A program made the position numbers and the translations under genes. A stretch of 63,872 nt of DNA, the filler included, from Acidimicrobiia bacterium (GTDB taxonomy: Bacteria > Actinomycetota > Acidimicrobiia > Spongiisociales > CAZKJJ01): assembly GCA_046759765.1 (NCBI GenBank). It is 9 parts of 9 records of this genome, joined end to end, with 100 filler letters (N's around TTAATTAATTAA, not from the genome) between each part and the next. Parts side by side here need not be neighbours in the genome. Positions count along the whole stretch, not along the records: positions 43,399 to 50,306 come from JBHICV010000133.1; 8 more parts are not named here. One strand, 5' to 3'. Position 1 is the stretch's first letter. The number at the start of each line of letters is the position of its first letter. The notes below the pieces were generated by a model. That model searched no databases. It was not told where the DNA came from and saw nothing but the letters and a program-made list of their open reading frames with translations. Shown here piece after piece: positions 1-63,872 of the stretch.

Positions 1-68
1 TCTTGGGCAGGGTTGCCTCCCCGCGATTCGCGACTGAGAATCCTGGTGACAGAGAGGAGGTGATTCAT

Positions 69-383
69 ATGGCCACGGTGGTGTCTGTTCAGATTCCCCT
101 GGGCGAGCCGCTGTCCTCTGAGGAAGCGAGGCGCCTGGCGGAAGAGACTGCCCCGAAGTACAAGGAGGCCCCGGGTCTGGTCCGCAAGTACTTTGTGCGC
201 GGCGAGGACGGTTTGACCTGGGGAGGGATCTACCTATGGGAGACGCGTGCGCAGGCCGAGATGCTTTTCGATGAAGCGTGGCATAAGCGGGTCAGCGAGA
301 CGTACGGGAGTCCCCCCACGATGGTGTGGGTCGACTGTCCGTTGGTGTTGGACAACCGTCACGGTGAGGTAATCACCGACTGA
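69..383 (+). CDS. YdhR-family putative monooxygenase (dimeric alpha-beta barrel)
   Basis: GAGGAGG RBS before ATG at 69; motifs PGLVRKYF and GGIYLWET typical of YdhR-like proteins. Confidence 0.8.
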   Translation: MATVVSVQIPLGEPLSSEEARRLAEETAPKYKEAPGLVRKYFVRGEDGLTWGGIYLWETRAQAEMLFDEAWHKRVSETYGSPPTMVWVDCPLVLDNRHGEVITD

Positions 384-482
384 TCGCAGGCGAGAGCTCA
401 TAACACTCGGTCTTGTGTGATCGCTCCATTCCGTAGGTGCGCCGTAACGGCACATCCAGGATCGGTCTAGCGCCAGCTCTGC

Positions 483-500
483 TGTCAGGTTATCCTGACA
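483..500 (+). promoter_or_regulatory. Palindromic operator TGTCAGG-N4-CCTGACA overlapping a -10 box (TATCCT, 491-496)
   Basis: Perfect 7-bp inverted repeat ending 3 nt before the ATG at 504; no RBS, geometry fits a leaderless transcript. Confidence 0.65.
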
Positions 501-503
501 TGC

Positions 504-821
504 ATGAAGGTGATCGATGTTGATTCGTTGCCGGCTAATCCGCTGGACGCGCTGCGCGAACTATCCCGTGCCGATGTCGAGCTCGAGGCGCTGCGACGTG
601 AGCGAGTGGAAGTAGCGCGTCGCCAGGGCGCCACGTGGGAACAGATTGGAGAGAGCTTGGGGATGTCTCGCCAGTCAGCGTGGGAGTACTACACCCGCGA
701 TGTGCGACGTGCGCTCGACGAGACCGTCGTCGATTCCGATATCGATGAGACCGAAGCGATGCGGGTCGCCACCGAGGAGGTCAGCCGGGTTCGGCGCCGA
801 CGCCGGCCGGCCGCGTCTTGA
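504..821 (+). CDS. HTH-domain protein, probable antitoxin
   Basis: ARRQGATWEQIGESLGMSRQSAWEYY helix-turn-helix; lies directly upstream of a PIN toxin gene. Confidence 0.75.
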   Translation: MKVIDVDSLPANPLDALRELSRADVELEALRRERVEVARRQGATWEQIGESLGMSRQSAWEYYTRDVRRALDETVVDSDIDETEAMRVATEEVSRVRRRRRPAAS

Positions 822-830
822 GCGTCACCG

Positions 831-1245
831 ATGCGGGTGGTGCTCGACGCCAACATCATGGTCTCTGCGGCCATCAGCGAGGGCCCTTCGCATCGGATCA
901 TGCAGGCCTGGCTGCGAGATCAGCGGTTCGAGTTGGTGATCTGCGACCGAATGATCCAGGAGGTTCAAAGCGTGCTTACTGAGCGACCACGACTTCGCAG
1001 GTGGATCTCCCTCGAGGCAGCAGCGCTGAATCACCAGGCTCACCACCACCGCCGACATCCAACCCGACCCGCCGCCGGGACCGGCGCTGACCCAAGATCC
1101 CGACGACGACTACGTGATCCATCTGGCGCGTGCACATCATGCAGATCTGATCGTCACCGGCGACACCGACCTCCTCCAGTGGCCTGACCAGAACCCACCC
1201 GCGATCACACCGGCCGACTTCGAAAAGAGGATGAGCGAACTGTGA
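831..1245 (+). pseudogene. PIN-domain (PIN_3/VapC-like) toxin, frameshifted near 1029
   Basis: N-terminus MRVVLDANIMVSA; the +1 frame continues ...QDPDDDYVIHLARAHHADLIVTGDTDLL...ITPADF to TGA at 1243-1245. Confidence 0.85.
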
Positions 1246-1738
1246 CGGTCCCAGCCATCCCCTGGCGCCGGTCGTATCCCGCACACCACGCCGATCACCA
1301 AATCCCGATCACGAACGAGCTCCGGAAGTTCCCGAGAGCGGCACGTCGTGATCGCTTTGTGGTGTGCTTTCTGTCAGGAAGCTCGGCGCTTGATGGTTGT
1401 CACTGGCGGTGGCCGTCTGTAGTCCTCGGAGATGCCGGATCCGAGCGCGGCCACCGAAAAGTGGCTACCCAGTATCGACCACGCCGCTCCCCAGGTCTGC
1501 TGAGAGGCGTCAGAATGGCTTCGGCACGCAGTCCGGGAAAGCCGAGGTGCTATCGAAGCCGTTGGGGATCCGACAGCCGTGCATCGATCCGAAGTGTGAG
1601 AGCCCAAGACGCTTGGGCCGCGGCTGGGCCGCGGGAGAACCGAAAACGCCGCAAAACGACGCAAACTGTTGCAAGCCAAAAGCCCAATAGCCACAAGGCC
1701 TTTTCGAGATTCCGCTAACAACGGCTAGACCCCCCGAG

Positions 1739-1786
1739 GGGACTTTTAATCCCAAGGTCGTGGGTTCGATTCCCACCCGGCCCACC
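1739..1786 (+). tRNA. 3' part of tRNA-Lys(TTT), an att core and not an intact tRNA
   Basis: Anticodon loop CTTTTAA, T-arm GTGGG-TTCGATT-CCCAC, acceptor strand CCGGCCC-A-CC; no D-arm or 5' acceptor strand upstream. Confidence 0.85.
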
Positions 1787-1879
1787 GACTGAAAGCCCTG
1801 GCCAGGGGCCATACCACTGCCAGCCAAGGCTTGCGTTCGTTCTGACAGCTGCCCTTCTGATCACGGAATGCTCACAGAA

Positions 1880-3082
1880 TCAACCGAACAACAGTTCGGC
1901 TACTCGGTCCGCGGCGTCCTCCTGAAGCGCGGGTATGACATGGCTATAGGTATCGAGGGTCAGCTGTACGGTGGCGTGACCGAGCCTCTCGGACACCACC
2001 TTGGGATGAATACCAGCCTGGAGCATCAGACTCGCGTGGGTGTGGCGAAGATCGTGGAGGCGAATCCGAGGCACATCCGCTTCGCTCTGTAACCGCTGGA
2101 AGAGCTTGGAGAACCGATCCGGGCGAACAGGTTGGCCGCCCTCGGTCGTAAACAGGTAACCGGTGTCCCGCCACTCCTGGCCCAGGGCCATCCTCTCCTC
2201 AAGCTGCCGTCGCCGGTGCTCCTTCAGGATCGCGACCGTGGTGGGATCAAGGCTGATCTGCCGACGACCACGAGCCGTCTTTGGTGCCTGCAACTCAACG
2301 TTATGACGCACGAGCACTCGGGACCGCCGTACAGAAACCCGTCGATTGTCGAGATCAACGTCCTCCCATCGGAGTCCTGCCAGTTCACCGCGTCGGAGGC
2401 CCGTTGTGGCCGCCAAAAGCCAAGCTGCGTATAGCCGGTGGTCTTCGACAGAGAGAAGAAAACGACGAAGTTCATCCGCCGTCCACACGGTCAACTCTCG
2501 GGAGCCACTCATGGCTGACTTCGGAGGGTCCGCGTAGTCCGCTGGGTTGCGAACCATCAGGTTCCAGCGGACGGCATCCCTGAACGCTTTACGGAGGATG
2601 GTGTGGATATACCGAACAGTCCTGGGGCTCAGCCCACCGCGCTCATCGACGCGTCCCTCTTTGAGCAATCCGTCATACATCGCGTTGAGCGTTCCCGGTG
2701 TAACAGCCTGCAGCCTCACCTTTCCGATCCTCGGGTTGATATGGGTCACGATCTTGCTGCGGTAGCTGTCCCAGGTGGAGGGTCGGAGCCGCGCTCCCAT
2801 GGCTGAAAGCCACTCCTCAGTGAGGTAGGTCTCCACAGTGAGTCGCCGGGGTTCGACATACGACCTGCTGTCGATGTCGGCCTGGATCTTCGCCAGTTTC
2901 GAGACAGCCTCATCCTTGGTCCCGAAACCCGACTTGGACCGCTGCTTTCGTTTCGCGCCTTTGGGTGCCGTGTCGATGGTGTAGGCCCAGCTGAATCGAT
3001 CCGATCCGCAGTTCTCGCATTTCCTGTCTGGGACTCGGCGGCCGCAGGATGTGCAGCGCCGGTAGATCGATCCTCTTCTCAT
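1880..3082 (-). CDS. int: Tyrosine recombinase/integrase
   Basis: Catalytic motifs GLRRGE, PKT, HDLRH, LGH, TYSH; N-terminal arm-binding and SAM-like domains. Confidence 0.95.
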   Translation of the reverse strand: MRRGSIYRRCTSCGRRVPDRKCENCGSDRFSWAYTIDTAPKGAKRKQRSKSGFGTKDEAVSKLAKIQADIDSRSYVEPRRLTVETYLTEEWLSAMGARLRPSTWDSYRSKIVTHINPRIGKVRLQAVTPGTLNAMYDGLLKEGRVDERGGLSPRTVRYIHTILRKAFRDAVRWNLMVRNPADYADPPKSAMSGSRELTVWTADELRRFLLSVEDHRLYAAWLLAATTGLRRGELAGLRWEDVDLDNRRVSVRRSRVLVRHNVELQAPKTARGRRQISLDPTTVAILKEHRRRQLEERMALGQEWRDTGYLFTTEGGQPVRPDRFSKLFQRLQSEADVPRIRLHDLRHTHASLMLQAGIHPKVVSERLGHATVQLTLDTYSHVIPALQEDAADRVAELLFG

Positions 3083-3669
3083 AGCTGCTCTCCTTCCTGT
3101 TGCCGGTTCGCTGTGTCGATTTCGTTCTGGATCTGGGCGAGCTGTGATTCGGCTACGGCTCTCCGGCGTTCAAGATGGCTTATCCATAGGGCAGTGTTCT
3201 CTGGACCGGGGTCACGGTGATCGGCGCGTTTGGCTTGCGGCTGGTTGTCTCGCCAGACGAACAGGCGGTAGAGCGCTGGCTCGGGCTCGTCGGGAGGCGT
3301 GCGACTTCGGATCGCCCGCTCGGCTTCGTGGGGCGAGAGTGTCAGATCTCCCCCTAGATCCACGCCGCTTGCGTCCGGATCCCAGAGCAGTCCCATGGGA
3401 CTAAGGAGGGCTGAGACCCTTGTCCGCAGGGCAAGGGCGAGGCCGAGCAGTTCATCAACTCCAACGGAGCGCCTTGCTGCCTCGACCTCCCCGACGGTCT
3501 GTCGCACCCACGTGCCGTGGTCGAGGGCTCTCATTCTCTCAGCCAAATCCTGCTGGCTGAGTCGGCTTAGGTCACGGAAGACCCGCAGGTTTGACCCAAG
3601 CACCTCGGCCATGAACCGGGTGCCAGGCGCTGGCTGGCGTTTCGATCGGCTGGGGGTGGCCGGGGCCAT
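3079..3669 (-). CDS. XRE-family HTH repressor-like protein
   Basis: LSQQDLAERM...WVRQTVGEVEAARRSVGVDELLGLALAL; overlaps the int start by 4 nt. Confidence 0.8.
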   Translation of the reverse strand: MAPATPSRSKRQPAPGTRFMAEVLGSNLRVFRDLSRLSQQDLAERMRALDHGTWVRQTVGEVEAARRSVGVDELLGLALALRTRVSALLSPMGLLWDPDASGVDLGGDLTLSPHEAERAIRSRTPPDEPEPALYRLFVWRDNQPQAKRADHRDPGPENTALWISHLERRRAVAESQLAQIQNEIDTANRQQEGEQL

Positions 3670-3698
3670 TCGATCCTCCTTAGTCAGACAATCGTGCC

Positions 3699-3727
3699 TT
3701 GTGTTTCTCTTGCCTTGCCTCTAGACT
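3699..3727 (+). promoter_or_regulatory. SigA-like promoter TTGTGT-N17-TAGACT for a leaderless cro-like gene
   Basis: -10 box ends 6 nt before the ATG at 3734; a TCTTGCC...GGCAAGA inverted repeat overlaps it (candidate operator). Confidence 0.5.
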
Positions 3728-3733
3728 GGCAAG

Positions 3734-4069
3734 ATGCACCGAACACAGCGCAAGAATAGCCAACCTGACCGGAACGGGCAACTGACGGAGTTGCAGCGGC
3801 TGCGTCTTAGCCGCGGGCTAACAGTCGAAGAAGTCGGATATCTAGCGGGAGTGAACCAGTCCACAGTTTCCCGGGTGGAGCGGGGCCTGGCCCGGCCCCG
3901 ACCCAGGACTCTGGTCCGGTTAGCGAGGGCGTACGGGCTTGCGCCCGGGGAATTCGACCGGATCGTGACTGATCTGGTGGGACTCCTTCAGCAGTCACAT
4001 CTAGGGGCGGATGCACCCCGCATACAGGAGCGGCCGTCCGTACAGCATGATCCGCCGAAAAGCCAATGA
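3734..4069 (+). CDS. XRE/Cro-like HTH protein
   Basis: LRLSRGLTVEEVGYLAGVNQSTVSRVERG. Confidence 0.85.
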   Translation: MHRTQRKNSQPDRNGQLTELQRLRLSRGLTVEEVGYLAGVNQSTVSRVERGLARPRPRTLVRLARAYGLAPGEFDRIVTDLVGLLQQSHLGADAPRIQERPSVQHDPPKSQ

Positions 4070-4557
4070 ACGAAGAGATGGATATTGCAATAGCAATCGG
4101 CGACGCCGCCGTAAACGGATCGGTCGGCATCACCGCCGAGCCCCCTGAGGGAGAGCCAACGGATCGGGAAGGTGAGGCATACAAGGACATCGGCTATGTC
4201 CTCCACGTCCCCGGGTGTGACGCTGTTCAGCAGGCCCGGCGTCTCCTACCCGTTGATCGGCCCCCCGAAGGATACGACGGCCCGTGGTTGAGGGTGCCGA
4301 GAATTGGCCAATGGGGAGGCGTATCCGTCCACGGACACTCTCTCGCCCTCTCTTACCTGCGCCCGTGCGATAGGTGTTGGCTAGCCGCCTGGACTCAGCC
4401 CCAGCTGGCTACATGGACTGAGCCCCAGCTGGCGATCGAGTCACCTCTCTACATGGAACAAGAGGAAGGCCCCAAGATTGACGTCTCCGATCCTGGGCCT
4501 CCTGAAGCCGGGAATGGCCACATGCCTGGAGAGGGGACAGGTTTGGCTGACGAATGA
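4066..4557 (+). CDS. Hypothetical protein with a possible H-x3-C...CxxC metal site
   Basis: ATGA overlaps at both ends within the operon; HVPGC and PCDRC. Confidence 0.55.
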   Translation: MNEEMDIAIAIGDAAVNGSVGITAEPPEGEPTDREGEAYKDIGYVLHVPGCDAVQQARRLLPVDRPPEGYDGPWLRVPRIGQWGGVSVHGHSLALSYLRPCDRCWLAAWTQPQLATWTEPQLAIESPLYMEQEEGPKIDVSDPGPPEAGNGHMPGEGTGLADE

Positions 4558-4787
4558 TTATTGACGAAGCGCCCGAGGTATTGACGGTTCCAGAGGTGGC
4601 TCAGGTCCTACGGATCGGGAGAAATGCCGCTTATCAGCTCGTCCGAGAGGGTGTGATCCCCCACGTCCGACTCGGCAAGACGATTCGAGTTCCCAAGGCT
4701 GCGCTTCTCCGTTATCTCGGATTGGACCCGCCCGAACAAGGGAACGGCCCCGGGCAGGGGGCCGCCCCTAGTCCTCCAGCTGTCTGA
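4554..4787 (+). CDS. xis: Excisionase-family DNA-binding protein (HTH_17)
   Basis: VLTVPEVAQVLRIGRNAAYQLVREGVIPHVRLGKTIRVPK. Confidence 0.9.
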   Translation: MIIDEAPEVLTVPEVAQVLRIGRNAAYQLVREGVIPHVRLGKTIRVPKAALLRYLGLDPPEQGNGPGQGAAPSPPAV

Positions 4788-4828
4788 AGGAAACCATCCT
4801 GGACGCTAACAGCGACCCGTCCGATCCT

Positions 4829-6334
4829 TTGGCTTCGCCTGACGAGATAGGGCTGCCGTGGATATTGCCGACGATCGTCGTCACCAATCGCCACTTGCGT
4901 GATCTCAGCTATGAGGCGCTCCGGGCCCTGGTGCAGGCCAACGATCCCCCTGAGGTGTTCGTTCACGCCGGTGGCTTGGCCCGGCTACGAAGAGACGACG
5001 GAGGCTGCCGAGCCGAGCGGATGAGCACGGCGATGTTCAGGGGACGACTTGATCGAGTAGCCGACTTCGTTCGCATAACCGACACGGGTAACTCGGTCGC
5101 AGCGAGGCCTCCGTCAGATGTCGTATCCGACCTATTAGCGGCGGGGGGGTGGCCCGAGATGCCACCTCTCGATCGGATTGTTACGGCACCTGTCTTCGCT
5201 TCTGATGGCAGTCTCATGACCGACCCTGGTTATCACCGGCGTGCACGCGTCTACTACCACGCAGCGGGCGCCACCAAGAAGATCGATATGTCGTCCGAGC
5301 CGACGGAGGCGGAGCTCAGGCGATCTGTCGATCTGATAGTTGGTGACCTGCTGGTCGAGTTCCCTTTTGTCGAATCGGCTGACCGGGCAAACACCGTAGC
5401 CATGTTGCCACTCCCTTTTGCAAGGTCCCTTTTTGATGGACCGACTCCTCTCCATGTGGTCGAGGCGCCGACGCCGGGGAGCGGGAAGACGCTCTTGGTG
5501 CAAGCGGCTCTTCTCCCTTTCCTCGGGCGGATCGTTGAGGGTATGGCGGAGGGCCGGGATGAGGACGAGTGGCGGAAACGGCTCACATCGAAACTGGCAA
5601 TGGCGCCGGAAGCCTTCTTCATTGACAACATCCAGAGCGAACTCAGGTCCAGCAGCCTCGCCTCGGCGATAACGGCCTCATTCTGGGAAGACCGCCGTCT
5701 GGGCAAGTCCGAGATCGTGCGCTATCCGGTCCGCTGCCTGTGGGTCGTTACGGGAAACAACCCGCAGCTATCCATTGAGCTTGCCCGGCGGGCCATCCCG
5801 ATTCGCCTCGACGCCAATGAGCAACGGCCGTGGCAGCGGACCTCGTTCAAACACCCCCTACCGGAGTGGGCGATCGATCACCGAACCGAACTCGTGGAGG
5901 CTGCCCTAACGATCATCCACTATTGGCTAACAGAAGAAAGGCCTCCTGCCCAGCATGCCGTTCCCATGGGGATGTTTGATGGGTGGTCACGAACCATGGC
6001 CGGGATTCTTGAGACGGCAGGGATAGATGGGTTCATGGCCAACGCCGACCGGTTCTACGAAGCCGCCGATGTGGAAACGGCCGAACTCGGAGAGTTCATC
6101 GAGAGCTGGTGGGCTCAATACGGCGATCGGCACGTTGGAGTAGCTGACCTTTTCGCCATCGCCGACGATTGTGGTTTTTTTGACCTCGGTGAGGGAACGC
6201 CAAAAAGCCAGCGCACCAAGCTGGGTCAGCAGCTCAGGGGACTACGCGACAAGGTCGTCGGAGGTCACAAGATCATCGCCGGGGGCAAAGTGCAAAACGC
6301 CCTGAAGTGGAGGCTGGAGAGGTTTAAGCCTTAG
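4829..6334 (+). CDS. P-loop NTPase, probable replication helicase (primase-helicase C-terminal type); start uncertain
   Basis: Walker A PTPGSGKT, Walker B FFIDN, VVTGNN and ELARR motifs; position after xis. Confidence 0.7.
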   Translation: MASPDEIGLPWILPTIVVTNRHLRDLSYEALRALVQANDPPEVFVHAGGLARLRRDDGGCRAERMSTAMFRGRLDRVADFVRITDTGNSVAARPPSDVVSDLLAAGGWPEMPPLDRIVTAPVFASDGSLMTDPGYHRRARVYYHAAGATKKIDMSSEPTEAELRRSVDLIVGDLLVEFPFVESADRANTVAMLPLPFARSLFDGPTPLHVVEAPTPGSGKTLLVQAALLPFLGRIVEGMAEGRDEDEWRKRLTSKLAMAPEAFFIDNIQSELRSSSLASAITASFWEDRRLGKSEIVRYPVRCLWVVTGNNPQLSIELARRAIPIRLDANEQRPWQRTSFKHPLPEWAIDHRTELVEAALTIIHYWLTEERPPAQHAVPMGMFDGWSRTMAGILETAGIDGFMANADRFYEAADVETAELGEFIESWWAQYGDRHVGVADLFAIADDCGFFDLGEGTPKSQRTKLGQQLRGLRDKVVGGHKIIAGGKVQNALKWRLERFKP

Positions 6335-6425
6335 AGTTGTCGCCCCAGACATCGCCGTAGCTACATCAGCAGTCCCTCCCGGGCACTGTTGACCCCGTCC
6401 CCGCCCCTAGCCGGACCTGGTGCGA

Positions 6426-6535
6426 GTTGAACCTCGTTAACTTCGTGAACCTTTTCCGTACGTGGAGTAGGGAACGAATGATCACCTGATGTGGATTCGG
6501 GTGGCACACAGGTTCACTAGGCCCCTTCCGTTCAC
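6426..6535. repeat. Iteron-like short repeats after rep (candidate origin)
   Basis: GTTGAACCT, CGTTAACTT, CGTGAACCT in tandem (6426-6452) plus inverted AGGTTCAC (6510) and CGTTCAC (6529). Confidence 0.5.
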
Positions 6536-6861
6536 AATCACTGTGGTCTCCCCTGTAGACAGCGCTCAAATCGTGCGACGGAGGGCCTGGTCCTGGTGGT
6601 CAGTGCCGCACCGGAGGATCAGATCGCTGTGGCACATCGCCGTTTAGGACGTGAAAAAGATCTGTCAGTGGCCGCCTACATCTAGTCATCGAAGCGTACG
6701 GTGGCTGTACCGGGGACCGCCTGTGATCCACCTCCCTCGTCCCCATTTACCTAGCGGGAGGTTGTCCCTGGGTTGCGGTCCTTTCGGCTACCCGACTGAT
6801 CCATGCAGAGGCATCAGAGGGGCACCACTCTGATCCGCAGCGGTAGCGCATATTGCCTGCC

Positions 6862-7189
6862 GGCTCAAGGGGTGAACGCAACACCATGGCGAGTTGATGG
6901 CTGGTTGTGGAGGTTGCGATGCGAAGGTTCACGGAGGCGGAGATTGCGGAGGTTTGGGATAGGCGGCAGAGGGGTGAGGCCACCCGGTCGATAGCCCGTC
7001 GGCTGGGTCGGAACGGGTCGTCGATTCGGAGGCTGTTCGAGGACGCCGGCGGGGTTCGTCCTTCTCTGAGACGTCGGGCGGAGCGGCATCTGTCGCTGAG
7101 GGAGCGGGAGGAGATCTCCCGGGGAGTGGCTGCGGGCGAGTCGCTGCGGGCTATTGCTTCCCGGCTGGAGCGGTCACCTTCCACAGTGA
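6862..7189 (+). mobile_element. IS30-family element, left end, truncated by contig end
   Basis: End-like sequence GGCTCAAGGGGTGAACGCAACACC followed by the transposase N-terminus. Confidence 0.8.
6919..7189 (+). CDS. IS30-family transposase, N-terminal fragment
   Basis: Double HTH, HLSLREREEISRGVAAGESLRAIASRLERSPSTV. Confidence 0.9.
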
Positions 7190-7289
7190 NNNNNNNNNNN
7201 NNNNNNNNNNNNNNNNNNNNNNNNNNNNNNNNNTTAATTAATTAANNNNNNNNNNNNNNNNNNNNNNNNNNNNNNNNNNNNNNNNNNNN
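7190..7289. other. Artificial contig spacer
   Basis: N44-TTAATTAATTAA-N44. Confidence 0.99.
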
Positions 7290-7631
7290 GGCCGTGTCTC
7301 AGTCCCAGTGTGACTGGCCGTCCTCTCAGACCAGCTACCCGTCATAGCCTTGGTGGGCTGTTACCCACACCAACAAGCTGATAGGCCGCGAGGCCATCCC
7401 GAAGCGTCGGGGCCTTTCCTCACCAGGCCATGCGGCCCGGCGAGGGTATCCGGTATTAATCCGGGTTTCCCCGGGCTATCCCGGTCTTCGGGGCAGGTTC
7501 CTCACGTGTTACTCACCCGTTCGCCGCTCCGTCACCGGCTGTGCTTACGCACTGCCGGCGCGTCGCTCGACTTGCATGCATTAGGCACGCCGCCAGCGTT
7601 CGTCCTGAGCCAGGATCAAACTCTCCGACGT
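7290..7631 (-). rRNA. rrs: 16S rRNA, 5' ~340 nt (partial)
   Basis: Minus strand reads AGAGTTTGATCCTGGCTCAGGACGAACGCTGGCGGCGTGCCTAATGCATGCAAGTCG...ACTGGGACTGAGACACGGC. Confidence 0.98.
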
Positions 7632-7735
7632 TACATCTCAAAGAGATGTCAGAGATTGCCGGTGCTGGCACACCGACAGGAGTACGCCTCCGGACGAGGT
7701 CCGAAGGCAAGGCATTCTGACTCGACACGCTGTTT

Positions 7736-7749
7736 AGTTGTCAAGGAGC
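7736..7749 (-). promoter_or_regulatory. rrn leader boxA-like antitermination site
   Basis: GCTCCTTGACAACT about 105 nt upstream of 16S; extended -10 TGCTACACT at 7792-7800. Confidence 0.55.
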
Positions 7750-7869
7750 CCCGATCTCGCGCGCGACAAGAAGCCGCCACGCGGCTTGAGGAGTGTAGCA
7801 CGCTCCTCTGCCATTGTGAGGTGCGTTACCACTTGTCCAAACGCGGGCCAGACGTATTAACTTCCCGCC

Positions 7870-8781
7870 ATGCTCGACCGGTTAACGACGAGGCGAAGAC
7901 GGAGATTCTTCTCGGGTGGGTGGGGTCCGAGACCCGCTCTGGAACGCTATCTCGAGGTGCTTGGCGAGCCTCCTCCGAGTCAGGGAATCTCGGTCTCTTG
8001 GTCGCCTCCCTACGCCCAAGACAGCCTCTGGCAGCGCGACGGGACGTACAAAAGCCCGCACCAATATCTTCCTACGGAAGCGCGCCGCGGCCGGCTTCGG
8101 CTCGTGTGGCGGCACGCTGTGCCCGAGCGGGTCTGTGTTCTATTCGCCGCCACCAACGAGCATGGGTACAAGAGCCGGTTCCGGGTAGCTCTGCGGCTGA
8201 TCGAGGCGGGTATCGCCGTCGCCATTCCGGAGAACCCCTTCTACGGATCGCGCCGGGTTCCCGGTGGTGGACCGCACACCGTCTACGAGTCCCTCGTGAT
8301 GGGACGGGCATCGGTTGAGGAGGGACTAGCCCTCGTATCGGTTCTCAGCGACGACTTCGCGGTCGGCGTCTCCGGTTACAGCATGGGCGGCTCGATTGCG
8401 AGCCTCGTCAGCGCTACTTCACCAATTCCTGTCGCTACCGCCGCCATGGGAGCCTCCCACTCACCGGCGCCCGTCTTCACCGAAGGAGCTCTCGCTCACT
8501 ACGTGGACTGGTCCGCACTTGGTGGCGAGAACGCGAGACGAGAGCTGGCAATGACATTGGGGCAAGCCTCGACCCTTCGCGCTCCGGCTCCTGCTCATAC
8601 CGCCGGTGCAATCTTGGCGTTGGCCCGACAAGACCTGTATGTCCCTCCCCACTCGGTCATCGATCTTCATCGCCACTGGCCCGGCTCTGAACTCCGCTGG
8701 CTCAGAGGTGGGCATGCCTCGCTACATCTCCGCGGGCGGGCTCAGGCTCGCCTTATTAGGGACGCGTTCTCGCGGCTCTAA
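7870..8781 (+). CDS. Alpha/beta hydrolase, ABHD18 (DUF2048)-like
   Basis: FFSGGWG N-terminus, ENPFYGSR, nucleophile elbow GYSMGG, acid D (RQDLYVP), His in GGHAS. Confidence 0.8.
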   Translation: MLDRLTTRRRRRFFSGGWGPRPALERYLEVLGEPPPSQGISVSWSPPYAQDSLWQRDGTYKSPHQYLPTEARRGRLRLVWRHAVPERVCVLFAATNEHGYKSRFRVALRLIEAGIAVAIPENPFYGSRRVPGGGPHTVYESLVMGRASVEEGLALVSVLSDDFAVGVSGYSMGGSIASLVSATSPIPVATAAMGASHSPAPVFTEGALAHYVDWSALGGENARRELAMTLGQASTLRAPAPAHTAGAILALARQDLYVPPHSVIDLHRHWPGSELRWLRGGHASLHLRGRAQARLIRDAFSRL

Positions 8782-9983
8782 CCCACCACCCGGACGAAGC
8801 GTCGCTTCCCTGCCTGGAGTACCCGGCCGACTAAAAGGCTGCGGGAAATCTCGTCTGAGGAGACCGCTTCCCCCTCGATCTTGACGGCTCCTTGTGCGAT
8901 CAGACGCTTGCCCTCGGAGCTCGATGTGACCAAACCGGCCTCCCGCAGCAGGATCGGAAGATAAACCGGGTCTTCGACGCCCAGCGCATGCTCGGGCACG
9001 TCTTCCGGGACTTGATGCTCTTTGTGGACGCGGTCGAATGCTCCCTCGGCCTTTTCTGCTGCGTCGGGATCCCAGTACATACCAACAACTTCCCTGCCCA
9101 AACGCCGCTTGGCCTCGCCTGGGTGCACCGTCTGGTTCTCGAGGCCGGCCAAGAGATCTTCGCGCTCAGAGGCCTCCAGGTCCGTCGCCAGGCGGTAGTA
9201 GTCACCCATGGCTTCGTCCGGAAGGCTCATGATCTTGCCAAACATCTCTAACGGATCGTCGTCGATTGCTATGTAGTTGCCGAACGACTGTGACATCTTC
9301 TGCACCCCATCGGTCCCAACCAGGAGCGGCACTGTGATGACCACCTGAGGCGTCTTCCCATAACGCTGCTGAATGTCACGCCCGGTCAGGAGATTCCAAA
9401 GCTGATCGCTGCCTCCGAGCTCGACGTCCGCTTCGATTGCGACCGAATCCATGGCCTGCAGAAGCGGATAGAGGAACTCCATGAGCGAAATCGGACGCTC
9501 TTCTTCGAACCGCGTCCGGAAATCGTCTCTTTCCAGCAGCTGCGCCACGGTCACCTTCGATGTGAGCTCCAGTACCGCGTTCATATCGAGCTTGGACAGC
9601 CACTCGGAGTTGTACCGAATCTCCAACGGCTCCGGAAGCAGGATCCTTCGAAACCCCTCCAGCAGCCGATCGGCGTTAGCGCCGACCTCTTCGGCCGACA
9701 GGCGCCGTCGGGTTTCGCTCATCTCTGACGGATCACCCACTTGCGCAGTGAAGTCGCCCACGATCAGGACCGCGGTGTGCCCGTGCTCCTGAAACTGCCT
9801 GAGCTTGCGAAGAACCACAGCCCATCCCAGCGTGACGTTGGGAGCAGTCGGATCCATTCCCAGCTTCACCCGGAGCGAGCGACTCTCGGAGAGGCGCTTG
9901 GCAAGCTCGCCCGTGGGTATGGCTTGGTCGACTCCCTGCAGAAGGGAATCAAGCGGTTCCGGCACGGCCGCGAGGTTAGCCAT
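8778..9983 (-). CDS. tyrS: Tyrosine-tRNA ligase
   Basis: VKLGMDPT, GDPS, YPLLQAMD, GGSDQ, KMSQS and C-terminal S4 domain; start at 9983 or 9965. Confidence 0.95.
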   Translation of the reverse strand: MANLAAVPEPLDSLLQGVDQAIPTGELAKRLSESRSLRVKLGMDPTAPNVTLGWAVVLRKLRQFQEHGHTAVLIVGDFTAQVGDPSEMSETRRRLSAEEVGANADRLLEGFRRILLPEPLEIRYNSEWLSKLDMNAVLELTSKVTVAQLLERDDFRTRFEEERPISLMEFLYPLLQAMDSVAIEADVELGGSDQLWNLLTGRDIQQRYGKTPQVVITVPLLVGTDGVQKMSQSFGNYIAIDDDPLEMFGKIMSLPDEAMGDYYRLATDLEASEREDLLAGLENQTVHPGEAKRRLGREVVGMYWDPDAAEKAEGAFDRVHKEHQVPEDVPEHALGVEDPVYLPILLREAGLVTSSSEGKRLIAQGAVKIEGEAVSSDEISRSLLVGRVLQAGKRRFVRVVG

Positions 9984-10056
9984 AGCTTTCGGGCCGTCTT
10001 CGGCGAAATACCAGGAAGCCGACAGAGCCACCGTTACGCTCCCGCGCGTGCGGGGG

Positions 10057-12441
10057 ATGACTCGCTGGTTTGTCGCGGCTGCAGCCATCGGCATCCTGGC
10101 CGGAGCGTGCACCGTTGATCCGATCGACGACCCAGGGCTCGGAAGCCGGGGCCTGACCACGGTTGTCTTCGCCGCTGATGGCTCGGTTCTCGCCCAGTGG
10201 CATGCCCAGGAGGACCGCGCGCTGGTCAGCTACGGGGAGATTCCTCGGCATCTGGTGGACGCGGTGGTCGCGATCGAAGACGAGCGGTTCTGGGCCCATC
10301 CCGGCATCGACATTCGGGCAGTGGCCCGAGCCCTGGTTGCCAATCTCCAGGAGGGCGGTGTAGTTCAGGGCGGCTCGACCATCACCCAGCAGTACCTAAA
10401 GAACGTAGTGCTGACCCCGGAACTGACCCTCGATCGGAAGCTGACTGAGGCCGCCTTGGCGCTTCGTCTCGAGGAAGGTCTCAGCAAGGAGCAGATCCTC
10501 GAGCGCTATCTCAACACTGTCTACTTCGGGGACGGCGCTTACGGGGTTGGCGCCGCCTCCGCGCACTACTTCGGCAAGTCGGTGTCTCTTCTCAGCCTGG
10601 ACCAGTCGGCTCTTCTGGCGGGCCTGATCCGATCACCTGCGACCTACGACCCGTTCGTGGATCCCGATGCGGCGTTGGGGCGTCGACGTGTCGTTCTCGA
10701 CAAGATGGTCGCGCTTGGCTACCTCACTGAGAGCGACGCGCGCAGCGCGGACAGGGAGCCTCTTCGGTTGGCCGAGAGGACGCCGCCGAGCCGATCTCGC
10801 TTCCCTTACTTCACGGAAGAGGTGAAGCGGCAACTCCTAGCAGACCCGGCGCTGGGCGAGACGGTGACCGATCGCTATCAAGCGCTCTTCGAAGGCGGGC
10901 TGCGCATCTATACCACTCTCGACCCCGTCGCTCAGGAGGCGGCCCGAGCTGCCATCGACACCGTTGTGGACGGTGAAGACCTTCCGTATGTGGCCCTGGC
11001 GTCGATTGACCCGCGCACCGGCTACGTCCGCGCCCTGATCGGAGGACGCGATTTCTACGCACCCGATGATCCGGTCGCGCAGTTCAACCTGGCCACTCAA
11101 GGCGAGCGACAGCCAGGATCGGCTTTCAAGCCGTTTGCGCTGGCGGCGGCTCTCGAGACTGGCGTGCCTTTGACCCAGGTGATAGAGGCCGGACGGCAAG
11201 TCGTAGTCGAGACCGACTCGCGGCCATGGGTGGTCGACAACTACAACGGGGCCAGCTTCCCCGACCTGACGCTCTTGGAAGCAACGGTGTTCTCGGTCAA
11301 CGTCGTGTATGCGCGATTGGTCGACCGGATCGGCCCCGAGGGCGTGGCTGACGTGGCGGAGGCTGCCGGCATCACGAAGAAGCTGGACCGGTACCACGCG
11401 GTGGCGCTTGGAAGCGAAGAGGTATCAGTGCTGGATATGGCGTCCGCGTTTGGGACCTTCGCGGCCGACGGAACCCATATCACGCCGTCACTTGTCACGA
11501 GCATCGACACGCATGAGGGCGTGAACATCTACAAGAACGTGCCGGTGGTCACCCATGCGTTCGATCGGGAGGTTGCTCAGCAAGTCACTGCGGCCTTAAC
11601 CGAGGTCGTACGGAGAGGGACGGGTCAGCAAGCCCGCATCGGCCGTCCCGTGGCAGGTAAGACGGGTACGTCCCAGAACCACCGCGACGCCTGGTTCGTC
11701 GGCTACACGCCCGAGCTGGCCACAGCGGTCTGGGTCGGTTACCCACAGCCGACGCCGATGGTGCCTCCCCAGACCCCGTTTCGTATCACTGGAGGCACCT
11801 GGCCGGCTCAGATCTGGTCGAGATACTCGGCCGCAGCCCTAGCGTCTACCGTTCCGAGTCAGCTGGCGTTAGCGGAAGGACTCGGCGAGGTGACGGTCGA
11901 GGTCGACCTTTCCACTGGCTTCGTCGCCGGGCCTTACTGCCCGCGGGAGCATGTCCAATCGATTCAGATGCCGGCCGATGCGGTCCCAACGGTCGTGTGT
12001 CCGATTCATAACCCGTCCGGAGTGGTGGCGGCGGGTTCCGGCGACGTCCCTGATGTAATCGGCATGAACATCGAGGATGCGGTCGGAGTCATACAAGACG
12101 CCGGATTTCAGACTCGTGTGCAGTGGTCGGGCGGTGGCAACTTGGCCCCGGGGACGGTCTTCAATCAGGATCCGTCGCCCGGCTTCCCCGCGCAAACCGG
12201 CACCGCAATTCGCCTCACCTTGGCGGGTCCCGAACCAGGATCTGTCATTCCCTCCATCCTGGGCTTCCAAGTGGACCACGCGCTCTCGGAGTTGGACCAG
12301 ATCGGGGTCCAGGCGCACGTCGTGATCGAGTCCGAGTCGGATCCTGCTGACGCGGCCCGACGGACCGGGATGGTGTGGAAACAGGAGCCAGCCCCGGGTA
12401 GTCCCGCGGAAGGAGCGGTAACTCTGTGGGCTAACCCTTGA
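10057..12441 (+). CDS. Class A penicillin-binding protein (transglycosylase-transpeptidase) with two C-terminal PASTA domains
   Basis: EDERFWAHPG, GGSTITQQ, RKLTE, YLNTVYFG; SAFK, SVN, KTG. Confidence 0.93.
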   Translation: MTRWFVAAAAIGILAGACTVDPIDDPGLGSRGLTTVVFAADGSVLAQWHAQEDRALVSYGEIPRHLVDAVVAIEDERFWAHPGIDIRAVARALVANLQEGGVVQGGSTITQQYLKNVVLTPELTLDRKLTEAALALRLEEGLSKEQILERYLNTVYFGDGAYGVGAASAHYFGKSVSLLSLDQSALLAGLIRSPATYDPFVDPDAALGRRRVVLDKMVALGYLTESDARSADREPLRLAERTPPSRSRFPYFTEEVKRQLLADPALGETVTDRYQALFEGGLRIYTTLDPVAQEAARAAIDTVVDGEDLPYVALASIDPRTGYVRALIGGRDFYAPDDPVAQFNLATQGERQPGSAFKPFALAAALETGVPLTQVIEAGRQVVVETDSRPWVVDNYNGASFPDLTLLEATVFSVNVVYARLVDRIGPEGVADVAEAAGITKKLDRYHAVALGSEEVSVLDMASAFGTFAADGTHITPSLVTSIDTHEGVNIYKNVPVVTHAFDREVAQQVTAALTEVVRRGTGQQARIGRPVAGKTGTSQNHRDAWFVGYTPELATAVWVGYPQPTPMVPPQTPFRITGGTWPAQIWSRYSAAALASTVPSQLALAEGLGEVTVEVDLSTGFVAGPYCPREHVQSIQMPADAVPTVVCPIHNPSGVVAAGSGDVPDVIGMNIEDAVGVIQDAGFQTRVQWSGGGNLAPGTVFNQDPSPGFPAQTGTAIRLTLAGPEPGSVIPSILGFQVDHALSELDQIGVQAHVVIESESDPADAARRTGMVWKQEPAPGSPAEGAVTLWANP

Positions 12442-12485
12442 AAACAGCCATCAGTTACGGATAGCTGAATGCTGACAGCTAATAG

Positions 12486-13031
12486 CTAACTGAGCACGAA
12501 CCGCCAGGGTCGCTCCTTCGCTACCGAGATGCCGACGCGAGGAGTGGTTGTGATCTCGGCCTGGGTTTGGCCGGGAAGAAGCTGAACCCGCCCTCTCGCC
12601 AAGAGATCGATGCCGTCATCTTTCCCCGTGATCCCGAGCGCCTGGGTGAGCTTCCCGGGTCCGTCAGACAGATGATCGTCTCGACCGCGCCGAGCGCGCA
12701 TCAGATCGAGGCCGGCTGCTGGCACGCCGCCCCGCAGCAGAACCGCCTGCCCCACGCCTTCCGGTCCAGTGGCAACGTTGGCACACCAGTGGACGCCGTG
12801 TGACCGGTAGACGTAAAGGGTGCCGGCCGGACGAAACATCGACGCGTTACGTGTCTTCGGACCTCGGTAGGCGTGACTGGCCGGATCATCTACGCCTCCG
12901 TACGCCTCGACCTCCACGAGCTCTATCTCGGTCACACCGGCCTGCTGCTCGGTCCGCAACCGCATCCCTAGCAGCGCAGGCGCGACCTGAAGCAGAGGCC
13001 TGTTGAGTAGCTCCCGCAGCTTCTTGGTCAC
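12486..13031 (-). CDS. mpg: DNA-3-methyladenine glycosylase (MPG/AAG family)
   Basis: VEVEAY, DPASH, YVY, AVLLR, GPGKL, PRVGI. Confidence 0.93.
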   Translation of the reverse strand: MTKKLRELLNRPLLQVAPALLGMRLRTEQQAGVTEIELVEVEAYGGVDDPASHAYRGPKTRNASMFRPAGTLYVYRSHGVHWCANVATGPEGVGQAVLLRGGVPAAGLDLMRARRGRDDHLSDGPGKLTQALGITGKDDGIDLLARGRVQLLPGQTQAEITTTPRVGISVAKERPWRFVLS

Positions 13032-13921
13032 TCGGTCAGATGAAGAAGGAGCGCCTTGAAGGAATGCAGCCGGTTCTCCGCTTGGTCGAACACACGGGAA
13101 CGAGCGTGGTCAATCACCCCGTCACTGACCTCTTCCCCACGGTGAGCGGGCAGACAGTGTAGGAAGATGGCCTCATCGCTCGCGTTTTCGAACAGCGCCT
13201 CGTCCACCCGGAAGCCTGAAAACTGCGCCACGCGCGCCTGCTGCTCCTCCTCTTGTCCCATAGAAGTCCAGGCATCTGTGTAGACGACGTCCGCACCTTC
13301 GACAGCCGCTTCCGGGTCAGGGCTCACCTCGACCGTTCCGAATCGGGACGCCTCCGAGACGTAGACAGGATCTGGTTGGAACGACGGAGGGGCCGCGACC
13401 CGCACCTCCATCCCTGCCATGGCAGCCGCCACCATGAGTGAGTGGCAAACGTTGTTGCCGTCGCCCACATAAGCCAGCCGGCTACCAGTCAGCGGAAAGT
13501 TCTCGGCGACGGTCTGTAGATCTGCCAGCACCTGACATGGGTGTTCCAGGTCGGATAGCAAGTTGATGACCGGAGCTTGGGCTGCGTCTGCCACTTCCAC
13601 CAAGGTCCCATGCTCGAACACCCTCAGCGCCAGCACATCGAGATAGCGGTCGAGCGTACAGGCGACGTCGCGGACACTCTCACGACTGCCGAGTCCTACC
13701 TCATCCTGTCGGAGCACGACGGGATGTCCGCCGAGATCTACCGTTGCCACCTCCGACGAGACACGGGTCCGTGTCGACGGCTTCATGAAGAACAGCCCGA
13801 CCCGCAAGCCTGAGCGGGTTCCTGCCACACCCGCGGGATCCTTCTTGACCTCCGCCCCCAGAGCCAGAACCTCTGCTAGACCGTCCGGCCCAAGGTCGGC
13901 TATGCCGATGAAGTCGCTCAC
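13028..13921 (-). CDS. argF: Ornithine carbamoyltransferase
   Basis: STRT, HPCQ, SMG and HCLP motifs. Confidence 0.95.
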   Translation of the reverse strand: MSDFIGIADLGPDGLAEVLALGAEVKKDPAGVAGTRSGLRVGLFFMKPSTRTRVSSEVATVDLGGHPVVLRQDEVGLGSRESVRDVACTLDRYLDVLALRVFEHGTLVEVADAAQAPVINLLSDLEHPCQVLADLQTVAENFPLTGSRLAYVGDGNNVCHSLMVAAAMAGMEVRVAAPPSFQPDPVYVSEASRFGTVEVSPDPEAAVEGADVVYTDAWTSMGQEEEQQARVAQFSGFRVDEALFENASDEAIFLHCLPAHRGEEVSDGVIDHARSRVFDQAENRLHSFKALLLHLTE

Positions 13922-14454
13922 AGGTCACCCCGTAGCTTCGCATCCAATTGACTCGATACCGCAGCAACGATTCGCTGACGAATCGGTCCAATCTCTTCTT
14001 GGGTGAGGGTCCGATCTGGCGCGCGGAGAACCACTCGGAACGCCAATGACTTACTTCCCTCGGCCAGCGGCGGCCCCGAAAACTCATCGAACAGATCCAC
14101 CGACTCGAGCTCCGGTCGCGCCGCTTCTCCAATCGCGGATTGGAGCCGGCTACTGGGTAGGTCGTCGTCCACCTCAAAGGCGAGGTCGAAGTAGACCGGC
14201 GGGAACATGCTCGGCTCTTTGAAGGTCCATATCTCAGCGTCGGCCAGAAAGCGCGACAGCCGCAACTCCCCCACTGCCACCCGGCCGGGCAACTCGAATT
14301 CCCGTGTTGCGGCCGGGTGCAGCTCGCTCAGGAACCCGACCTCGACGTCTGAGATCGAGGCGACTGCACTCCGGCCCGGATGAAGTCCGGACACTGGCTC
14401 TCCCCGCAGCGACCCGTCGACTCTCATCGCGGCGGTCAGAAGCTCCCAGGTTCC
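13918..14454 (-). CDS. pheT: Phenylalanine-tRNA ligase beta subunit, C-terminal fragment
   Basis: LHPGRSA, ELHP and FDX-ACB domain (LFDEF...KSLAF...DRTLT). Confidence 0.92.
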   Translation of the reverse strand, partial: GTWELLTAAMRVDGSLRGEPVSGLHPGRSAVASISDVEVGFLSELHPAATREFELPGRVAVGELRLSRFLADAEIWTFKEPSMFPPVYFDLAFEVDDDLPSSRLQSAIGEAARPELESVDLFDEFSGPPLAEGSKSLAFRVVLRAPDRTLTQEEIGPIRQRIVAAVSSQLDAKLRGDL

Positions 14455-14554
14455 NNNNNNNNNNNNNNNNNNNNNNNNNNNNNNNNNNNNNNNNNNNNTT
14501 AATTAATTAANNNNNNNNNNNNNNNNNNNNNNNNNNNNNNNNNNNNNNNNNNNN
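14455..14554. other. Artificial contig spacer
   Basis: N44-TTAATTAATTAA-N44. Confidence 0.99.
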
Positions 14555-16267
14555 CCCGGGACGGAGGCAGCAGATTCCGCGCACGATCAGGTCGATGGGC
14601 GTGTGCGTCTGTGAGGCCTCGTACAGCGCTTCAATCATCCGCTCATCCACGAGGCTGTTCATCTTCATGACGATGGTGCCGTCCTCCTTGCGGGCCTCGC
14701 GCTGGATCTTGCGTAGGATCCTCCGCCGGAGCGCTCGCGGGCTCACCAGGAGCTTTCGGTACTTCCTTTCATGGCCATACCCCGTGAGCGAGTTGAACAG
14801 GTCGCCCATATCCGCCCCGAGCGCCTGCCCTGCCGAGAAAATGCCTACGTCTTCGTACATACGGGCCGTCTTCTCGTTGTAGTTACCCGTGCCGACGTGT
14901 GAGTAGTACCTGATTCGATCACCTTCTCGACGGACAACGAGCGCGGTCTTGGTGTGCGTCTTGAGACCAACGACGCCATAGACGACGTGCACGCCGGCTT
15001 CCTCCAGTGCGCGGGCCCAGCCGATATTGCGCTCCTCGTCGCCCCGCGCTTTGAGCTCTACGAGGGCCACCACCTGCTTGCCCGAAGTGGCCGCTCTTAT
15101 CAGAGCACGAATAATGGCGCTGTCTGGTGATGTCCGGTAAAGCGTCTGCTTAATAGCGAGCACATTGGGATCGTCGGCGGCCTGGGATATGAAGGACTCG
15201 ACGGACGTGGTGAAAGAGTCGTAGGGATGATGAACCAGGAGGTCACCTTTGCGGACCACCTCGAAGATGTCCTTCTCCTCACCTTCGACGGCGGCAAGTC
15301 TTGGTCCGGTCAGCCAATTGAACGGTCTCATCCGGAGATCTGGCCGGTCGAGCTCGTCGAGCGCAGTCAAGCCGGCTAGCCCCAGAGGCCCTTCCAGCAC
15401 GTAGATGTCCTCCTCGCCTATGGCGAGCTCCCGCTGGAGTAGATCGAGCGCCTCGGCGGAGATCGCAGGCTCCACCTCGAGGCGCACGACCCGGCCGAAC
15501 CGCTGCCTGGTCAGCTCGCTCTCGATAGCTCGAAGCAAGTCCTCGGCCGCATCCTCCTCTATCTCCAGGTCAGCGTTGCGTGTAACTCGGAAGGCATGAA
15601 ACGACATGATCTCCATGCCGGGGAACAGCTCGCCCAGGTGTGCGCCGATCACCTGCTCCAGTGGCACGAAACGACGGCCCAGCGGTCCCGTGACGAAGCG
15701 GGGCAGGATCGGGGGCACCTTGACTCGGGCAAAGTGAGAGCGATGATCCTTCGGATCTGCTACGAACACCGCCAGGTTCAGTGACAAATCCGATATGTAG
15801 GGAAACGGATGGGCCGGGTCGACCGCCAGCGGCGTCAGAACCGGGAAGAGCTTCTCACGAAACTGCTTCTGGAGGTATAGCTCCGCCTCGTCGTCGAGGT
15901 CGTGCCAGTTACTCAGCTGGATGCCTTCGGCGGCAAGACCGGGGGCAAGGTCGCCGGTGAAGATCTTCGACTGCCGATCGTAAAGATCCACGACCCTTTG
16001 ACGGATCTCGGCTAGCTGGGTCCGCGGGGGTAGGCCGTCCGGAGGAGCCACATCTACACCGTGGGCGACCTGTTCCTTGAGCCCGGCTACTCGAACCTGG
16101 AAGAACTCGTCCAGACCGTCGGCGAAGATGGCCAGCAATCGGGTGCGCTCGAGCAGCGGCAGGGTCGGATCGCCTGCGAGGGCCAGGACGCGCTCGGCAA
16201 ACGAGAGCCACGAGAGCTCTCGGTTCAAGTAGCGGTCGGAACCTTCGACTGGGACGGTTGTTGTCAT
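14555..16267 (-). CDS. ppk1: Polyphosphate kinase 1, C-terminus truncated
   Basis: NRELSWL, HHPYDSF, KQTLYR, LKTHTK, GTGNYN. Confidence 0.96.
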
Positions 16268-16338
16268 CAGCGGTTTCTCGGCATCCTGGCTCGCGACGTT
16301 AGTTGCCGGCGGGATGGCTCGAAAGGGGTCGTCTTGGC

Positions 16339-16893
16339 CTAAGAGCGTTTGAAGAGACCCTTGATCCAGGACCAGAGGCTGGCGAAGAAGAGTGATACTC
16401 CTTTGACCTCGCCGGCGCGGACCTCCGCCGCGGCCTCAGGGGTTGGTGCAGCCAGCTTGGCCTCCAAGCAGTCCACGAACTCGACCATGAGGCGGCTCGA
16501 GATCTCATTGACCAAGCCCGTGCGCCCGAATTGGGCGATCGCTCCCGCCAGCGTCACATCGGCGTCGATCGCAACACTGGTATGTCCGCCGTCTGTCTCA
16601 GTCACCCGGTAGTCGACCTTGACGTTGCCGCGACTGCCGCCCCTCTTGTCGACGCCCTTGCCCTCGAGTCGTCCTGTCCACGCCTCAGGATCGGGCATCA
16701 CCAAGCAGGCTCCCTCGAACGTGGCCGTCATCGGCCCCAGCTTCACCGTAACCCGCCCCTCGTAATTGCCGTCTCCCTGCTCGTCTAGGAGTTCGGCTCC
16801 CGGTAGGCAGGTAGCTACGGCGGGCACATCCTGGAAGAACTCCCACACGGTCGGTGCCGGGCGGGCCACCTCGAACTGCTGGTTTATCTCCAT
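16339..16893 (-). CDS. coxG: CO dehydrogenase accessory protein CoxG (SRPBCC)
   Basis: VATCLPGAEL, VKLGP, AQFGR; divergent from coxMSL. Confidence 0.88.
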   Translation of the reverse strand: MEINQQFEVARPAPTVWEFFQDVPAVATCLPGAELLDEQGDGNYEGRVTVKLGPMTATFEGACLVMPDPEAWTGRLEGKGVDKRGGSRGNVKVDYRVTETDGGHTSVAIDADVTLAGAIAQFGRTGLVNEISSRLMVEFVDCLEAKLAAPTPEAAAEVRAGEVKGVSLFFASLWSWIKGLFKRS

Positions 16894-17074
16894 GGGACTC
16901 TTTTGGCTGCCGGAACTTTAGAGGAAGCGCTCGTCTCCCCGTCGTAGGCGGTTGCGGTTTGCTAGCGTCGCCGACAGGCGTACGGGAGAGGGCGGACCAT
17001 GGTTCTAAGTCGCTGTCCTCGGATGGACGCTGAGGCGCGCTCCGAGCGGCTCCACACCACCCCGGGAGGTTCAG

Positions 17075-17941
17075 ATGTACACAGCCCAATTTGACTACCG
17101 AGCACCGACGTCGGTCGAAGAGGTGATTGCCGCGCTGGGCGAGCTGGGAGACGAAGGCCGGATCCTGGCTGGAGGACAGAGCCTGATCCCGCTGATGAAG
17201 CTGCGGCTCGCTACGCCCGGGGTTCTCATCGACATCAACCGAGTCGAAGGACTCGATTTCATCGAGGCGTCGAACGGGAGCCTTCGAATCGGGCCCCTTG
17301 TCCGGCACAACGACATGGTCCGTTCGGAGCTGGCGAACACGAACCACACGGTGGCGTCAGCCGCTCCCTGGATCTCGGATCCGCTCGTCAGAAACCTGGG
17401 GACAGTGTGCGGCTCCGTTGCCTACTGCGATCCGCGGGGCGATTGGAACTCGGTCATGCTGGCCCTGCGCGGCGAGGTCGTTGGCCGCAGCTCGCAGGGT
17501 GAGCGGGTGATCGCGATCGACGACTTCATCGTGGACTTCTTCACCAACTCCCTCCAGCCGGACGAGATGATCACCGAGGTGCGCATACCCCACACCGACG
17601 GGTCGTCCGGAGGCGACTACATCAAGCTGGAGCGCAAAATCAACGACTACGCGACGGTGGCGGTAGCGACCCACCTGGGGCTCGACGCCGGAGGCCGGAT
17701 AGAGCAGGCGGGCATCGCACTTACTGCCGTAAACCCCATCAACACCCGAGCTACCGCGGCCGAGGAGGTACTGATCGGAGAGACGCCCTCCGACGAGCTC
17801 TTCTCGGAGGCGGCCGAGCTGGCTGCCCGAGCCGCCGAGCCCGAGGACTCGATCAGGGGATCGGCCAAGTGGAAGACGGCCGTGACACGCACGTTCACGA
17901 AGCGGGGGCTGGACAAGGCCCTCGACCTGGCGCGGAGCTGA
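17075..17941 (+). CDS. coxM: Aerobic CO dehydrogenase medium (FAD) subunit
   Basis: LAGGQSLIPLMKLR, VRNLGT. Confidence 0.92.
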   Translation: MYTAQFDYRAPTSVEEVIAALGELGDEGRILAGGQSLIPLMKLRLATPGVLIDINRVEGLDFIEASNGSLRIGPLVRHNDMVRSELANTNHTVASAAPWISDPLVRNLGTVCGSVAYCDPRGDWNSVMLALRGEVVGRSSQGERVIAIDDFIVDFFTNSLQPDEMITEVRIPHTDGSSGGDYIKLERKINDYATVAVATHLGLDAGGRIEQAGIALTAVNPINTRATAAEEVLIGETPSDELFSEAAELAARAAEPEDSIRGSAKWKTAVTRTFTKRGLDKALDLARS

Positions 17942-17951
17942 GGAGGGAACT

Positions 17952-18431
17952 ATGGAAATCACCGTAACGGTCAACGGCACCGCCTCGACCGCCGATGTCG
18001 AGCCCAGATTGCTGCTGGTCGATTTCATCCGCAGCACCCTGGAACTGACCGGAACCCACATCGGATGTGTCACCACACACTGCGGCGCCTGTACCGTTCT
18101 CCTCGACGGTACGCCGGTCAAGTCGTGCACGCTGTTCGCTGTCCAAGCCGACGGCCGCTCGATACAAACGGTCGAGGGCCTTCGCTCGAACGGGCAGCTG
18201 GACCCGATTCAGCTGGGGTTCAAGGAGAACCATGGCCTGCAATGCGGCTTCTGCACGCCGGGAATGATGCTGGTCGGTAAGGCTTTGCTGGACGAAAACG
18301 AGGACCCATCGGAGGACGAGATCCGTTGGGCGATCTCGGGCAACATCTGCCGGTGCACCGGCTACGTCAACATCGTGAAGTCGATCCAGTGGGCAGGCGC
18401 GGAGAAGCGCGGCGAACACGTAGGGAGCTGA
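17952..18431 (+). CDS. coxS: Aerobic CO dehydrogenase small (2Fe-2S) subunit
   Basis: GC-x4-CGAC, QCGFCTPG, CRCTGY. Confidence 0.94.
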   Translation: MEITVTVNGTASTADVEPRLLLVDFIRSTLELTGTHIGCVTTHCGACTVLLDGTPVKSCTLFAVQADGRSIQTVEGLRSNGQLDPIQLGFKENHGLQCGFCTPGMMLVGKALLDENEDPSEDEIRWAISGNICRCTGYVNIVKSIQWAGAEKRGEHVGS

Positions 18432-18432
18432 G

Positions 18433-20802
18433 ATGACAACCAAGACCCATCATGAACCCGCCACCTCCCCGGAGATAGGGGGAGTCGGCCACTCGGTCCG
18501 CCGCAAGGAGGACGATCGCTTGATCCAAGGTCGCGGCAACTACGTCGACGATCTCGTGCTGCCCGGGATGCTGCACATGGCCATCCTGAGAAGCCCGATC
18601 GCTCATGGAAAGATCCTGTCGATCGACACAGAGGCGGCACAGGCCACCGACGGTGTCGTCGCAGTCGTCACCGGCGACCTACTGGGCGAGCACAACCTGG
18701 CGTGGATGCCGACTCTGTCAGGAGACACGCAGGCGGTCCTGGCGACCGACAAGGTCCGGTTCCAAGGCCAAGAGGTGGCGGCCGTCATCGCCGAGACCCG
18801 CTACATCGCCGAGGACGCCATCAAGCTGATTGACGTCGATTACGAAGAGCTGCCGGCGATAACCAGTCCGCAGCAGTCGATGGAAGACGGAGCTCCCCTG
18901 ATACGGGACGACAAGGAGGATCAGACCGACAACTTGGTCTACGAATGGGAAGCGGGCGACGCCGAGGCGACCCATGAGGCGTTCGCCAAGGCGGACAAGA
19001 TCGTTCACCTCGACACCCACTATCCGCGCTCGCATTCTTCGCCACTGGAGACCTGCGGCATCGTCGCCGACGTGAACCCCGCGACCGGTGAGGCCACGCT
19101 CTACATGACCTCACAGGCACCCCACGCACACCGCACCGTGTTCGCTCTCGTTGCGGGTCTGCCAGAGCAGAACATCAGGATCATCTCGCCTGACATCGGA
19201 GGCGGGTTCGGCAACAAGGTGCCGGTCTATCCAGGCTACGTGATTGCCACGGCGGCCTCGCTTCTGATCGGGCGTCCCGTGAAGTGGATCGAGACGCGCC
19301 GGGAAAACCTGATGTCAACTGCGTTCGCCCGCGACTTCCACATGCATGGAAAGCTGGCCCTGACTAACGAAGGCCGCATTCTGGGCATGCGAGCGGAGAT
19401 CTGGTCGGACCAAGGGGCGTTCTTTGCCGATGCACAGCCCACCGCGTTCAAGGCGGGGCTGTTCCACGTCTGCACCGGCTCGTACGACTATCCGGCCGCC
19501 CACGTGGTGGCACGAGGGGCCTACACCAATAAGGCACCGGGTGGGGTCGCGTACCGTTGCTCATTCCGGGTGACAGAGGCGTCCTACTTCATCGAGCGGC
19601 TCGTGCAAACAGCGGCCTATGAGCTGGAGATGGACCCGGCCGAGTTCAGAAGAGTGAACTTCATCCAGCCGGACCAGTTTCCATACCACTCGCCCACAGG
19701 GTTCGTCTACGACTCGGGCGACTACGAGGCCGCGCTCCAGTTGGCGCTCGACACTGTCGACTACGAGTCGCTGCGCAAGGAGCAGCTACAGGCTCGCGAG
19801 GAAGGCCGACTTCTCGGGATTGGCGTCGCCAGCTTCACCGAGGTGGTCGGGGCCGGCAACAGTCGTCAGTACGACATCCTGGGACTCAAGATGTTCGACT
19901 CGGCGGAGTTGCGGATCCATCCCACCGGCAAGGCGATTCTCAAGCTAGGCGTTCGCGCGCAAGGGCAGGGCCACGAGACCACCTTCGCGCAGATCGTCGC
20001 CGAGGAGCTGGGCATCCCAGTCTCGGACATCGCGGTCCGTGAGGGTGATACCGACAACACCCCCTATGGCCTGGGTACCTATGCGTCCCGCAGCACGCCC
20101 GTTGCCGGCGCAGCCACGGCCGTGGTGTCACGCAAGATCCGCGAAAAGGCTCGCCAGATTGCGGCCCATCTCCTGGAGGCATCCGAAGAGGACCTCGATT
20201 GGGAGCCGGGCCGGTTCTTCGTGAAGGGCTCGCCGGACAAGGGGTCCACGATCCAGGAGATCGCCTTTGCGGCGTACACGAACTTTCCGGAAGGTATGGA
20301 GGGTGGTCTCGAGGGTGTTCACTACTACGACCCGCCGGAGATGACCTATCCGTTCGGAACGTACGTCGTAGTCGTCGAGGTCGATCCCGAGACCGGGGTC
20401 TGGGAAGTGAATCGGATGGTGGCAGTCGACGACTGCGGCGTCCGGATCAACCCGATGATCGTCGAGGGTCAGATCCATGGAGGCCTGGCCGAGGGGTTCG
20501 CCAAGGCGAACATGCAGTGGATCACGTTCGACGAAGACGGCAACGACCTCTGCTCGGACTTCCTCGACTACCTGATACCGACGGCGTGGGAGACCCCGCA
20601 CTTCGAGACCCTCGAGACCGTGACCCCTTCGCCTCACCACCCTCTGGGTGCCAAAGGTGTGGGCGAGTCCGCCACCGTGGGATCTCCGGCGGCGTTCGTC
20701 AACGCGGTGATCGACGCCATCGCCCACCTGGGAGTGCGGAACATCGACATGCCCGTGCTGCCCGATCGCGTCTGGGCGGCCATACACGGCGAAGACGGCT
20801 AG
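18433..20802 (+). CDS. coxL: Aerobic CO dehydrogenase large subunit, form I
   Basis: Active-site loop AYRCSFR (AYXCSFR); GGGFGNKV; M-S-L gene order. Confidence 0.96.
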   Translation: MTTKTHHEPATSPEIGGVGHSVRRKEDDRLIQGRGNYVDDLVLPGMLHMAILRSPIAHGKILSIDTEAAQATDGVVAVVTGDLLGEHNLAWMPTLSGDTQAVLATDKVRFQGQEVAAVIAETRYIAEDAIKLIDVDYEELPAITSPQQSMEDGAPLIRDDKEDQTDNLVYEWEAGDAEATHEAFAKADKIVHLDTHYPRSHSSPLETCGIVADVNPATGEATLYMTSQAPHAHRTVFALVAGLPEQNIRIISPDIGGGFGNKVPVYPGYVIATAASLLIGRPVKWIETRRENLMSTAFARDFHMHGKLALTNEGRILGMRAEIWSDQGAFFADAQPTAFKAGLFHVCTGSYDYPAAHVVARGAYTNKAPGGVAYRCSFRVTEASYFIERLVQTAAYELEMDPAEFRRVNFIQPDQFPYHSPTGFVYDSGDYEAALQLALDTVDYESLRKEQLQAREEGRLLGIGVASFTEVVGAGNSRQYDILGLKMFDSAELRIHPTGKAILKLGVRAQGQGHETTFAQIVAEELGIPVSDIAVREGDTDNTPYGLGTYASRSTPVAGAATAVVSRKIREKARQIAAHLLEASEEDLDWEPGRFFVKGSPDKGSTIQEIAFAAYTNFPEGMEGGLEGVHYYDPPEMTYPFGTYVVVVEVDPETGVWEVNRMVAVDDCGVRINPMIVEGQIHGGLAEGFAKANMQWITFDEDGNDLCSDFLDYLIPTAWETPHFETLETVTPSPHHPLGAKGVGESATVGSPAAFVNAVIDAIAHLGVRNIDMPVLPDRVWAAIHGEDG

Positions 20803-20811
20803 GAGCCGAAG

Positions 20812-21719
20812 CTGGACGTTTTGGCGGCGGCAGCCGCGGCGCGTGCCCGGGGAGAGGCGTTCGTGTTGGCCACGGTCGTGTGGAGCCGGGGACCCTCCTC
20901 CGGCAAACAGAGCTCCAAGGCGTTGATATATCCCGACGGTCGCGTTGAGGGCTGGCTGGGAGGAGCCTGCGCGGAGCCGACCCTGGTTCTCGAGGCACGA
21001 GAAGCTCTCACCGATGGACGATCCCGACTGCTGGCGCTAGGTCTGGAGGGAGACCTCCCCCCAGGGCTTCGCGATGACGTGACTACGGTGTCGATGGCCT
21101 GCGAGAGCGAGGGTGCCATGGCCGTCTTCTTGGAACCAGTGTTACCCGCCCCCCGTCTGCTGGCAGTCGGAAGATCGCCGGCCGTGGATACCCTGGTCAG
21201 ACTCGCCGCGGAACTCGGATGGCAGGCGTCCGTGGTGGATGACGAAGGCTCGCCTGACGCGCATCCGGGCGTGGAATCCGTCTTCGGGGACCTAAGCAAG
21301 CTGTCCGAGGCAGACCGGGGAACGTTTGTTGTCGTAGCGACGCAAGGCCACTATGACGAGGCAGCCCTCGAGCGAGCTCTCTCCTCGGAAGCCGGCTACG
21401 TAGGACTGGTTGCGTCCAGGAAGCGTGCCGACTCGGTTCTCGAGCTGCTGCGAGGGAGGGGAGTCTCAGAAGAGCAGCTCGCCAGGGTTCGCGCGCCGGC
21501 GGGCCTCGACCTCGGGAAAGTAGCGCACGAAGAGATGGCGGTGGCGATCCTGGCCGAGCTGGTGGCTCTCCGGGCGACGGGCGAGGTCACCACCGCGGTT
21601 CCTGCCCGCGAGCAGCCCGAGACTGCCCTGGATCCTGTGTGCGGTATGACGGTGGAGGTAGCAACGGCTCGCCGTTCGTCGGTGTATGGGGGCCAGACCT
21701 ACTACTTCTGCTCGGCCGG
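20812..21719 (+). CDS. XdhC/CoxF-family Mo-cofactor insertion protein with C-terminal YHS domain (truncated)
   Basis: GWLGGAC, YVGLVAS, APAGLDLG, DPVCGM...YYFCS; start at CTG 20812 or TTG 20821. Confidence 0.88.
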
Positions 21720-21819
21720 NNNNNNNNNNNNNNNNNNNNNNNNNNNNNNNNNNNNNNNNNNNNTTAATTAATTAANNNNNNNNNNNNNNNNNNNNNNNNN
21801 NNNNNNNNNNNNNNNNNNN
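21720..21819. other. Artificial contig spacer
   Basis: N44-TTAATTAATTAA-N44. Confidence 0.99.
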
Positions 21820-21876
21820 GAGCCCCGAGACGTAGAGACGTGCGCGCCGGAACTCCACGCCGTCCACGAAGTCTCG

Positions 21877-22098
21877 CCGGACACGGTGGTGATCATGGAC
21901 GCAGTACGGGGCGCGGTCGACCGAGCCGTCTACTTGTGGACGTTCGAGGGAACCAACACAGGTCCGGGTGGTACCGGCCACAAGGTGAGATTCAACGGCT
22001 GGGAGGAGTGGACGTTCTCCCCTGACGGTCTAGTGGCCGCTTCGATTGGAACCTTCGACTCCGACGAGTACGAACGCCAATTGGCCGAAGGGATCTAA
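21877..22098 (+). pseudogene. SnoaL/NTF2-like protein, C-terminal fragment
   Basis: PDTVVIMD...WTFEGTNTGPGGTG...GWEEW...FDSDEYERQL; N-terminal half absent. Confidence 0.7.
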
Positions 22099-22773
22099 GC
22101 AGGCCCCACCCACACGGAGCCACGCCTTCGACTCGGCAGATATCCCATCATCCATTTCGAAAGTGCCGTCAACCAGTGGGCCACCCATGCCGGGAACCCT
22201 ACGCCAGACAAGCCATCCGCAGACAACGATCTGGCCAGGGCACCCTCAACCGACAGAATGGCAGTTGGGTGTTCTGCGGGACAAAAAGCAACCGAGGGGA
22301 ACGACCGTCTCAGGTCGGGTGCGAACCCCTCGGAACTTGTTGCCTTGCAGCATTTCGAGGCAACAGTCCAGGTTCTCGGCTCCTGACAGCCAGCCCTTAA
22401 CAGAGTTACGTGAAGAGCCTGGTTGCGGTCCCGGTGGCCACCGTGAGTGAATGAGACGTCCGACCCATTTTCCGTCGCCCTGCTGCCGGTACGTTGAGTG
22501 CCTGGCCCGTCTATGGGCCTAACTGGACAGGGGATCGCAACGGAAGGTAGCGGTCCCCTGTTCTGTAGGTAGCGAATGCGTGTCGATATGCGCGGTTTCT
22601 GCCCCGGTCACAGGTCGGTTCACAGCGTGCGTCCTTGCGGGATGTTGAGTGTTCCCTGAGGCAGACACAACGATGTGGTGCCCGCCTGCAGCGCGGATAC
22701 AGGCGGAGCGAAGCTCGGCGTTGCTGTCTGGAGCGGAACATTAGGGTCGGGTTGGGGAGTTGATAGCTGCGAG

Positions 22774-23742
22774 ATGACCCGAACCAGTCCCGAAGCGCGG
22801 ATAGGCATCCTCTACGAGCATCCGCTCTGGTTCGAGCCGCTGTTCACGGAGCTGGACCGGCGAGGTATCCCGTTCGAACGGATCGACGCGGCCACGGTGT
22901 CCTACGACCCGGAGGTGACGTCTCTGCCATACAGCGTAGTTGTGAACCGGATGAGCCCTTCGGCGTGGCTCCGCGGCAGGGAGTCTTCGGTGTTCTCCAC
23001 TCGGAACTACTTGGCTTACCTCGAAGACATCGGGATGCCGGTGATCAACGGCCTCCGAGCTTTCAGCTACGAGATCTCCAAGGCGCGCCAGATCACGCTT
23101 GCTTCCGAGCTCGGGATTCGGCATCCGCGAGCGCGGGTCATCACCGATCCTGAGGAAGCTGTCGCGGCAGCCGACGGCCTGGAGTGGCCCGTGCTGGTGA
23201 AGCCGAACATCGGCGGAAGCGGAGCAGGCATGATGTCGTTCGAAAGTCCGACTGAACTAGGTGAGGCGGCTGATGCAGGCAAACTCGAATTCGGGCCGGA
23301 TCACACGGCGCTCGTCCAGGAGCATCTTCCTGCTGAAGGTGATGCAATCGTCCGTATCGAATTCCTAGACGGCGATTTCCTCTACGCGATTCGGCTCCTG
23401 CTCGTGCCTGGATCGTTCAACCTTTGCCCAGCCGACTATTGCGAGCTGCCCGGCATAGCCGACGGCGTTTCAGGTCGGGGGCTCCCCATTGAGGCCTACC
23501 AGCCACCGGGCGACGCAGTCCGTGATGCCCACCGGCTACTTACCGCAACGGGCGCCGACATCGGAGGCGTCGAGTACCTGATCAACGCACGCGACGGAAA
23601 GCCGTACTTCTACGACGTGAACGCCCTCTCGAACTTTGTGGCCGATGCGCCAGATGTCATCGGGTTCGACCCCTTCGTCAACTTCGTAGACTTCATCGAA
23701 CAGAAGGCAAGTGCTCCAGTTAAGCTCCGCAACCTCGCCTGA
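22774..23742 (+). CDS. ATP-grasp ligase, RimK/glutathione-synthetase-like
   Basis: KPNIGGSGAG, LVQE, GGVEY, YDVN. Confidence 0.85.
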   Translation: MTRTSPEARIGILYEHPLWFEPLFTELDRRGIPFERIDAATVSYDPEVTSLPYSVVVNRMSPSAWLRGRESSVFSTRNYLAYLEDIGMPVINGLRAFSYEISKARQITLASELGIRHPRARVITDPEEAVAAADGLEWPVLVKPNIGGSGAGMMSFESPTELGEAADAGKLEFGPDHTALVQEHLPAEGDAIVRIEFLDGDFLYAIRLLLVPGSFNLCPADYCELPGIADGVSGRGLPIEAYQPPGDAVRDAHRLLTATGADIGGVEYLINARDGKPYFYDVNALSNFVADAPDVIGFDPFVNFVDFIEQKASAPVKLRNLA

Positions 23743-23807
23743 GACCATTAGTTGACTGCCTTTCGAGCGGCTGAGCCCGCAGAACAAACGGATAGGAGGC
23801 ACCGTTT

Positions 23808-24101
23808 ATGCAGTTCACCCAACACATCGTTTTCTACGCGGCCGATGAGGAGCGAGTCACGTCCCTTATCAAGGATTGGCAACCAGATGGGTCAGGGGCA
23901 CCGGCCGGCTTTCCTGGTGGTCGGCTGCTCCGGTTCCGAGACAAGCCTGGACGTTATGTGCTGCAGACAGATTTCGACTCTTGGGAGTCTTCTGAAGCGA
24001 GTAGCGGACGGCCGGAGACGGCCGAGTCGATGAAGAAGCTCCTCGAGCTCACCGACGGCGAGCCCAAATACGAGAATCTGGACGTTCTGCTCGACTTCTA
24101 A
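23808..24101 (+). CDS. Small ABM-like dimeric alpha-beta barrel protein
   Basis: AGGAGG RBS; RDKPGRY...FDSWE...SGRPET...YENLDV pattern. Confidence 0.7.
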   Translation: MQFTQHIVFYAADEERVTSLIKDWQPDGSGAPAGFPGGRLLRFRDKPGRYVLQTDFDSWESSEASSGRPETAESMKKLLELTDGEPKYENLDVLLDF

Positions 24102-24154
24102 CCAGTCCACCTGGCCTTGTCGGGAGCGCATGTGTGCCTTTATGGGCGGGCCAG

Positions 24155-24820
24155 TTAGGTGTCTTTGGATATGGGAGCGGTCGGATGTGGCGGAGTCCTT
24201 CCCCGGGAGGCCTTCCAGATACGCCAGTCGAGGTCAAACGCCTTCAGGCCCAACCGGCGAGCCGCTTCGCTCACAACAGCTACAACCTCCTCGTCGTTAA
24301 GTGACCGGCCAACAGCAGCCTCTGCGAAGCGTCGGACGTGAACGTCCGGCTTGACCGTATCGACGCCCTGGCGCATGACTAGCCACTGGTACACCGCAAT
24401 ACCAAGTCCCTTCACTCGGCCCTCGAAGTCACGTTTGAACTCGCTTCGCTCTGCCCATCTCCGAAGCTGCTCCTCGTCAGAGACACCAATCCTCCCGAAG
24501 TACTGAGCGAGTTCTCGAAGCTGATGGGCGCGGGTCCACAGGTCATAGCCCCAAAGATATTGAGCAAGCCCAGTGTTGCCTTCCTTATCGTCAGGAAACC
24601 GCGTGAACACATCCTCCAGGTCGTCGAGGGTCCGCACTTCGTCCCACCGTTCATCTCTGAAATGATCTAAGGCACGGGCGACAGCGAGGGTGTTCATCCG
24701 GTAGTCGAGGACGGTTTCGAGGAGGCTCATCACGAAGTCATCGTCTAGATAAGTCTCCTCAGTGGGTGGCAAGGAGCGGGCCGCTCTGACGACTCGAGTC
24801 ACATCCTGGGCACTGATCAC
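24155..24820 (-). CDS. Hypothetical protein with a HhH-GPD glycosylase-like motif
   Basis: VKGLGIAVYQWL...KPDVHVRRF...LDWRIW; start uncertain. Confidence 0.6.
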   Translation of the reverse strand: MISAQDVTRVVRAARSLPPTEETYLDDDFVMSLLETVLDYRMNTLAVARALDHFRDERWDEVRTLDDLEDVFTRFPDDKEGNTGLAQYLWGYDLWTRAHQLRELAQYFGRIGVSDEEQLRRWAERSEFKRDFEGRVKGLGIAVYQWLVMRQGVDTVKPDVHVRRFAEAAVGRSLNDEEVVAVVSEAARRLGLKAFDLDWRIWKASRGRTPPHPTAPISKDT

Positions 24821-24897
24821 CCAGCCGACCGTAGTAGCGGCGCAATCTCCTAGCCGGGCGAGCGCATGGGCAGCTGGTAGGCCGGAGTGGACTGCTT

Positions 24898-26244
24898 TCA
24901 GGCCTGGAGCGCGTATAGCTGCCACTCACCGTCGACCCCTTTAAGTGAGCGGCGGCCGCGATCAATGAAACCGATGCCAGATCCGGTAACGAGATCCCTA
25001 ACAGTGCTCGTGACCATGATCTCTTGCGGCGCGGCAGTGGCCATTACACGCGCCGCGACATGGACGGCAATGCCGGCGAGGTCGTCCTCCCTGAACTCGA
25101 TCTCGCCGGTGTGGATGCCGGTTCTGATCTGTAGACCAACCCGATGGAGCTCGTCTCGTAAATCCCGGCCAGCTCTTATGGCACGCCCGGGCCCGTCGAA
25201 GATCGCCAGAATCCCATCGCCGGTGCTCTTGACTATCCGGCCACCGTAGCCCTCTACGACTCTGCCGGCGGTTTCGTCGTGGAGGTTAAGCAGACTATGC
25301 CAGTCGCGATCACCGATGGCTTCGGCCTGTTTGGTCGAGTCAACGATGTCGGTAAACAGGATGGAAGCTAGAGCCCGACGAGGAAGGGCCCCGGGCTGCT
25401 TCCCGGTGAGCAGCTCTTCCACGGCCGTCAAGGTCTCCTCTGGATATTCCCAATAGGGCATTGAGTCCTGACCTGGCAGCTCGACCAGGCGAGCTCCGGT
25501 GATGTGATCAGCGAGATACCGGCCGTGGTCCGCTGAGAGCACCGGCGACGAGGCGCGCTGTAGGACCAGCGTGGGCACCTGAACAGAGGAAAGGAGCGAG
25601 CGACCGTCGGCTTGTATCGATGCGGCGGCATACCGTTGTACTGCCTCCGGACTGGAGATGGTTCGCTGCAGCTTGGCTGCCCATCTCACAAAGCGCGGAT
25701 CGGTCGCCCGGCTCGGCAGAAATAGTTGCACTCCCGCCAGGCCCTCCGTGCCCCAGGCCTCTCCCAGGGTCGGGCCCAGCAATGTCTCGTATTGCTCAGA
25801 GGAAAGCCCAATGGGATAGTCGTCAGCCGCCAGGAAGCGAGCAGTTGAATTGAACAGAACCAGGGCCGTGGACCGCTCAGGCCTGCTCGCCGCGAAAAGC
25901 ATCGCTGCTGGCCCGGCATCGGACATTGCGAAAAGCGCCGCGTCGTTTGAACCTGCGGCATCGAGGACGCACTCGATCTCCTCAGCAAACGCCTCCCAAG
26001 GCGGTAAGGCGTCAAGTGACAACGGATCGGAGGCCCCTGTGCCGCGACGATCGAATCGAATCACGCGGGAGAACACTGCAAGACGTTCGTGGAAGAGCCG
26101 AATCATCGGATCCTCCCACTCGACGTCGATCGATCCCCAATAACCGTTCGTGATCAGCAGATCGATAGGACCTTCACCCACCACCTGATAGGCGATCCGT
26201 TGATCATCGAGGCTGGCGTAGCGAGTGACAGGCTCGACCGTCAC
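24898..26244 (-). CDS. Alpha/beta-hydrolase / class III adenylate cyclase fusion (LipJ-like)
   Basis: FDRRGTGASD; FTDIVDST, KSTGDG, GIAVHVAARV. Confidence 0.92.
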   Translation of the reverse strand: MTVEPVTRYASLDDQRIAYQVVGEGPIDLLITNGYWGSIDVEWEDPMIRLFHERLAVFSRVIRFDRRGTGASDPLSLDALPPWEAFAEEIECVLDAAGSNDAALFAMSDAGPAAMLFAASRPERSTALVLFNSTARFLAADDYPIGLSSEQYETLLGPTLGEAWGTEGLAGVQLFLPSRATDPRFVRWAAKLQRTISSPEAVQRYAAASIQADGRSLLSSVQVPTLVLQRASSPVLSADHGRYLADHITGARLVELPGQDSMPYWEYPEETLTAVEELLTGKQPGALPRRALASILFTDIVDSTKQAEAIGDRDWHSLLNLHDETAGRVVEGYGGRIVKSTGDGILAIFDGPGRAIRAGRDLRDELHRVGLQIRTGIHTGEIEFREDDLAGIAVHVAARVMATAAPQEIMVTSTVRDLVTGSGIGFIDRGRRSLKGVDGEWQLYALQA

Positions 26245-26557
26245 ACGGCCAGACTAGGGAGAGCCCCCAAACCTCGGTCAGACAATCTTCGAGGCGATTG
26301 CCTATGTGGATGAAAATCGGGCGGCTTGAAGTCTCAACCGGACCACCGAACTTTGTACACCACTGCGCCATCGACTGCGCGGCCAGATCCTCAACGCCCA
26401 GCCGCGTTGTACACGCAGACATGAACCGTTCGCGCCGGCCACTCAGCTAGCCCATATGTGCCTGATGGAGCGGGCGGGGTGAGTCTGTCGAGTGGGTGGC
26501 GTGGTCCGGTGAGGGATCGTGTCCCAATCGTTATTGACCGTCGATAGGGTTTGCGGA

Positions 26558-27952
26558 ATGGACAATCTTCGGCAGGGCCTTGAGGCGGCTGTCGATCTGG
26601 TTGTGCGCTATCGAGAGTCCCTTGCGACTACTCGGGTTGGGCCGATCGCGAGCAGGTCTGACGTTGCGGGGGCGCTTCAATCGATACTCCCGGATGAACC
26701 TGCGTCCCTTGATGACGTTGTGAGCGAGCTTGTCTCGGCCGCCGAGCCGGGGTTGATGTCATCCGCTGGTCCCCGGTATTTCGGGTTCGTGGTTGGCGGT
26801 TCGCTCGACGCAGCGTTGATCGCCGATTTCCTTGTATCCGGCTGGGACCAGATCGCATTCAACGAAGCGACTTCACCGTCTGCCCTCGCCTTCGAGGACG
26901 TCGCCGGTTTGTGGCTTAAGCAGCTCCTGGGTATCCCCGAGTCAGCCTCGACCGGATTTGTTACGGGCGCGCAGGCCGCGAATACGGTCGGTTTAGCAGC
27001 AGCCCGCTGGAGGGTGCTTCAGGATCATGGGTGGGATGTGGGGCGCGACGGGCTCAGCGGTGCGCCCCATGTGAGGGTTGTGGTCGGGGCTGAGCGTCAT
27101 GCCACGATTGACCGCTCAATCCGTCTGCTTGGGCTGGGTGAGAGTGCGATCGAGGAGGTCCCGGCACGACCTGACGGAGCGATGGACGCCCATGCACTCC
27201 CAGGTGTGCTCGCATCGAACCCACCCGGGCCTGTGATCGTCTGTGCTCAGGCGGGCAACGTCAACACGGGTGCGTTTGATGATTTGTTGAGTATCGCCGG
27301 ATACGCGCGAGAGCATGGAGCATGGGTGCACGTCGATGGCGCCTTTGGGCTCTGGGCAGCTGCCAGCGCCCGCAGGCGGCATCTGGTCGATGGGATCGAA
27401 CTAGCGGACTCTTGGGGTTGTGACGGCCACAAGTGGCTCAATGTGCCATACGACTCGGGATACGCGTTCTGTTCGCAACCCGACGTCCACGCCACCGCGA
27501 TGGGTTACACAGCGTCCTATCTGACGGGCCAGGTCGCGGGAAGGGTTTTCGGGGGTGGAGACTTTGTGCCTGAGTCATCTCGCCGCGCTAGGGGGTTCGT
27601 AACCTGGGCAGCAATCCGCTCGCTGGGCCGATCGGGAGTCGAAAACCTCGTGGACCGGTGCTGCGAGCTGGCTCGTCGCTTTGCCGCAGGGCTTGATGAC
27701 ATCGAGGGCATCGAAGTCGTCAACGATGTGATCCTCAATCAGGTGTTAGTGCGTGTCGGAGATGCTGAGACCACCGATCATGTGGCCCAGCGGATACAAC
27801 AAGCTGGGATCACTTGGATGGGCGCCACAACATGGCGAGGCGAGCGGCTCTTGCGCATTTCGGTGTCCAATTGGTCCACAACCGAACACGACGTCGACCT
27901 ATCGATTGGGGCGATCGTCAAGGCCCGGGCTGACGTGGCTCAGTCGAGCTGA
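26558..27952 (+). CDS. Group II PLP-dependent amino-acid decarboxylase
   Basis: GPRYFGFV, HVDGAFG, DGHKWLNVPY, SRRARG. Confidence 0.9.
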   Translation: MDNLRQGLEAAVDLVVRYRESLATTRVGPIASRSDVAGALQSILPDEPASLDDVVSELVSAAEPGLMSSAGPRYFGFVVGGSLDAALIADFLVSGWDQIAFNEATSPSALAFEDVAGLWLKQLLGIPESASTGFVTGAQAANTVGLAAARWRVLQDHGWDVGRDGLSGAPHVRVVVGAERHATIDRSIRLLGLGESAIEEVPARPDGAMDAHALPGVLASNPPGPVIVCAQAGNVNTGAFDDLLSIAGYAREHGAWVHVDGAFGLWAAASARRRHLVDGIELADSWGCDGHKWLNVPYDSGYAFCSQPDVHATAMGYTASYLTGQVAGRVFGGGDFVPESSRRARGFVTWAAIRSLGRSGVENLVDRCCELARRFAAGLDDIEGIEVVNDVILNQVLVRVGDAETTDHVAQRIQQAGITWMGATTWRGERLLRISVSNWSTTEHDVDLSIGAIVKARADVAQSS

Positions 27953-28182
27953 TAGGGCTGAGAGGATCTGCCCAAGGGCCTCCTCACTTCAGGCGAGCGC
28001 GCAGCCAGCACCACCCAGTCTCGTATCCAAAACGCTGAAGCCGACCATGTAAGACCAACGTGAGTCATCGGCCTCCGGCCCACGAGATGGCCTAGCGCAT
28101 ACGCAACTTGCACGCTATCCCTCCTTCTCAGACAGCTCATATGTGCGACGATTATGAGGCGGGTAAAAGCGGTGCGGGTCGT

Positions 28183-28848
28183 CTACTCCTGCGTGGTCTG
28201 AGGTTTGGATACGGTGACCTGGCCAAGTCTCCAGGTGGCTGCACCAAGAGCCGCGGTCCCCAAGAAGACCAGCCCCGGGATGGCGGCACCCGCTATTGCC
28301 AGCAGAATGCCCAGACCTCCCACGACTACAAAGACCAATCCGCTCTCTCTTGCTGTCTCGGTTCGAGTCAGAGCAATCCCGTAGAAGCTGAGGGAACCGA
28401 ACCCAAGGAGGTAGAACCACCTGCTGAGGCCTTCTTCGAAGCGCTCGAACGCCTCAAATACAACAACGGCTGTCTCGGAGTCCTGAGAAGCGGCCCAAGT
28501 CTCCACCTCCATGGCCAGAATCCGATCGAGGGCCAAGAACACTGCCGCAAACGCAAACGCGACCATACCCATCCACGCCCAAGTGCGGCCCGGTTCCTGA
28601 AATCGGAGACTGAGCACGACGAGCCCAAGGGTCGTCAGGACGCCGGCTGCCAGGATCAGGCCATTGGCCCAGAAGTGTGCCGTTGGGTTCCCGGCGATGG
28701 CACTCAGGTCACCTTCCCAAGGAGCATCTCGGAGCGACGGCGCAACGAACCCGATCATGGCTCCAGTCGCCATGATTACCAGCGCGCCTACGAGCAGCCC
28801 CCCTGCCAGCCTGCCCGCATTCCCGGTTGGCTTCCCCGCTTCCATCAT
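28183..28848 (-). CDS. Multi-pass membrane protein (DUF4386-like)
   Basis: AAGGAG RBS; about 6 hydrophobic segments. Confidence 0.65.
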   Translation of the reverse strand: MMEAGKPTGNAGRLAGGLLVGALVIMATGAMIGFVAPSLRDAPWEGDLSAIAGNPTAHFWANGLILAAGVLTTLGLVVLSLRFQEPGRTWAWMGMVAFAFAAVFLALDRILAMEVETWAASQDSETAVVVFEAFERFEEGLSRWFYLLGFGSLSFYGIALTRTETARESGLVFVVVGGLGILLAIAGAAIPGLVFLGTAALGAATWRLGQVTVSKPQTTQE

Positions 28849-28961
28849 GGTTCTCCTTACGCGTTTCGAGCCGTCCCCACCGCGGCGGGCGCTCACATAG
28901 AAGAGTCGTGAAACGCCGTTACGCAACCGTTACGAACACCCTCCAAAACCCACCATCGAGG

Positions 28962-29061
28962 NNNNNNNNNNNNNNNNNNNNNNNNNNNNNNNNNNNNNNN
29001 NNNNNTTAATTAATTAANNNNNNNNNNNNNNNNNNNNNNNNNNNNNNNNNNNNNNNNNNNN
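28962..29061. other. Artificial contig spacer
   Basis: N44-TTAATTAATTAA-N44. Confidence 0.99.
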
Positions 29062-29600
29062 CTGAGGTATGCCTCCATCACCCGCTGGTAGCGATCGAGC
29101 GAAAAGATGAGCGTTATGTTGATCGAGATGCCTTCCGCAATGAGCGAGGCAACCGCAGGCACTCCCTCCTGGGTGGCCGGCACCTTGACGAGCAGGTTCG
29201 GACGATCGATCCGCTTCACCCACTCCCGCACCTCGGCCACAGTGCCCTCGGTATCGTGCGCCAGATCGGGCGAGACTTCCACCGACACGAGCCCGTCTCT
29301 TTGCCCAGAACGATCCCAGACCGGCCGGAGGACATCACAGGCTCCTTGGATGTCTTTGGTAATGAGCGCGGCGTAGATCTCGGGCGTCGACGCACCCTGA
29401 CGGGCCTCCCGGTCAAGCTGATCCGCGTACTCGTTCGAACCGAGGATCGCAGCCGCGAAGATGGTCGGATTGGACGTTACGCCGGTGACGTTCTGCGAGG
29501 CGACGCGGTCCGCCAGCTCACCCGAGACCAACAAATCCCGACCCAGATCATCGATCCAGATGCTTTGGCCGACGGCAGCCAGCGCGGCTAGTCGTGACAT
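29062..29600 (-). CDS. tal: Transaldolase, N-terminal part
   Basis: [36 protein letters not shown]. Confidence 0.95.
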
Positions 29601-29681
29601 TTCCCTAACTCAACCATATCCGTTCTCCGACCGTTCCGCCCGCGGGTAGGAAGGTCGAGGGGCCTTAGTAGGCTCCAAGAA

Positions 29682-30074
29682 ATGCCACGCCGGATTCTGA
29701 TCGCCAAGCCCGGCCTCGACGGACACGATCGCGGAGCCAAGGTCATCGCCCGGGCCTTGCGTGATGCCGGCAACGAGGTGATCTACTCCGGGCTTCACCA
29801 GACCCCCGAGCAGATCGTCGACACGGCTCTCCAAGAGGACGTTGTGGCAATCGGCCTCTCGGTCCTTTCGGGTGCTCACATGACTCTCTTCCCGAGGGTG
29901 GTAGAGCTACTACGAGAACGCGACGCCGCCGAGATCATCGTCTTCGGTGGGGGGATCATCCCTGACGAGGACATCGGGACTCTGCAAGAAGCCGGCCTTG
30001 CCGCCATCTTCACTCCCGGCGCGTCACTCACCGAGATCACGGACTGGGTGGCGAACAACATTCCGGAGCGCTGA
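29682..30074 (+). CDS. Cobalamin-binding small subunit of an acyl-CoA mutase (methylmalonyl-/isobutyryl-CoA mutase)
   Basis: [13 protein letters not shown] (DxHxxG), SVLSGAH, GGGIIP. Confidence 0.93.
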
Positions 30075-30080
30075 GTCTGA

Positions 30081-31232
30081 GTGGACCTACTTGAGTATCA
30101 GGGAAAGACCCTGCTCGCCCGCGCCGGCGTCCCCACCCCCGAAGGACGCGTGGCGCAGACCCCGGATGAGGTTTGGATGGCCGCAGAGGAGATCGGCGGA
30201 CGCGTCGTCGTCAAAGCCCAGGTCCTGATTGGAGGCAGGGGTAAGGCAGGTGGGATCCAACTGGCGGAAGGGCCCGCCGAGGCCAAGTCACACGCGCAGA
30301 CGATCCTGGGGATGGATATCTCGGGACACACGGTTCACCGCGTATGGGTGGAGCCGGCGTCGGAAATCCGGGCGGAGTATTACGCCTCTTTCATGCTCGA
30401 CCGGTCCGCGCGCCGTCACTTGGGAATAGTCAGCGCCCGTGGAGGCGTGGACATCGAGGAAGTGGCCGCTTCCGATCCCGATGCGGTCGTGAAAGTGGGA
30501 ATCGATCCGGTTCTCGGTCTCGCCGCCTGGCAGGCAACCGAGCTCGTCTATCGGGCCGGTCTCGCCTCCGAAGCAGTGGCCGAGGCGGCTCAGACCTTGC
30601 ACCGACTGTACGAGGCCTTCGTGACATTCGACTGTGACCTGGTCGAGATCAATCCCCTCATACTCACCGGCGACGCAAGGATCGTGGCCCTCGATGCCAA
30701 GGTCACCCTCGACGACAGCGCTTTCTTCCGGCACCCTGATTTCGCTGAATTCTCCCTCGCCCACGAAGTCGATCCGATCGAGCGAATGGCTCGGGAGCGA
30801 GGGCTCAACTTCATCGCGCTGGATGGAGATATAGGCATCGTCGGCAACGGCGCCGGTTTGGTGATGTCGACGCTCGACGTTGTGTCCCTGGTCGGGGGCC
30901 GCGCCTCAAATTTCCTGGATGTAGGCGGCGGCGCCGGGGCGGACACGATCAGCAACGCCCTGGAGGTCCTGACCCAAGACAGCTCAGTAAAGGTGGTATT
31001 GGTGAACATCTTCGGGGGGATCACCCGCGGCGACCTTGTTGCACAGGGCATATTGGATGCCGTCGGGCGCATAGAGCTTCCCTGGCCGATAGTGGTACGG
31101 CTGGACGGAACAAATGCGGAGGAGGGTCGGGAAATCTTGGCCGATTCGGAGATCTCATCGCTGGTGAGCGCGGCCACCATGCGAGAGGCGGCCTCGGAGG
31201 CGGTCCGGATCGCAGCCGGGGAGTCGGACTGA
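30081..31232 (+). CDS. sucC: Succinyl-CoA synthetase beta subunit
   Basis: [29 protein letters not shown]. Confidence 0.96.
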
Positions 31233-32101
31233 TGGCCATCCTCGTCGACGAGACGTCGCGGGTGGTGGTCCAGGGGCTAACCGGCCGGGAGGGCCGCTTT
31301 CACGCTCTCCGCAACCGGGAGTACGGCACTCACGTCGTGGCCGGCACTCGGCCCGGCAAGGGCGGATCGCAGGTGGAGGATATCCCCATCTTCGACACGG
31401 TGGCAGAGGCCGTCTCGGAAACAGACGCCAACACGTCATTAGTGTTCGTCCCGCCGGCGGCCGGCGCGGACGCCATCCTCGAAGCGGGAGCTTCAGGGGT
31501 TCGCCTCATCGTCGTCATCACCGAGGGGATCCCCGCTCATGATGAAGCGAGAGTGTTCAACTATCTACGCCACACGTCGGATGCCGTTCTGATCGGACCC
31601 AACTGTCCCGGCTTGATCTCTCCCGGCCGCTCCAACGTTGGGATAATGCCGCCCGAGATCACGTTGCCGGGCTCGGTCGGAGTGGTGTCCCGCTCGGGCA
31701 CGCTCACCTATCAGGCCGTGCACGAGCTGACCGTCCGGGGAATAGGCCAGTCGACATGCGTCGGGATAGGAGGCGACCCGGTGCCCGGCACCAATTTTGT
31801 AGATACCCTCGAAATGTTCGAGGCCGACTCCGACACCGAGGCCGTGGTTCTCATTGGCGAGATCGGTGGAGACGCCGAGGAGCAGGCCGCCTCCTACATG
31901 ACCGGGAACGTCACCAAACCGGTGGTTGCCTACATCGCGGGAGTGACAGCCCCGCCCGGCAGGAGGATGGGTCATGCCGGTGCCATTGTCTCCGGGTCCC
32001 AGGGCACTGCCCAGGGCAAGATGGACGCTCTCCGTGAGGCCGGGGCGATCGTTTTGGAGGATCCCACCCAGATCGGCGAGGCGATGGCCTCGCTGCTCTG
32101 A
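31232..32101 (+). CDS. sucD: Succinyl-CoA synthetase alpha subunit
   Basis: [25 protein letters not shown]. Confidence 0.96.
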
Positions 32102-32209
32102 TTTTGGTGACGCCTACCCACCTATATTGTGAACCGCCGTCACCAAAACCTGTCGTCTTAGTTTTGGTGACGCCTATCGACCCACACGGTGAACTACCGT
32201 CACCAAAAC
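32102..32209. repeat. Tandem pair of REP-like palindromes (60-nt period)
   Basis: TTTTGGTGACG-N25-CGTCACCAAAA twice. Confidence 0.88.
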
Positions 32210-32219
32210 CTCGTGCGCC

Positions 32220-33563
32220 GTGTCAGACCTGATCATCCAGTCGCAGCGGGTGGTGCTCCCTGACGGGGTGCAGCCGGCCCGGCTGACCGTCCGGGATGGC
32301 CGCATCGCCGCGGTTGAGCCTTGGTCGCCTCCAAGGAAAACGGTTACCGACGTTGGCGACCGGGTCGTCATGGCCGGGCTTGTCGACTCGCATGTGCACA
32401 TCAACGAACCGGGTCGAGCTGACTGGGAGGGCTTCGAAACTGCCACTCAAGCGGCGGCGGCCGGGGGCGTAACGACGATCGTTGACATGCCGCTCAACTG
32501 CGTACCGCCGACACTCAGCGCGGCGGCATTGGCGGAAAAGTCAGCAGTGGCTACGAGCTCGGCATGGGTCGATATTGGTTTCTGGGGCGGAGTAGTTCCG
32601 GGCAATGCGAGCGACCTTCAGGGCCTGGTGGAAGCCGGCGTCCTCGGCTTCAAGTGTTTCCTCGTTGACAGCGCAGTGCCCGAGTTTCCTCCGATAAGCC
32701 TCGCCGAGTTGGCGGAGGTAATGCCGCGGTTGGCGCGCTGGGACACGCCTCTGCTGGTTCATGCCGAAGCTCCTGAGGTGATCGAGCGAGCGAACCGGCA
32801 GTTTCGTTCTCTGAGCTCGCAGGAAAGACGGAGCTACGCCGCCTACGCCGCCTCCCGGCCGGCCGAGGCAGAGGACCAGGCCGTGGAGCAACTTGTCGAG
32901 CTGGCCCGGAAGTATCAGGCACCCGTCCATGTGCTGCACGTGAGCTCGGCCGGCGTACTCCAAGCCGTGCGGGAAGCGAAAGCCGCTGGCCTGACCTTGA
33001 CAGCGGAGACCTGCCCCCACTACCTCACATTTGCAGCGGAGGAGATCACAGATGGCGCCACCGAGTTCAAATGTGCTCCTCCCATCCGCGACGCCGAGAA
33101 TCGCGAGCGGCTCTGGGACGGGTTGCGCAGGGGAGATCTCGATCTCGTAGTTTCCGATCACTCGCCCTGCCCTGCCCACCTCAAGGAGGGCGACTTCGAC
33201 CAAGCCTGGGGTGGCATCTCTTCGCTCCAGCTGAGACTGGCTGCCACCTGGACCGAAGCGCGGGCTCGCGGCGCGGGCATCGAGGACCTCGCCGACTGGC
33301 TTGCCGCCGGGCCCGCCCGGCTCGCCGGCCTGGCGCACAAGGGAGCGATCTCCGCAGGAAAGGATGCCGACCTGGTCATCTGGGATCCGGACGAAGTCTT
33401 CGTCGTAACAGAGGAGTCGCTTCTTCATCGTCATCCCCCTTGCCCGTATCTTGGACGTAGGCTCTACGGAGTCGTGGAGACCACCTTCGTTGGCGGAAAT
33501 CTGGTTTGGGACGGAGAGCTCCGTAGCCGCCCCGCCGGCCGGCTAATTGCGGGGCGATCGTGA
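32220..33563 (+). CDS. allB: Allantoinase
   Basis: DSHVHINEPGR.DWEGF, DMPLN, GFKCF, HAE, ETCPHY, KCAPPIR, SDHSP. Confidence 0.95.
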   Translation: MSDLIIQSQRVVLPDGVQPARLTVRDGRIAAVEPWSPPRKTVTDVGDRVVMAGLVDSHVHINEPGRADWEGFETATQAAAAGGVTTIVDMPLNCVPPTLSAAALAEKSAVATSSAWVDIGFWGGVVPGNASDLQGLVEAGVLGFKCFLVDSAVPEFPPISLAELAEVMPRLARWDTPLLVHAEAPEVIERANRQFRSLSSQERRSYAAYAASRPAEAEDQAVEQLVELARKYQAPVHVLHVSSAGVLQAVREAKAAGLTLTAETCPHYLTFAAEEITDGATEFKCAPPIRDAENRERLWDGLRRGDLDLVVSDHSPCPAHLKEGDFDQAWGGISSLQLRLAATWTEARARGAGIEDLADWLAAGPARLAGLAHKGAISAGKDADLVIWDPDEVFVVTEESLLHRHPPCPYLGRRLYGVVETTFVGGNLVWDGELRSRPAGRLIAGRS

Positions 33564-35044
33564 GGGACTTTTCAGGCCTGCCCGACCTCGCCTCGTCGCG
33601 GTTGGGGGGTGCGGTGGTCGGTGTCAACGACGAATTCTTCGCGCCCGCTGCCAATCTTCTCCAGCCGACCGCTCCCGAATTCAGGGAGGGTGAGTACACA
33701 GATCGCGGCAAGTGGATGGACGGGTGGGAGACGCGCCGCCGACGGGAACCCGGCCATGACTGGTGTGTCATCCGACTCGGCCTGCCGGGAGTGGTGAGAG
33801 CCATAACGGTGGACACCACTCACTTCGAAGGCAACTATCCGGACTCCTACTCGCTCGAGGGTTGCTTTCTCTCCGACGAGGAAGGAGAGACCGAGTCCTG
33901 GCCCTGGTTCGAACTGAGCCCCAAAACTTCGCTGGAGGGAGACACACCCAACGAGTTTGACATCGGACCTACCCCGCTCGTCAGCCACATACGTCTGAAC
34001 ATCCATCCGGACGGGGGCGTTGCCCGGCTCAGGGTCCACGGCTACCCAATACCGGACTGGGCGCACGCCGGCGCTGATCAAATCGATCTGGCCTCACACG
34101 CAGCAGGTGGCCTGGTCGTCGATTGCAGCGACAAGTTCTTCAGCTCGCCCTCCAATCTCCTCCTGCCCTCCGAAGCCCGGGGAATGTGGGACGGCTGGGA
34201 GACGCGTCGGCGTCGGGGCGAAGGCCATGACTGGGTCGTCGTGAAGCTCGGTGCTCACTCCAAGCTGTCGCACCTGACGGTCGATACCTCGTTCTTCAAA
34301 GGCAACGCTCCGGGGTCATGCTCGGTTGAGGGAGCCCTAGCCGTCGAAGGCGAGGAGGTGCCCTGGGTGGCGATCCTGTCCGAGAGCGCCCTGAAGGCTG
34401 ACTCGGTGAACGAATTTGCCCTCTCCGACGAGCCCGGGCCCTTCAGCCACGTCCGACTGAATATCATGCCCGACGGCGGGGTCGCCCGGTTCCGGGTCCT
34501 CGGCTCTATCGATGACGCCGAGCTTGAACGCAGGTCCGTGCAGCGGTTCAATCTGCTCCCGCTGGAAGCCGCTACCTCGGAGCTCTTGGCTTGCTGCGAG
34601 TCGGGGGTCTGGGCGGCTCGTGTTGCAGGCGAACGGCCGATGGCTTCGCTGGAGGAGCTGATCAAGGTGTCGGATGAGGCCTGGGAAGAGGCCGGCCCCG
34701 AGGAGTGGCTAGCGGCGGCCGACTCCCATCCACGGATCGGCGAGCGCTTCGAGGATGCCAAGACGTCGCGCTTTCGACTCTTCTCGGCTCGAGAGCAGGC
34801 GGCCGCCGGGGACGGGGACACCGAGACCATACGCCGGCTGTTGGACGGTCAGCAGGCCTATGAACACCAGTTCGGTCACCGCTTCATCGTGTTCGCCAGC
34901 GGCAAGTCTGCATCTGAGATCCTCGAGATCCTCGAAGAGAGGCTCTCGAACGACGCCGAAGCGGAGACCCTGATCACGGGCGAGGAACTCGCCAAGATCA
35001 CCCGCCTGCGGCTCAATCGATTGATAGTCGCCGAGGCGGCGTGA
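33560..35044 (+). CDS. alc: Allantoicase fused to C-terminal OHCU decarboxylase
   Basis: Two DGWETRRRR / PDGGVAR repeats, then ACC, HPRIG, SAREQ, YEHQFGHRFIV. Confidence 0.92.
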   Translation: MRDFSGLPDLASSRLGGAVVGVNDEFFAPAANLLQPTAPEFREGEYTDRGKWMDGWETRRRREPGHDWCVIRLGLPGVVRAITVDTTHFEGNYPDSYSLEGCFLSDEEGETESWPWFELSPKTSLEGDTPNEFDIGPTPLVSHIRLNIHPDGGVARLRVHGYPIPDWAHAGADQIDLASHAAGGLVVDCSDKFFSSPSNLLLPSEARGMWDGWETRRRRGEGHDWVVVKLGAHSKLSHLTVDTSFFKGNAPGSCSVEGALAVEGEEVPWVAILSESALKADSVNEFALSDEPGPFSHVRLNIMPDGGVARFRVLGSIDDAELERRSVQRFNLLPLEAATSELLACCESGVWAARVAGERPMASLEELIKVSDEAWEEAGPEEWLAAADSHPRIGERFEDAKTSRFRLFSAREQAAAGDGDTETIRRLLDGQQAYEHQFGHRFIVFASGKSASEILEILEERLSNDAEAETLITGEELAKITRLRLNRLIVAEAA

Positions 35045-35376
35045 GCGGAATCAGCACCCACGTACTGGACGTGGCGGCCGGAAGCCCGGCTGCCGGTATC
35101 CGCGTCATTTTGGAAAAGAGGTCAGGGGACCATTGGCGACAGGTGGGTTCGGGAGTGACCAACGGGGACGGCCGCATCGAGTCTCTGCTAGAGGGTGAGC
35201 TCGACGACAGGACGTACAGACTCTCCTTCCTGACTAGCAAATACCACGAGTCGCAAGGCCTCGATGCCTTCTTCCCGGAAGTGACGGTTACGTTCGAAGT
35301 CCGTGATTCGGGATCACATCATCACGTGCCCGTGCTGTTGAGCCCTCACGGCTACACGACCTATCGGGGAAGCTGA
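35041..35376 (+). CDS. uraH: 5-hydroxyisourate hydrolase
   Basis: ISTHVLD, DGR, HVPVLLSP, C-terminal YRGS. Confidence 0.96.
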   Translation: MSGISTHVLDVAAGSPAAGIRVILEKRSGDHWRQVGSGVTNGDGRIESLLEGELDDRTYRLSFLTSKYHESQGLDAFFPEVTVTFEVRDSGSHHHVPVLLSPHGYTTYRGS

Positions 35377-35402
35377 AGGGGCCCTCGTAGAGCGGGGGCT
35401 TG

Positions 35403-36190
35403 CTAGCCAGCACCTCGGCCGCGGGCGCGGGCCTGAACCGGTAACGGTGGGAGCATCCGTCGGAACGCGGCGGGTGCCAGGACGGTCGTCGTTATCGCCA
35501 GGAGGATGATGCTCGCCTGGAGACTGCTGTCGAGGACTCCGATCCGTACACCCAACTCAGCGACTGCGATGATGAGGCTGAGTCGAGCCGAGAGAAGAAC
35601 TCCGCCGGCCAGGACCTGCCTGAGTCGAAGCCGGTGAAGCAGGAACGTCAAGGAAGGGACGACCTTCACGACGATCGCAAACCCGATGAGTGCGAGAGTG
35701 GCGCCCAGGGCTCCTGGTTCCTGCATCGCTTCCAGGTCGAAGCGGATGCCGACGTTGATAAAGAACACGGGAATAAAGAATCCGTAGGAAAAACCAGCCA
35801 GCTTTTGGTCGAGTGCCCCGCGATTGCGAAATACGAGGCTGAAGACCGAACCCGCCAGGAACGCTCCGAGGATCGGTTCGATCCCGAACACAACCGACAG
35901 ACCCACGAAAACGAGCATCAAGGCAAGCGATGCCCGTATTCCGAGCTCATCCGGGTCGTCGATGTCGAACAGTCGCTCGAAACGAGCGGGATACCACCAC
36001 GCGGCCTGTCTGAGGGCGAGCAGCACCAAGGCGACGAGAATGAAGAAGGAAGGGATGAGCAGGATGTTCAGGCCTCCTCCGCTTTCCTCGATCAAGGCGA
36101 AGACGGTGACGCCAAGCAAGGTCAGAAAGTCGGCGACGAGGGCACTGATCAGAATTGCCTGCCCCAGAGTCGTGGCGATTCGTCTGGTGG
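35403..36190 (-). CDS. Cation:proton antiporter (CPA2-like), C-terminal fragment
   Basis: EPILGAFLAG, GFFIPVFFINVG, hydrophobic helices. Confidence 0.85.
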
Positions 36191-36290
36191 NNNNNNNNNN
36201 NNNNNNNNNNNNNNNNNNNNNNNNNNNNNNNNNNTTAATTAATTAANNNNNNNNNNNNNNNNNNNNNNNNNNNNNNNNNNNNNNNNNNNN
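36191..36290. other. Artificial contig spacer
   Basis: N44-TTAATTAATTAA-N44. Confidence 0.99.
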
Positions 36291-36417
36291 GCGTACACCG
36301 CCTCCGACTCTGGTACGACCCTGACAGCGTCCAGCAACTCAACTCTTGTCGGGCGAACTGCTGCAGCAGCGGGTCCGTTTCGATGACGGCGCCTCGCTGT
36401 TGAGCTATCATATGCCT

Positions 36418-38256
36418 ATGGCGCGTAGACAGCTTCACCGCAGCAGGGTCCTGCTTGTCGGTCTGTCTCGTGCCGGAGGCCCTCTGACCCTCCTCATCCT
36501 TGCGGCCGGAACGCTGCTCGCCCAGGGAGTGGCCACTCGAGGCGTCAAGCCGGTGCCGCGCGGCAAGCCCTCCGGGCTTCCATTCCACGCTCGATTCGTC
36601 GATGTCGCACTGCAGGCGGGGATTCGCGCACCCGTTATCTACGGCGAAGACGATCGTAAGGACTACATTCTGGAAACCATAGGGGGCGGCGCGGCCTGGT
36701 TCGATTTCGACAGCAATGGCTGGCTGGACTTATTGGTGCTCACGGGCACGCGCTTCAAGAACCCTCAGAAAGAGATTTCGAACCGTCTCTATCGAAACCT
36801 GGGCAACGGTACTTTCGAGGATGTCACCCACAGGACCGGTCTGATTCGAAGCGGATGGGCTTCGAGCGTGACCGTAGGAGATTATGACAACGACGGCGAC
36901 GAGGACCTGTTTCTCACGTACTGGGGCCAAAACGTGATGTATCGAAATAACGGAGACGGCACATTCTCAGACGTAACCAGGGATGCGGGGCTGCGAGGAG
37001 AGAAGGCTCGCTGGGGGGCGGGATCCACATTCGTCGACTACGACCGCGACGGCTGGCTGGACCTGTTTGTGTCCAACTATCTGCAGTTCGATTTGGAACG
37101 GACGCCGAGCAAGGGCAGCGGAGTGACATGCTATTGGAAGGGAGTGCCGGTGAACTGCGGCCCGCGCGGCCTGCCGATGGGAGAGCATTCACTCTACCGC
37201 AACCAGGGCGACGGGACCTTCCACGACGTCACGGAGGAGAGCGGCGTCGCTGGAGCCGGCCCGGGGTATGGGATGACCGCCGTAGCTGCCGACTTTGACC
37301 GCGACGGCTGGGTGGACATCTACGTGGCCTGCGACAGCACCCCCAGCCTCTTTTTCCGCAATAAACGGGACGGCACCTTCCAGGAAGAGGGTCTGGAACG
37401 CGGTGCCGCGTTGAGCGAAGACGGCATGGAGCAGGCTGGAATGGGAGTCGGAGTCGGAGACTACGACCTCGACGGCGATCTGGACCTGTTCAAGACGCAC
37501 TTTTCCGACGACACGAATGTGCTGTACCGCAATGACGGCAAGGGAAACTTCGAGGATGCGACGATGCAGGCGGGGCTTGGAGTGGAAACGCGGTTTGTCG
37601 GTTGGGGTGCGGCGATTGCGGACCTCGACAACGACGGGTTCCCGGATCTCTTCTATGTGACAGGCAGCGTATACCCCGAGGTCGAAAGGGAGCTGCCCCA
37701 CTATCCGTACAAGACCCCGAACGTCGTCTTCCGCAACCTCGGCAATGGACAGTTCGAAGAGTTGATCGAAGAGGCCGGCCCGGGGGTGGCAGCGGCCCAT
37801 TCCAGTCGGGGGGCGGCCTTCGGCGATTACGACAACGATGGCGACATCGATGTGCTGGTTATAAACCTAAATGAACCGCCGTCGCTACTGCGAAATGAAT
37901 TCTCCGGAAAGGGCCATTGGGTTAAAGTCGCGTTAGTGGGGGCTCAGGGTCGGTCCAATCGGAGCGCTATCGGCGCGCAGGTGACGGTAAAGTACGGTGA
38001 CCACATACAGACACGAGCGGTGCTGGCTCAATCGAGTTTCTACTCTGTCGACGACCGGCGGCTACATTTCGGCTTGGGCCGGGTCGATCGCGTAGATCTG
38101 GAGGTGCGCTGGCCTTCGGGCGCTCAGGAGGCCTACAGCGGCCTGGATGTGGATCGGTTGATCGAGATACACGAGGGTAGGGGCATAGCCGGAAGCCAGC
38201 GCCCGCGCCGGAGTGCACATCCGAGCTCTGCACGACAAGGTCAAGGACGAAGATGA
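36418..38256 (+). CDS. CRTAC1-family protein (FG-GAP repeats plus ASPIC/UnbV domain)
   Basis: Many DYDNDGDxD repeats; NRSAIGA, LHFGLG, RWPSG. Confidence 0.92.
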   Translation: MARRQLHRSRVLLVGLSRAGGPLTLLILAAGTLLAQGVATRGVKPVPRGKPSGLPFHARFVDVALQAGIRAPVIYGEDDRKDYILETIGGGAAWFDFDSNGWLDLLVLTGTRFKNPQKEISNRLYRNLGNGTFEDVTHRTGLIRSGWASSVTVGDYDNDGDEDLFLTYWGQNVMYRNNGDGTFSDVTRDAGLRGEKARWGAGSTFVDYDRDGWLDLFVSNYLQFDLERTPSKGSGVTCYWKGVPVNCGPRGLPMGEHSLYRNQGDGTFHDVTEESGVAGAGPGYGMTAVAADFDRDGWVDIYVACDSTPSLFFRNKRDGTFQEEGLERGAALSEDGMEQAGMGVGVGDYDLDGDLDLFKTHFSDDTNVLYRNDGKGNFEDATMQAGLGVETRFVGWGAAIADLDNDGFPDLFYVTGSVYPEVERELPHYPYKTPNVVFRNLGNGQFEELIEEAGPGVAAAHSSRGAAFGDYDNDGDIDVLVINLNEPPSLLRNEFSGKGHWVKVALVGAQGRSNRSAIGAQVTVKYGDHIQTRAVLAQSSFYSVDDRRLHFGLGRVDRVDLEVRWPSGAQEAYSGLDVDRLIEIHEGRGIAGSQRPRRSAHPSSARQGQGRR

Positions 38257-39710
38257 GAGGCTGGTGTCAGATCCTATGCCTGAGCGCTCTCACCCTCACG
38301 ATCGCTGCACAGCAGCCCAGTCCCGGAGAAGCTGAGGCAATTCAGGCGCTGCGCGCACAGCGGTACGAGGAGGCCCTGGCGTCGCTGGAAGGGCTGTTGC
38401 AGCGGCATCCGAACGACCCCCGCCTGTGGACCCTGCGTGGGATGGCCCTGTCCGGCCTCGGCCGGCCCGCGCAGAGTATCGCGTCCTACGAAGAGGCACT
38501 GAAGCGGCAGTCAGACTATCTGCCAGCCCTACAGGGAGCCGCGGACGTCGAGTTTCGAACCGGCCGGCCGCAAGCGCGGGAGCGACTCGAGAGGATCGTG
38601 TTGCTGGAACCGGACAATCGGACAGCCCAGGCCATGCTCGGTGAATTGGCGTACCGCCGTCGGGACTGCCCTGTGGCTGTCCGATACTTCGACAAGAGCG
38701 GCGACGCAGTTGAAGCCGACCCCGTAGTGCTTCGGCACTACGCTCATTGCCTCTTTGTTGTTCGTCGCCCGGCCGAGGCGGCACCAGCGTTCCGGCGACT
38801 TGTATCGCTACGGCCCGACGACGACGCCTTGCGATACAACCTGGGATTGTCCCTTTTCGAGGCAGGTAGGCACACCGAGGCTGCTGAGACTTTGCTGCCG
38901 CTGGTCAGTGAGAGCCAACCTGAACCCGATGTGCTGAGTCTGCTGGCGGATGCCCAACGGGCCGCCCTCGACACCCCGGGAGCCGTTGCCACCTTGCAGA
39001 AGTCCATCCGTCTCTATCCGCGCGGAGAGAGGTTCTACCTTCAGCTCGCGGAGCTCTGCATGGAGCACAGTTCCTACGACCTTGGCCTGGAGGTGACGGA
39101 GATCGGGGTAAAGAATCTGCCGGATTCCTCCAGCATCCTGACCATGCACGGGATCCTTCTGGCTCAGCTCGGTTTTTATGAAAAGGCCGAGGCCGCCTTC
39201 GAGCAGGCGGCCTTTCTGGACCCGGGGGAACAGGCAGCCACCCTGAGTCTTTCATTGACCCTCCAGCGTACGGGTCGCGTTGAGGAATCGATTGATGTCC
39301 TGCGGGATCGTGTGCGAAATAGCCCTGAGGACGAGGTGGCCGCCTTCTTCTTAGGGCAGGCCCTGATCCGCAAGGGTATTACCCCGAAGGATGAAGAATT
39401 CGTGGAAGCACGATCTGCCCTGGAGCGCTCGGCGGCTGCTCTGCCCAACGAGGCCTCTCCCCGCGTGGAGTTGGGGAAACTCTACTTAAAGGAAGGGCAG
39501 GTTCAGCGAGCGATCGAAGTTCTAGGCGAGGCGGTCGAGCTGGCCCCCTCGAACCGGCGGGCAACGTATCAGTTGATGATCGCACTGCGTCGGGCAGGTC
39601 GGAACAAGGAGGCGGCCGACTTGGCCAGCCAAGTCCGACAGCAACTCCAACGGGACAAGCAAGACGAAGTCCGGCGAAACCGTTATCGGCTCGTCAAGTC
39701 CGAGCCCTGA
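38253..39710 (+). CDS. Secreted tetratricopeptide-repeat protein
   Basis: Signal peptide and repeated TPR-type helices. Confidence 0.88.
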   Translation: MRGWCQILCLSALTLTIAAQQPSPGEAEAIQALRAQRYEEALASLEGLLQRHPNDPRLWTLRGMALSGLGRPAQSIASYEEALKRQSDYLPALQGAADVEFRTGRPQARERLERIVLLEPDNRTAQAMLGELAYRRRDCPVAVRYFDKSGDAVEADPVVLRHYAHCLFVVRRPAEAAPAFRRLVSLRPDDDALRYNLGLSLFEAGRHTEAAETLLPLVSESQPEPDVLSLLADAQRAALDTPGAVATLQKSIRLYPRGERFYLQLAELCMEHSSYDLGLEVTEIGVKNLPDSSSILTMHGILLAQLGFYEKAEAAFEQAAFLDPGEQAATLSLSLTLQRTGRVEESIDVLRDRVRNSPEDEVAAFFLGQALIRKGITPKDEEFVEARSALERSAAALPNEASPRVELGKLYLKEGQVQRAIEVLGEAVELAPSNRRATYQLMIALRRAGRNKEAADLASQVRQQLQRDKQDEVRRNRYRLVKSEP

Positions 39711-39971
39711 TTCATGGATTCAAGGACGATTTCCTAGAAAAACAGCGGGTCTTCCCGGCGCTCCCGAGAGACAGGACCTTGCCTCCCAAGCGCCAAGATA
39801 GGGCGCTCGTTGCAGCATTCTGGCATGCTCTATCTCTTGAAAAGACTTTGTGAAGTCTGCACGAGTACATGGAGGCGACCAACGCAACTTTTTTGCCTGA
39901 GCCCGGGATGATCATTTGTTTGACAGGCCCCCCACGATCTAGTAGTTTGGATGTCGCAGAGGAGGGCAGCC

Positions 39972-42900
39972 ATGAGATTTACCAACAAATGCCTTTGTAT
40001 CATCGTTGTTTTTCTGTTGGGCGCAGGGACAAGTCTCGCTCAGTTCAGTAGCAATGTCCAGGGGATTGTCTTCGACGAGAGCGAGGCAGTGATCCCGGGT
40101 GCAACGGTCGTGCTCACAGAAAACGCCACCGCGATTGAACGAACAGCCATAACCGGTCCAAGCGGTATTTATCGCTTCACAGGCCTGGCCCCCGGAGACT
40201 ATCAATTGAGGTTCGAGCTGCCGGGCTTTCAAGTGACTGTGATCCCGGTAAGGCTCCTGACCAAGCAGACGGTGGAGGTAAACGCGACGCTGGTAGTTCG
40301 AGGCACGGCCGATCTTGTATTGGTCACGGGCGAGTCACCGACTCTGGATACGGCGGATTCGCGCCTGCAGTCGACAGTCGAGGAGGAGATCCTGGATGAT
40401 CTCCCGCTCCAGGGCCGTAATATGCTGGGCCTTGCCGCCGTCGCACCCGGTGTAACCGGCTACGGCAACGTGGCCGGCGGAGCGCCCGGCAACGCCCCGG
40501 ACAACTACTCGACCGAGGTCGTCATCGACGCCAGTGGGAACGGCCGCAACTCCAGCGGCAATCTGTACACGGTGGATGGGCTCAACATCACCAGCAATAT
40601 CATCCAGGGTGTAGCCAACCTCGCACCCAACCCGGACTCGATCCAGGAATTCTCAATTCAGACCAACACGTTTAGTGTCGAGCAGACCAACGCAAGCTCG
40701 ATTCAAGTCGCTATCACCACCAAGGGTGGCACCAACGAGTTTCACGGTAGCGGGAGCTATTACTTCACGAACCAGGATCTCTGGGCACGCACCGTCTTTA
40801 CCGGCGAGCGGCGCCCTTTCAAGAAGCAGCTGTTCAACGGAACCCTGGGCGGACCGATCGTTAAAAACAAGACCTTTTTCTTTGCCTCGTTGGAAGGTTT
40901 GAGATCCGAGATTTCGCAGGCGGACAGCGTTCGCACTTTCGAGTCTGAAGAGTTTGTCAACTGGGCAAGGCAAAATTTCCCCGACACGCTGGGCACGAAC
41001 GTGCTCTCGGAGCGGCGGCCAAGCGATGCCTTGATCGCCGGCGTGGCCCGGACGGCCGAAGACGTATTCGGAAGCGGGCCGGAGGGCTGCGGGACAGCGA
41101 GCACGTCGTTCATTCCGTGCAGCCTTGCCATGATCAACGAGGGCCGCTTCACCAGGAGCCCTTTCCGGAACGGACTGCAGTACAACGTCCGCGTGGATCA
41201 GTACCTAAACGACTCGGCTGACCGCCTGTACTTCAACCTCTACCGAACGGAGCTTGACATCGAAACCCAACGCAACCGCAGGGGGTTCAGCACGACCGAT
41301 GACAACTTCTCTACCGCGATCCAGTCGAGTTGGACCCGCACCTTCTCGCCGGCCGTGATCAACGAGTTCAGCTTCGGCTGGATCAGGGTACAGGGCAACC
41401 GCGGTTTTAACGAGTCGACCGAGGGTGGACCGATTCCCTTCAATATCCCGAACATCAACGTTCAAGGTCAGAGCCTAGGGATTTCCCCCGCCTGGGGTCC
41501 CGCGACGTTCATCCAGAACAACTTCAACTGGCGAAACGTTGTGAGCGTGCTGAAGGGCTCTCACTCCCTGAGGTTCGGCGTCAGCGGTTGGTGGGGCGAC
41601 GACGACGCACGCTTCAACGACGTCTTTGGTCGGACGACTCTGGGTTTCAACAACCTGCTCGACCTGGTCAGCGACAGCCCATTCACGCAGGGCGGTCCTC
41701 TCATCGATCCTCTCACAGGTCTGGAGGGGCCGGGAGGTTACGAGCATCTGCTGAATACTTTCGGCTGGTTCATCCAGGACGAATGGAAGGTGACGCCGCG
41801 ACTGACCTTGACCCTGGGAATCCGGTGGGATGATTTCGGCAATATCACTCGCAATGAGGACAAGGGCGTGATACTTGGCAACGTCTTCCTTCCGCAGCAG
41901 TTTTCCACACTGGGCTCGCCCGCCGAGATCGACGCTGCGTTCGCCGACGCGTCCGTGCGCTTTACGGACGAAGGCATCTATGGCGGTCGCATCACCAACA
42001 ACTGGGCTCCACGAGCCGGAATCGCTTGGGATCCCACTGGCGATGGTACGTGGGTGGTTCGCGGCGGTTTCGGCCTCTATCACGATTGGATCCCGCTTGG
42101 CGAAGCGAACCGGATCCGCGGCAACCCCCCGGGTCTGGTCGGGCTCAGCTCGCGCCGGGGCGATCCCAGCTCTCCCGAGCCGATCTTCTCCATCGGTACG
42201 AGCACGAGCTTCCCGTTCGGTTGGGTCCTGCCGCAGTTCGCGACTCTGGAGTTGGACGAGCGGGGTGGTATCCTGGGCGCACGCTCGAGCGTTGGTGGCA
42301 TCGACCGCCACATCGAACCCTCCGACACCTATAACTTCATGATCGGCGTCGAACGGCGGCTGCCCCGAGACTTGGTGCTCGGAGTCATGTACAGCGGCTC
42401 CCGCACCCGCAACGGTATCGTCGGGAACGACATGAATCGCTTCGAGGGCGACTTGCTGGACGGCGTGTTGGATCGTTTGAACCCGAGCTTCGGCCGAGTG
42501 TTCTACGAGTTCAATGGCAACGAGATCGATTACAATGCTGTGATTGCGTCGTTCCGCGGGCGTTTTAGGCGCGGCGGCAGCTTCCAGGCGTCTTACACCT
42601 TGTCGAAGACCGAAGATTTCGGGCAGGCCGGTTCGCGCGTCAACCGTGATCCGGGTTTCGCGACACCGTCCCAGCACAACCTCGAGCGTTTCAAGGGTCC
42701 AGCCGACTGGGACTTTCGGAACCGGTTTTCGCTGTCGGGACTCTACCAGTTGCCCACTCCGGATACCGGCGGCTTTGCCCGGCGTGTTCTGGGCGGTTGG
42801 GAATTTGGCACCGTGGCGGTTCTGCAGAGCGGACCTCCCTTCACCGTCGTCAGCACCGCCAGCTTCCAGCCTCAGCTGGATGCGGACGGAAATGTTGTGG

Positions 42901-43298
42901 GCTTCCTGCCCGGCAGCGGCGACTTCAACGCAGACGGCGTCAACTTTGACTTCCCGAACGCGCCTGCCACGGACTTCACTGGCTCACACTCGCGCCAGGA
43001 CTTCATCAACGGATTGTTCACCGCTGCGGACTTCCCGCTGCCGACTCCAGGAACCCTGGGGAATCTGGAGCGGCAGCCCTTCCGCGGGCCCGGACTTGCC
43101 AATGTGGACTTCACGGTGATCAAGAACAACCAAATCAGCGAGGACGTGAATCTGCAGTTGCGGTTTGAGTTCTTCAACATCCTGAACCGGGTGAATTTAA
43201 GTAATGTCGAGGGAAGAATGGACCGTTCGACGTTCGGTCGATCCACCTCGACCTTCAACCCTCGGATCATCCAGCTGGGGGTTCGGCTCACCTTCTAG
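39972..43298 (+). CDS. TonB-dependent outer-membrane receptor with carboxypeptidase-regulatory-like N-domain (Oar-like)
   Basis: Signal peptide, LPLQGRN, DSIQEF, GGTNEFHG, LRFEFFN, C-terminal RIIQLGVRLTF. Confidence 0.93.
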   Translation: MRFTNKCLCIIVVFLLGAGTSLAQFSSNVQGIVFDESEAVIPGATVVLTENATAIERTAITGPSGIYRFTGLAPGDYQLRFELPGFQVTVIPVRLLTKQTVEVNATLVVRGTADLVLVTGESPTLDTADSRLQSTVEEEILDDLPLQGRNMLGLAAVAPGVTGYGNVAGGAPGNAPDNYSTEVVIDASGNGRNSSGNLYTVDGLNITSNIIQGVANLAPNPDSIQEFSIQTNTFSVEQTNASSIQVAITTKGGTNEFHGSGSYYFTNQDLWARTVFTGERRPFKKQLFNGTLGGPIVKNKTFFFASLEGLRSEISQADSVRTFESEEFVNWARQNFPDTLGTNVLSERRPSDALIAGVARTAEDVFGSGPEGCGTASTSFIPCSLAMINEGRFTRSPFRNGLQYNVRVDQYLNDSADRLYFNLYRTELDIETQRNRRGFSTTDDNFSTAIQSSWTRTFSPAVINEFSFGWIRVQGNRGFNESTEGGPIPFNIPNINVQGQSLGISPAWGPATFIQNNFNWRNVVSVLKGSHSLRFGVSGWWGDDDARFNDVFGRTTLGFNNLLDLVSDSPFTQGGPLIDPLTGLEGPGGYEHLLNTFGWFIQDEWKVTPRLTLTLGIRWDDFGNITRNEDKGVILGNVFLPQQFSTLGSPAEIDAAFADASVRFTDEGIYGGRITNNWAPRAGIAWDPTGDGTWVVRGGFGLYHDWIPLGEANRIRGNPPGLVGLSSRRGDPSSPEPIFSIGTSTSFPFGWVLPQFATLELDERGGILGARSSVGGIDRHIEPSDTYNFMIGVERRLPRDLVLGVMYSGSRTRNGIVGNDMNRFEGDLLDGVLDRLNPSFGRVFYEFNGNEIDYNAVIASFRGRFRRGGSFQASYTLSKTEDFGQAGSRVNRDPGFATPSQHNLERFKGPADWDFRNRFSLSGLYQLPTPDTGGFARRVLGGWEFGTVAVLQSGPPFTVVSTASFQPQLDADGNVVGFLPGSGDFNADGVNFDFPNAPATDFTGSHSRQDFINGLFTAADFPLPTPGTLGNLERQPFRGPGLANVDFTVIKNNQISEDVNLQLRFEFFNILNRVNLSNVEGRMDRSTFGRSTSTFNPRIIQLGVRLTF

Positions 43299-43398
43299 NN
43301 NNNNNNNNNNNNNNNNNNNNNNNNNNNNNNNNNNNNNNNNNNTTAATTAATTAANNNNNNNNNNNNNNNNNNNNNNNNNNNNNNNNNNNNNNNNNNNN
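43299..43398. other. Artificial contig spacer
   Basis: N44-TTAATTAATTAA-N44. Confidence 0.99.
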
Positions 43399-43585
43399 GT
43401 TCCTCCGCCGCGGGAGCCGGCTCCTCCTCCGCCGGGGCCGGCGGTGGGGCGCCGCCCGCCCACGCGGCGAGAATGTCTTCGATGCTCGTCCCTTCGGCTG
43501 AGGCCCGGGCCTCCGCCGACCGCATGACGATCTCCGGTGGCGCTCCAAGCGCGGTGGCGGCAGCAGCTAGGAGGTCGTCAGTCAT
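43399..43585 (-). CDS. N-terminal fragment of the protein coupled to the CcoN-like gene (product unknown)
   Basis: Start overlaps the upstream stop; MTDDLL...EIVMRSAEARASAEGTSIEDILAAW followed by a Pro/Ala/Glu linker. Confidence 0.7.
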
Positions 43586-45020
43586 AGGGTCCCGGCACGA
43601 GTTCTTCCTTCAGGCCCGCCTGCCCTGAAGTGACAGTTCGGTAGATGTTGTAGGCGTAGATCGAGACCCCGACCAGGATCAGGATCGAAGCCAGCGCGAT
43701 CAGCAGATAGAGCGGCTGGAGAGCGTCGGTTATCTGGTTAGCGAATCCCGCGCCCGTGTTCTGATAGGCGCCACTCTGTGCGCCTCCGATCCAGGTGTAG
43801 CCGGAGTACAGAGCCGTGCTCAGCTGAGTGGCGGCCACCACCGACACTCCCACAACGAGGTAGCGGAGCTGGCGACGAGCAAGATCCTGCGAGAACAGCC
43901 GTCGACCGAGCATGCGAGGCAGGGCATGCATCGAGAAGGCTCCGATCCACAGTGTGGCGGCGCCAAAGAGGATCGCGGTGAGCAGGCCGTCCCAAATGGG
44001 CGTGAGCCCGACGACCGTGGAAGTAGGGCGAAACGGCGCTAGCGCTTCCAGCACGGCTGCCACCAGGTAGATGACCGACCCGATCAGCGCCAGGCGAAGC
44101 GGCGGAGACTCCGACAGCAGCTCCCAACGAGGTCGCAGGGTTCCGACGAAGTTGGTGATCACCGCGGCGGCGGGAAGGACCAGCGCCAGCGACATCACGG
44201 CAGCGATCTCCTGCGACCAATCGGGGATAGGTCCCCAGATCCAGCGTCCCGGCCCGATCCAGACCGCTGCAAATGCGAGAGACCAGAATCCGATGAGCGC
44301 GATCGGACGGCTGTAGAGCGGGCTCTCGGTGATCTTGGGTATCAGGTAATAGGTCGCTGCCAGACCCATTCCCACTATCCACAGCCCCCGGAGGCCGCTG
44401 TCGAGGAAAGAAGTTTGGAGCATGTCGGTAACCCCACCGATGGGGGCGTTGCCCACTACATACAGGCCCAGGAGCCACCAGAGCCCGGCTAGTACGTACC
44501 ACAAGGACACGTACATCCCCTCCTCGGTGCTGCGCCTCACGGTCATGGTCACCACGACTGTGGGAACTGCCAACGTCCCCAACACAAAGACGTCTAGCCA
44601 GAGCGGAAACTCCGCCATGTTCCGACCCTCGGACAGCCCCAGCGCGAGGGCGACGATTCCAGCGCCGTAGACAAAAATCGAGAACCACAGGTTGGCGTTG
44701 GCGATGCGCTCGCCCCACAGCCTGGCGCCCGTGAGCCGGGGCGTCAGGTAGTAGGCCACCCCGACAAACCCCATAGTGACCCAGCCCCAAATCGCCGCGT
44801 TGAAAGCCACCGGCCGCAGGCGGCCGTAGGCGAACAGCGGATTGGTCTCCCAGAGTCCGGGGAATGGAACCTTGATCTGAAGAACCAAAAACAAAAACGC
44901 GGAGAGGACCAGAAACGGAATCGCCAAGAGCAGATGTCGCGTGGCAGCGGAATCCGGTCTCTCAGGAGCCAAAAGAGCCAGAGGCCCACGCCGCTGATCG
45001 GTTGTAGTGGCTGCGGCCAA
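43578..45020 (-). CDS. cbb3-type oxidase subunit I (CcoN)-like membrane protein lacking the metal-ligand histidines
   Basis: YGRLRP, AEFP, YVSLWY, YYLIPK, PLYS...FW, W.GP and about 12 TM helices match the CcoN fold; all His ligands substituted. Confidence 0.85.
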   Translation of the reverse strand: MAAATTTDQRRGPLALLAPERPDSAATRHLLLAIPFLVLSAFLFLVLQIKVPFPGLWETNPLFAYGRLRPVAFNAAIWGWVTMGFVGVAYYLTPRLTGARLWGERIANANLWFSIFVYGAGIVALALGLSEGRNMAEFPLWLDVFVLGTLAVPTVVVTMTVRRSTEEGMYVSLWYVLAGLWWLLGLYVVGNAPIGGVTDMLQTSFLDSGLRGLWIVGMGLAATYYLIPKITESPLYSRPIALIGFWSLAFAAVWIGPGRWIWGPIPDWSQEIAAVMSLALVLPAAAVITNFVGTLRPRWELLSESPPLRLALIGSVIYLVAAVLEALAPFRPTSTVVGLTPIWDGLLTAILFGAATLWIGAFSMHALPRMLGRRLFSQDLARRQLRYLVVGVSVVAATQLSTALYSGYTWIGGAQSGAYQNTGAGFANQITDALQPLYLLIALASILILVGVSIYAYNIYRTVTSGQAGLKEELVPGPYD

Positions 45021-45237
45021 TGCCCGCTCCTTCGTTGTCCCGGGCGGCCGCGAGCTTACCCAGCCACCAGCCGGGATTGGCCGACTTGGCCACCTCGAGC
45101 CGCTTCATTGTGCCGGGTCCCGGGACACCGAGTCAAAGGCGGACGCGCTTTAGGCTGGGAGTGGCACTTGTGCCACAATGCAGCCGCCGTTCGGGCCCGG
45201 CTCCGCTCGGCGGGAGGTCACCAAAGACAAGCGAGAG

Positions 45238-45873
45238 ATGGACGAGGCACGACGAAACATCATCGGCATCCTCGGGCTCATCCTGGGGGCCGGGCTTGTA
45301 TTCGCAGGGGTCATTTGGACCCATTTCTCGGCTCTCCCGGAGACGGAGGTGATCGACGGAGTCGAGGTTGTCGTCTCCGAAGGCATCTTCGATCTGATCC
45401 CTCGGGGCTTCATCATCGGCGACGAGACGGGTGGCCTACCGTGGTTCACGCTGGGACACCTGGTAGCGATCACAGGATCCCAGTTGATGATCGTTGGCGC
45501 GCTGTTCCTCTGGGTAGTCGGGCGTGAAATGACATGGCCGCGGGCGGCTTTCGCCGCCTTCATTGCTTGGTTCGAGCTCGTACTGATCTTCGGGACCGTT
45601 CCGTCCGAGTGGCTGAACTTGGCGCAAGGTCCTCTCGGCTGGACCTCCCAGAGGATCGCCGTCACGGTTCCATCGTGGTTGGTGCTGGGCCAGGACGTAT
45701 CGATCAGCTTCGCCGCCCTCAAGGACCTGATCTCGATTGGGTACAGCCAGTCGATGCTCGTCGCCGCGGTCGTGTTCGCCTACTTCATCCAGGGCTTTGG
45801 TCATCCCAAGCCGCCGAAGGAAGGACCCGTTGGGACGTCACAGTACGGGCGTCCCCTGGTGAGGGGGAGCTGA
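45238..45873 (+). CDS. Membrane protein of unknown function, first gene of the Rieske/cytochrome b operon
   Basis: About 4 TM helices, VPSEWL, C-terminal SQYGRPLV; TGA/ATG overlap with the ferredoxin gene. Confidence 0.75.
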   Translation: MDEARRNIIGILGLILGAGLVFAGVIWTHFSALPETEVIDGVEVVVSEGIFDLIPRGFIIGDETGGLPWFTLGHLVAITGSQLMIVGALFLWVVGREMTWPRAAFAAFIAWFELVLIFGTVPSEWLNLAQGPLGWTSQRIAVTVPSWLVLGQDVSISFAALKDLISIGYSQSMLVAAVVFAYFIQGFGHPKPPKEGPVGTSQYGRPLVRGS

Positions 45874-46325
45874 TGGCGAGAGCCGATGTCTGGTTCGAGA
45901 CCCCACCCTTCCGGGATGACTATCAGCTGGTGCTCGTCGAGGACGACTACGTCAAGTCTTCGGTCAAACCCAAGCAGTTCCTCCACATCGATCAGTCGGA
46001 GTGCATCCTCTGTGAGGGCTGTGTCGATATCTGCCCGTGGAAGTGCATCCACTACCTCTCGCTCGATGCCATTACGGATGCCAAGGATGTGGCGAACCCT
46101 GCGGTCGATGACCCTGAAGCCCAGGGTTTCTTCGTCGTAGACGAGGACGAGTGCACCCGCTGCGCGCTGTGCATCGACCGGTGCCCGACCAACGTAATCA
46201 CCCTTGGAAAGTTCGAAGGATCTCTCGCGGAGCAGGCGCTCGAGCGGGATGTGGAGATGCCCTGGTCCGTAGATACGGGTCAGAGAGACTTCAAGAACGG
46301 TTACACGTACGGGATGAGGTGGTGA
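45873..46325 (+). CDS. 2x[4Fe-4S] ferredoxin-like protein
   Basis: [12 protein letters not shown] and [12 protein letters not shown]. Confidence 0.92.
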
Positions 46326-46326
46326 G

Positions 46327-47118
46327 TTGACGACCGAGCAGAAGGAGCGCACAGGCCTCGTCCATCGGGCCAGGGAGTGGCTCGGACAGGCTTGGGATTG
46401 GTTCCAGGGGAGTCAGTTCTGGCAGAGCGTCTTCCGGCCCGGCTCCCCGTTCAAGGCCGGGTATGCCGACAGCCCCCGCAACCGCTCCTACGTGATCATG
46501 AACAACGTCCTCTATCACCTGCATCCGGTCAAGGTGAAGCGGCACGGCGTACGCCTCTCATACACCCTGTGTCTCGGTGGGCTGAGCTTCTTCCTGTTCA
46601 TCCTTCTGACGATCACCGGGATCTTCCTGATGTTCTATTACCGGCCGACCGTCGAGGCCGCCTACATCGACACTGAGGCACTATCCACCAGCGTTGCCTT
46701 CGGCTCGCTGGTCAGGAACATGCACCGATGGGGAGCGCACCTAATGGTGCTGACCGTCTTCCTTCACATGTCGAGGGTCTTCTACCACGGCGCCTACAAA
46801 CCGCCGCGGGAGTTCAACTGGGTGGTCGGTGTCGTGTTGCTCCTGCTGACACTGCTTCTTTCATTTACCGGATACCTGCTGCCCTGGGATCAGCTCGCTC
46901 TTTGGGCCGTGACCGTGGGAACCAACATGGGGAGCTTCGTCCCCGTCTTCGGCGAGCAAGTCAAGTTCGTGTTACTGGGCGCGTTCACCGTCTCCGGTCC
47001 CACGCTGCTCAGGTTCTACGTGGGTCACGTCCTCTTCTTCCCGTTCATCCTCGTGATCTTCTTGTCCGTCCACTTCTGGCGAGTCCGTAAGGACGGCGGC
47101 CTGTCGGGGCCCCTCTGA
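46327..47118 (+). CDS. Cytochrome b6-like subunit (N-terminal half of split cytochrome b)
   Basis: [13 protein letters not shown]...[21 protein letters not shown]...HF. Confidence 0.93.
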
Positions 47119-47849
47119 TGTCGGAAGTACCTGACGAGCTCCTCCGTCGTTCGGCCGAGGCCAAAGCCGTAGCCCTCGGGTTGCCGGTCGAGGAGGTCTT
47201 GGCGGAAATGCGCGCTGAGACCACAGAAAAGGTTTCCTCCGAGGAGGACGGTGGAGGGGATTCCGGGGGAGACGGCAAGGTGGCTACCTCGGTCCGTCCG
47301 ACCGAGCCGCCGGTCGCGCTTCCGGAGGGGGTGCGTACTCAGCGTCTGCTGACCGTTGTCCGAGCCAAGGCGATCCAGCAGGTCAAAGCGGAGCCCACGG
47401 ACAAGGTGAACGTCTGGCCTCATCTGTTGCTCGCCGAATTCACGGCACTGATGATCATCACCGCTTTCCTTCTTGTTCTATCGGTGATTCTGCAGGCGCC
47501 GCTGCTGGAGCTGGCCGACCCCAACAACACGCCCAACCCGGCCAAAGCTCCGTGGTACTTCCTCGGGCTCCAGGAGCTCCTCTCCTATTACGACCCTCAG
47601 ATCGCCGGTGTCATCATCCCAGGGATCATCGGGCTGCTTGGCTTGATGACAGTTCCGTACGTGGACCGAAACCCGTCCACGCGTCCCTCCGACCGCAAGT
47701 TCGCCATCCTCTTCTTCACGTTTTTCCTGGTCGGAGCAGGCACGCTGACGATGATCGGAGTCCTCTTCCGAGGTCCCGGATTCACCTTCACGATTCCCTG
47801 GGAGGACGGGATCTGGTTCGACGATCTGAAGGATTGGGTCGAATTCTGA
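47118..47849 (+). CDS. Cytochrome b subunit IV (PetD-like) with an N-terminal extension
   Basis: VWPHLL, ADPNNTPNPAKAPWYFLGLQE, 3 TM helices. Confidence 0.88.
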   Translation: MSEVPDELLRRSAEAKAVALGLPVEEVLAEMRAETTEKVSSEEDGGGDSGGDGKVATSVRPTEPPVALPEGVRTQRLLTVVRAKAIQQVKAEPTDKVNVWPHLLLAEFTALMIITAFLLVLSVILQAPLLELADPNNTPNPAKAPWYFLGLQELLSYYDPQIAGVIIPGIIGLLGLMTVPYVDRNPSTRPSDRKFAILFFTFFLVGAGTLTMIGVLFRGPGFTFTIPWEDGIWFDDLKDWVEF

Positions 47850-48760
47850 TGGAAGCTTCCCAGATCCTCCTGATTGGTGTTGCGGCCGTCGCCGTGTTGG
47901 GCGCCGTGGCTGTCTTCGCAATCGCCTACCGCAGAGAGGGCGGAACCAAGCCCTGGAGGAGCAGGGTCGAGCGGAAGGCTGTCCGTGAGGACAAATCGGC
48001 GCCGCCCGAGCCGGTTGTGACCGTTGCCCCGGAAGCGGAAGAGACAATAGAGATCGCGGTGGAAGTCCGTGAGGAACCTCCGGCTGCGGTCACCACTGCT
48101 ATCGCGGTGCGAGAGGTCACCTACGAGGAGGTTCCTGCTGATGAGATGGGCGTCACCCGGCGCCAGTTCTTCAACCGGGCGCTCCTGGCCACATTCGGCG
48201 CCTACTCGGTTGGCCTTCTCATCGCGATGGTCGGGTTCCTTTGGCCGCGGCTTAGAGGCGGCTTTGGAGGTGACATCGACGCAGGTGACGTGCAGGCATT
48301 GCGGACCTCCGTTTTCAATCAGGACGGCTCGATCCAGCCCTTGTTCATCCCGGAGGCGCGGGCATACGTTGTTCCGTTTCCCACTTCGGAGATTGCGACG
48401 TCACAGTTCGATCCTCCCAAGATCCAAGGGAAGACCGTGGTGGCGGAGGGTTTGTCCGCGCTCTTTCAGACGTGCGTCCATCTGGGTTGCCGCGTCCCGT
48501 GGTGTTCGACCTCCCAGGGTTTCGAGTGCCCATGCCACGGATCGCGATACAACTCCACCGGAGAGTATGAGGGCGGCCCCGCGCCGCGGAACCTCGACCG
48601 TTTCGAGGTCGAGGTGAATGCCTCCAATCGCTTCATTATCAGGACAGGGTCGCGTGTCGGGACCAGCAGAGCGCCCAGCAAGAGCGTTCCCTACCCGCTG
48701 GGCCGCTCGTGCATCACTATCGGGTTAGGAGAAGGCGAGGACGGCGGGGAGCGCGGCTAG
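47849..48760 (+). CDS. Rieske [2Fe-2S] protein
   Basis: CVHLGC and CPCHGSRY; internal twin-arginine motif TRRQFF. Confidence 0.94.
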   Translation: MEASQILLIGVAAVAVLGAVAVFAIAYRREGGTKPWRSRVERKAVREDKSAPPEPVVTVAPEAEETIEIAVEVREEPPAAVTTAIAVREVTYEEVPADEMGVTRRQFFNRALLATFGAYSVGLLIAMVGFLWPRLRGGFGGDIDAGDVQALRTSVFNQDGSIQPLFIPEARAYVVPFPTSEIATSQFDPPKIQGKTVVAEGLSALFQTCVHLGCRVPWCSTSQGFECPCHGSRYNSTGEYEGGPAPRNLDRFEVEVNASNRFIIRTGSRVGTSRAPSKSVPYPLGRSCITIGLGEGEDGGERG

Positions 48761-48762
48761 GC

Positions 48763-50306
48763 GTGGAGAACATCATCATCCTGGTGGCCCTGGGCGCGAT
48801 CGCCTGGCTGGCATTCATCGTGGCGACGTCGGTTGGTGGTCCGGGTCGTGAAGGCATACCCAGGAACCTGTCCATCTATCGGACGGACGAAGAGCTCGAG
48901 AGCCGTCGCCTAGAAAGAACGATGGCAACCGCGGTCGTCTTCTCCGCCTTCCTCGCCCTGGCGATCCCTCTCTACTACCTGAGTGAGGAGGATCGGCAAG
49001 CCGGGTTCGACGAGGAGTTCCTGGCGGCGTCAATCGCCCGCGGCGAGATCTTCTTCGGTTCCACCGATCCCACCAGAGCATTTCGGTGCGACTCATGCCA
49101 CGGTCCGGAAGGCGTGGGTGGCAGTGCTCAATTCGTCGAGCCGCGCTCCGGTATTGCCGTGCTGTGGACGGCACCTTCCCTCAACGATGTCTTCTACCGG
49201 TACACGGAAGACGAAATCAGATTCTGGATCACGTTCGGAAGGGCCAATACGCCCATGCCTGCCTGGGGTCTCGAAGGAGGAGGCCCTCTCGGCGAGCAGT
49301 CGATCCAGGATCTCATCAACTACATCCGCACCTTCCAGATCAGCCAAGAGCAAGCCTTGGCCAAGATCGAGCCGGCGGTCACTCTGGAGCTGAGCAAGAT
49401 CGACCGCGGCGACGAGATCCTGGCACAGGCACTCGCCGAGCAGGAGCTCCAGAAGAGCGTTCTAGAGAAATCCGAGGACGCCTTGACGGTCGTCGCGTCC
49501 GTGGCACAGGAGGCACAGGACGTCCTGGACCACGCCGGCGAGGGTCGGGACACCGACCAGGACGGGTTGTCGGACACCTCCGAGGTGCGGCTCACCGAGC
49601 TGACCAACTCCCTCTATGTCGTCGAGGTCGAGGTCGACGAAGACACCGGCGAAGAAACCGTGACCATCAGCGGATCGCTCTCGCAGCTTCTCACTCCCGA
49701 GGAGGCCGAAGCCCTGGAGATGAGCGGGATAGGTGTGACACTCGATCCGCTCAACCCGGAAACCACCGCCGGGACCGCCGATCTAAGGGCGGCCAGGACA
49801 TCGGTGGCCAACCTGCAGGCGTTAGAGAGAAACCTGCGGGTTGGGGTCGAAAACTTTCAGGGGCTGATTGTCGGGATGGAGGCCGGCATCACTTTCCTCA
49901 ACGCCTCGGCGGCGGAAAGGCTGTGGCAGCCCGACTTCGAGGCCATTGCCGAAGCAAGCTTCGATGGACAGATCGACGATGCGAGGCGGGCCGTTGGTCT
50001 CTTTAAGGCCTACTGTGCCCGCTGCCACAACTCGAACTGGTCGGCAGGGCTCCCATATACGTTGGAGCTGGCCTCGGGAGGTATCGGCCCGGCTCTCTTC
50101 GAGGGGCGAGTCAATATTCAGTTTCAGCGGCCCGCTGACGAGCTAGACGCCGCCGATCCGCTGGTGGAGTTCATCAAGACGGGTACGTCCTCGGCAAAGC
50201 GTTACGGCGTCAACGGGATGGGAACCGGACGTATGCCCGCCTTCGGGGCGGTACTCTCCCAGGACGACCTAGAAATGATTGCCGCCATGTTGAGGGGACT
50301 CGGCCG
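48763..50306 (+). CDS. Membrane-anchored diheme cytochrome c (end truncated by contig)
   Basis: Two TM helices; CDSCH...MPAW and CARCH...MPAF. Confidence 0.9.
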
Positions 50307-50406
50307 NNNNNNNNNNNNNNNNNNNNNNNNNNNNNNNNNNNNNNNNNNNNTTAATTAATTAANNNNNNNNNNNNNNNNNNNNNNNNNNNNNNNNNNNNNN
50401 NNNNNN
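50307..50406. other. Artificial contig spacer
   Basis: N44-TTAATTAATTAA-N44. Confidence 0.99.
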
Positions 50407-53400
50407 GCCGACCGAGTGTCTGCCAGGAATCAGTGAGTTCGACAAAAGCGTTAGCCGCGCCCGTCATATCTCCCGCTAAAGCTCCCAGCACAGCTTGGGC
50501 GTAGTTCTCATAGCCGGTCACAACACGGCCCTTAGACCTGTGGGATGCCAAATGAGCGATCGCCCGGCGAACAACCTCTTCATTGCGCGCCCATGCCCCT
50601 GCCTCACAGGCGATCGCAAGGGATTCGTGTTCGGGCGTATCACTCGTTTCGTAGTTCATTATGGCGAATCCAGCAGCCTCATCCGGTCGACCCACACTCC
50701 GATAGGCGAGAGCCTTCCAGTCGTTGATCAGACGCCGCGACTGCGGGTCATCCATTTCGGCAGCTTGGCTGGCAATTCGGTCGACGGATTCGACGGCTTG
50801 GCCCGGATCATGTCTGAGCGCATCGATATAGGCCACTAAAGCTTCGAACGACAGCCCCAGCGCGGACCCACGAGTCGGTATGTGTTCTCTGACGACCTCG
50901 AGCGCCGTATCGAGATCAGCTATCCACGCCGAATGGGCCGCCCACCAGTTGGCGAAAAAAAACTCTTGCGACCGATCTCCAATCGCACCCGCCTTCTCCA
51001 GAGCCTGAGGGATCATCTCTTGAATGATCGATGGATCGTCGTTCGATGCGAGGTTGGAGAGGTTGGCGCGCGCACGAAGCTCGGCACCGCTGAGGTCGTG
51101 CTCCAACGCGAACTCTAGGCCACCTCTGAGCAACGCAGTACCTTCGCGTCGTCGCTCCATGTAGCCGAGCGCCGACCCCCTAGTAATCAAGGCATGCGTG
51201 ATCTCGGGAATCATGTCAAGGCGCTCAGCGGCGACGAGCCCCCGCTCAGCTTCGGACGCCGCCTCCTCTGGGCGCCCTGTCAGAAGATGGGCCCGGGCGA
51301 GCTCGACAGTTGCTGACACAAGGGCGGGATCGGAGTCAGGATCCACCTTCGGCCCGACAGCCTTCTCTAAAACGGACACTGCCTGGCCAGGAAGCTGCAC
51401 TTCCAAGAGAGCCTTGCCATATCGCCAAGCGGCGCGTGCACTATCCGAGCGGCTTCCTTTCTCCGCCCAGTCAACCAAACGCTCGCCGTACTCTTGGACG
51501 TGGGATTCCTCAGCAGCGGCCGCAGCCGACGTGACCGCCAGCTCCAAAATGCTGCCCTGGTCGGCCTCGGACGGAAGCACCTCGAGCGCCTGGCGACATA
51601 ACACGAGCGTCTGCTCGTGAGCGTGGAGGGCCGCGGCCCGCTCGGCGGCGCCCACCAGAGCTGTGACAGCGAGGTCGGCGAGTCGATCGGCATCCTCGCC
51701 GGGCGGCGCCAGCTCGTAGGCGGAGAGGTAGTGGCTGGCGACCACGGCCGCCAATTCGTCGTCGGCAAGACCTTCGATGTACTGAGCCGTGGCTACATGC
51801 CGGCCATGCCGGTCTTGCCGCGAGAGACGTCCGTAGGCGACTTCTCTGATCAACGCCTGTACGAATCCGTATTGGCCGCGTTCGGGTGAAGCTGGATCGC
51901 GCTGAATCTCCAACAGCTCCTTGCGCACCAGCGACGTCAGCAGCGGTTCTAGTTCGGACTGAGAAGTGCTCGTCAGGGCAGCCAGCCCGTCCACGGTGAA
52001 CGTCTGCCCCAAGACGGCGGCCTGTTGCAGGAGCTCCCGCTCCTCGGGATCGAGCCGATCGAGCCGGGCCCCGATCACGGCATGGAGTGAGTCTGGGACT
52101 GCTAGCCCCGACAGATCACCTATTAGCTGATAGGCGCCATCGGCCTCCGCCAGCGTTCCGTCGTTGACCAACATCCGAACCAGCTCGACGGCGTAGAGAG
52201 GCACGCCCGCTGAGCGTTCGGTCACCTGCTCGACCACCGCGTCCGGCACCCCCGGTGCAATGCCGGCGATCAACTCTCCGATCTCGTCGACATGGAGAGG
52301 GCCCAAGTGAATGGAGGCAAAGTCCCGTCTACCCGAGCCCCAGCCCGGGCGCCGTTCGAGCAACTCGGGGCGGGAGAGAGTGACGATGAAAATCGGGCTA
52401 GTCCGCGACCAGTCAGGCAGCTCTTCGATGAAGTCCAGGAGGCCCGTGTCGGCCCAATGGAGATCCTCGAAGACGAGAACCGTCGTGCCGTGATCGGCGA
52501 CGCGCTCGAAGAACGTCCGGAAAGCGGAGAACAGCTCACCTTTCTCACCGGGTGGCACGTCCTGCAGTCCGAGTAGGCCGGCCAGCCGAGGCTCGAGCCG
52601 CGCCCGCTCATCCGGATCCGGCACATACTCCTCGAGCATCTCCGAAAACTTCCGGGTTGACTCCCCGTGGTCGTCCAGCTCAGCGATTCCGGCTCGGCGG
52701 CGAACCATCTCCCCCAGCGCCCAGAAGGTGACTCCCTCGCCGTAGGAGGGAGATCGACCCTCGTGCCAGTAGACGTCCTCGACCAGCCCATCGACGTACT
52801 TCTTGAACTCCCACGCCAGCCGGGACTTGCCGACCCCCACGATTCCGGCGATCGACAGCAGGCGTGGACGGCTCTCGCGGCCCGTGGCATGCAGCAGATC
52901 CTTCATCAAGCGAAGCTCTTCCACGCGACCGACAAAGGGAGGCTCCAGCACCTCCCCCCGTCCCTCCCCGCCCCGGAGGCCCAGGAGCCGGAGGGCCTTA
53001 TAGGCCGGAACAGGGGCTGTCTTGCCTTTGACGGTCTGCTCACCGATCGGCTCGAACTCGATCGCCCGAGCTGTGACTTGAAAGGTGGCCTCACCGACGA
53101 GGACGGTTCCCGGTTCTGCCAGCGACTCGAGCCGCGACGCTGTGTTCACCAGATCCCCGATAATCAAGCCCGCTCTGTTGCCGCCCGGGCCCACCGCCGT
53201 CTCCCCGGTCATGACCCCCACCCGAAGAGCCATTTCGGGTTCGCCGGCCTCGGCGCCGAGCTTGCCCACCAGGTCAGTGAGCTCCATCCCTGCCCGGACG
53301 GCGTGCTCGGCGTCGTCTTCTTCCGCGGCTACAGCCCCCCATACAGCCATAAGCGCGTCGCCGATGTACTTGTCGATGGTTCCGCCGAACCGCTCGACGA

Positions 53401-53743
53401 TCTGCCCGGCCTTCTCGAAGTAGCCGGAGAGGAAGTCACGAACCTCTTCGGGATCTCGCGCCTCCGAGAACGGCGTGAAGCCGACCAGGTCCGCAAACAG
53501 GACCGAGACAAACCGGCGTTCCTGAGAAGGCTCGAATGCATCAGCTGGGGGGCCGTCAGCCGCGGCCGCCGGCTCGGAGACGACCTCCGTCAACGAGGTT
53601 CCACACTCGCCGCAGAACTTGTCTCCGGGGAGATTCTCCTGGCCGCAGTTGGCGCACACCAGGCTCAGCGACCCTCCACACTCGCGACAGAACTTTCTAC
53701 CGGCAGGGTTTTCGGTGCCGCAGCTGGCACAGATCAATGTCAC
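50407..53743 (-). CDS. Double zinc ribbon - class III cyclase - STAND ATPase - TPR protein (C-terminus truncated)
   Basis: Four CxxC, FADLVGFT, KYIGD, VNTASR, GIVGVGKS, FEDLHWAD. Confidence 0.92.
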
Positions 53744-53808
53744 CTCCAGTGACCGGCGGTCAGGCTACTCCTCGGTCGCGCGACGTCCCCATGGAAGAAT
53801 GGCCGCTA

Positions 53809-54642
53809 GTGCCCGTCAAGGTGATCACGGACAGCTCGGCGGGGATCCCGCCTCCGTTGGTGGACGAACTCGACATTGGTGTCGTGCCGATCTGGCTCCA
53901 CCTGGGCGAGGAGTCTTATCGGGACGGCATAGAGCTCGAGCTGGATGACTTCTACCAACGTCTCGAAGGGGGTGAGACACCAACGACGTCCTCGCCTTCA
54001 CCGGGCGAGTTCGCACAAGAACTGAAGAAAGCCGCTGCTGATGAATACCAATCGGTCCTGATCATCACGCCGAGCGCCGATTTCTCAGGGAGCTTCAACG
54101 CCGCGATGGCAGCCCGAAATGAGGTCGAGGACCTCGAGGTGGGCATTCTGGACTCCCGGACTGCGATCTCTGCCCAGGCTCTCGTGACCATCGAGGCAGC
54201 CCGAGCTGCGTATTCGGGAAGCGACCTCGAGGCGGTGCGTAACCGGGGTGTGGAGATCTCCGAGAAGGTGCAGCTGATCGCGACCATTGACACTCTTCGC
54301 TACTTGCGTCGCTCCGGCCGGGTAAACGTGGCTCAGTTCATGCTCGGCGAGACACTGCGAGTGAAGCCGATGTTTCGCCTGCACGGTGGTGAAGTCAGCG
54401 CCATTTCGCCCGCCCTGTCAGAGCGCTCCGCGCTGACCAGAATCCTCGAGGACGTAGAAGGCTCCCTGGGCACTCTGCATGCGGGCGTGTTCCACGGCAA
54501 CGTCGGCGATCGGGCGGAGTTCCTGCGGGCGCGGATCGTCGAGGCTCGTCCAGATGCCGAAGTGTTCGTGACTCGATTCTCACCGGCGATGGGCTCCCAC
54601 ACCGGTCCCGGTGTCGTAGGAGTGGCTTTCTGGAGTTCCTAG
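53809..54642 (+). CDS. DegV/FakB fatty-acid-binding protein
   Basis: VITDS, PTTSSPSP, SGSF, YLRRSGR, HTGPG. Confidence 0.92.
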   Translation: MPVKVITDSSAGIPPPLVDELDIGVVPIWLHLGEESYRDGIELELDDFYQRLEGGETPTTSSPSPGEFAQELKKAAADEYQSVLIITPSADFSGSFNAAMAARNEVEDLEVGILDSRTAISAQALVTIEAARAAYSGSDLEAVRNRGVEISEKVQLIATIDTLRYLRRSGRVNVAQFMLGETLRVKPMFRLHGGEVSAISPALSERSALTRILEDVEGSLGTLHAGVFHGNVGDRAEFLRARIVEARPDAEVFVTRFSPAMGSHTGPGVVGVAFWSS

Positions 54643-55256
54643 GCGCGTTCCTTCTCGGGTATTTGGCCGGATCGATTCCCTTCGCTTGGTTGGTTGGGAA
54701 GGCCCACGGCATTGACCTCCGAGATGAGGGATCGGGCAACGTCGGGACAGGAAATGTGGCCGAACTCACGAACTGGTGGTGGGGGCTGGCCGTTTTTGTG
54801 CTCGACGTAAGCAAGGCCGCAGTCGCCATCCTGCTCGCGGAAGGGCTGGGGGAAACTGCTCAAGTGGTCACGGCTTGGGGTGTCATCACAGGCCACGCCT
54901 GGCCAGTGTGGCTCAGATTCATTGGAGGCCGCGGGCAGCTCGTGGCGCTGGTAGGGGGTGGACTCCTGGCTCCGTTCGCCACCGCAGGTCTGCTTCCCAT
55001 CCTGGGCGTGGGTGCGTTCTGGAAGACCCCGGATACACGTCCGGGCCATAGAAGCCACCTTCCACAGGCTTGGCTGGTCGCGGTGCTCGTCTACCCGCTC
55101 CTCGCCATCTGGCTCGATAATCAGCCGGCGGGTCTCTATGCGATTGGCGTTACTGTCCTCACCATCGTCCGCCGTCTGACCGGCAGCCCACGGCTGGCCC
55201 ACAAGCCTTTCCGCCAAGCGTGGCGAACCCGCCTGATTTGGGATGCCGAGCCGTGA
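54630..55256 (+). CDS. plsY: Glycerol-3-phosphate acyltransferase PlsY-like
   Basis: YLAGSIP, GSGNVGTGN, DVSK, GHAWP, FIGGRG; probable CTG start. Confidence 0.8.
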   Translation: MEFLGAFLLGYLAGSIPFAWLVGKAHGIDLRDEGSGNVGTGNVAELTNWWWGLAVFVLDVSKAAVAILLAEGLGETAQVVTAWGVITGHAWPVWLRFIGGRGQLVALVGGGLLAPFATAGLLPILGVGAFWKTPDTRPGHRSHLPQAWLVAVLVYPLLAIWLDNQPAGLYAIGVTVLTIVRRLTGSPRLAHKPFRQAWRTRLIWDAEP

Positions 55257-56020
55257 GCATTGAAGGGCTACTCATCGACATCGACGGCGTATTGGTTGTC
55301 TCCTGGCAACCCTTGCCCGGTGCGTTCGACGCCCTGACCTGGTTGCGATCCTCTGGTCTGGCGTTCCGATTCGCGACGAACACGACCACAAGAAGCCGAG
55401 GGCGCCTGGCCAAGGACCTGGAGGACGCCGGCTTCGACATTGCGGCGAACGAGATCATGACCGCACCAGTCGCCACCGCCGAATACCTCCGCCGGAACCA
55501 CCAGGACAAGACCTGCTTCCTAATTGCGAAAGGAGATGTCGACCTGGACTTCGATGGCATTGATCTCGTCGAGGACAACGCCGACGTAGTGGTTGTCGGA
55601 GGGGCGGAAGAGAGGTTCACTTATGAGGCACTGGATAAGGCGTTTCGCATGCTCCACAGCGGAGCAGCACTGGTAGCCATGCATCGCAACCTCTGGTGGA
55701 TGACCAAGGAAGGTCCTCGGCTCGATGCGGGTGCCTTCATCGCCGGGCTCGAGGCAGCCACGGGCGTTACGGCCGAAGTGACGGGCAAGCCTTCGAGGGC
55801 CTTCTTCGATACCGGCGTCGCTGCCCTGGGCACCCGCACGGACAGGACCGCCATGGTCGGCGACGATCTCGTAACCGATGTCGAGGGGGCTCAGACGGCG
55901 GGACTGCTCGGTGTCCTGGTCCAGACGGGCAAGTTCGAGCCGGAGCAGCTCCGGGAGTCCTTTCGTAAGCCGGACCACGTCATCTCGTCCATCGGCGAGC
56001 TTCCCGGACTGATCGCCTGA
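55253..56020 (+). CDS. HAD subfamily IIA hydrolase (LHPP/HDHD2-like)
   Basis: DIDGVL, TNTT, GKP, MVGDD...DV, TGKF. Confidence 0.92.
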   Translation: MSIEGLLIDIDGVLVVSWQPLPGAFDALTWLRSSGLAFRFATNTTTRSRGRLAKDLEDAGFDIAANEIMTAPVATAEYLRRNHQDKTCFLIAKGDVDLDFDGIDLVEDNADVVVVGGAEERFTYEALDKAFRMLHSGAALVAMHRNLWWMTKEGPRLDAGAFIAGLEAATGVTAEVTGKPSRAFFDTGVAALGTRTDRTAMVGDDLVTDVEGAQTAGLLGVLVQTGKFEPEQLRESFRKPDHVISSIGELPGLIA

Positions 56021-56070
56021 GGCTCCTCAACCCTGGGCGCGACCCTCTTGCGAAGCGGTAGCCTCGACGG

Positions 56071-57096
56071 ATGCCTGACGCGGAGAAAGCCGGCGAGGAC
56101 CAGCGGCGGCAGCTCGACGGCGAACCATCTTCGGTCGATGTCTGGATAACCGCGCCGCGGTCCGAAGCATCGAGTGGAAGTGCCACAGTTACAACCCACC
56201 CACGTGCCAAACGGCGGCGCGATGTTCGCATCGGCAATCAGGAGCCCCTGGCTGTTGCCCTGCAACGTGTCTGTTTGGAGCAGTTGGATCGTGCTCGGCT
56301 GGCGCTAACGGAGGCGGACCTCGACGAGGGGATCCACACGGCCCGCAAGGCAATGAAGCGAATCCGAGCCATCCTGAGACTGAGCCGTGACGAGGTAGGC
56401 GAACGCGTCTACAAGACCGAGAACGTGATCCTGCGGGACGCGGCTCGCGTCATTTCCCCCGTTCGCGACGCGGCGGTGGCGATCGAGACCCTCGACATTC
56501 TGGCCAATCGCTATGGGAATCATCTAGCCGCGGAGCTTTTCGACGAGCTTCGCTCCGAGCTGGTAGCTCGGCACTCAGCCCAGCACGAGATCGTTCTCAG
56601 TGAGGGGTCTCTACGCGCGGTGATCGCCGTGATCGAGGCTGCCCGGATTCGCTTCGCCGACTGGCCGACTGGGCCCAATGATCCGTGGGGACGAACAGCG
56701 ATCAGGAACGAGTTCGGAGCGATCGCCCCCGGAGTCCGCCGTACTTACCGGAGGGGACGCCGGGCAATGCACCGAACCGAGCGCGACGGTTCAATTGCGA
56801 ATTATCACGAATGGCGCAAACGCGCGAAGTATCTGCGCTACCAGCTGGAGACTCTGGTGCAACTGTGGCCGACGGCGTTGTCAGGCACCGTTCGAACCAT
56901 CGATGATCTGGGTGAGCTGCTCGGCACGGAGCACGACCTGGCCCTATTGGCGCATATGGTGCAGTCCCGTGAGTTGAAGTGCGATCCTGAGACACGACGG
57001 CTAGTGCTCGCCTTGACCTCAGACGAGAGAACGGAACTCCAACAACGGGCGGCTCCTCTGGGCGCCCGAATCTACGCGGAGTCACCGGATCGCTTC
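56071..57096 (+). CDS. CHAD-domain protein (truncated)
   Basis: IHTARKAMKRIR, VRD, HEWRKRAKYLRY, LGTEHD. Confidence 0.9.
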
Positions 57097-57196
57097 NNNN
57101 NNNNNNNNNNNNNNNNNNNNNNNNNNNNNNNNNNNNNNNNTTAATTAATTAANNNNNNNNNNNNNNNNNNNNNNNNNNNNNNNNNNNNNNNNNNNN
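57097..57196. other. Artificial contig spacer
   Basis: N44-TTAATTAATTAA-N44. Confidence 0.99.
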
Positions 57197-60100
57197 GGAA
57201 GGCTTGCCGAAGTTCGGGATCGGACATCTCGGCAGAGATCTCATCGGCGATCGCAAAACCCTTAGCCCGGGCGGCTTCGGCCTGCTCTGCTTCGCCGACG
57301 GCTTCAAAAGAACCTGCCTGAGCGGCATTGATATCGAGGAGCATCCGCTTCAGCCCCGCCATCGTGGCGATCGTTTCGGCGAGCTCGAGCTGCTCCAGGG
57401 CAGACATGTGCTCGCCCTGGGCGGCCTGGAGCTGGGCATTGAGGAACGGCACGAATATCCCGTAGTCCTGCATCTGGCGGGAGAGTACGTACTCGGAGAA
57501 CTCCCCATACCAACTCACCGCGTCGTTGATCCTTCCCCGGGCTAGTGCGACTTCGAACTTGCCCATAAGCGCAAGCGGTCGCATCAAATGCATAGGACTG
57601 GTCGGCTCCGTCAGTGCCCGGTCAAACAGGGAATCGGCCTCGTCGACTTTTCCGGCTGCCAACATGCACAGGCCGATCTCCGACCAGAGCCATGCCCCGT
57701 AGCTGCCTCCGGGAGACTCCATTAGCTCCAGCGTCTCGCGGTGATATTCCAGCGCCCGCTCGATCATCGGCCCCCCGATCTGCAAGTAGCACGTGCCCGT
57801 TACGCATTTGCCAAGGGCCTTCAATCTCGGCATCGCGACCGCCTCCGCCGCGTCCCTGACCCTTTGAAACAAACGCAACGCGTGGTCGAAGTCTCCCGCC
57901 AGCATGGCGAACTTGCCTTGCATGGTGGCGCCGAAGACCTCTGATTCTCGATCGCCGATTCGAAGCGCGATCTCCATGCCTCGCTCGAGGGCCGCGAGTG
58001 CTCCTTCCACGTCGCCGGTATGGAGGCGACAGATAGGTAGGGCGAAGGTCAGCAGCTCCGCCTGATACTTGAGGTTGCCGGTCTCCTCGGCTTTGGCAAA
58101 GGCCTTCTCTGCTTCCACCTGCCCTTCATCGAATTTCGTCAAGAAGATGAGCGTGTTGGCGAAGTGAGTCATGCCGAACAAGGTCGGTTCCTCCTGGCCG
58201 TACTGCTCGCCGAGCCGAGTGATCTCTTTCATGTAGGACTCGACCTCGTCAAACTCGGCGTGGGTGGTGCGCAGGTAGCACTGGAACATGCAGGATTCGA
58301 TGAGACCATCGCCGTCGTTCGTTTTGCGGGCCATCGCCTCGGCCTCTGCCAGCTCTGTGAGGGCCTGCTCGCGATCGTTCAAGAAGAATCCAGTGACCAG
58401 GGCCTTCTTGTTCATCCCGGAGATCCTCATTGGATCGATTTCAGCTCGCTCGCCTTCCGCTTGTAGGCGCGCGTAGACCGAGGCGGCGCCTTCCAAGTCG
58501 AAGCTCAGCTCCTTGGCCGTCCCAAGTGCTTCGAGGGCTCGACGGAGCAGATCCGGGTCCCCTCCTTCTGCCATGTAGTCCAACGCGTTCTCCAAGTGTG
58601 CTATCGCCTCTGGGAGCACATAGGAGCGAACGGCCCGCTCGCCCGCCGCCAGCAGGAAGGGAATCGCCTGTTGCTCTTGGCGGGACCTCAGGTAGTGCTC
58701 GGCAATGTCCTCGACCCGCTCGGGCTGTGTCCTCACTAGAAGTGCCGCTACTGCCCCGTGAAGCTGGACGCGCCGTTTGAGGAGCAACGTCTCATAGGCG
58801 GACTCCTGAACCAGGGCATGCTTGAAGCGGTATACGCGCTTCGGCACTCGGCTCACCTCACGCAGGAGCTCCCTGCGTTGGAGATCGAGAAGCCCTGAGT
58901 CCAGCTCCTTGACGTCCTCGAGCACGCTGGCGATCTCGTCGTACCGAAACTCGCGGCCTAAGACGCTGGCCGCTTGGGCGATGTCTTTTGAGGTGGAATC
59001 GAGCCGATCCAGCCGAGTCGTTAGCACAGCCGACAGGCTGTCCGGGATTGCCACATCGGAGACAGCCTTCGTTGCGATCCATCGGCTGCCTTCGGCGACG
59101 ATCACCTCCTGATCGATCATCGAGGCGATGATCTCTTCAACAAAGAAGGGGTTGCCTTCCGATTTCGTCAGGATCAGGTTCCTGACCGAATCGGGCAGAG
59201 CATCGATGTCAAGAAGCGCACCGACCAAATCCCGGGTGTCGGTCTCGGTCAGCGGTCCCAGGTTGATCGGGGAGTAGACGTGGGAGTAGTCGCGATCGGC
59301 TGCCTCGTGCACTCGCCAGGAGGGATCTTGGCGGGCCGGCCGGAAGGCAAACAGCAGCAACAGCGATTCCCGCTCGGCCACGGAGAGGAGATCGAGGACC
59401 AGATCTATCGAGGCCGAATCTGCCCAGTGGAGGTCCTCAAAAGACAAGACGACGGGCTGATGGGCAGCCAGGCCTGCGACCAGCTCTACCGTCGATCGGT
59501 GAATCTCCCCCCGAAGCTGTGGCGGCTCCAGATAGTCGACCCTCGACGAGTGTTCGGCGGGAATCGTCGCTTCGAGCAGCTGAGCCAAGAACGGCGCTAC
59601 TTCCGAGACCCGCCCGGGCACGGCGCGGGCGACGAACTGCTCCACGTGGGACCAGATCTCGGGCGGAGACTCGTTCCCACGGAGGCCGAGCATCGAAGCG
59701 AGAATTCCTCTGATCGGGGTGTACGGAGTGCCGGTCTCATAGGAGAGTGAGCGACCCTGATACCAGGCCAGTTGCTCGAGGCCCTCTCGAGAGAGGACAT
59801 CCTCCTGCATCTCAATGACGAGACGTGACTTGCCGATGCCGGCCTCTCCGATCACCGATACGATCCGGCCCTGACCTTTCTCCAGGCCTGCGAAGATCTC
59901 GCGGAACGCCTGTACTTCGGGCTCGCGCCCGATCAGCGGAGCGCGATGCCCCTCTACGCCCCGGGTGATGGCCGGGCGTTCCAGGACTCCTAGCACCTGG
60001 TAGGCACGGACCGGAGCCATTCGGCCCTTGACCTCGAAGTCACCGAGGTCTTCGAACGCGAATAGCTGGTCGACGAGCCGGTGGGTGTTCTCGGAGATCT

Positions 60101-60806
60101 GAACGGTGCTGGCCTGTGCGGTTTGCTCCATTCGCGCGGCCACGTTCACCGCATCTCCCAGCGCGGAGTACTCGAGGTGGAGGTCGGACCCGACCGCCCC
60201 CACGACCACCAGCCCGGTGTTGATACCCACCCGCACCGCTAGCTCGATACCCCACTTCTCCAAGACTTCGTCGCGGTAGCCCTCGATCTCCTCGAGGATC
60301 TCGAGACCGGCCATCACGGCACGCTCCGGGTCGTCTTCGTGGGCGATCGGTGCACCGAAGAAAGCGAGGATCGCGTCGCCCATCAGCCGGGCGAGGGTTC
60401 CCTCGTAGCGATAAACGGGCGCGATGAGGTGCTCGTAAGCGCCATTCATGATGTCGGTCCACTCTTCGGGGTCGAGCTTCTCGGCCGCGGTCGTAGAGCC
60501 GCGCACGTCGCAGAACAACATGGTCACTCGGCGTCGCTCGCCCTCCATCGCGCCGCCTTCGGTGGCGAGCTTGGTCTGGAGGTCGTCGGGCATGTAGTGA
60601 CGGGCGCGCTCATCCGGCTCTTCGGCTTGGGTGGCCACCGCTTCTGCCGCCGGCTCGCCGACCTTGTGGCCGCATCTCATGCAGAAAACGGCCTCGTCGG
60701 GAAGCTCTGCTCCGCAGTTGGCACAGGCTGTCCGGAGCGAGTGTCCGCAGTTCATGCAGAACGCGGCCTCAGGAGGATTCTCCGTTCCGCAGTTCGTGCA
60801 GTTCAT
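57197..60806 (-). CDS. Double zinc ribbon - class III cyclase - STAND ATPase - TPR protein (C-terminus truncated)
   Basis: Four CxxC, FCDVRGST, RLMGD, VNVAAR, GEAGIGKS, FEDLHWAD, GNPFF. Confidence 0.92.
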
Positions 60807-60890
60807 CGGCTCCCCGGCTCGACGGTCGAAAGTTACCAGTTACGCCTGCTCAATCCGTGGGGTCCAGCCTCAGCCAGTAGGGTCCCCGCC

Positions 60891-61406
60891 ATGGAGACTT
60901 GGGAAGCAATCAGAAGCAGGCGCAACGTACGTGAATATGACGATCGTCCAATTACGGACCACGAGATGGATCGGATTCTGGAAGCCGGATGGCGCACTCC
61001 GTCTTCGCGGAACGAGCAGCGGTGGGACTTTGTCGTGTCCACCGATCGTCAACAGCTGACGGAGTTGGCCAAGGTGTGGCGAGGTGCTGGACACGTTGCA
61101 CGCTCGCAAGCAACGATCGCCCTGATTGCTCCGAAGGCCGACAATGCCAGTACCCGGGACTCAATCCACTACGACCTCGGCCAGGTGACGATGAGCATGA
61201 TGCTGGCCGCCGCTGACCTGGGCATCGGGTCCTGCCATTCCAGCGTCGTCGATCAGGAGCTGGCCCAACGCCTCTTGGGCTTTCCCGACAGCCACTACTG
61301 CGCGTGGTTAATCGGGTTTGGCTATCCCTCCGACCGTCCGCTCGTCTCGATCCGGCGGCCCAGACGGAAGCCGCTCGCCGGAGTGGTCCACCACGGAGGG
61401 TGGTAG
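60891..61406 (+). CDS. Nitroreductase-family protein
   Basis: IRSRRNVREY, PSSRNEQRW, LGIGSC, FGYP. Confidence 0.92.
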   Translation: METWEAIRSRRNVREYDDRPITDHEMDRILEAGWRTPSSRNEQRWDFVVSTDRQQLTELAKVWRGAGHVARSQATIALIAPKADNASTRDSIHYDLGQVTMSMMLAAADLGIGSCHSSVVDQELAQRLLGFPDSHYCAWLIGFGYPSDRPLVSIRRPRRKPLAGVVHHGGW

Positions 61407-61414
61407 CTCCGCAG

Positions 61415-61522
61415 GTTTTGGTGACGTTTACTCACCTATATGGTGGTCCACCGTCACCAGAACGGTGCCGCAGGTTTTGGTGACGTCTACTCACCTATAC
61501 GGTGGATCAGCGTCACCAGAAC
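61415..61522. repeat. Tandem pair of REP-like palindromes (59-nt period), same family as 32102-32209
   Basis: GTTTTGGTGACG-N25-CGTCACCAGAAC twice, between convergent genes. Confidence 0.88.
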
Positions 61523-61531
61523 GGGGGGGAA

Positions 61532-62110
61532 CTACGAGAAGTAGTCGGGCTCGTTGCCCGGCTTCCACTTGATCGAGCAGCCCAGCGAGGGCAATTGTTC
61601 CACGGTGACCGGATGGTCCGAAAGCACCGCCTCGATCGCGGCTCGTAGGTCGGCACCGGTGACCCTGGCGATGGTGTTGGGCCGAGCATCGTCGAAGCGG
61701 CCGCGGTAGACCAAGGTGCGGTCGGGCCCGAACAAGAAGAAGTCGGGCGTGCACATCGCCGTGTACGCCGTGGCTACCTCCTGGCTCTCGTCGTATAGGT
61801 AAGGAAAGCGGTAGTCGAATTCCTTGGCCTCCCTGGCCATGTCGTCGGGTGAATCGGTCGGATAAGCGGCGGGGTCGTTCGCCGAGATCGCCACAATGCC
61901 CAGCTCGCTGTCCTCGTAGTCACGACCGAGTTCGACGAGGCCGTGCCGCACATGTTGCACGTACGGGCAGTGGTTGCAGATGAACATCACTAGCAGCGCC
62001 TTCTTGTCGGCGAAGTCGGTGATGGATGCGTCGGCGCCGGAAATGGTGTCGGGAAGGTCGAAGCTGGGAGCGGGAGTGCCCAGCGCCAGCATCGTCGAAG
62101 CAACGGCCAT
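61532..62110 (-). CDS. Thioredoxin-fold redoxin (AhpC/TSA, PRX-like)
   Basis: FICNHCPYV, CTPDFF, GCSIKWK. Confidence 0.93.
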   Translation of the reverse strand: MAVASTMLALGTPAPSFDLPDTISGADASITDFADKKALLVMFICNHCPYVQHVRHGLVELGRDYEDSELGIVAISANDPAAYPTDSPDDMAREAKEFDYRFPYLYDESQEVATAYTAMCTPDFFLFGPDRTLVYRGRFDDARPNTIARVTGADLRAAIEAVLSDHPVTVEQLPSLGCSIKWKPGNEPDYFS

Positions 62111-62170
62111 TTGTTCTCCTCTCGCAAGGAAGTGAGTTTATGAGATCTCAGGACAGCCGCAGTCTTCGGG

Positions 62171-63872
62171 TCAAACCCCGAGGAACTCGATCAATTCGTC
62201 CAGGCTCATGGCGGCGCCCTGAGCGAGTAGGCGCTCGTGTTCGGCGTCCCCCAGCTGCTGCCGAGCCTTGGCCATAGCGGCCTCGATCAACATGGCCGCT
62301 TCCCACCAGATCGCCACTCCGAGTCGGTCCCAGATCTGCTGACAGGCTCCGTGGATGAGCGTCGCCTCCTCGAGCCGTCCTTGGGCAGCTTCGGCCACCG
62401 CCACCAAATCTCCGCTCGAAGCGATCATCTCTTGAGACCGGATCTCGATAGCCACATCGAGCACATACCGGTTGTGATCGACCGCCTCTTCGAGCCGGTC
62501 GAGATTGAACAGCAAAAGGGCGAGGGTCCAATGCGTCCAAGCGGTGAGCTCCGGGAGAATGGGAGTAGCTATCGCTTCCGCGACGAGTTTTTGGCGGAGC
62601 TCCAGGGCGGCTTCCAGGTCGCCGGCCCGCACCAGGTTGACGCTCTTGAAGATCCGAGCCGCGTAAGTCGCGATGGTGCGGCCGCGCTTTCGAAAAGTGA
62701 GGAGGGCGGACTCCTGCATCGCTATCCCCTCGGCGGGGTCATCGGTGACATTGCCCAGAAAGAGCAGCGAAAAGGCCACTCCCTCGGGGTCACCTTCGGC
62801 CGTGAAACGATCCATGGCGTTGGAGAGCCTCTCGGCCGCTACCTCGAACTCACCTCACCCGTCTGGAATGCCACAAAACCAATAGACCAGTCCATCTTCG
62901 GAGAGTCGACGATCTCCTCGGCTCGAGCCAACCAGTCAGCCACTCCGGCCACCATGTCGCCGTCGAACAGAACGGGCCATACGTCGTACAAAGCGTCGAC
63001 CATGTCCTCGGCCCTGCCGGACAGACTCCAGTCAATTGCCGAGATCAGGTTGGGAAGCTCGACCTGCAGCTCTCGGAGAGGCGCTTCCTCTTTGTCCAAC
63101 TGGACTCCGAGCGCCGGAAACGTGGCAACGTATTGATCGACTAGGCGAGACATCGTTTGGTCCATCTCGCCTGCGTCTCTGACACGCTCGATTCCGAATT
63201 CGCGCAACACCTTCAACTCCTGGAAGCGGTTACCCGCGGGGAGACCCGATACGACGTTCACGAGCGAGTTATCCACCAGCAGCGAGAGCGTCTCCAGGAT
63301 GTCGCCCTCCAGGTCAATGCCGCATACCGCTTCAGCCACTTCGAATGTGGCCCCCGCTGGCAACACGGCGAGCCGTCTGAAGACGGCCTGCTCGGCGTCG
63401 CCGAGCGTGTCCAGGCTCCACTCGATCGTCCTTTGAATGGTCTGCTGCCGCTCGGGCAGGTCAGAAGCTCCCGAACCGAGAATCGACAACGAAGTGGCGA
63501 GCCTCCGATCGAGCTCTTCGACGGCCAACAGACGCACGCGGGAGGCGACCAGCTCGATCGCCAGCGGGAGCCCGTCCAGCCGCGTGCAGATCGACCGTAT
63601 CGAAGCTCCGTCCGGGCCCGATAGGTCGAGATCAACGCCGTGCTCCGCAGCTCGATCTACAAACAGCTGCACGGCAGCGGGGTCGTGGCCGTTGCCTTTG
63701 ACCGCCAAGGGGTCGATTCGGCGGGTGTTTTCTCCTCGGATATGGAGAGGTGTCCTGCTGGTGACCAGAAAGGTGAGCTCGTGACATTCGGCTATCAAAG
63801 CCGCCACGTCTGTGCCGGCCTCGGCGACGTGCTCGAAGTTGTCGACGAGCAGCAGGGTCGGAGCCGCGATCA
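62171..63872 (-). pseudogene. STAND (NB-ARC-like) ATPase-TPR protein, 5' end outside window, frameshifted at about 62855
   Basis: LVDNFEH, VTSR, LDGLPLAIEL, IEWS; removing a 5-bp duplication joins the two ORFs (QTGEFEVAAERLSNAMDRF). Confidence 0.85.

Follow-up and report, generated by a model that had tools for sequence, protein, structure and literature searches.

The gene at 43578–45020 of the window, a 63,872-nt stretch made up of nine MAG contigs from an Acidimicrobiia bacterium joined by N linkers, is almost certainly a conserved, ligand-less, non-oxidase derivative of CcoN. Its product appears to descend from the catalytic subunit of a C-family (cbb3) haem-copper oxidase (HCO), and it has kept the 12-helix fold of that subunit and lost all of its metal ligands. 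The best explanation as a whole, and one that we regard as probable, is that the protein is a redox-dead scaffold for membrane-anchored c-type cytochromes beside a Rieske/b6 complex.

The gene lies on the minus strand and encodes 480 residues with 12 TM helices. Translation starts at a TTG codon with GGAG 8 nt upstream, so the intact reading frame and ribosome-binding site described in an earlier note are real. That note had also claimed homology to CcoN, and this is borne out at several levels. Specifically, the protein scores 128 bits against Pfam COX1 (PF00115; E 4e-37, cut-off 34.8) and 162 bits against the ccoN equivalog TIGR00780, which is well below the threshold of 583 (583.15). The solved structures nearest in sequence are CcoN chains (9g6b_A, 9e-27; 3mk7_A, 5e-25), and the sole non-oxidase matches in the same search were TRPV6 chains at an insignificant E of ~0.05. 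An AF2 model (pLDDT 89.2, pTM 0.91) superposes on 3mk7_A with TM scores of 0.88/0.90 in Foldseek. The top seven Foldseek matches are CcoN chains throughout (TM 0.86–0.91), and a best match to an unrelated membrane family, the outcome that would have spoken against the note, was not obtained.

In HCOs, six histidines hold the metals: two for low-spin haem b, one for high-spin haem b3 and three for CuB. The corresponding positions here are A72 (in GRLRPVAFN), S208 (FLDSGLRG), G258 and R259 (AVWIGPGR), and two residues of or near the last motif, DGLLT, read as L346/T348 by MAFFT and T348/I350 by HMMER. Although the two registers differ by two residues, ligand loss at this motif holds in either one because residues 339–355 contain no His at all. 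The residue aligned with the cross-link Tyr, which is present in all 51 His-bearing relatives, is A252. Every replacement named in the note is thus present, as is its observation that exactly two histidines are left: H29 and H365 occupy no ligand position in the alignment, and neither is well conserved in the clade described below (0.62 and 0.51, respectively). The scaffold motifs GRLRP, YYxxPR, GFW and PDW are shared with real CcoN. With the ligands and the catalytic tyrosine gone, the protein is expected to be free of haem b, haem b3 and CuB and should be unable to reduce O2 or NO.

With respect to the emptied pockets, haem or another metal could in principle be bound through non-histidine ligands, leaving some redox chemistry in place. 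Met, Lys or Tyr ligation of haem does occur in some HCO relatives (PMC11214002 mentions His/Met and His/Lys low-spin haems, and also treats the histidine ligands as invariant across HCOs), and tyrosines are conserved here at Y90, Y91, Y224 and Y225. However, these tyrosines are likewise conserved in real oxidases and lie at cytoplasmic helix ends, and across 69 His-less sequences none of the positions conserved at 85% or more is a His, Met or Cys. Moreover, the six ligand positions themselves vary in residue across the clade (A/T/M, S/A/G/F, G/A/S, R/Q/D, L/T/V and T/Y/V), and we consider metal binding of this kind quite improbable.

The loss of ligands is not peculiar to this copy. Among the 120 matches listed, 69 have none of the six histidines, 50 have all six and one has five, and the His-less relatives range from 85% down to ~33% identity. 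A single branch parts His-less from His-bearing sequences both in a FastTree tree of 116 rows (support 100) and in an IQ-TREE LG+C20 tree of 36 rows (SH-aLRT 100). The window's protein falls on the His-less side together with P0003, P0004, P0005 and P0006 (support 100). Genomic loci divide in the same way, with 72 of 80 on the His-less side, including one (L031) that retains a single aligned His. Across 179 pairs at 70–97% identity, which like the loci are mutually related and hence not independent samples, dN/dS has a median of 0.091 and a maximum of 0.356; for the window gene against that of L004 it is 0.117. Judged from these sequences, the His-less clade is large, old and under strong purifying selection. 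A decaying pseudogene, or a product of assembly or sequencing errors, is a reading that might be prompted by a single MAG contig of modest depth, yet it is very nearly negligible in light of the intact frame, of a loss common to relatives at all of these distances, of the low dN/dS, and of contigs from two further runs of the same study that carry the gene with 0–2 base differences per piece and no indels. The note's view of repurposing rather than decay is the one to which the data point, since the loss is shared by a whole clade whose neighbourhood is fixed. No description of a His-less CcoN family was found in the full-text literature searched, with subscription journals and bioRxiv supplements outside reach, and as far as full-text searching shows, the clade tied to the Rieske/b6 operon is unnamed in print.

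What the protein has kept is a cytochrome partner. Positions 43399–43585 (minus strand) hold the first 62 codons of a CcoO-like gene that is cut by the contig end and overlaps the stop of the CcoN homologue by 8 nt (ATGACTGA); a stop/start overlap of the two genes is also seen in relatives. The fragment was assigned to no Pfam family and corresponds to the conserved N-terminal three-helix domain of the relatives' CcoO-like proteins, an extra domain that is accompanied by a Pro/Ala-rich linker. When the genome's own assembly was searched with the CcoO-like protein of a relative, the remainder did not turn up; the sole matches were the 62-codon fragment and an unrelated protein that carries the N-terminal domain. 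In relatives, the gene directly downstream of the CcoN homologue encodes a FixO (PF02433) match in 24 of 24 aligned proteins, all of which keep GCxxCH with C169, C172 and H173 invariant. In 39 loci, a second mono-haem cytochrome c comes after it; this too could not be located in the own assembly. Around the distal haem ligand, the CcoO-like proteins differ (MP, HP or QP), and the redox role is therefore not uniform.

Modelled alone, the CcoO-like protein reaches a pLDDT of 71, its cytochrome domain being poorly modelled without haem. The CcoN–CcoO pair from locus L012 gave an ipSAE of 0.90 (best control 0.00), a mark that 116 of 157 solved complexes attain, as do 2 of 215 mismatched pairs, though such a model may reflect memory of solved cbb3 complexes and so speaks for likeness to them, not for binding by this copy. 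Runs of this pair have at least 92% of contacts in common, with a partner pLDDT of at least 83. In the predicted complex the GRLRP motif of the CcoN homologue contacts the GCxxCH motif of its partner, and the retained periplasmic motifs as a group (GRLRP, P264/W268 and R331/T340) lie where contact with the haem-c domain is predicted.

These same motifs bear on a rather different reading, in which the protein is a non-redox module that conducts protons or ions, or is conformationally coupled, together with the Rieske/b6 complex, using a leftover C-family proton pathway and with the cytochromes c secondary. Polar residues of the cytoplasmic half of real CcoN are indeed kept (Y224, Y225 and T294, and partly S247, N290 and Y318), which would also suit a retained proton or ion path, and the clade has conserved charged residues of its own (D143, E166, K229, R373 and R386) as well as a cytoplasmic C-terminal tail that is conserved. 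The loop preceding TM12 holds an insertion specific to the clade. Nonetheless, the periplasmic motifs that survive fall at the predicted haem-c contact, the partner cytochromes are conserved as much as the CcoN homologue itself, and apart from the insignificant TRPV6 matches there is no transporter-like motif or family match. Conduction as the primary role is accordingly rated as unlikely.

The scaffold reading draws further on the genes that lie head to head with the CcoN homologue. Only 43399–50306 is contiguous with it; the 1115-aa outer-membrane barrel (39951–43298) and the 1130-aa cyclase/AAA protein (50351–53743) lie across N linkers on other contigs (C132 and C134, respectively) and were rejected as neighbours. 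A divergent intergenic region of 157 bp (45021–45177), in a layout kept in relatives, separates the gene from a plus-strand operon. Its first gene (45178–45873) encodes a conserved 231-aa membrane protein with hydrophobic stretches and no Pfam family; of the 53 loci that have 6.5 kb or more of flank, 52 contain a homologue. Next is a 150-aa 2x[4Fe-4S] ferredoxin-like protein with Fer4 Pfam families (45873–46325), starting at ATG 45873 behind a GGGGGAG ribosome-binding site and overlapping the upstream stop; it is probably cytoplasmic, as a signal peptide and a TM segment were not seen. A Rieske/b6 complex with such a ferredoxin-like subunit is unusual. There follow a cytochrome b6-like protein, the N-terminal half of cytochrome b (46327–47118; PF00033, E 3e-46), and a subunit IV-like protein, the C-terminal/PetD part (47118–47849; PF00032, E 1e-8), which bears a weak copy of the CcoO-like N-terminal domain (HMM, E 3.7e-6). 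A split cytochrome b is also noted in PMC4122944 for Ilumatobacter, a candidate carrier of the cluster. The Rieske iron-sulfur protein (47849–48760; PF00355), with its start taken at ATG 47849, carries a TRRQFF twin-arginine motif. Last comes a membrane-anchored dihaem cytochrome c with CDSCH and CARCH motifs (48709–50306; PF13442 and PF00034), which is open at the contig end and could start at GTG 48709, 48763 or 48784. The longest frames for the Fer4 (263 aa) and Rieske (402 aa) genes overlap upstream genes and were trimmed to the starts given. ORFs 44934–45527 and 45150–45722 were rejected as genes, as they run across real genes in a different frame and match no family, and phmmer matches of the former in relatives are shadows of conserved genes.

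All 53 His-less loci with 6.5 kb or more of upstream sequence carry the divergent Fer4–cytochrome b6–subunit IV–Rieske–cytochrome c operon, an adjacency that denotes co-inheritance and not contact. The Fer4 gene occurs in every one of the 66 loci whose flank reaches 1.5 kb, and the divergent layout in none of the eight His-bearing loci. In L007, L009, L011 and L013, the CcoN unit and the b6 operon are 3–5 kb apart. Co-inheritance this strict could also be expected of a factor that assembles or stabilizes the Rieske/b6 complex or the caa3 oxidase without being a permanent electron-transfer subunit, and pseudoenzymes often turn into regulators or chaperones. Against this stand the co-translation of the protein with two haem-c proteins, with stop/start overlap in the window and in relatives, and the full CcoO interface kept in the model; the architecture therefore looks like that of a stable complex, and an assembly role seems to us distinctly unlikely, more so than conduction. 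Of the roles suggested in the earlier note, structural subunit is thus the best supported, because of the retained CcoO-like haem-c partner, the predicted CcoN–CcoO interface and the linkage to the Rieske/b6 operon, with channel and assembly factor ranking below it.

The genome itself (92% complete) contains a single PF00033 match, the cytochrome b beside the CcoN homologue, and the organism seems to have no complex III besides the Rieske/b6 complex. Its real oxidases are two A-family enzymes, one with a COX2–cytochrome c fusion (caa3-type) and one followed by a cupredoxin. In terms of mechanism, we propose that the His-less protein has been kept as a membrane subunit that would bind the CcoO-like partner and, in relatives, the second mono-haem cytochrome c, both of which retain haem-c sites. 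Quinol would be oxidized by the Rieske/b6 complex, with electrons leaving through the dihaem cytochrome c and passing along the haem-c domains on the CcoN platform to the caa3-type and second A-family oxidases. The protein would then act as a scaffold for anchoring or docking, left over from a bc-cbb3 supercomplex. We hold to this role as cytochrome-c scaffold or relay with slightly better than even confidence; from the arrangement we infer both the physical link to the b6 complex and the route of the electrons, including their direction and acceptor.

A more far-reaching version, which we regard as speculative and on balance doubtful, is a novel supercomplex that serves as sole complex III of a whole Acidimicrobiia order. 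It would comprise a Rieske/b6 core, an n-side cytoplasmic 2[4Fe-4S] subunit and a pseudo-cbb3 module whose two haem-c domains lead to A-family oxidases, with the N-terminal three-helix domain on several subunits tying the parts together from the cytoplasmic side. At its boldest, the CcoN homologue would keep a gated proton path, and if this were true, a redox-dead oxidase scaffold would still add to energy conservation.

Members of the clade are named 'cbb3-type cytochrome c oxidase subunit I' in source databases. MAG metabolic reconstructions take such names as high-affinity O2 respiration, which would be wrong for this lineage; the genome's real O2 reductases are A-family only. PMC8357290, for example, infers cbb3 oxidases in several MAGs from annotation, with no link of these to the His-less clade implied here. 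More broadly, a large His-less clade under purifying selection shows that the HCO scaffold has a non-catalytic use. The module also offers a testable model for the wiring between complex III and the oxidases in monoderm Acidimicrobiia, and for the persistence of supercomplex parts after catalysis is lost.

Among known systems, CcoN/FixN is the closest. The enzymes of P. stutzeri (3MK7/5DJQ), Rhodobacter capsulatus (6XKW) and P. aeruginosa (8SMR) share the same 12-TM fold at TM 0.86–0.91 and ~21–23% identity. As in cbb3, relatives have a FixO/CcoO-like mono-haem partner directly downstream and then a further cytochrome c, and a CcoN–CcoO interface is predicted; moreover, some solved cbb3 oxidases are held in bc-cbb3 supercomplexes, according to the titles of entries 6xkw, 8smr and 9g83. 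Unlike CcoN/FixN, the His-less protein lacks the six His and the cross-link Tyr, falls below the TIGR00780 cut-off, has the insertion before TM12 and the C-terminal tail, is paired with partners bearing a three-helix domain and Pro/Ala-rich linker, and is linked to a Fer4-containing Rieske/b6 operon. The superfamily fold is also common to NorB of cNOR (3O0R_B and 4XYD_A; TM 0.76–0.84, E ~1e-11), a weaker match than CcoN, and both the His-less protein and the NORs are without the cross-link Tyr. However, the NO-reducing HCOs (cNOR, qNOR, eNOR, sNOR and gNOR) keep their haem and FeB/CuB histidines, of which none is present here, and the combination that marks NorB, haem histidines with three His and a Glu for FeB, is not found in this protein.

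Organisms that lack soluble cytochrome c use c-type haems bound to the membrane as a bridge from complex III to an A-family oxidase. The actinobacterial bcc-aa3 supercomplex (7QHO, 6ADQ and 6HWH), whose A-family subunit I chains are distant fold matches to the CcoN homologue, may thus be a functional analogy for the role proposed. In that supercomplex the dihaem QcrC of a complex with fused cytochrome b forms the bridge, whereas here cytochrome b is divided into b6 and subunit IV, a ferredoxin-like subunit is present and the haem-c proteins would sit on a dead oxidase subunit.

The gene under study (window 43578-45020, minus strand) comprises 480 codons, with a TTG start and a GGAG 8 nt upstream, and its product, a His-less homologue of CcoN, is matched by the Pfam COX1 family (PF00115) at 128 bits (E 4e-37). 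Its score against the ccoN equivalog model TIGR00780 is 162 bits, the cut-off being 583, and its top solved relatives by sequence are all cbb3 subunit I chains (9g6b_A at 9e-27 and 3mk7_A at 5e-25, then 9g83_t, 6xkw_n and 8smr_E). The earlier note had read the loss of every ligand to haem b, haem b3 and CuB by eye, and a residue-by-residue alignment bears this out. Specifically, GRLRPLH is replaced by GRLRPVA (A72), WYGHNAVG by FLDSGLRG (S208) and WAGPHH by WIGPGR (G258, R259), the cross-link Tyr seven residues upstream is A252, and the TM10 GHxH pair aligns within DGLLTAI, with loss of both His. HMMER and MAFFT place this last motif two residues apart; since residues 339-355 are devoid of His, the loss of the TM10 ligands is independent of the register. 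The entire protein contains only two His residues, H29 and H365, as had been claimed. The gene was also recovered in contigs of two further sequencing runs from the same study, with 0-2 base differences per piece and 0 indels.

Structure prediction, one of the checks proposed earlier, gave an AlphaFold2 model (from an alignment of 38 clade members) with twelve long helices, a pLDDT of 89.2 and a pTM of 0.91. Foldseek places this model on the CcoN of 3MK7 (TM 0.88/0.90), followed by all other cbb3 structures and then by the cNOR subunit NorB at E about 1e-11. When 69 His-less and 51 His-bearing sequences were compared, 38 positions were conserved in both groups, including GRLRP (66-70), Y91/P94/R95, R164, Y224/Y225, P234, GFW (244-246), P264/W268, T294/W299, R331/T340 and P368. 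A further 70 positions that are fixed in real oxidases vary freely in the His-less group, the six ligand His and the Tyr among them. Residues conserved specifically in the clade are D143, E166, K229, R373 and R386 (Trp in oxidases); equally specific to it are a small insertion ahead of TM12 (G417, G423) and a tail at the C-terminus (G466, E472, L474). Binding of haem via other ligands is very improbable; no position holds His, Met or Cys at 85% or more in the 69 His-less sequences, the best His positions being H29 (0.62), H365 (0.51) and H384 (0.51).

The His-less state is widely shared. Among the 120 matches listed from a search of 5.8 billion proteins, none of the six ligand His is present in 69 (the window's own entry included), all six are present in 50, and five are present in one truncated protein; identity of the listed His-less proteins to the query runs from 85% down to about 31-33%. 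A FastTree phylogeny of 116 rows, leaving out the duplicate and four rows shorter than 430 aa, contains one change between the two states, at a branch with support of 100, and IQ-TREE, run on 36 selected rows under a site-heterogeneous model, recovers the same single split (SH-aLRT 100). The His-less clade that the earlier note proposed to look for is thus separated at one branch in both trees, which, the tree being unrooted, is compatible with a single loss of the ligands in the sampled sequences. A genomic scan with one genome per species yielded 80 loci, of which 71 lack all six His, one (L031) has a single His at an aligned position and eight have all six. These eight come from Bacteroidota, Ignavibacterium, cyanobacteria, Bryobacterales and one further bacterium. 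The His-less loci are nearly all titled Acidimicrobiia or Actinomycetota, and a few are labelled Acidobacteriota, though 93-97% identical to loci labelled Acidimicrobiia. By similarity alone, whatever the His status, matches at E <= 1e-20 occur in 76 of 301 sampled genomes of the class (one of them, G228, is unpublished, and no claim depends on it alone), almost all in the window's own order, where families f2, f4, f5 and f3 contribute 37/38, 17/21, 7/7 and 7/11.

Purifying selection, which was likewise proposed for checking, is evident from Nei-Gojobori dN/dS values for 179 non-independent pairs of His-less genes at 70-97% identity (median 0.091, maximum 0.356); the window gene gives 0.117 against its relative L004, a comparison in which dS is saturated. 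Judged from these sequences, the protein is a member of a large, old clade under selection. We give decay or error almost no chance of being correct, as relatives of the gene share the loss.

The genomic context must be read contig by contig. The window consists of nine size-ordered contigs (C127-C135) from a 2.7-Mb MAG of 308 contigs, joined by eight linkers, each N44 + TTAATTAATTAA + N44 (7190-7289, 14455-14554, 21720-21819, 28962-29061, 36191-36290, 43299-43398, 50307-50406 and 57097-57196), so gene order across a linker is meaningless. The gene under study lies on contig C133 (window 43399-50306), and an outer-membrane barrel gene to the left and a cyclase gene to the right were rejected as neighbours, both being on other contigs. 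The barrel, a 1115-aa protein with CarboxypepD_reg and OMP_b-brl_4 domains, is encoded at 39951-43298 (+) on contig C132, with a GC content of 0.605 versus a genome mean of 0.631. Acidimicrobiia are generally monoderm, and the barrel's presence in this bin, the relatives of which carry Acidimicrobiia titles, may reflect bin contamination or mislabelled taxonomy.

On C133 itself, a 157-bp gap separates the gene from an operon on the opposite strand, which encodes a membrane protein of 231 aa that matches no Pfam family, a 2x[4Fe-4S] protein of 150 aa lacking a signal peptide and TM segment, cytochrome b6-like and subunit IV-like proteins, a Rieske protein (TRRQFF motif) and a dihaem cytochrome c, anchored in the membrane, whose gene is cut by the contig end. 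When the 80 loci were searched in six frames, using the proteins encoded around the gene in the window as queries, the conserved neighbourhood that the earlier note had looked to was found: wherever a His-less locus has 6.5 kb or more of sequence upstream (53/53), the Fer4, cytochrome b6, subunit IV, Rieske and cytochrome c genes are on the opposite strand; the membrane protein has a homologue in 52 of these, and Fer4 is present in 66/66 loci with at least 1.5 kb. This divergent layout occurs in 0/8 His-bearing loci. Four loci (L007, L009, L011 and L013) have 3-5 kb between the two units. The membrane protein and the soluble-looking iron-sulfur protein open the operon (45178-46325, +; kept in 52/53 and 53/53), and it is unusual for a b6-type complex to have an iron-sulfur subunit on what is presumed to be its cytoplasmic face. 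Separately, in an Ignavibacterium MAG (L029:5034-11365) Rieske-cytochrome b genes lie about 3 kb upstream of a His-bearing ccoN and share its strand, a case in which the genes for a true cbb3 oxidase and a bc complex are close together.

Downstream, a same-strand ORF whose ATG overlaps the stop codon by 8 nt (ATGACTGA) continues for 62 codons to the contig end. Selecting for an ORF of 240-300 aa with exactly one CxxCH retrieved 50 loci, and in 39 of them a further ORF of 300-375 aa, likewise selected for one CxxCH, is present; other His-less loci were too short, had broken frames (e.g. L009, L014, L016 and L018) or gave no match to the 62-aa query. Pfam FixO matches all 24 aligned first-downstream proteins (best E 3.8e-22), in which C169, C172 and H173 are invariant, RxGPDL is kept and the region corresponding to that of the distal ligand in CcoO varies (MP, HP or QP). 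In the expected distal segment (alignment columns about 280-300; L012:11442-12236 and relatives) the lineages have LMPSF, GGHP or LQPAY, so that axial ligation of haem c, and hence its potential, may differ between them. FixO (PF02433) is fused to some His-less CcoN proteins (P0058, also with PF00034, and P0120), and many class-level matches lie in open frames of 640-930 aa (e.g. in genomes G061, G270 and G207), which suggests CcoN-CcoO fusions in some families.

At the N-terminus of both downstream proteins is a domain of about 45 aa (consensus RSAxARA...G..v.evLaAWAGG), modelled as three short helices (pLDDT about 90) and followed by a Pro/Ala-rich linker (Pro/Ala/Glu-rich across carriers) and one TM helix; the 62 codons present in the window encode this domain. 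It has no match among Pfam families and recurs, more weakly, on subunit IV of the b6 complex, as well as on a polytopic membrane protein of 398 aa that lacks CxxCH and is encoded about 2 kb past the caa3 oxidase cluster. Carriers include window 43399-43585 (-) and 47118-47250 (+), C59:9073-10269 (-) of the same assembly and L012:11442-11580, and the domain may be a cytoplasmic docking module common to respiratory membrane proteins.

For the matched L012 pair, the His-less CcoN and the TM/cytochrome part of the CcoO-like protein were predicted to associate with an ipSAE of 0.90 (runs 0.90, 0.92 and 0.90; best control 0.00), at least 92% of contacts in common between runs and a partner pLDDT of at least 83. 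In the tool's calibration the ipSAE mark was met by 116/157 solved complexes and 2/215 mismatched pairs, counts that are only rough here because custom alignments were used. The predicted contacts pair GRLRP with GCxxCH and the T340-region loop with R207 of RxGPDL, and the clade-specific loop before TM12 is within the interface. Since solved cbb3 complexes exist, this result may reflect model memory; the CcoO interface looks intact in the model, as a likeness and not as binding.

With respect to the respiratory chain, the assembly (92% complete) has one cytochrome b match, that adjoining the gene under study, so the Rieske/b6 complex is the only candidate complex III. Of two further COX1 genes, one belongs to a ctaC(COX2-cytochrome c fusion)-ctaD-ctaE-ctaF-ctaG cluster, adjoined by a UbiA gene resembling haem O synthase, and the other to a COX2-COX1-COX3 cluster with a cupredoxin gene after it; the real O2 reductases are thus A-family enzymes whose electron donors are c-type haem or copper proteins. 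A 537-aa protein with two universal stress protein domains plus Rieske, Fer4_19 and CDGSH iron-binding domains is encoded (L088; C81:1071-2684, -) a few kb upstream of the COX2-COX1-COX3 cluster.

Taken together, these observations define a ligand-less CcoN fold that is conserved together with haem-c partners and a Rieske/b6 operon. We lean somewhat towards a role as a membrane platform, presumably free of cofactor, that would hold one or two mono-haem c domains adjoining the b6 complex. Electrons would pass from the dihaem cytochrome c to these domains and on to the A-family oxidases, and the module could be a remnant of a bc-cbb3 supercomplex that has given up its oxidase chemistry. A non-redox proton or ion path through the protein appears unlikely, and service as an assembly factor slightly more so.

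Full-text literature searches turned up no account of any His-less CcoN family; the portion of PMC4122944 consulted, which concerns an Acidimicrobidae strain with a split cytochrome b, holds nothing on CcoN. In terms of known systems, the ancestor of this protein is subunit I of the C-family oxidases, and it still stands within a cbb3-like trio. It differs from oxidases and NO reductases in their defining features, having neither the ligands nor the Tyr and scoring below the equivalog cut-off, and can be classed as a C-family branch of pseudo-oxidases.
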